Shown: positions 1 through 4,441 of the stretch, piece after piece
How positions within the stretch are numbered: position 1 is the stretch's first letter
Layout of the letters: each line of letters opens with the position of its first letter
From: a virus
Lineage: Duplodnaviria; Heunggongvirae; Uroviricota; Caudoviricetes
Reading direction: 5' to 3' (one strand)
Length of the DNA stretch: 4,441 bases
Virus record (IMG/VR): IMGVR_UViG_2671180608_000007
Location: 1-4,441 of that record
Notes under the pieces: generated by a model
The model's input: the letters and a program-made list of their open reading frames with translations, nothing else
Database searches by the model: none
What the model was told of the DNA's origin: nothing
Position numbers and translations under genes: made by a program

Positions 1-137
1 TAACAGGTGTCTGGAAATATAGGGGCAAATCCAGCGTTCATCAGCCCCCGCATTGCCGACAGGATCACAGACGGGGGGCGCAACTGGTTGTCGTTCAACT
101 GGCCCAGCTACCGTTCTTGTATCAGAGGTGTGGCTGC

Positions 138-1529
138 ATGACAACACCAGTCTGGCGTAATGATGACCTGGAAGGCGCTGTCATTGGCGCATTCTTTCTG
201 CGTGGGGCAGATCATGAAGTGATGGATATTCTGATCACACTACCGGCGGACATTTTTTCTGTACGAGCGTATCGGGATATCTACACAGGCATCTGCAGAC
301 AGGCCCGTGTTTCAGGAGTGATTGACCCCGTGCTGTTGTGTAATGAGATGCCGGAACTTGCCCCGGTGATTACTGATACCGGGCGTAAAACCTGGGTGAA
401 GTCTTCACTGGAGCACTATGTTGCAGCGTTGCGGCGCAATGCCGCACTGCGCGATGCAGAAAAAACACTGAATGAGGCGCTGCAGAAATTACGTGATGCG
501 CATACCTGTGAAGCAGCTGAAGATGCCCTGAAGGATGCGCAGAACATGATGGTCACACTGTCGACAGGAAAGGGCGTCATTCAGCCGGTACATATTGATG
601 ATGTGCTTCCGGAAGTGGTTGAGCGTGTTGAATGCCGGAATCAGGGGCTGGAGAAATCCAGGACGTTGATGACCGGTATTGATGAACTGGACGCAAAAAC
701 AGGCGGTATGGAGCCCGGAGACCTGGTATTCATTGCCGCCCGTCCTTCGATGGGGAAAACCGAACTTGCGCTGGACATCATCGACAAGGTGACTGAGCAG
801 GGGCATGGTGTGCTTCTGTTCACCATGGAGATGGCGAACATCCAGATTGGTGAACGTATGGTGTCTGCGGCTGGAGGGATGCCAGTATCACGCCTGAAAT
901 CTGTGGCTCACTTTGAAGATGAAGACTGGGCGCGTTTCTCACAAGGGGTGGGGCGGATGACCGGGCGCAATATCTGGATGGTGGACCAGGCGAACCTGAC
1001 CATTGATGAGATATGCGCAACAACGAAACACCATCTGATTAAACATCCGGAAACGGCGCTGGTGGTGGTTGATTATCTCGGGCTGATAAAAACCCGAACC
1101 ACGGGGCGTCATGACCTTGCCGTGGGTGAAATCTCAAAGGGGCTTAAAGGCCTGGCAAAATCCGGTGGTTTTCCGTTGATTGCGCTGAGCCAGCTCTCCC
1201 GCGGTGTGGAGTCCAGACCCAATAAACGTCCCATGAACTCAGACCTGAAAAATTCCGGAGAAATAGAGGCGGATGCAGACATCATTCTGATGCTTTACAG
1301 GGATGAAGTGTACAACCCGGATACACAGGCTACAGGCATAGCAGAAATTAATATCACGAAACAACGTAACGGTTCTCTGGGGACGATTTACCGGCGTTTT
1401 TATAACGGACATTTTCTGCCTGTGGACCAGGAAAGCGCACAGGTTCTTTCCACCCCAATGCGGCAGCCCCAGCCGCGCAGATACAGCAATACACGTACCG
1501 ACAGCAGTAAGATGGAGCGTTTCTTTTGA
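138..1529 (+). CDS. Replicative DNA helicase, DnaB family (phage-encoded, P22 gp12-like)
   Basis: Translation carries a DnaB-type Walker A (AARPSMGKTELALD), a Walker B-like hydrophobic stretch ending in D (LVVVDYLGLI) and C-terminal DnaB-like blocks (SGGFPLIALSQLSRGVESRPNKRPMNSDLKNSGEIEADADIILMLYRDEVY, ITKQRNG). Start chosen at ATG 138 because GAGGTG sits 8 nt upstream; the track's TTG at 117 is the alternative. The frame is open to the window edge, so a start further upstream cannot be excluded. Confidence 0.9.
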   Translation: MTTPVWRNDDLEGAVIGAFFLRGADHEVMDILITLPADIFSVRAYRDIYTGICRQARVSGVIDPVLLCNEMPELAPVITDTGRKTWVKSSLEHYVAALRRNAALRDAEKTLNEALQKLRDAHTCEAAEDALKDAQNMMVTLSTGKGVIQPVHIDDVLPEVVERVECRNQGLEKSRTLMTGIDELDAKTGGMEPGDLVFIAARPSMGKTELALDIIDKVTEQGHGVLLFTMEMANIQIGERMVSAAGGMPVSRLKSVAHFEDEDWARFSQGVGRMTGRNIWMVDQANLTIDEICATTKHHLIKHPETALVVVDYLGLIKTRTTGRHDLAVGEISKGLKGLAKSGGFPLIALSQLSRGVESRPNKRPMNSDLKNSGEIEADADIILMLYRDEVYNPDTQATGIAEINITKQRNGSLGTIYRRFYNGHFLPVDQESAQVLSTPMRQPQPRRYSNTRTDSSKMERFF

Positions 1530-1783
1530 ACAACCAGACAATGACTTTTACCTCTGAACAATTGCGTAAACACGCGCAGGAAATGTTGCGACAGGCGGAA
1601 CAACTGGAAAAAACAGGTGTAACAAAAGATGCCATTCGTCGGGATATGGTGCCAGCGCTCAGGGAACTGATGCAGGCGAAACATCGCGCACAAAAAGCGG
1701 TGGATGAGCTCGTTGATTGTGTGGCAGAGCTGGAAACCAAAGTTGGAAAGTTTGAAAAAATGGTGCAGGAGGTGCTGCGCTGA
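1526..1783 (+). CDS. Hypothetical small protein (85 aa, predicted coiled coil) in the nin-region position
   Basis: Uninterrupted ORF packed between helicase and rusA. Its TTG start overlaps the helicase stop (TTTTGA) and its stop overlaps the rusA start (TGATG), suggesting translational coupling. Alternative start is ATG 1541. Charged, heptad-like sequence (EQLRKHAQEMLRQAEQLEK...). No family recognised. Confidence 0.5.
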   Translation: MNNQTMTFTSEQLRKHAQEMLRQAEQLEKTGVTKDAIRRDMVPALRELMQAKHRAQKAVDELVDCVAELETKVGKFEKMVQEVLR

Positions 1784-2154
1784 TGCGCCATGAGTTTATT
1801 TTACCTTATCCGCCGACGGTGAATACTTACTGGCGACGTCGTGGCAGCACATATTTTGTATCAAAAGTTGGTGAGCGTTATCGCCGTGATGTGACGCTAA
1901 TTGTTCGCCAGCAGCGGCTGAAATTAAACCTGTCCGGAAGGCTGGCGATAAAGATTATTGCAGAGCCACCGGATAAGCGCCGTCGTGACCTGGACAATAT
2001 CCTGAAAGCACCACTGGATGCGCTGACGCATGCCGGACTACTCATAGACGACGAGCAGTTTGATGAAATCAATATTGTGCGCGGTCAGCTCGTTCCTGGT
2101 GGGCGACTGGGCGTGAAGATTTATGAAATCACAGGTGATAACGATGGCGCGTGA
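1783..2154 (+). CDS. rusA: Crossover junction endodeoxyribonuclease RusA (Holliday junction resolvase)
   Basis: 123-aa product with the RusA signature ([15 protein letters not shown] ... [30 protein letters not shown]) and the acidic residues of the DxD/D catalytic cluster. GGAGG lies about 10 nt upstream of ATG 1783. Sits just before Q, as in phage 82 and DLP12. Confidence 0.9.
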
Positions 2155-2530
2155 TATTCAGCAGGTTATGGAACGGTGGGGGGCTTGGGCTGCAAACACT
2201 CATGAAGATGTATCCTGGGCGTCGATCGCTGCTGGTTTTAAAGGGTTAATTCCGTCGAAAGTGAAATCACGCCCTCAGTGTTCTGATGATGATGCAATGA
2301 TAATTTGTGGCTGTATGGCCCGGTTGAACAAGAAAAATCAGGATTTGCACGATTTGCTGGTGGATTATTACGTAGGTGGAATGACTTTTATGAGTCTGGC
2401 ACGGAAACATGGGTGTTCGGATACCTGTATTGGCAAGCGCCTGCAGAAAGCGGAAGGGGTTATTGATGGCATGTTGATGATGCTTGATATCCGGCTGGAG
2501 ATGGACAGATACGTAGAACGAATTATGTAG
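2144..2530 (+). CDS. Late-gene antitermination protein, small Q-like family (QuuD-like)
   Basis: 128-aa product ([23 protein letters not shown]...[20 protein letters not shown]...[22 protein letters not shown]) closely resembles the small Q-like antiterminators of E. coli cryptic prophages (QuuD, recalled from memory). Start at ATG 2144 with AGGTGA 5 nt upstream; it overlaps the rusA stop (ATGGCGCGTGA). The track's 2123 ATG lies inside rusA and is the less likely start. Confidence 0.85.
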
Positions 2531-2534
2531 GTGC

Positions 2535-2564
2535 TTGACCAGACACATTGTCCGGGGCTATATT
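2535..2564 (+). promoter_or_regulatory. Candidate late promoter PR' (sigma70 -35 TTGACC / 18-bp spacer / -10 TATATT)
   Basis: TTGACC at 2535-2540 and TATATT at 2559-2564, beginning 5 bp after the Q stop codon. This is the canonical position of PR' relative to Q in lambdoid phages. Predicted transcription start is about 2571. Confidence 0.5.
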
Positions 2565-2571
2565 CCTCACG

Positions 2572-2589
2572 CGCCAGCAAAATCTGGCG
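2572..2589 (+). promoter_or_regulatory. Perfect 6-bp inverted repeat in the initial transcribed region (candidate qut / pause-site hairpin)
   Basis: CGCCAG-caaaat-CTGGCG at 2572-2577 and 2584-2589, directly after the predicted start. The loop CAAAAT is a weak -10-like hexamer of the kind that causes sigma-dependent pausing at lambdoid late promoters. Confidence 0.35.
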
Positions 2590-2625
2590 TCGGGATTGGA
2601 ACCCCGGATAGAGACCGCGACAGAC

Positions 2626-2650
2626 ACACGCCGCGAGCGTGTTTTTTATT
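2626..2650 (+). terminator. Intrinsic terminator (tR'-like) ending a ~75-nt leader transcript
   Basis: 6-bp GC-rich stem ACACGC / GCGTGT (2626-2631 and 2637-2642) with a 5-nt loop, followed by TTTTTTATT. Confidence 0.6.
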
Positions 2651-2775
2651 GTCGTATGCACGCGCACATCTGAATTATGGTGGGGCGCATGGGGGAGCTG
2701 AAAAGCTCGCCGGTCGGTTTCCCGGTAGTTCCAACCCTGTGCGTCTCACCACCCGATGATTGGAACCTGACGGTG

Positions 2776-2804
2776 TTGACAGTTTCAGGTTTGCAGTTTA
2801 CATT
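2776..2804 (+). promoter_or_regulatory. Candidate sigma70 promoter for the ORF6N gene (-35 TTGACA / 17-bp spacer / -10 TACATT)
   Basis: Consensus -35 TTGACA at 2776-2781 and a 4/6 -10 at 2799-2804. It is preceded by a 7-bp inverted repeat GTTCCAA / TTGGAAC (2728-2734 and 2760-2766). Confidence 0.3.
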
Positions 2805-3010
2805 TCCCCGCGGTGCTCAAAACACCTCGAAAGCGGTATCCACACCCGATAGCCATGTGGTTTTTTTGTGTCCAGAATTCTTGGTTTATGACCGGGTGTG
2901 CGGCTAATACAATACCAGCAATGGAAATACGCCCGCCGACTTTCGACGGTTTTGAGCGCCCGGTCACCCTCTCAAAAGGGGTAAATCAAAATATTCGAAA
3001 GGACATGTCT

Positions 3011-3574
3011 ATGAATCGCACGTCTATTGAAAAACTCCCGTCACTTACGCATAACCATCTTCCTGTCATGACAACAGAGCTGCTGGCTGATTTGTACGGA
3101 ACAGAGCGCCAGCGTTTGACAAACAATTTCAATCGAAACAAAGAACGGTTTATAGAAGGTAAACATTTTTTCCTGATAGAAGGTGATGCGTTACGAGAGT
3201 TGAAGAACGAAAACTCTTTAAGAGTTTCTGTGAAAATTGCCCGTAACGTTCGCTCCCTCATCCTCTGGACAGAACGTGGCGCAGCCCGTCACGCCAAAAT
3301 GCTCGAAACCGATCAGGCGTGGGAAGTGTTCGAAAAACTGGAAGACTGTTATTTCAACCAGAAACAGCCACCAGCGGCACAAAACACATCTATCGAAAAT
3401 GATGGATGCGCATTACTGAGCCACTTCGATAAACACGGTCAGGTTGAGTTCACGGAAAAGGTACCCGCCGATGCGATGGTATGTACTCTGGAACGGTTTA
3501 AATTTTATCTGGAGCAACATGGGTGGATCGTTGCCCGTAAAGAACAATTGGTGGAAAGGTTGATGCGGTTTTAA
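3011..3574 (+). CDS. ORF6N/KilA-N-like DNA-binding domain protein (phage antirepressor-like accessory gene), 187 aa
   Basis: The N-terminal 100 residues match the ORF6N-type pattern (LADLYGTERQRLTNNFNRNKERFIEGKHFFLIEGDALRELK...SLILWTERGAARHAKMLETDQAWEVFEKLED). The C-terminal 85 aa are unrecognised. Start at ATG 3011 with AAGGA 7 nt upstream; ATG 3005 is in frame. The track's 2813 start adds a Trp/Cys/Phe-rich, non-protein-like extension across the promoter and T-run and is judged unlikely. Confidence 0.7.
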   Translation: MNRTSIEKLPSLTHNHLPVMTTELLADLYGTERQRLTNNFNRNKERFIEGKHFFLIEGDALRELKNENSLRVSVKIARNVRSLILWTERGAARHAKMLETDQAWEVFEKLEDCYFNQKQPPAAQNTSIENDGCALLSHFDKHGQVEFTEKVPADAMVCTLERFKFYLEQHGWIVARKEQLVERLMRF

Positions 3575-3700
3575 TGAATGCAAAACCCCGGATGATCACC
3601 GAGGTTAATTTTATCGAGCGTGATTGCCGCTAATCGCCATCGCTCTGATTGAGCGTAAATCATTCAGGTTATTCAGTTCTTCCTTCTGCTCTCGCTGACG

Positions 3701-3871
3701 TCAATAAATCCCATCATTGCGATCAACCTCATCCTTAACCATTGATGCGAGCAGTTCTTCCAGTTTCTGCGCTGACAGCTTTACCTGGTGATCTTCAGCA
3801 TCTTCCCGGGCTATTGTGGTTCGCGCAGTGGCTGATTTTGCTGACATCACCACAGGGGGCAGACGGACCAT
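3701..3871 (-). CDS. Hypothetical small protein (56 aa), convergent with the ORF6N gene
   Basis: ATG at 3871 with GGAGG 10 nt upstream (CCTCC at 3882-3886 on the + strand). Hydrophilic, helix-like product (MVRLPPVVMSAKSATARTTIAREDAEDHQVKLSAQKLEELLASMVKDEVDRNDGIY). The track's longer form from TTG 3982 would add a hydrophobic segment (LSIVVVIFALICSGG) and start 4 nt after the tfa-remnant stop. No family recognised. Confidence 0.35.
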   Translation of the reverse strand: MVRLPPVVMSAKSATARTTIAREDAEDHQVKLSAQKLEELLASMVKDEVDRNDGIY

Positions 3872-3985
3872 TGAACCATGGCCTCCGGAACAAATAAGGG
3901 CAAAAATAACAACCACTATCGAAAGCTCACAAACTAACCGCAGCACGTTCCTGCATACGACGTGTCTGCGGCATAATCCCAATGA

Positions 3986-4219
3986 TTACTCCCTGACAGG
4001 ATTTGCAGGCCACTCAATATCAGGTGCAGTTGATGTATCAACACGATTCAACAATACCCGATATTTATTCCATGCCTCCAGCAACGATCTTTCTTCCTCC
4101 GTTGCGATTTCCAGATCTACAGCATCCTGCAGTGGCGCAATATACTCACTAAATTCCTGGATGTAGAACTGTGTGGTGACGGTCTTCCAGCCATTCGGCT
4201 CCTGCTGTATCGAAGCATA
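3986..4219 (-). pseudogene. tfa: Tail fibre assembly protein (Tfa) 3' remnant, C-terminal 77 codons with no start codon
   Basis: Hand translation of the minus strand gives ...[53 protein letters not shown] then TAA (3988-3986), which is the conserved C-terminus of lambdoid/e14/Rac-type Tfa proteins. The frame is closed by an in-frame TAG at 4222-4220 with no ATG, GTG or TTG codon in between, so it is a 5'-truncated fragment. It is absent from the supplied ORF track. Confidence 0.75.
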
Positions 4220-4240
4220 CTAGGCTATTTCAATATCGCT

Positions 4241-4255
4241 ATGCTGCGGCAGCAT
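4241..4255. repeat. 15-bp palindrome ATGCTGC-G-GCAGCAT (candidate operator or hairpin)
   Basis: Perfect 7-bp arms around a central G, about 10 bp upstream of promoter-like hexamers and about 20 bp beyond the tfa truncation point. Confidence 0.4.
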
Positions 4256-4323
4256 TTAACCCCTTGTAATTCATCGCCATAATTGATTTAATTCACAAAT
4301 AAAACTATAACATGGTGAAATCA

Positions 4324-4383
4324 ATGAAAACAAACACAGATGATGGGGCTAAAATTTACACACCACTTACCCTAAAGCTTTAA
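4324..4383 (+). CDS. Very short ORF (19 aa, MKTNTDDGAKIYTPLTLKL) inside a promoter-to-terminator mini-unit; possibly the body of a small RNA instead
   Basis: ATG 4324 with GGTGA 5 nt upstream; an in-frame ATG at 4312 would give 23 aa. Promoter-like hexamers lie upstream (TTGTAA 4264-4269 with TTTAAT 4287-4292, or TTGATT 4283-4288 with TATAAC 4306-4311) and the intrinsic terminator lies 11 nt downstream. The product is hydrophilic, so not a type I toxin. Confidence 0.2.
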   Translation: MKTNTDDGAKIYTPLTLKL

Positions 4384-4393
4384 CACACAGCTT

Positions 4394-4420
4394 AAACCCG
4401 CCGATGAGCGGGTTTTTTTA
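4394..4420 (+). terminator. Intrinsic (rho-independent) terminator
   Basis: Stem CCCGC / GCGGG (4397-4401 and 4408-4412), extendable by A:T pairs, with loop CGATGA and followed by seven T (4413-4419). The + strand orientation is favoured because the minus-strand side has only a short T tract. Confidence 0.6.
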
Positions 4421-4441
4421 TACCTGAAAAACGGCACAGGA

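Follow-up and report, generated by a model that had tools for sequence, protein, structure and literature searches.

The DNA at positions 2531-4441 of the window (the whole stretch analysed, 4,441 nucleotides) is very probably a variable cargo zone between the antiterminator gene Q and the lysis cassette of phiP27-like/Gifsy-like lambdoid prophages, with no deletion joint in it. The cargo would be ordered as a promoter and an IsrK/a1b1 RNA with its terminator, a C4 antisense RNA, a C4-like RNA of the sRNA-Xcc1 family and an ORF6N antirepressor gene. An 809-bp debris patch derived from another prophage's right end would follow, and then the normal backbone with a terminator hairpin (Table 1). 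The first-pass annotation had instead read the region as the product of a large internal deletion in a defective prophage. That interpretation was partly supported overall.

Table 1 Features of the window, with positions, strand and the evidence for each.
Feature	Positions	Strand	Evidence or remark
Right end of 1.33-kb IS3-family element	1..33	+	Cuts helicase-loader gene
DnaC-like helicase-loader gene, 3' remnant, last 36 codons	34..141	+	Aligns to end of 'ATP-binding protein' gene, L001 19230-20108
Replicative DnaB-type helicase, 463 aa, intact	138..1529	+	
RusA Holliday-junction resolvase, 123 aa	1783..2154	+	PF05866
Antiterminator Q, 128 aa, intact	2144..2530	+	PF06530, E 2.2e-52, 117/118 model positions; phrog_79
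Sigma-70-type promoter TTGACC-18-TATATT	2535..2564	+	10/12 consensus matches
c4-a1b1/IsrK RNA with intrinsic terminator 2626-2647	2558..2647	+	Rfam, fold
C4-type antisense RNA (module I)	2673..2756	+	Rfam C4, 71 bits (gathering score 45)
b2 target repeat GATTGGAACC	2758..2767	+	Second copy of 2594-2603
Module II leader: promoter-like TTGACA-17-TACATT (2776-2804), decoys a1 and b1	2776..2833	+	Promoter is a consensus match only
sRNA-Xcc1-family RNA	2890..2973	+	Rfam RF02221, 77.4 bits (gathering score 53), full model length
Targets a2 UCAAAAU (2985-2991) and b2 UCGAAAG (2995-3001)	2985..3001	+	Complementarity
ORF6N-domain antirepressor-family gene, 187 aa (189 aa from ATG 3005), intact	3011..3574	+	Pfam, PHROG
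Putative homologous crossover interval, left border of imported tract	3488..3519	.	SNP pattern
Prophage-end debris patch, 809 bp in place of 65 bp of backbone	3575..4383	.	Not present in any S. sonnei locus or in the intact E. coli relative
Tail-fibre/DUF4376 pseudogene fragment, internal stop	3611..3982	-	E. coli L002 annotation; phrog_1141 and phrog_7703 C-terminal matches
Tail-fibre assembly (Tfa) C-terminal fragment, 77 codons, no start codon	3989..4219	-	Caudo_TAP positions 75-130 of 131, E 3.7e-25
Class I SAM methyltransferase gene start (DLP12 ybcY type), 23 codons	4312..4383	+	Stop codon made by junction
Q-to-lysis backbone resumes, last 58 bp	4384..4441	+	100% to S. sonnei loci, 91% to intact relative L001

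As the first-pass annotation had stated, no holin, endolysin, Rz or terminase gene was found within 2531-4441 among the ORFs and profile matches. Ten further overlapping ORFs in this interval gave zero lysis or morphogenesis matches, and no tRNA genes, as in Stx phages, were detected in the window with ARAGORN. The listed contents (an ORF6N gene, a small ORF, a Tfa fragment and AT-rich DNA) were confirmed, but four Rfam RNAs and the 58 bp of backbone are also present. The lysis genes are truly absent inside the window because the window stops where it does.

The DNA beyond this point was seen in near-identical relatives. Fourteen loci match window 1-3574, and 13 of the 14 also match 4384-4441; two documented Shigella sonnei chromosomes (75/02, CP019689; 2015C-3794, CP022455) are among them. 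The S. sonnei-type loci are 99.84-99.86% identical to the window over 1-3574 and 100% identical over 4384-4441. The S. sonnei remnant is chromosomal and phiP27-like, and its IS2 junction, helicase, 85-aa ORF, RusA, Q, RNA modules and ORF6N gene match the window save at 5 synonymous sites. In place of the 809-bp patch, it carries 65 bp. Just past the window-equivalent end, these loci carry four tRNA genes (tRNA-Met/Arg/Thr/Gly, beginning at 67 bp), a phage-21-type holin gene (71 aa, at ~1,058 bp), an endolysin gene (lysozyme, 165 aa), Rz with embedded Rz1, HNH, the small terminase gene TerS (Terminase_4, at ~2.7 kb), TerL and a truncated portal gene next to IS4. The lysis cassette is 87.5% identical at the DNA level to essD-rrrD-rzpD of DLP12.

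Lysis and structural genes thus lie right beyond the window's counterpart in S. sonnei chromosomes 99.86-100% identical to it, the very arrangement that the first-pass annotation had named as evidence against its model. The lysis cassette and terminase, said to have been lost downstream of Q, are in place in these relatives. Since near-identical genomes have lysis and packaging genes about 1 kb on, the proposed large deletion is absent. The window's own genome probably continues past 4441 as the S. sonnei relatives do, with a SAR-type endolysin in the cassette. This continuity rests on 58 identical bases and on synteny in the relatives, because the window's own downstream DNA is unseen; none of 5,426 complete E. 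coli genomes contains a locus that covers 80% or more of 2531-4441. The 58-bp terminal element, which includes an intrinsic terminator hairpin at 4394-4415, precedes lysis genes in all contexts inspected. It stands between Q and holin in the E. coli prophages L001, L022, L023 and L024, and directly upstream of essD in DLP12.

The earlier expectation of a holin 1-2 kb after Q is too narrow for this phage group. The Q-to-holin distance in relatives was 1,908, 1,908, 2,224, 2,707, 3,709, 4,942 and 5,327 bp (1.9-5.3 kb), and long intervals are found in the viable phages Gifsy-1 (2.7 kb) and phiP27 (4.9 kb). By its gene content, the element is of the phiP27-like lambdoid type, with a loader/helicase module followed by Q, and with HNH, Terminase_4 and TerL in the relatives. 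phiP27 has 94.4% DNA identity to window 34-1787, and the helicase region of phiP27 and of intact E. coli prophages of that type (for example strain MEI7BO1-21, locus L001) is 93-94% identical to the window. The gene order in common with phiP27 and L001 is Q, cargo, tRNAs or other cargo, lysis, HNH, P27-family TerS, TerL and portal. L001 also has isrK, C4 and an ORF6N gene after Q, whereas the cargo zone of phiP27 differs, with another Q allele, a GIY-YIG gene, a methyltransferase gene and stx2e. The lysis cassettes of phiP27 and L001, both complete, are of a two-holin kind and not of the phage-21 type; the endolysin is GH108 in L001 and is recorded just as 'endolysin' in phiP27.

The debris patch was compared with other prophage ends. 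It shares 99.5% identity with the end of an ompW-site prophage of E. coli ST131-type/APEC O1, and in the ST131-type context it follows an isrK, C4 and Rha-family antirepressor module beside ompW. The 'small unknown ORF' of the first-pass annotation (3701-3982, minus strand) matches tail-fibre PHROGs over their C-terminal part (phrog_1141, E 6.9e-10); a Pfam search with it gave no match. The Tfa fragment corresponds to tfaX of DLP12 and carries a sub-threshold Rfam IS009 match. The AT-rich DNA at 4223-4383 (161 bp) has 34.8% G+C versus 45-53% in other segments, and its part ahead of the methyltransferase start (4223-4311) is the AT-rich promoter region of that gene. A 116-aa ORF in the patch has been called as a gene nowhere but in E. 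coli APEC O1 (CP000468), where it sits beside trp/ompW in the donor-type context, and no ORF runs across the right patch junction. A Trp_leader match at 4335-4421 (26 bits versus a gathering score of 41) was read as chance, from the 23-codon truncated ORF and the terminator.

The window agrees with S. sonnei at 8/8 informative sites in 3401-3487 and with the E. coli ompW-prophage type at 5/5 sites in 3520-3557. Identity to S. sonnei up to 3487 followed by donor SNPs from 3520 is the signature of an imported tract. The patch would have come by recombination with a paralogous isrK-C4-antirepressor module at an ompW-site prophage end, this being the presumed direction of the event. The left crossover was probably homologous, within the common antirepressor C-terminal coding region. 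The right joint (4382/4384) has neither homology nor microhomology.

A big internal deletion that brought the late regulatory region up against the tail-fibre end, with the lysis and morphogenesis genes gone, would agree with tail-fibre and Tfa fragments lying 0.5-1.7 kb downstream of Q in a window that has no lysis gene. DLP12 does have a terminase-to-Tfa fusion beside the same tfaX-ybcY DNA, to which the Tfa fragment and the methyltransferase start are about 93% identical. However, Q is on the plus strand and the tail debris on the minus strand, whereas a co-linear deletion would keep the debris on the strand of Q. Both patch flanks are contiguous backbone in the relatives, with the backbone resuming at 4384, and lysis, HNH and terminase genes follow downstream in the near-identical loci. 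The patch is also of a foreign type, 99.5% identical to the ompW-site prophage, whereas the window backbone and its closest E. coli relative share only 93% identity. The deletion is contradicted by these data and is barely credible. The likeness drawn to the deleted cryptic prophages DLP12, Rac, Qin and e14 does not hold either, as there is no same-strand, co-linear tail-fibre joint after the late regulatory region. The tail debris of DLP12 follows a true terminase-to-Tfa deletion joint at the prophage end, whereas the debris in the window was inserted in inverted orientation ahead of lysis and terminase genes that appear intact, as judged from the relatives.

Two other origins of the patch were weighed against import by recombination. 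If the patch were ancestral, S. sonnei and the E. coli relatives would have deleted it. Deletions do happen here, as the C-terminally truncated ORF6N gene of the intact relative L001 shows. The 65-bp connector nevertheless counts against this origin: it is common to the S. sonnei loci and to L001, although this E. coli prophage and the window share only 93% identity, and a deletion would not make a 65-bp sequence. The switch from S. sonnei to donor SNPs between 3487 and 3520 also argues against an ancestral patch, which is highly unlikely. An assembly chimera in a short draft contig, in turn, would suit a window that begins in an IS end and stops short of a repeated tRNA cluster, like short-read contigs. 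The left border lies in a 178-bp segment common to two loci at ~93% identity, the exact ORF6N protein is mostly found on 2-10 kb contigs, and the patch junction (sought as a 47-mer and a 24-mer) had no match in GTDB representative genomes, IMG/VR or JGI metagenomes. The right joint, however, offers no shared sequence that could mislead an assembler, and the patch differs at 4 positions from every donor-type sequence inspected. A chimera is thus very unlikely, and an imported patch is the preferred reading.

Upstream of the patch, 2531-3010 had been taken as a mere PR'/tR' leader. It holds four Rfam matches above the gathering score (c4-a1b1, isrK, C4 and sRNA-Xcc1). The promoter at 2535-2564 is a candidate isrK promoter and is putatively also the late promoter PR'. 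Its predicted transcription start, ~2571, is the first position of the isrK match (2571-2647; 77.5 bits, gathering score 50); c4-a1b1 scored 50.1 bits (gathering score 46.7). The IsrK RNA folds into two hairpin loops and the terminator. As regards release of the antisense RNA from its precursor by RNase P, a tRNA-like closing stem followed by CACCC was observed. GUUCCAA (2728-2734) in the C4 RNA is complementary to UUGGAAC at 2596-2602 and 2760-2766. Module I thus has the C4-type property of an exposed sequence complementary to an upstream decoy and a downstream target. No second 'a' pairing of 7 nt or more was found for its C4 RNA, and no module I target over a ribosome-binding site was seen in the window. 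A 74-aa ORF at 2535-2756 with weak PHROG 'transcriptional regulator' matches is probably translated conserved RNA and no gene. Whole-RNA duplex energies of C4 or isrK with neighbouring segments did not separate from shuffles, except for C4 with Xcc1 (5/300 shuffles); exact-complement and cognate/non-cognate tests were therefore used instead.

Module II has a similar layout. Its decoys are a1 GCTCAAAAC (2815-2823, within a hairpin loop) and b1 TCGAAAG (2827-2833). A second intrinsic terminator at 2841-2870 was regarded as unproven; it was uncalled in the terminator scan, and the leader fold was no better than shuffles (z -0.13). The sRNA-Xcc1 RNA presents b' CUUUCGA (2940-2946) in a hairpin loop and a' GUUUUGAGC (2949-2957) in a junction, and family-wide covariation backs these pairing sites. 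Target b2 and the ORF6N Shine-Dalgarno AAGGA overlap, which gives module II a C4-type target. The ORF6N gene matches Pfam ORF6N (E 8.8e-21) and, over its full length, the PHROG anti-repressor phrog_2379 (E 4.4e-85); the exact protein is present in about 3,900 assembly blocks, whereas a look-up of the 189-aa form retrieved no record. Its product is predicted to be an AnrP-type antirepressor, homologous to AnrP of Gifsy-1. Pairing of the Xcc1-type antisense RNA over the ribosome-binding site probably holds off ORF6N translation.

The searchable literature describes the sRNA-Xcc1 family as trans-acting virulence sRNA. The founding description, said to be that of Chen and colleagues in 2011, reportedly gave it an integron-cassette location and a trans-acting function; neither applies here. 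Both here and in 31 IMG/VR loci, sRNA-Xcc1 lies directly upstream of an antirepressor-family gene, with its loop matched to the ribosome-binding site of that gene. In the immI region of P1 and P7 (c4, icd, ant), the controlled transcript itself contains the antisense RNA, which is processed from it; in P1, decoys lie upstream, and the gene leading to the antirepressor has targets at its ribosome-binding site. The window has in common with immI an embedded antisense RNA, upstream decoys and ribosome-binding-site targets. Unlike P1/P7, it has two tandem modules, placed downstream of Q in a lambdoid late region without icd, and its second RNA belongs to Rfam sRNA-Xcc1 and not to C4 (the P1-type C4 is in Rfam clan CL00128). 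Taken together, it is rather likely that the RNA at 2890-2973 is a second C4-type, cis-linked antisense repressor masking the ORF6N ribosome-binding site, and that the phage sRNA-Xcc1 family follows the c4/ant logic of P1. Decoys would lie upstream, a variable loop and junction would be complementary to sites abutting the Shine-Dalgarno of the next gene, and this gene would almost always be of the antirepressor family.

The locus also resembles the antQ-isrK-orf45-anrP locus of Gifsy-1 (Hershko-Shalev et al. 2016, PMC4825925). The order Q, isrK/a1b1, C4 (the orf45/STnc1160 region) and a 187-aa ORF6N-type antirepressor is found in both, and isrK has its own promoter and terminator right after Q here as in Gifsy-1 (Gifsy-1 isrK, 79.3 bits). 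In both, further cargo and tRNA then come ahead of the holin, as judged for the window from its relatives. The ORF6N protein is 49.5% identical to STM2616 of Gifsy-1 over 97% of its length, both proteins being 187 aa. The AUGs of the orf45-equivalent at 2677 and 2689 are +107 and +119 from 2571, as in Gifsy-1. Unlike Gifsy-1, the window has a 220-bp second module (leader and sRNA-Xcc1) between C4 and the antirepressor gene. The orf45-equivalent (76 codons) therefore stops at 2907, leaving 98 nt to the ATG at 3005, and translational coupling of the Gifsy-1 style is impossible. Q has 128 aa (PF06530) here versus 225 aa in Gifsy-1, and no isrJ homologue was detected in the comparison.

The claim that the element is defective was upheld, but by a different cause. 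The element is a defective prophage whose essential genes were lost or disrupted by an IS2 cut in the helicase loader here and, in the relatives, by an IS4 insertion in portal, not by the proposed deletion. The terminal repeat at window 1-33 is taken by us to be that of IS2. S. sonnei loci with a 409-aa HTH_Tnp_1/rve transposase gene directly upstream match window 1-370 at 100% identity; L004 5700-7030 is a multicopy 1,331-bp IS3-family element. Similarity to intact relatives begins at window 34, and IS2 would have taken away everything left of the helicase. The replication and Q genes had been called intact, which is correct for helicase, RusA and Q, but the helicase loader is cut to 36 codons. 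IS4 interrupts the portal gene of the S. sonnei relatives, where no capsid, tail, immunity or cognate integrase genes adjoin.

Q-driven read-through into the ORF6N gene, as suggested earlier, is plausible. RNA polymerase modified by Q at the 2535-2564 promoter would run on through the terminators and across the patch as far as the lysis genes. The ORF6N gene stands behind two antisense-RNA switches, and transcription alone is thus probably insufficient for its expression.

Genes absent at a window edge are no evidence of deletion, and 2-5 kb of cargo is routine in the Q-to-holin interval of phiP27-like/Gifsy-like phages. The recombinant patch indicates that paralogous antirepressor modules let prophages, dead ones included, swap flanking DNA. 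If the joint reading of the two RNA modules is true, the locus would be a two-tier RNA switch (IsrK/C4, then Xcc1) downstream of Q, and sRNA-Xcc1, annotated as a virulence sRNA, would gain a concrete and testable function as a C4-type immunity RNA. Antirepressor genes in prophage remnants, potential inducers of other prophages, would then be under RNA control, and a dead prophage could still release its antirepressor and cross-induce resident phages.

The window spans the part of a phiP27-like lambdoid prophage that runs from replication to late regulation. Its helicase region shares 94.4% identity with phage phiP27 and 93% identity with a complete E. coli prophage of strain MEI7BO1-21 (L001). 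Downstream of Q, the first-pass annotation had listed an ORF6N gene, a small ORF, a Tfa fragment and AT-rich DNA in 2531-4441, and this inventory was correct. Ten further ORFs of the same interval gave no match to lysis or morphogenesis families. These results indicate that no holin, endolysin, Rz or terminase gene is located inside the window. The Rfam family IS009, an E. coli sRNA candidate, scored 110.8 bits at 4029-4232 on the minus strand, just below its gathering score of 117; this match overlaps with the Tfa fragment, the counterpart of DLP12 tfaX.

Features of the window and of the near-identical Shigella sonnei-type locus L004, with Q-to-holin distances in related prophages
Feature	Position or prophage	Remark
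IS3-family element end	1-33	1,331 bp, multicopy element; terminal repeat presumably that of IS2
DnaC-like helicase-loader gene	34-141	last 36 codons only; remainder lost at IS junction
DnaB-type helicase	138-1529	intact
85-aa ORF	between helicase and RusA	
RusA	1783-2154	
Q	2144-2530	PF06530, E 2.2e-52
Promoter TTGACC-18-TATATT	2535-2564	placed for start at 2571
c4-a1b1	2558-2610	Rfam
isrK	2571-2647	Rfam
IsrK terminator	2626-2647	
C4	2673-2756	Rfam
Promoter-like site	2776-2804	
Upstream sites GCUCAAAAC and UCGAAAG	2815-2823 and 2827-2833	
sRNA-Xcc1	2890-2973	Rfam
Xcc1-type RNA hairpin loop CUUUCGA	2940-2946	
Xcc1-type RNA junction GUUUUGAGC	2949-2957	
ORF6N gene	3011-3574	Pfam ORF6N E 8.8e-21; PHROG anti-repressor phrog_2379 full-length, E 4.4e-85
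93-codon ORF	3701-3982, minus strand	C-terminal scrap of tail-fibre/DUF4376 gene
Tfa C-terminus	3989-4219, minus strand	77 codons, no start; Caudo_TAP positions 75-130 of 131
Low-G+C DNA	4223-4383	161 bp, 34.8% G+C
58-bp terminal element	4384-4441	terminator hairpin 4394-4415
Holin	L004 from 11745	71 aa, PF04971, S21 type
Lysozyme	L004, after holin	165 aa, PF00959
Rz	L004, after lysozyme	embedded 61-aa Rz1 lipoprotein ORF
HNH, Terminase_4 small subunit, TerL, 60-aa ORF	L004, after Rz/Rz1	in this order
Portal gene	L004, after 60-aa ORF	truncated by IS4 at 343 aa
Q stop to holin start	E. coli prophages L001 and L023	1,908 bp each
Q stop to holin start	S. sonnei (L004)	2,224 bp
Q stop to holin start	Gifsy-1	2,707 bp; tRNA, sRNAs and minus-strand effector gene gogA within
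Q stop to holin start	E. coli A8	3,709 bp
Q stop to holin start	phiP27	4,942 bp; stx2e within
Q stop to holin start	E. coli EC71	5,327 bp; 3.1-kb minus-strand gene within

The exact ORF6N and Q protein sequences were found in thousands of assemblies, and the complete chromosomes carrying them include Shigella sonnei 75/02 (CP019689) and 2015C-3794 (CP022455). When window 1-3574 was compared with sixteen fetched loci, 14 were at 99.84-99.86% identity, the other two being the 97.9% variant L008 and L001; 4384-4441 was at 100% identity in 13 of those 14. The window end corresponds to position 10687 of L004. Four tRNAs (Met-CAT, Arg-TCT, Thr-TGT and Gly-TCC) are located at 10754-11064 of this locus, the first starting 67 bp past the window-end point, and such a cluster, being a repeat, may explain why a draft contig would stop there. 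The lysis and packaging genes then follow, and the lysis cassette of the S. sonnei-type loci shares 87.5% DNA identity with DLP12 essD-rrrD-rzpD. The presence of lysis genes just past the window in near-identical relatives contradicts the large deletion of lysis and structural genes that had been proposed, and it is the outcome that the first-pass annotation itself had set as a refutation. Judging from these relatives, the holin gene in the window's own genome would start 1,058 bp past the end, with the terminase at a distance of about 2.7 kb.

The distance of 1 to 2 kb that had been expected from Q to the lysis and terminase genes was too short, as the relatives span 1,908-5,327 bp from the Q stop to the holin; the corresponding value in the window's genome would be about 2,968 bp. 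The 58-bp terminal element is present in 3,570 of 5,426 E. coli genomes, and lysis genes were located 3' of it in every context inspected, DLP12 included. The terminator hairpin of this element is absent from L008 (10630-10660), where CACACAG is joined directly to AAACGGCACAGGA through a small deletion shortly before the lysis region.

The tail-fibre debris came in by insertion of a patch and does not mark a deletion joint. A connector of 65 bp links the ORF6N stop codon to the counterpart of window 4384-4441 in the S. sonnei loci and L001; in the window, 809 bp (3575-4383) replaces this connector, which makes the window 744 bp longer here than S. sonnei 75/02. The interval 3540-4382, in which the end of ORF6N is included, matches DNA in 811 of the 5,426 complete E. 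coli genomes at 99.5% identity. In ST131 H105 (L002) and APEC O1 (L021), the patch-type DNA makes up the right-hand terminus of a prophage beside the trp operon, with ompW as the insertion site in H105. In H105, isrK and C4 (mis-annotated as 'ash family protein') are followed in order by a Rha-family antirepressor, a DUF4376 pseudogene, a Tfa fragment and a SAM methyltransferase. In K-12, tfaX-ybcY of DLP12 is the counterpart of the Tfa and methyltransferase portion of the patch. At the informative sites in 3401-3487, the window carried the S. sonnei base at 8 of 8; at those in 3520-3557, it carried the donor-type base at 5 of 5, and all five changes are synonymous. This switch indicates that the left boundary is a homologous crossover at 3488-3519, an interval within the C-terminal coding region common to both antirepressor genes. 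The right boundary (4382/4384) has zero shared bases, cuts the methyltransferase gene after 23 codons and makes a stop codon. The Tfa and tail scraps point against Q, an orientation that is impossible from a co-linear deletion. The patch itself would be passive cargo.

The prophage is defective, as had been claimed, but the proposed large deletion is not the cause. The evidence is the IS junction in the window and, in the S. sonnei relatives, the IS4-cut portal gene and the lack of head and tail genes. The IS2 junction inside the window is common to S. sonnei chromosomes. In S. sonnei-type genomes, the DNA left of this junction is unrelated to the intact relative, the phage DNA ends rightward in the cut portal gene, and these loci are not flanked by capsid, tail, immunity or cognate integrase genes. 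The remaining phage DNA is about 10 kb, from helicase to portal fragment. The missing lysis genes are an edge-of-window artefact over a real, ordinary recombination scar.

Four Rfam matches, each above its gathering score, were found between Q and ORF6N. The arrangement of c4-a1b1, isrK and C4 reproduces that of antQ-isrK-orf45-anrP in Gifsy-1, where mutants of the two orf45 AUGs at +107 and +119 have been studied (PMC4825925); the spacing of these AUGs is identical in the window. The ORF6N protein is 49.5% identical to Gifsy-1 AnrP/STM2616 and equal in length. Unlike orf45, the window ORF has 76 codons and is uncoupled from the antirepressor gene, and both Gifsy-1 and L001 are without the extra 220 bp that separates C4 from this gene in the window. 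The C4 junction GUUCCAA (2728-2734) complements UUGGAAC in the second IsrK loop (2596-2602) and a repeat just past C4 (2760-2766). A 10-nt direct repeat, GATTGGAACC, is located at 2594-2603 and 2758-2767.

The isrK and C4 matches at L002 19385-19570 and L001 17175-17363 coincide with CDSs annotated in E. coli RefSeq as 'ash family protein' (19349-19624 and 17118-17786, respectively), and these annotations may be translated RNA genes. The L001 match indicates two isrK-C4 modules in one prophage. The 74-aa ORF over isrK and C4 (2535-2756) gave weak PHROG 'transcriptional regulator' matches, upstream of the regulator domains in the profile. This suggests that those families include N-terminally over-extended gene models running through the conserved RNA region.

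The second module is a leader with an sRNA-Xcc1-type RNA. The loop and junction of this RNA complement both upstream sites, and also UCAAAAU (2985-2991, one G-U pair included) and UCGAAAG (2995-3001). The second of these last two overlaps the Shine-Dalgarno AAGGA ahead of the ATG at 3005. L001 homology ends directly after the b2 site of the isrK/C4 module and resumes at 3256, which suggests that the Xcc1 leader was exchanged as a single cassette together with the ORF6N N-terminal domain. The segment CACACCCG at 2841-2848 complements the closing stem of the Xcc1 RNA on its 5' side (2893-2900); this possible alternative pairing could be in competition with antisense RNA formation or processing.

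A pattern search with the conserved Xcc1 core gave 120 IMG/VR loci (L026-L145), and the analysis covered 34 distinct RNAs whose closing stem is intact. In the 90 nt downstream, the segment of hairpin 2 plus junction has a perfectly complementary stretch of 7 nt or more in 33 of the 34 cognate pairings and in 23.6% of the non-cognate ones; an upstream complement of at least 8 nt was found in 71% versus 11%. With loops defined automatically and imperfectly, the observed cognate score was never reached in 5,000 permutations. The loops vary between loci (CUUUCGA, CUACUUG, CUAGUGAG, CCUGUGG, CUCCAUGGG and others), and every target ends in AG and runs into a Shine-Dalgarno 1-20 nt before the start codon. 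The loop and the site abutting the Shine-Dalgarno of the downstream antirepressor-family gene thus vary together over the 34 distinct phage copies. Among 31 downstream ORFs, the antirepressor-type families were KilA-N (9), Bro-N (8), ORF6N (4), P22_AR_N (3), AntA (3) and Rha (2). The loop and target arrangement matches the control logic of c4/ant in phage P1. These data suggest a role for sRNA-Xcc1 as an antisense immunity RNA of the C4 type.

No Rfam clan is listed for sRNA-Xcc1. The searchable literature treats it as a trans-acting virulence sRNA, and one paper mentions it in APSE phages, where the ORF6N gene downstream of it is described as of 'unknown function'. Xylella fastidiosa Temecula1 is reported to carry five tandem copies at about 380 bp spacing, and Xcc1, isrK and C4 are mutually adjacent in strain De Donno (PMC12189769). 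These arrangements indicate that tandem arrays of C4-like RNAs exist outside enterobacteria.

On the observed anatomy, complementarities and synteny in relatives, the most likely working model can be drawn. The promoter after Q would make a short IsrK that ends at its terminator. Q-modified polymerase would read through C4, the Xcc1 module, ORF6N, the patch, the 4394-4415 terminator and the tRNAs, and would reach the lysis and packaging genes. ORF6N translation would be blocked by the Xcc1-type RNA unless an upstream decoy RNA titrates it. This RNA architecture is the only part of the locus worth further attention.

Follow-up and report, generated by a model that had tools for sequence, protein, structure and literature searches.

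A predicted IsrK-like leader RNA of an antirepressor cassette downstream of a short Q gene in a lambdoid prophage

[quoted passage not shown] The segment would be one more copy of IsrK, a small RNA described before, and in that respect an ordinary element. The initial annotation had described the anatomy of the segment correctly, but its interpretation as a Q-dependent PR'/qut/tR' region is not supported. Our result is mainly a correction, the element being already known as the IsrK leader of an antirepressor cassette.

The promoter and short RNA at 2531-2650

The following features were identified in and directly upstream of the segment:

2144-2530, + strand: short Q antiterminator gene, 128 aa, 933W/H-19B type (Pfam PF06530, E 2.2e-52)
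2535-2564, + strand: sigma-70 promoter, -35 TTGACC (2535-2540), 18-nt spacer, -10 TATATT (2559-2564)
2571-2647, + strand: predicted IsrK-like short RNA (a1/b1 leader of the C4 module), ~77 nt, from G2571
2571-2590, + strand: hairpin 1 (a1), stem GCGCCAG/CUGGCGU, loop CAAAAU (2578-2583), from fold and covariation
2591-2606, + strand: hairpin 2 (b1), CGGG-AUUGGAAC-CCCG, loop 2595-2602, from fold
2626-2648, + strand: intrinsic terminator, stem ACACGC/GCGUGU (2626-2642), loop CGCGA, six U, from scan and fold

The Q gene, which ends with TAG at 2528-2530, is the upstream neighbour of the cassette and lies outside it; its product distantly matches the Q21 structures 6p18 and 6jnx (E 3e-7). The -35 box starts 5 bp past the Q stop and the promoter matches the sigma-70 consensus at 10 of the 12 positions, in agreement with the near-consensus promoter that the initial annotation had placed there. 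The perfect 6-bp hairpin with a CAAAAT loop that it had described at the start of the RNA was also recovered, extended in the fold by a seventh, outermost G-U pair, and so was the intrinsic terminator about 75 nt downstream, which spans ~55-77 nt past the start site and has its T-run at 2643-2648. The loop of hairpin 2 holds the specificity triplet AAC, placed after AUUGG.

Taken alone, the fold and the promoter and terminator scans of this segment are weak evidence. The minimum free energy of the short RNA was -26.0 kcal/mol (z = -2.0), with 8 of 200 shuffled sequences equally stable, and the numbers of promoter-like sites (4 observed, 5.8 expected) and terminator-like sites (6 observed, 4.4 expected) in the scan of the window were both at chance level and were rejected as evidence. 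The elements stand above chance because of homology, namely the Rfam isrK match and the covariation in hairpin 1. The isrK model (RF01394) matched 2571-2647 over positions 1-77 of its 77 positions with 77.5 bits (cutoff 50, E 5e-16), the c4-a1b1 model (RF03163) matched 2558-2610 with 50.1 bits (cutoff 46.7) and the C4 model (RF01695) matched 2673-2756 with 71.0 bits (cutoff 45, E 5e-13). All three score above their gathering cutoffs and occur in the canonical order, followed by an ORF6N antirepressor gene, and the complete isrK anatomy (own promoter, two 5' hairpins and a Rho-independent terminator) is present at 2535-2648.

In 67 distinct homologous 5' ends, hairpin 1 showed compensatory changes at 6 of its 7 pairs, and 98.9% of the cells were paired, against at most 50% when the partners were slid. 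The initial annotation had proposed the CAAAAT motif in the loop (+8 to +13), which agrees with the -10 consensus in 4 of 6 bases (A2 and T6 among them), as a sigma-dependent pause and Q-loading element. We found no support for Q loading at this motif. CAAAAU is the invariant a1 loop of the RNA family, and its stem shows RNA-level covariation that extends to G-U pairs, so that a sigma-pause function is not needed to account for it; given the partial match to the -10 consensus, a sigma pause may nonetheless occur there.

C4 RNA, b sites and the antirepressor gene

Downstream of the short RNA the sequence suggests the layout of P1 ImmI and Gifsy-1 IsrK, i.e. a leader followed by a C4 RNA, a b2 site and an ORF6N antirepressor gene:

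2673-2756, + strand: C4-type antisense RNA (Rfam C4), b' loop GUUCCAA at 2728-2734
2759-2766, + strand: b2 target site AUUGGAAC, an exact repeat of the b1 loop (2595-2602), 3' of C4
2776-3010, + strand: second leader module, driving the antirepressor gene, from Rfam and promoter/terminator scans
2776-2804, + strand: promoter of module 2, TTGACA-17-TACATT
2812-2826, + strand: hairpin of module 2
2840-2867, + strand: terminator-like hairpin of module 2
2890-2973, + strand: sRNA-Xcc1-like RNA of module 2 (Rfam)
3011-3574, + strand: ORF6N antirepressor-like gene, AnrP/Ant homologue (Pfam PF10543, E 8.8e-21)

Through its b' loop, C4 is complementary to b1 as well as to b2, and among the matches listed 91 of 113 distinct loci show three-way covariation of the triplets in b1, the C4 loop and b2; the b1/b'/b2 pairing predicted for the window is supported by this covariation. 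Four specificity types of the b triplet were observed (CGT, AAC, TCT and AAG), with AAC in the window and CGT in phage Nil2 and in the viral contig L002. Between CAAAAU of a1 and the second loop of C4 just a 4-5 bp A/U core could be seen by eye, and no a2 site was located when the a' complementarity of C4 to a1/a2 was examined. Duplex predictions among IsrK, C4 and the sequence downstream of them returned long, uninformative global duplexes and were left out. The C4 RNA is predicted to be transcribed only when polymerase passes the IsrK terminator, and it corresponds to STnc1160 of Gifsy-1.

The window is a rearranged member of the C4/c4-a1b1 module class, because a second promoter module follows b2 and the antirepressor gene starts only 245 nt further on. 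This second module stands in place of the antirepressor start of module 1. It is also present ahead of antB in phage Nil2, where module 1 keeps its own antA. In L002, Nil2 and Gifsy-1 the ribosome-binding site of the antirepressor gene lies within ~50 nt 3' of b2, whereas in the window the distance from b2 to the ant start codon is ~245 nt and the module-1 b2 is not at a downstream translation start. With a start codon at this distance, it is uncertain what the C4/b2 pairing regulates in the window. Homologues of the gene at 3011-3574 carry an antirepressor annotation in Stx phages.

Comparison with known systems and proposed mechanism

The closest parallel is IsrK of the Salmonella prophage Gifsy-1 (RF01394; Hershko-Shalev et al. 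2016, PMC4825925), which shares with the window the full-length match to the model, a promoter that abuts the Q stop, the two 5' hairpins, a ~77-nt RNA with its own terminator, orf45-type AUGs at +107 and +119, and a C4-like RNA (the STnc1160/orf45 region) and an ORF6N antirepressor gene that follow. The two differ in the upstream Q (a PF06530 short Q in the window and a PF06323 phage-82-type Q in Gifsy-1) and in the b specificity type (AAC and CGT, respectively). The order in Gifsy-1 is phage-82-type Q, isrK, C4, anrP and isrJ; a homologue of isrJ abuts the Q stop in phage CobraSix and in Klebsiella phages. It was established experimentally that anrP transcription in Gifsy-1 is lost when the homologous promoter is deleted (280 versus 3 Miller units), that the short IsrK ends at its own intrinsic terminator with partial read-through into the downstream genes, that a stable, Hfq-binding IsrK of ~77 nt exists next to a read-through isoform, that STnc1160 is processed from the read-through transcript and that the short IsrK activates orf45-anrP translation in trans (PMC4825925). 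The orf45-anrP coupling cannot run as described in the window, because the second leader module replaces the antirepressor start of module 1.

Initiation, hairpins, termination, read-through and trans-activation were demonstrated for the Gifsy-1 homologue, and by homology to it we propose the following for the window. The sigma-70 promoter would initiate at G2571, and the RNA would fold into two hairpins that present the a1 (CAAAAU) and b1 (AUUGGAAC) sites in their loops. The majority of the transcripts would end at the 2626-2648 terminator and yield a stable IsrK-like RNA of ~77 nt, and a fraction would read through, with no dedicated factor, into a long RNA that carries C4, b2 and then the antirepressor gene. 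Processed C4 would pair through its b' loop with b2 and thereby keep antirepressor expression low. It could pair with b1 as well, whether this site is part of the leader or of the released short RNA, and the short RNA may compete with or remodel the C4/b2 pairing, which would favour translation of the antirepressor. The antirepressor would inactivate the prophage repressor and the early operon would be switched on, Q included. In this proposal Q is a downstream consequence of the antirepressor switch and not its operator.

In ImmI of P1 the c4 antisense RNA acts on the a1/b1 and a2/b2 target sites to control icd-ant. The window resembles P1/P7 ImmI (icd-ant control; RF01695, RF03163; PMC2864571) in its a1/b1 leader, C4 RNA, downstream target site and antirepressor gene, and in a C4 loop complementary to repeated, specificity-defining target sites. 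It differs in the intrinsic terminator that parts a1/b1 from C4, which would produce a discrete short RNA, and in the host element, a lambdoid prophage instead of a P1-like plasmid prophage. The CI RNA in the transcription-termination immunity of P4 (with seqA and seqC) likewise belongs to this Rfam family, and is an antisense RNA that is processed and pairs with sites both up- and downstream; SeqA was called a structural homologue of IsrK by the authors of the IsrK study (PMC4825925). In P4 the pairing causes premature termination of the replication genes.

There is some chance, though a rather small one, that module 1 is a decaying remnant that is still transcribed but has no cis regulation left, with ant under module 2 only. 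Module 1 is without its cognate antirepressor start (the promoter at 2776 comes right after b2 and ant is read from 3011), the short spacing of b2 and the antirepressor ribosome-binding site found in Nil2, L002 and Gifsy-1 is lost, and the adjoining late region is rearranged as well. Against such decay, all RNA elements are intact with scores equal to those of functional homologues, b1, b' and b2 are still of one specificity type (AAC), ant would still be carried on the read-through RNA, and the tandem arrangement recurs with essentially no change in four viral contigs that are independent of each other (L022, L039, L062 and L084).

We consider it unlikely, and somewhat less probable than decay, that the short RNA is mainly a trans-acting, Hfq-dependent sRNA for host mRNAs, as StxS is for rpoS, with the cassette as a secondary feature. 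Rfam does label isrK as an Hfq-binding RNA and StxS, which derives from a PR', shows that leader RNAs of prophages can gain host targets (PMC7547250), but IsrK has no known host target, the toxicity of Gifsy-1 IsrK requires the chromosomal isrK locus in cis as well as anrP and antQ, and the conserved loops match partners within the cassette.

The late promoter of Q and the distribution of the isrK unit

For the IsrK-leader reading it is important that the short Q family of the window has a well-conserved Stx-phage-type PR' of its own. In viral contigs, Q genes that are 78-83% identical to that of the window lie directly upstream of this unit, which has the form TTTACGATCGTAAAA...TAAGAGTG...terminator and corresponds to the annotated late promoter, qut and terminator (PR'/tR') of the Stx phages VT1-Sakai, H-19B and 933W. 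Its start site was mapped before by dRNA-seq (PMC7547250). In a scan with the 15-mer TTTACGATCGTAAAA, 39 of the 120 listed matches were set aside since they lacked a PR'-like downstream signature (unrelated occurrences or cut contigs). Among the matches listed, Q was found at most 70 nt upstream of the unit in 51 of 81 viral loci, and in 25 more of these loci Q was present upstream with an insert, which contained isrK in 19 of the 25. Similarly, the unit was found 12-54 nt 3' of three Q homologues (of Photorhabdus, Providencia and Martelella) that were retrieved by protein similarity alone.

Three sibling contigs (L022, L062 and L084) are 99.9% identical to positions 1-3574 of the window and have the TTTACGATCGTAAAA unit directly 3' of the antirepressor gene. 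In the relative L002, a separate PR' unit and further terminators lie ahead of the holin gene. The 15-mer was not found anywhere in the window, with up to 3 mismatches allowed, and what is left of the unit is:

4384-4420, + strand: remnant of the PR' unit of the Q family, comprising the leader end (CACACAGCUUAAACCC...) and the first intrinsic terminator

The terminator of this remnant lies at 4394-4415 and the promoter is missing from the window. The remnant is 100% identical to L022, L062 and L084, where it is preceded by a PR'-type promoter (TTTACG-16-TATCCT) that contains TTTACGATCGTAAAA. A promoter-like site at 4256-4283 was rejected as a substitute PR', as it sits in an 809-bp segment with 99.5% identity to an E. 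coli tail-fibre-assembly region. No better late promoter can be named inside the window because the canonical PR' promoter is absent, and the prophage is probably defective for Q-dependent late transcription, as this promoter is missing. No Rfam family was found for the PR'-type unit, the sole match being to RprA at chance level (E 0.6); a Trp_leader match at 4335-4421 (26 bits, cutoff 41) was rejected as it merely reflects the terminator. tRNA genes 3' of Q, as in Stx phages, were not found in the window.

The loading site of Q itself thus appears, from these sequence comparisons, to be the TTTACGATCGTAAAA-type PR', replaced in the window and kept in near-identical prophages. For Q21, specificity lies in TGAGCA repeats of the PR' spacer; such repeats are absent from the spacer of the promoter at 2535-2564. 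A natural candidate for the Q-binding element, which the initial annotation had called not well defined for this family, is the near-palindromic TTTACGATCGTAAA at the -35/spacer of the Stx-type PR'.

The association of the two units with Q was assessed by exact-pattern scans of viral contigs, which are biased to the exact 15-mer or a 17-base signature, since a protein-based locus search of genome contigs gave only 8 loci. The promoter-hairpins-terminator unit was found in at least 110 distinct copies. Among the matches listed, its own promoter occurs at the same distance in all 110 distinct copies (with at least 9 of 12 consensus positions in 91 of them) and a T-run of at least 5 occurs at the terminator position, in the same register, in 108. 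A relative of the Q of the window was lacking within 1.5 kb upstream in 117 of 140 copies listed. The upstream neighbours among the matches listed included short Q (16), an unknown 126-aa protein (15), PF06323 Q (8), Dam (7), the Q-like DUF1133 (6), AlpA (4), PF03589 Q (1) and others. The unit is found after Q genes of four families (PF06530, PF06323, DUF1133 and PF03589), of which the other three are unrelated or only distantly related to that of the window, and after many non-Q genes; it directly follows a Q of some family in 31 of ~122 copies listed, about a quarter. Other settings include a position after ninE in Nil2, a position near int in phi346 and, for a second copy in L002, a position after a Rha gene.

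These data suggest that the isrK unit is self-contained and mobile, and that insertion of the IsrK-C4-antirepressor cassette between Q and PR' has recurred, next to Q genes of unrelated families. To explain the enrichment after Q genes we offer only capture at the Q/PR' junction. That the recurrent capture after four Q families reflects functional coupling and not a recombination hot spot is conceivable but improbable. In prophages that carry the cassette at this junction, the control module of the antirepressor adjoins the late switch.

The distribution bears directly on the initial interpretation of 2531-2650 as a Q-dependent late switch, with the promoter as PR', CAAAAT as the sigma pause and Q-loading element, the terminator as tR', the short RNA as an analogue of lambda 6S RNA and Q-modified polymerase reading into the late genes, which we consider highly improbable. 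A promoter in the canonical PR' position, 5 bp past the Q stop, followed by a promoter-proximal intrinsic terminator is indeed present, the promoter/short RNA/terminator architecture is real, CAAAAT has its partial match to the -10 consensus, the window lacks the canonical PR' promoter and the unit follows four Q families. Moreover, Sy et al. call the promoter of IsrK antitermination-regulated, and overproduced AntQ of Gifsy-1 (phage-82-type, another family) disturbs termination globally, which makes some effect of Q possible. Nevertheless, co-inheritance of the promoter region with a cognate Q family was not observed: Q specificity is family-specific, yet this unit is shared by Q genes of unrelated families and also lies behind many genes that do not encode a Q, and the Q family of the window is tied to a different, known PR' that differs in sequence from 2531-2650 and left no trace in 2531-2570. 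Late (lysis or structural) genes do not follow the unit, a C4 RNA and an antirepressor gene being found in their place; loop and stem are accounted for by covariation at the RNA level; and in Gifsy-1 phage production after induction of AnrP needs neither the isrK locus nor its promoter (PMC4825925).

The short leader RNA of the initial annotation is retained with respect to its anatomy of ~77 nt, for which the homologue provides data, but its identity would be isrK/c4-a1b1 and not a late leader of the lambda 6S type. Lambda 6S RNA and StxS (PMC7547250) do resemble the window in having a constitutive promoter by Q and a short terminated RNA next to a longer read-through form, whereas their units are inherited together with their own Q and lead into late or stx genes. 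The presence of a promoter, a hairpin and a terminator right after Q does not by itself define PR'/tR', and if units like 2531-2650 were annotated in this way, the late switch would be misplaced in this prophage and in many related ones.

Least probable of all, in our view, is that Q has been re-targeted to transcripts from the IsrK promoter, or acts on them loosely as overproduced AntQ does, with the terminator at 2626-2648 as a Q-sensitive gate. The starting point for this reading is that the prophage has lost its cognate PR' promoter while the IsrK promoter occupies exactly the Q/PR' junction. Such a gate would join the antirepressor, Q and the late genes in one positive-feedback transcript.

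The IsrK-type leader and its C4 antisense-RNA module

The window is the replication/nin/Q segment of a lambdoid prophage, in which approximately 480 bp without long ORFs lie between the Q gene and the antirepressor-like gene ant:

138-1529: DnaB-type helicase gene, followed by a small ORF
1783-2154: RusA
2144-2530: short Q antiterminator gene (PF06530, E 2e-52), stop codon TAG at 2528-2530
2535-2540 and 2559-2564: promoter TTGACC, 18 nt, TATATT (10/12 to consensus)
2558-2610, + strand: c4-a1b1 (50.1 bits, cutoff 46.7)
2571-2647, + strand: isrK, full length (77.5 bits, cutoff 50; E 5e-16)
2571-2590: hairpin 1, GCGCCAG-CAAAAU-CUGGCGU, in the predicted fold of the RNA from G2571
2591-2606: hairpin 2, CGGG-AUUGGAAC-CCCG, directly 3' of hairpin 1
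2595-2602: b1 loop AUUGGAAC, repeated as b2 at 2759-2766
2626-2642: terminator ACACGC-CGCGA-GCGUGU, then six U
2673-2756, + strand: C4 antisense RNA (71.0 bits, cutoff 45)
2728-2734: GUUCCAA, complement of b1, in a C4 loop
2776-2804: second-module promoter, TTGACA-17-TACATT
2812-2826: second-module hairpin GGUGCUCAAAACACC
2840-2867: second-module terminator-like hairpin and U7
2890-2973, + strand: sRNA-Xcc1 (RF02221; 77.4 bits, cutoff 53)
2986-2992: UCAAAAU, immediately before the Shine-Dalgarno sequence of ant
3011-3574: ant (ORF6N)

Since the Rfam scan gave four consecutive above-threshold matches on the + strand, the region 2531-2650 is a promoter with an IsrK-type short RNA. The element is the already known IsrK / c4-a1b1, the short RNA being the a1/b1 leader to a C4 antisense-RNA module whose layout is shared by the P1/P7 ImmI region and the isrK locus of the Salmonella prophage Gifsy-1. 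The variable triplet of b1 covaries with its C4 complement and with its repeat in b2 at 91 of 113 distinct loci, which supports pairing at the b site; four b specificities occur (CGT, AAC, TCT and AAG), the window being of the AAC type and the E. coli relative L002 and phage Nil2 of the CGT type.

The promoter, hairpin and terminator of the initial annotation were all recovered by promoter and terminator scans and RNA folding. Taken alone this anatomy does not go beyond chance, the numbers of promoter-like and terminator-like sites in the window equalling the shuffled expectation and the z-score of the short-RNA fold being only -2.0; it is homology that makes it real. Among 67 distinct 5' ends, hairpin 1 showed compensatory changes in six of seven pairs, G-U pairs included, and 98.9% paired cells versus at most 50% with slid partners; selection on this hairpin acts at the RNA level. 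The CAAAAU hexamer is the invariant a1 loop of the IsrK / c4-a1b1 family, an invariance that is partly built into our set by the search pattern and that the Rfam consensus shows as well.

Within the promoter spacer (2542-2552) lies an inverted repeat, GACAcatTGTC, seen only in IsrK copies linked to the short Q; elsewhere the 5' part of the spacer differs, with TCCGGGGC before the -10 as the common element. The repeat may act as an operator or be no more than junction sequence. Inside the C4-like RNA begins an ORF of 76 aa (2677-2907), its two AUGs (+107 and +119 relative to the IsrK start) being placed as in Gifsy-1 orf45; it differs from orf45 in its 3' part because of rearrangement and, since it ends approximately 100 nt before ant, translational coupling to ant is lost.

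Directly 5' of ant, positions 2776-3010 hold a different, second leader module, in which GUUUUGAGC (2949-2957, inside the sRNA-Xcc1 match) is complementary to the leader loop GCUCAAAAC (2815-2823) at all nine positions. The module resembles another leader/antisense system of the C4 kind, and prophage homologues of sRNA-Xcc1 may for that reason be antirepressor regulators.

Regulation expected from Gifsy-1

In Gifsy-1, transcription of anrP is driven by the isrK promoter (280 versus 3 Miller units without it), its own terminator delimits the short IsrK, and some of the transcripts extend past it as an isrK-orf45-anrP RNA, from which the stable species STnc1160 is processed and which is opened in trans by short IsrK for translation of orf45-anrP; AnrP in turn raises transcription of the antQ operon (PMC4825925). 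STnc1160 corresponds to the C4 match. By analogy, the sigma-70 promoter of the window would yield an IsrK-type RNA of approximately 77 nt, of which the a1 and b1 loops would imitate the target sites of the neighbouring downstream C4 RNA, and the intrinsic terminator would set the ratio of short to read-through RNA, the latter supplying C4 and b2. C4-b2 pairing would hold the antirepressor off, the short RNA would counteract this, and the antirepressor would derepress the prophage and so turn Q on. The steps up to read-through, as well as the trans-activation, have been shown in Gifsy-1; the regulatory effect in the window's rearranged copy is uncertain, because b2 is followed there by a second promoter module and not by the antirepressor start.

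The IsrK cassette and the late promoter of the short-Q family

A search of viral contigs with the IsrK signature GCAAAATC-N6-CGGGATTGG, together with the other loci of the comparison, gave at least 140 instances. Among the matches listed, a relative of the window's Q was absent within 1.5 kb upstream in 117 of 140 and adjacent in 17, six having too little upstream sequence to judge. The upstream genes in these matches included short Q (16), PF06323 (phage-82-type) Q (8), DUF1133 (Q-like, 6) and PF03589 (lambda-type) Q (1), next to an unknown 126-aa protein (15), Dam methylase (7), AlpA (4), integrases and others. In phage Nil2 the unit follows ninE; a Q21-type q lies approximately 4 kb further downstream, and the TGAGCA repeats of this q's separate PR' were shown previously to be the Q21-binding element. 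In the Stx2a phage phi346 the unit lies near int. Among the distinct copies listed, a same-register promoter was found in 110 of 110 (at least 9/12 to consensus in 91) and a T-run behind IsrK in 108. Given these diverse neighbours and constant elements, promoter, hairpins and terminator travel with C4 and the antirepressor gene as one cassette, not with a particular Q. The E. coli prophage relative (L002) carries two isrK-C4 modules (4175-4363 and 9538-9720), one in the early region behind the gene of a Rha-family regulator, the second after Q.

Downstream of Q homologues collected by protein similarity alone from Photorhabdus, Providencia and Martelella, a different conserved unit was found at 12-54 nt, consisting of TTTACGATCGTAAAA, a TATnnT -10, (G/T)(A/T)TAAGAGTG, a small covarying hairpin, CAGCTTA and a terminator. 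The 15-mer TTTACGATCGTAAAA occurred at no fewer than 120 loci in viral contigs, 81 of them with a PR'-like downstream signature; among the matches listed, a window-type Q lay at most 70 nt upstream in 51 of the 81 and was separated from the unit by an insert of 192-3017 nt in 25, of which 19 contained isrK (13 by exact signature, six more by Rfam). In its commonest version the unit matches the sequence behind Q in H-19B, VT1-Sakai and many Stx phages at 100% identity, and is annotated there as putative late promoter, Q-utilisation site and PR' terminator. The start site of the Stx-phage PR' was mapped by dRNA-seq, and its leader gives rise to the sRNA StxS, the presence of which correlates with the short Q clade (PMC7547250). 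The family of this short Q thus already has a known PR', which is not 2531-2650; the window's Q protein itself is only a distant relative of Q21 (structure solved; E 3e-7 over residues 9-86).

The initial annotation had read 2531-2650 as a Q-dependent PR' and tR'. While its anatomy stands, we consider Q dependence very improbable, the cassette being unlinked to Q and another PR' being known. CAAAAT does match the -10 consensus at four of six positions, some Q gene precedes a quarter of the cassettes, IsrK was called antitermination-regulated by Sy et al., and overproduced Gifsy-1 AntQ, a phage-82-type Q, perturbs termination globally. Induction of Gifsy-1 by AnrP needs no isrK locus (PMC4825925), which would be unexpected of a late promoter at isrK. 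The annotation was misled because the -35 hexamer of the cassette lands exactly where PR' normally begins (5 bp after the Q stop in the window, overlapping the stop codon in Gifsy-1) and because the real PR' promoter is missing from the window.

A second, unrelated Q family offers a parallel. Gifsy-1 has the order phage-82-type Q (STM2617), isrK, C4, anrP, isrJ, and in Enterobacter phage CobraSix and Klebsiella phages (ninG-ylcG-Q-isrJ-like-tRNA-holin, without the isrK cassette) the isrJ homologue lies, together with its promoter, directly against the Q stop codon, so the cassette has been inserted between Q and its PR'-type leader here too. It appears that the phage-82-type Q has the Salmonella sRNA IsrJ as its PR' leader, a 6S-RNA analogue; the sites compared were 33406-33480 (minus strand) in Gifsy-1 and 901-1010 in CobraSix.

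Across the -35 element and 5' spacer of the short-Q PR' runs a conserved near-palindrome, TTTACGATCGTAAA (oriented coordinates L007 4426, L008 4387, L009 4426, L002 10277 and L022 6655 in the comparison loci; PR' at 921-1003 in VT1-Sakai), followed in the leader by the small covarying hairpin (GTGG..CCAC versus GTGA..TCAC). Its position matches that of the Q-binding elements of lambda and phage 21, and for Q of the 933W/H-19B type it is a candidate binding element.

The rearranged end of the window

Three sibling viral contigs (L022, L062 and L084) share 99.9% identity with window positions 1-3574. Their antirepressor stop is followed by approximately 65 bp with a promoter that includes the 15-mer TTTACGATCGTAAAA (TTTACG-16-TATCCT) and with the leader start GTTAAGAGTGG, beyond which they match 4384-4441 exactly. 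In place of these 65 bp the window has 809 bp (3575-4383), 99.5% identical, in inverted orientation, to an E. coli tail-fibre-assembly / SAM-methyltransferase / Rha region and including a sub-threshold IS009 match (4029-4232, minus strand, 110.8 bits versus a cutoff of 117). Only the leader end and terminator of the PR' unit survive (4384-4420), and the 15-mer was not found in the whole window even at three mismatches; this prophage has probably lost Q-dependent late transcription. Another sibling (L039, 3619-5650) has an insertion of approximately 1.9 kb within the antirepressor gene's 3' end, with duplicated ant-3' and terminator-3' segments on its flanks, and a rearrangement hot spot seems to lie between ant and tR'.

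Follow-up and report, generated by a model that had tools for sequence, protein, structure and literature searches.

The window, by which we mean the whole 4,441-nucleotide stretch of DNA analysed here, carries part of a lambdoid prophage in which a small ORF6N-domain gene stands downstream of the antiterminator gene Q. Its genes and landmarks are as follows.

117-1529, + strand, DnaB-like helicase gene
1783-2154, + strand, RusA gene
2123-2530, + strand, Q antiterminator gene, the upstream neighbour (PF06530, E 2.7e-52)
3011-3574, + strand, AnrP-family antirepressor gene, 187 aa (ORF6N match, PHROG 2379 match and AnrP homology)
3575-4383, no strand, 809-nt mosaic segment outside the regulatory unit
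4394-4415, + strand, intrinsic terminator 3' of the cassette, common to the Shigella sonnei and Escherichia coli EC12 loci

An 85-aa ORF on the + strand lies between the DnaB-like gene and RusA in this gene order. Positions 1-3574 are 99.86% identical to eight chromosomal loci of S. sonnei (97.9% in one of them). The assembly collection has the exact protein encoded at 3011-3574 in 3937 of its blocks, and the name given to its cluster at 99% identity is Shigella sonnei. In the S. sonnei loci, the DnaB-like gene directly adjoins an IS3-family element, and the prophage is therefore without an immunity region. It is a remnant truncated at either end by IS elements, which has also lost O and most structural genes. 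No lysis genes were found within the window; in the near-identical S. sonnei loci the holin, lysozyme, Rz, HNH and terminase genes begin about 1.2 kb past the ORF. The original prediction that the ORF occupies the slot of the lysis cassette is thus half right: the gene does lie between Q and the lysis genes, but the cassette has not been replaced and is found further on. No tRNA genes of the Stx-phage style were found 3' of Q.

The 809-nt segment behind the gene stands in for 65 nt of the other S. sonnei loci. It contains minus-strand tail-fibre-assembly remnants, a match resembling IS009 and the start (70 nt) of a methyltransferase gene, and is 97-99% identical to the DNA 3' of a Rha-type gene beside trpA in E. 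coli ST131. The window and the S. sonnei loci differ by five mismatches, all within 3520-3557, which places the left crossover inside the region coding for the C-terminal domain of the ORF.

The ORF starts at ATG 3011, 7 nt downstream of the Shine-Dalgarno (SD) sequence AAGGA (2999-3003). ATG 3005 was rejected as a start, its spacing being unusable. An in-frame GTG at 2813 (253 aa) was also rejected, as translation from it would cross a terminator and the sRNA-Xcc1 RNA described below, homologues are 185-188 aa long, and the profile alignments begin at residue 2 of the shorter form. The GC content of the ORF is 0.45-0.47 compared with 0.50-0.54 in the replication genes, which agrees with the AT-richness that had been judged by eye. 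The parts of the protein are listed below.

Residues 13-97 (3047-3301), ORF6N domain (PF10543, 74.4 bits against a cut-off of 27.8, E 8.8e-21)
Residues 117-130, disordered linker in the AlphaFold model
Residues 118-187 (3362-3571), C-terminal beta-beta-alpha-alpha domain of 70 aa, in a model of moderate confidence (pLDDT 60-74)

The ORF6N match spans positions 5-86 of the 86 in the profile and exceeds the gathering cut-off, so that a real 187-aa ORF with an ORF6N N-terminal domain at 3011-3574 is confirmed. The alternative label of KilA-N did not hold at the level of sequence: the Pfam KilA-N model (PF04383) gave no match to the protein at E <= 0.1, and the link to KilA-N is at the level of fold, the nearest viral fold neighbours in BFVD being named KilA-N or antirepressor. 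The Pfam models ANT, AntA and Bro-N did not match the protein either. The C-terminal domain had been called unrecognised, and this remains so for Pfam and NCBIfam, which gave no match to residues ~100-187; there is also no NCBIfam model for the whole protein. It is not so for PHROG, where family 2379 ('anti-repressor') aligns with the protein over its full 187 residues (E 4.4e-85). In the AlphaFold model, residues 10-116 are good. Structure prediction yielded a C-terminal fold of moderate confidence, for which no structural match was obtained: Foldseek against the PDB returned nothing below E 0.6, and a sequence search of solved structures with the protein gave no match. Within the family, 60 columns are invariant among 26 sequences of 64-94% identity.

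The other PHROG matches to the N-terminal domain are nearly all to anti-repressor families. The protein is also homologous to AnrP of the Salmonella prophage Gifsy-1 (STM2616/SL2578), with 49% identity over 184 aa by BLASTP (E 6e-58). Both proteins are 187 aa long, and the alignment runs on through the C-terminal domain. Expression of AnrP in Gifsy-1 raises the mRNA of the antQ operon and induces the phage (Hershko-Shalev et al., 2016; PMC4825925). The anrP gene is transcribed from the promoter PisrK and is translated only when IsrK is supplied in trans and orf45 is translated; direct binding of a repressor by AnrP was outside what that study demonstrated (PMC4825925). Judged by homology, the protein in the window is a member of a known antirepressor family, of which AnrP has been tested in Gifsy-1. 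The idea of a prophage accessory regulator is borne out by this assignment, and the description of its mechanism as unknown gives way to a full-length relationship with a tested antirepressor-like protein.

The C-terminal domain appears to travel between different N-terminal domains. Residues 118-187 are 90% identical to the C-terminal domain of a Rha-family protein in E. coli ST131, the gene of which also sits behind an isrK-C4 leader. An exhaustive HMMER search of 1.84 billion representatives with the domain found 11 clusters at the level of 50% identity, in which it is joined to ORF6N, Phage_pRha or AntA N-terminal domains; one of the clusters, P0143 (731 aa), was set aside as a low-complexity artefact. 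A word-indexed homologue search with the domain alone gave 17 matches only, mostly fragments. Domain swapping of this kind has been described as the 'Bro network' (PMC10111431). The modularity is alike, with a single 70-aa C-terminal domain borne by three types of N-terminal domain, but the domain found here has no Pfam model and is rare.

The 480-nt interval between Q and the ORF holds two antisense-RNA control modules in tandem. RNA families were assigned with the Rfam gathering scores as thresholds (isrK, 50 bits; c4-a1b1, 46.7 bits; C4, 45 bits; sRNA-Xcc1, 53 bits). The first module consists of the following elements.

2535-2564, + strand, module 1 promoter, counterpart of PisrK, TTGACC-18-TATATT, aligning with the Gifsy-1, Nil2, EC12 and ST131 leaders
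2558-2610, + strand, c4-a1b1 RNA (Rfam, 50.1 bits)
2571-2647, + strand, isrK-family RNA (Rfam, 77.5 bits)
2596-2602, + strand, IsrK loop box TTGGAAC
2626-2642, + strand, intrinsic terminator of isrK, followed by a T-run
2673-2756, + strand, C4-family antisense RNA, counterpart of Gifsy-1 STnc1160 (Rfam, 71 bits)
2677-2907, + strand, upstream ORF of 76 codons, counterpart of Gifsy-1 orf45

The C4 RNA carries the box GTTCCAA (2728-2734), which is complementary to TTGGAAC both in the IsrK loop and at 2760-2766. These boxes covary with those of Gifsy-1, which has ACGCCAA/TTGGCGT at the equivalent places. The second box of Gifsy-1, ATCACCG, which lies next to the SD of anrP, is absent from the window after 2766. 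The leaders of the window and of Gifsy-1 part at about 2756-2767, and 255 nt of another module follow in the window; the downstream C4 box is off the ribosome-binding site (RBS) of the ORF because the second module begins there. The upstream ORF has two in-frame AUGs, at 2677 and 2689, which correspond to +107 and +119 of isrK, as in Gifsy-1. Its stop codon (2905-2907) lies 104 nt before ATG 3011, and AUGA stop/start coupling is therefore impossible. The upstream ORF was rejected as a conserved protein: no PHROG family matched it, and its length (44 aa in EC12, 45 aa in Gifsy-1) and unconserved amino-acid sequence vary between loci in which the RNA is conserved.

The leader behind Q had been taken for that of an ordinary late promoter (PR'/tR'). 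The matches to isrK, c4-a1b1, C4 and sRNA-Xcc1, all above their gathering scores, show that it is no plain leader of that type. PisrK was considered as the PR' cognate to Q and rejected as a straightforward reading, since the same promoter and isrK stand behind an unrelated Q in Gifsy-1; no similarity was detected between the Q of the window and AntQ. Phage Nil2 and the E. coli ST131 locus also have PisrK and isrK, with no Q close by. In Gifsy-1, phage production upon AnrP expression persists without PisrK (PMC4825925). Neither promoter in 2531-3010 is tied to the Q of the window.

The second module lies between the C4 RNA and the gene and consists of the following elements.

2776-2804, + strand, module 2 promoter, TTGACA-17-TACATT (-35 at 2776-2781)
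2815-2823, + strand, a1 box GCTCAAAAC, in the loop of a GGUG/CACC hairpin, complementary to a' of Xcc1
2827-2833, + strand, b1 box TCGAAAG, complementary to b' of Xcc1
2840-2867, + strand, hairpin CCACA/TGTGG with T7, a terminator or attenuator ending a leader RNA of ~55 nt
2890-2973, + strand, sRNA-Xcc1-family RNA (RF02221; 77.4 bits, model positions 1-87 of 87)
2940-2946, + strand, b' box CTTTCGA, in the loop of the second Xcc1 hairpin
2949-2957, + strand, a' box GTTTTGAGC, at the Xcc1 junction
2986-2991, + strand, a2 box TCAAAA, of the downstream operator
2995-3001, + strand, b2 box TCGAAAG, overlapping the SD at 2999-3003

The TTGACA at 2776-2781 had been proposed as a sign that the gene is expressed independently of Q. 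Promoter-like sites numbered 4, compared with 2.9 +/- 1.7 in shuffled sequences, and TTGACA alone is not above chance. The position is conserved, with TTGAC(A/G/T), ~17 nt and TAnnnT at the same leader distance in homologous cassettes of at least eight other species, and it is also kept before the ORF6N gene of EC12 and antB of Nil2. A separate promoter is thus present as proposed, but free expression of the gene from it is not what the layout suggests: the promoter heads an antisense module, the RNA of which is complementary to the RBS of the ORF. The stem at 2840-2867 shows compensatory changes in other loci (CCGC/GCGG, CCAAC/GTTGG and GCCGCT/AGCGGC).

The Xcc1 RNA of the window is made up of an outer stem, a pair of hairpins and a tail of sequence CACCC. 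Its predicted duplex with a1b1 has an energy of -35.8 kcal/mol, and 0 of 500 shuffled sequences did as well. The predicted duplex with a2b2 and the SD is modest, at -16.6 kcal/mol, a value equalled in 8 of 500 shuffles. The ORF6N gene of EC12 and antB of Nil2 have the same module in front of them, with b boxes that read TCAGTAG in EC12 and CAAGTAG in Nil2 at all three positions. An Xcc1-family RNA in E. coli EDL933 is abundant and untranslated, with ~40,000 RNA-seq reads and a ribosome coverage of 0.02 (PMC5331693), and sRNA-Xcc1 in Xanthomonas is a stable species of 88 nt (PMC2996969).

The neighbourhoods of homologues were compared in one genome per species, which gave 80 loci with an ORF6N homologue, and Rfam was run on the DNA upstream. 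Directly upstream of the gene were isrK and/or C4 in 20 of the 80 loci, sRNA-Xcc1 in 28, and a P22-type sar on the opposite strand in two. Any one of these control RNAs was present in 50 of the 80 loci, each from a different species. Covariation of the boxes was assessed in 30 loci, comprising 27 led by Xcc1 together with the window, EC12 and Nil2, with b1 taken in each locus as the 6-mer directly preceding an invariant CGG and by no other criterion. In 28 of the 30 loci, the reverse complement of the b1 6-mer was found in the locus's Xcc1, each time within the loop of hairpin 2; among cross-locus pairs the figure was 11 of 850 (1.3%). In 27 of the 30 loci, the 6-mer was repeated at the SD, as against 14 of 850 pairs taken across loci (1.6%). 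The 30 loci contain 22 distinct b1 6-mers. As read from these comparisons, the layout around sRNA-Xcc1 is that of a c4-like operator, in which the flanking boxes covary and the downstream box lies at the SD.

Several known systems resemble the locus. In Gifsy-1 the same order is found, of Q, PisrK, isrK with its terminator, the C4-like RNA and a 187-aa ORF6N protein, and likewise a short ORF overlaps the C4-like RNA, its AUGs lying at +107 and +119. The antirepressor gene is downstream of Q and upstream of the lysis genes in both, as seen for the window through the S. sonnei loci. The differences are that the Q proteins are unrelated, that the short ORF of the window has 76 codons and no AUGA coupling, that a complete second module stands between C4 and the gene, and that isrJ is absent downstream in the window.

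Citron and Schuster reportedly showed in 1990 that two elements of the P1 c4 RNA pair with a1/b1 upstream and with a2/b2 downstream, and that the downstream site covers the RBS. The immI regions of P1 and P7 (c4-icd-ant) resemble the window in having an antirepressor gene behind a structured RNA cut from the same transcript, as is probable for the window also. The C4 and c4-a1b1 models of Rfam match the window, and the second module appears to follow the same logic with another RNA family. An outline of c4 control in P1 immI is available (PMC8201110). Unlike P1, the window has no icd-like coupled gene, its antirepressor is from another family, without a match to the ANT, AntA and Bro-N models, and the prophage is lambdoid and not a plasmid. 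RNA control of antirepressor or immunity functions is also known from P22 immI (sar-ant) and from P4 (CI RNA, seqA and seqC), and IsrK has been likened to P4 seqA (PMC4825925). However, the sar RNA of P22 comes from the opposite strand and does not occur in the window, and the CI RNA of P4 acts through transcription termination on replication genes.

In Xanthomonas campestris, sRNA-Xcc1 (RF02221) was described as an integron-encoded, trans-acting RNA. The covariance model matches the window in full length, and the Xanthomonas species is of similar size (~88 nt). In contrast to that description, the RNA in the window and in the 28 loci above lies 40-55 nt upstream of an ORF6N gene and between covarying flanking boxes. 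This arrangement points to a role of sRNA-Xcc1 as a cis-linked, c4-like repressor. In the literature found, there are hints only of such a role: a paper on APSE phages noted sRNA-Xcc1 upstream of an ORF6N gene, with nothing further, and a preprint on Xanthomonas integrons noted it upstream of symE.

The observed homology, RNA family matches, complementarity and covariation are best explained as a whole, with a probability of about three in four, by an AnrP-family antirepressor that is normally silenced by two tandem antisense-RNA locks. The product of the ORF would most likely inactivate a CI-type prophage repressor and so lead to induction, binding to the repressor being the presumed step. 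As the remnant has no repressor gene of its own, any target would have to come from another resident or incoming lambdoid phage.

The first lock would be of the Gifsy-1/P1 type, consisting of PisrK, the isrK (a1b1) RNA with its terminator, and then the C4-family RNA. Its 3' end, which in Gifsy-1 comprises the SD-adjacent box and the orf45/anrP overlap, appears to have been replaced by the second lock. There, the promoter at 2776-2804 would give rise to a short terminated RNA carrying a1 and b1. Transcripts that read through the terminator would contain Xcc1, a stable form of which is probably released by processing and accumulates. The c4 RNA is processed by RNase P, and this serves as the model for the processing of Xcc1; the direction of its effect is likewise proposed after P1 c4. 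The b' box in the loop of hairpin 2 and the a' box at the junction would base-pair with their counterparts b2 and a2 in the mRNA, hiding the SD and blocking translation. The short a1b1 RNA, a far stronger predicted partner of Xcc1, may then draw Xcc1 away as a decoy and lift the block, in the manner of IsrK at anrP.

Three other explanations were weighed. The protein might act as a DNA-binding transcription factor at early or late promoters through its ORF6N domain, without binding a repressor protein. The fold hints are compatible with direct DNA binding, and we consider this unlikely, though it is the least unlikely of the three. Close behind it is the view that the gene is a functionless relic in a decayed prophage, carried along clonally, in which the locks no longer matter. 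IS elements have indeed truncated the prophage at both ends, its immunity region, O and most structural genes are missing, the mosaic segment lies immediately behind the gene, and in a clonal species such as S. sonnei identity between assemblies says little about selection. Against this, the ORF is intact, as are the two promoters, the two terminators, the two RNAs and every box complementarity, and the conservation of 60 columns in the family is strong. Work by Lemire et al. on the Gifsy phages in 2011 is also said to have found that an antirepressor can work in trans, on prophages other than its own, which counts against a relic.

The original prediction had further named the gene as a candidate anti-phage or abortive-infection factor. 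An anti-phage role, be it abortive infection or superinfection exclusion by the resident prophage, would suit the accessory-gene slot and the presence of a promoter for the gene itself. PADLOC also returned matches to PDC-S05, but these are weak (best E 1.4e-7), are limited to the generic ORF6N domain (residues 19-115) of what is an untested candidate, and are found with the partner genes absent. Moreover, the closest tested relative induces its prophage instead of blocking phage, and an RNA complementary to the SD argues for silence in the lysogen, unlike a constitutive defence gene. We regard this role as highly improbable, and a silenced antirepressor remains the preferred reading.

The protein itself adds little, as AnrP/ORF6N antirepressors are found in thousands of enterobacterial prophages. 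The main interest is in the RNA before the ORF, sRNA-Xcc1, which appears to act like the c4 antisense repressor of P1. The Xcc1 lock is new as a form of c4-type control, whereas the protein is an already known kind of gene. With less assurance than for the reading as a whole, we favour the view that sRNA-Xcc1 is a third family of c4/CI-type 'immunity' RNAs and not a free-standing virulence sRNA. Such an RNA would be derived from the leader of the very gene that it controls, would block the RBS through two short boxes and would be opposed by a short terminated RNA from upstream, in which the boxes are repeated almost perfectly as decoys. Its at least 22 specificities, in Enterobacterales, Chromatiaceae and others, would give each cassette a private address. 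At this locus, behind an intact isrK-C4 lock, it would form a two-stage gate.

What appeared to be a late-promoter leader after Q is a stack of putative antisense-RNA switches, which bears on both the annotation and the regulation of such regions. The literature regards sRNA-Xcc1 as a virulence sRNA that acts in trans. Should it prove to be a c4-like operator RNA, the many copies of it in Xanthomonas, Xylella, APSE phages and Stx phages would be locks on antirepressor or toxin genes, and the variable Xcc1 boxes would predict cross-talk between prophages during induction.

Directly behind the antirepressor gene, window positions 3575-4383 form an 809-nt segment, where E. coli EC12 and other loci of S. 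sonnei have 65 nt instead. This segment is 97-99% identical to E. coli ST131 DNA located 3' of the Rha-type antirepressor gene adjoining trpA. Its left crossover lies within the coding region of the shared C-domain, with mismatches confined to 3520-3557, and its right joint (4383/4384) shows no homology. The segment and its right border gave the following matches.

Features in and at the right border of the 809-nt segment
3701-3982, minus strand: 93-aa ORF, matching the C-terminal part of the tail-fibre PHROGs phrog_7703 and phrog_1141
4029-4232, minus strand: IS009 (RF02111) match, 110.8 bits, slightly below the gathering score of 117
4335-4421: weak Trp_leader match, 26.1 bits against a gathering score of 41, E 0.032

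Both the 93-aa ORF and the IS009 match are located within tail-fibre-assembly remnants. Because the IS009 match sits in such remnants, members of the IS009 family may simply be parts of prophage tail-fibre-assembly genes. The weak Trp_leader match overlaps an intrinsic terminator (4394-4415) and is most likely a chance match to the terminator hairpin.

The prophage is an IS-truncated remnant. The window begins with the end of an IS3-family element adjoining the DnaB-like gene (window 1-22; L004 5784-7012), and the repressor, cro and O region are gone. On the opposite side of the prophage, the portal gene is interrupted by an IS4-family element. One further ORF may represent a truncated or split gene.

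1526-1783: coiled ORF of 85 aa, flanked by the DnaB-like gene and RusA, matching only the final 83 positions of phrog_2565 (204 aa)

In Entomohabitans teleogrylli (L018, 2049-2268), the b1 box (CAAACAG) is mismatched to the b' and b2 boxes of its own Xcc1 module, which are of the TCGAAAG type, and an additional Xcc1 copy is present at 2708-2792. This leader looks like a hybrid that arose by recombination between cassettes differing in specificity. Five sRNA-Xcc1 copies are located in one genomic island of Xylella fastidiosa Temecula1, where they form a tandem array with a spacing of approximately 385 nt (tables, PMC12189769). In X. fastidiosa De Donno, an Xcc1 copy lies immediately 5' of an isrK-C4 pair, the reverse of the isrK-C4 to Xcc1 order in the window (PMC12189769).

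A CDS annotated as 'ash family protein' in the E. coli ST131 locus (L002, 4349-4624) covers the isrK (4385-4459) and C4 (4483-4570) RNA genes, and in protein P0146 the Pfam domain Phage_ASH is fused N-terminal to AntA. For the most part, what is classed as Ash protein may be no more than a reading frame overlying the C4/CI RNA region.

Two ORF6N homologues are preceded by matches to the P22-type sar antisense RNA model.

L067 2381-2452, minus strand: sar match immediately 5' of the ORF6N homologue of Pectobacterium brasiliense
L084 2399-2467, minus strand: sar match immediately 5' of the ORF6N homologue of Xenorhabdus yunnanensis

The sar RNA would be a third type of RNA lock for the ORF6N gene family.

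Follow-up and report, generated by a model that had tools for sequence, protein, structure and literature searches.

A probable tfaX-type relic of a tail fibre assembly gene, closed by a nonsense codon, within a patch of phage DNA in an S. sonnei lambdoid prophage

How does the conserved end of a tail fibre assembly (Tfa) protein come to be encoded, against the direction of late transcription, in a piece of prophage DNA that holds no tail-fibre gene? The window analysed here, i.e., the whole stretch of 4,441 nt, represents the early-to-late part of a lambdoid prophage read along the plus strand, as revealed by ORF and Pfam scans. On the minus strand, 77 sense codons (3989-4219) are framed by an in-frame TAG (4220-4222) and a TAA (3986-3988). 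To account for this frame we compared it with Tfa proteins, with related phages and with S. sonnei and E. coli chromosomes; the coordinates of all features are gathered in Table 1.

Table 1. Coordinates of the features identified in the 4,441-nt window.
Feature	Position	Strand	Basis and remarks
DnaB-like helicase	138-1529	+	ORF/Pfam scan
85-aa ORF	listed between helicase and RusA	+	ORF scan
RusA	1783-2154	+	ORF/Pfam scan
Antiterminator Q	2123-2530	+	ORF/Pfam scan
c4-a1b1 targets	2558-2610	+	Rfam
isrK	2571-2647	+	Rfam
C4 antisense RNA	2673-2756	+	Rfam
sRNA-Xcc1	2890-2973	+	Rfam
ORF6N/Rha-type (antirepressor-like) gene, resident	3005/3011-3574	+	Pfam ORF6N, E = 9e-21
Left crossover interval, 32-nt identical stretch at the 3' end of the ORF6N gene	3488-3519		SNP phasing
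Patch, 809 nt replacing 65 resident nt	3575-4383		Comparison with S. sonnei chromosomes
Hairpin after donor Rha gene, CCCCGG-ATGATCA-CCGAGG	3586-3604	+	Read from the sequence, compared with ST131 E41-1
3' remnant of a second tail-fibre accessory gene	3623-3892	-	tblastn, PGAP; internal stop at 3701-3703
tfaX-type ORF	3986-4255	-	89 codons plus stop; ATG 4253-4255, TAA 3986-3988; inactivated by nonsense codon
Genuine Tfa part, conserved Caudo_TAP C-terminal domain	3998-4165	-	Pfam; putative ancient truncation just upstream
TAG nonsense codon	4220-4222	-	TGG (Trp12) in most relatives; by alignment
Divergent tfaX-ybcY intergenic region, AT-rich	4256-4311		GC 0.27
ybcY first 23 codons plus junction-made TAA	4312-4383	+	tblastn, YbcY residues 1-23, 96% identity
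Right junction	4382-4384		Donor to 4382 (ybcY codon 24), resident from 4384
Intrinsic terminator of the resident prophage, ahead of the lysis genes; tR'-like by position	4394-4422	+	Terminator scan

The kinship with Tfa, which an earlier note had read from the translation, is real and lies where that note had placed it. Pfam aligns residues 19-74 with positions 75-130 of the 131 positions of PF02413 (Caudo_TAP; E = 3.7e-25), and the motif of the C-terminal domain (...APLQDAxDLxxATxEE...W..YRV.L.RVD...P.WP) is present. BLASTP against K-12 TfaD returned 52 identities in 63 positions (E = 1e-34). When four full-length Tfa proteins were used as tblastn queries the matches were significant as well, but only from residues ~123-132 to the end, corresponding to window positions 4177-3989. 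Of a complete Tfa just the final ~63 residues are matched (E ~1e-30), and no N-terminal part was detected by these tblastn searches anywhere in the window. The frame therefore does not have profile positions 1-74, the Caudo_TAP_N domain or the total length of ~175-195 aa of a complete Tfa. While its last 63 residues are 81-83% identical to lambda Tfa and TfaD and make up the conserved C-terminal domain, residues 1 to ~125-131 of the lambda-type proteins, Caudo_TAP_N included, have no counterpart and are replaced by ~30 unrelated residues. Similarly, only the C-terminal domain is shared with phage Mu Tfa U (PDB 5YVQ chain B), whose residues 123-174 of 175 align to residues 32-86 of the relic (E = 1.8e-09); Mu U is encoded within the invertible G segment, whereas the relic is not in an invertible segment. 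The N-terminal half missing here is reportedly the fibre-binding half of the protein, according to the 2019 Mu Tfa work of North et al. that accompanies the 5YVQ structure. Nor does the frame come directly after a tail-fibre gene read in the same direction, since the window contains none; its neighbours are the ORF6N gene and a stub of ybcY.

The same note had held that the frame had no possible start codon, that the DNA beyond 4220 is AT-rich and non-coding, and that a deletion or recombination junction lies near 4220. None of the three holds. Eleven in-frame codons 5' of the TAG (4223-4255), beginning with their own ATG, are part of a tfaX-type ORF of 89 codons that is closed by a single-base change, TGG to TAG, at codon 12. 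The codon is TGG in ev243, PhiR29_1, phage 204576, ST131 E41-1 and K-12. Once the TAG position is read through, the ORF starts with MLPQHSDIEIAWYASIQQ..., and the segment MLPQHSDIEIAW... belongs to it; reverting one base suffices to give back the 89-codon ORF typical of the family. Except at Trp12, it is identical to the 89-aa ORF that is open in phage 204576 and in ST131. Within the 77-codon stretch itself the sole start is a TTG, which would yield 32 aa. The GC content is 0.485 across positions 4223-4255, and the AT-rich DNA starts at 4256, with the intergenic region that separates tfaX from the divergent ybcY. A promoter-like site was predicted there at 4256-4283 (plus strand), the count of such sites being no higher than expected by chance. 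Around 4220 the window differs from its relatives at one base and is otherwise collinear with them, from 4031 (3623 in phage 204576, 3397 in ST131) up to 4382; the junctions that do exist are found at 3488-3519 and 4382/4384. The TAG allele is not private to the window, as the exact 71-mer carrying it occurs in 37 E. coli records (e.g., S88); about 3,393 other records differ from this 71-mer at one base at least, TGG being confirmed solely in the aligned relatives.

The tfaX family has already been catalogued, both as K-12 tfaX and under the PGAP label "tail fiber assembly protein, incomplete". Among the papers listed for the two names, tfaX and ybcY come up only incidentally (gene lists, promoter or genome-context studies), neither term standing in a title or abstract. 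The DLP12 copy of K-12 (b0563, 61 aa) is identical to the window ORF over residues 1-61 save for the Trp12 to stop change, and it has the same divergent ybcY neighbour and intergenic sequence, with 92.8% DNA identity across 4009-4382. The two copies are damaged differently: K-12 tfaX ends early after residue 61, whereas the window copy has a complete C-terminus but a stop at codon 12, and ybcY is a full-length pseudogene in K-12 but is cut to 23 codons in the window. They also differ in location, tfaX being downstream of tfaD in K-12 and between the ORF6N and lysis genes here. The ev243 counterpart carries the annotation "tail fiber assembly protein" (101 aa) and has a different C-terminus; both it and K-12 tfaX share with the window ORF the start and the first 61-75 residues.

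At the DNA level the match to complete tfa genes (tfaD and those of 204576 and PhiR29_1) stops at 4150, and at the protein level at 4177. This old truncation of Tfa, at ~4150-4177, is common to all relatives: the tfaX leader is joined to the Tfa C-terminal domain in the window as in K-12 DLP12, S88, ev243, PhiR29_1, phage 204576 and, beside smpB, a P2-like prophage. The gene order is stf > tfa > (ybcY, other strand) > tfaX in every intact comparator, and the tfa-ybcY-tfaX order and orientation were seen in all six of the elements just named. In the window, ybcY, which codes for a class I SAM-dependent methyltransferase, likewise diverges 56 nt upstream of tfaX, and the intergenic region is as in the relatives. 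What differs is the setting: tfaX does not follow a working tfa in direct orientation, and the unit sits in the interval between Q and the lysis genes. Lambda itself has no ybcY-tfaX unit after tfa. The P2-like element is a myovirus prophage (CP058571.1, 1169290-1177559; locus 2637-4270) encoding baseplate J, Tail_P2_I and fibre H, and it ends with the tfa-ybcY-tfaX unit beside smpB. The unit therefore passes, along with the fibre cassette, from one type of phage to others that are unrelated.

Could tfaX-type ORFs instead be working mini-chaperones or regulators made of the Tfa C-terminal domain alone, the window bearing a knocked-out allele? In viable phages, and at least in the E. coli genomes that were sampled, the frame is uninterrupted and its ATG conserved, and what it retains corresponds to the conserved C-terminal domain visible in 5YVQ, the complex of Mu Tfa with the fibre. 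Moreover, the dN/dS ratio between the window tfaX and the P2-like prophage copy is 0.21. However, dS is uneven along the ORF (0.11 in the leader, 0.62 in the Tfa-like part), and this sixfold difference between the two halves points to gene conversion from a working tfa rather than to selection on tfaX. The N-terminal, fibre-binding domain is missing, the C-termini vary, and 37 genomes keep a nonsense allele. A search of 5.8 billion proteins revealed 793 homologues, and those covering at least 90% of the ORF were all short (82-142 aa). Their C-terminal endings fall into several unrelated classes. Forms of tfaX of 61, 82, 89 and 101 aa occur, and the variable endings often lack the conserved APDIEWP motif. 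Short homologues with varied C-termini are what would be expected from a relic whose downstream sequence has been replaced repeatedly. Among these 793 homologues we found no parent or longer protein carrying the 30-residue leader.

Some selection on the ORF might still act in other genomes, given the dN/dS ratio and the ATG conserved in viable phages. Were the mini-protein functional, it could modulate fibre assembly or interfere with the fibres of a competitor. Apart from this, the divergent promoter region of the patch faces back into the ORF6N antirepressor gene and could alter antirepressor or late-gene expression. We regard a selected tfaX mini-protein in viable lambdoid and P2-like phages as improbable, and we hold out just as slim a chance for an effect of the patch promoter region on expression. 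The feature of the window is, very probably, a dead copy of tfaX that plays no role here. The suggestion that the frame is a non-functional recombination leftover, sitting in a stretch bounded by junctions, stands in its outline, while the nature of the lesion, a point nonsense mutation, and its location had been misjudged.

The prophage in which this dead tfaX copy lies was assigned to Shigella sonnei by BLAST and by look-ups of exact proteins. Positions 1-3574 and 4384-4441 of the window are 99.86% and 100% identical, respectively, to S. sonnei chromosomes, in which holin, lysozyme, Rz, HNH and terminase genes come next. Among E. coli complete genomes the left part is ~93% identical and the whole window is found in none. 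The 187-aa ORF6N product is identical to a common S. sonnei protein, and the terminator element is also found after Q or ORF6N in E. coli A8, O158:H23 and MEI7BO1-21 as well as in S. sonnei. In the S. sonnei chromosomes the ORF6N stop codon and the terminator hairpin are separated by 65 nt; in the window, by 809 nt. The identical 65 nt are present in E. coli A8 and MEI7BO1-21, which makes the state without the patch the ancestral one.

A locus found in more than 800 E. coli genomes, e.g., beside ompW in ST131 E41-1, is 99.5% identical to the 809 nt plus the final ~55 nt of the ORF6N gene, and the patch is 98.8% identical to the region of phage 204576 between int and the tail-fibre genes. The exact donor was not found, the best match (99.5%) showing 4 differences; private SNPs are carried at 3602, 4151 and 4331. 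The patch is a scrap of the "b region" that another lambdoid phage has downstream of its tail-fibre genes. It is inverted relative to late transcription, and the minus-strand orientation of tfaX in the window results from the orientation in which the patch was inserted.

Besides tfaX the patch holds, at lower window coordinates, the 3' remnant of a second tail-fibre accessory gene, which tblastn matched to residues 100-182 of Tail4 of Rac-SA53 (E = 3.6e-28) and to residues 101-183 of L57 of phiP27. The similarity is confined to the C-terminal ~83 residues of these proteins (56-60% identity); while Tail4 and L57 are ~187 aa long and encoded directly after a tail-fibre gene, the remnant is a 3' half only, with an internal stop. 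The E41-1 counterpart is annotated by PGAP as a pseudogene (window-equivalent 3611-3889, ancestral stop codon at 3611-3613) and labelled DUF4376, a label that Pfam did not recover for the remnant at 3623-3892. Tail-fibre gene 3' ends stacked in this way, and phage-prophage mosaicism in general, are textbook processes, and the two accessory-gene 3' ends stacked here are what repeated cassette replacement at a host-range locus is expected to leave. At the other end of the patch, ybcY codons 1-23 (4312-4380) remain of a gene annotated at full length in relatives. The TAA at 4381-4383, directly after codon 23, arises from the illegitimate join, and it limits the ybcY stub peptide to at most 23 aa, without any fusion to resident sequence. 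Near the left end, the hairpin following the donor Rha gene is weakened by a G to A change at 3602 (CCCCGG...CCGGGG in ST131). The hairpin (3586-3604) was not picked up by the terminator scan; if it is a working terminator, its weakening would make it easier for transcripts from ORF6N to run on into the patch.

On the left of the patch, phasing of SNPs was clean and showed 8 sites at 3401-3487 to be of the resident (S. sonnei) type and 5 sites at 3520-3557, all synonymous, to be of the donor (ST131) type, which places the crossover within the 32 nt at 3488-3519. This interval is part of a 178-nt stretch over which the parents are ~93% identical, and donor-type DNA accordingly spans 3520-4382 (~0.86 kb). 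On the right, A4383 matches neither parent (L001 and L007 for the donor, L009 and L021 for the resident), and the join shows no microhomology. Neither the 42-mer across this junction nor the 25-mer AAAGCTTTAACACACAGCTTAAACC had a match in GTDB species representatives, IMG/VR or JGI metagenomes, and no record of the E. coli complete-genome collection runs across 4382; being in no other searched sequence, the right junction is known from this window alone. A repeat search found no direct or inverted repeats bounding the patch, and with terminal repeats of either kind absent a transposon-like insertion was rejected.

The picture is that of one homologous anchor, presumably the 3' end of the ORF6N gene, and one join that would be illegitimate. 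Phage-prophage exchange via short diverged homology, stf/tfa genes included, was obtained experimentally by De Paepe et al. 2014 (PMC3945230). The left crossover, in a 178-nt stretch with a 32-nt perfect core, is similar to those mosaics. Unlike them, the right end has no homology, making this a one-sided event, and no recombinase was identified here. An exact 11-nt repeat, ACCCGCCGATG, was also observed just outside the patch, at 3463-3473 in the 3' end of the ORF6N gene and at 4396-4406 in the terminator stem. It coincides with neither junction and is probably due to chance.

The fragment could instead stem from an invertible segment of tail-fibre genes, as in Mu (G), P1 (C), e14 (P) or Rac; it would then be the inverted alternative tfa' of a Gin/Cin/Pin-type switch that has lost its invertase. 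Tfa 3' ends are known recombination points, and ~1-3 kb beyond ybcY the ST131 locus that shares the patch does carry a recombinase gene, truncated, as well as two tfa genes placed head to head, with an alternative C-terminus of the fibre. Yet this block, which holds the one invertase remnant seen among the relatives, stands apart beyond ybcY, and in K-12, PhiR29_1, 204576 and the P2-like prophage tfaX is direct to the working tfa, no invertase being present there. Since tfaX and working tfa are co-oriented in the intact comparators, the relic is not inverted. Within the window, neither ORF nor Pfam searches revealed a serine invertase, and the 26-bp gix/hix/cix consensus had 0 matches at up to 3 mismatches. 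Such an origin is very unlikely. One gix-like motif, ACCGAGGTT at 3598-3606, was considered and discarded, since the hairpin that follows the donor Rha gene has this motif as its 3' arm. As for the ST131 E41-1 locus (9476-14830), it has stf and tfa on one strand and a second tfa with the alternative fibre C-terminus on the opposite one, after which come the truncated recombinase gene and, ahead of ybcY, 84 nt left of a tfa 3' end; this is apparently a decayed invertible host-range switch.

A right junction found in no other searched sequence could also betray an assembly chimera, in which the assembler joined the patch into the contig at a repeat. The left join does lie within a repeat shared by several prophages, and just short of it, at window position 3462, a related draft contig of S. 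sonnei breaks off. But the identical stretch on the left is just 32 nt long, the right join has zero overlap, a kind of join that assemblers do not make, and the patch carries its private SNPs; we give an artefact of this kind very little credence. Least credible of all is decay in place, by one large deletion reaching from near 4220 to the tail-fibre region and removing lysis, head and tail genes: a tail-fibre gene fragment directly after Q and ORF6N does resemble a late-region deletion, but this fragment came from elsewhere into an interval between Q and lysis genes that is otherwise conserved. It runs against late transcription, with resident sequence on both sides and no breakpoint at 4220, and the 58 nt that follow the patch are 100% identical to the resident terminator, after which S. 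sonnei has its holin, lysozyme, Rz and terminase genes.

Taken as a whole, an account in three layers (truncation, import, nonsense mutation) explains this fossil with high probability, and from it we infer the following order of events. Anciently, a tail-fibre assembly gene would have been cut at ~4150-4177, keeping none of the sequence upstream of the conserved C-terminal domain, and the remaining ~55-63 codons would have been joined to ~30 unrelated codons providing an ATG, beside the divergent ybcY. The resulting tfa-ybcY-tfaX unit would then have travelled downstream of tail-fibre cassettes in lambdoid and P2-like phages. More recently, a ~0.86-kb piece comprising the Rha 3' end, the DUF4376-type remnant, tfaX and ybcY codons 1-23 would have come into the lambdoid prophage of S. 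sonnei, behind the ORF6N gene and in front of the terminator that precedes the lysis genes, one end by homology within the ORF6N/Rha 3' end (3488-3519) and the other by an illegitimate join (4382/4384), replacing 65 nt. The TGG to TAG change at codon 12, shared with some E. coli lineages, closes the ORF. The feature is ordinary phage mosaicism and matters little in itself. Its value is modest and lies in a cleanly resolved recent mosaic event within an otherwise 99.9% conserved S. sonnei prophage, which might be used to mark the strain or to illustrate how DNA is captured one-sidedly from a homologous anchor.

Further observations concern the resident part of the prophage. Between Q and the ORF6N gene, window positions 2558-2973 (plus strand) hold four Rfam matches at gathering level (Table 1). 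This cluster looks like a P1 immI-like or Gifsy-1 IsrK-like RNA control module placed before an antirepressor-type gene, a likeness drawn from the Rfam assignments. The window starts ~20 nt inside the end of what is an IS3-family transposase gene region in S. sonnei, and in some S. sonnei genomes the helicase gene is interrupted by another IS at window positions ~367-370. Possibly the 4,441 nt make up an entire draft contig with repeats at its ends.
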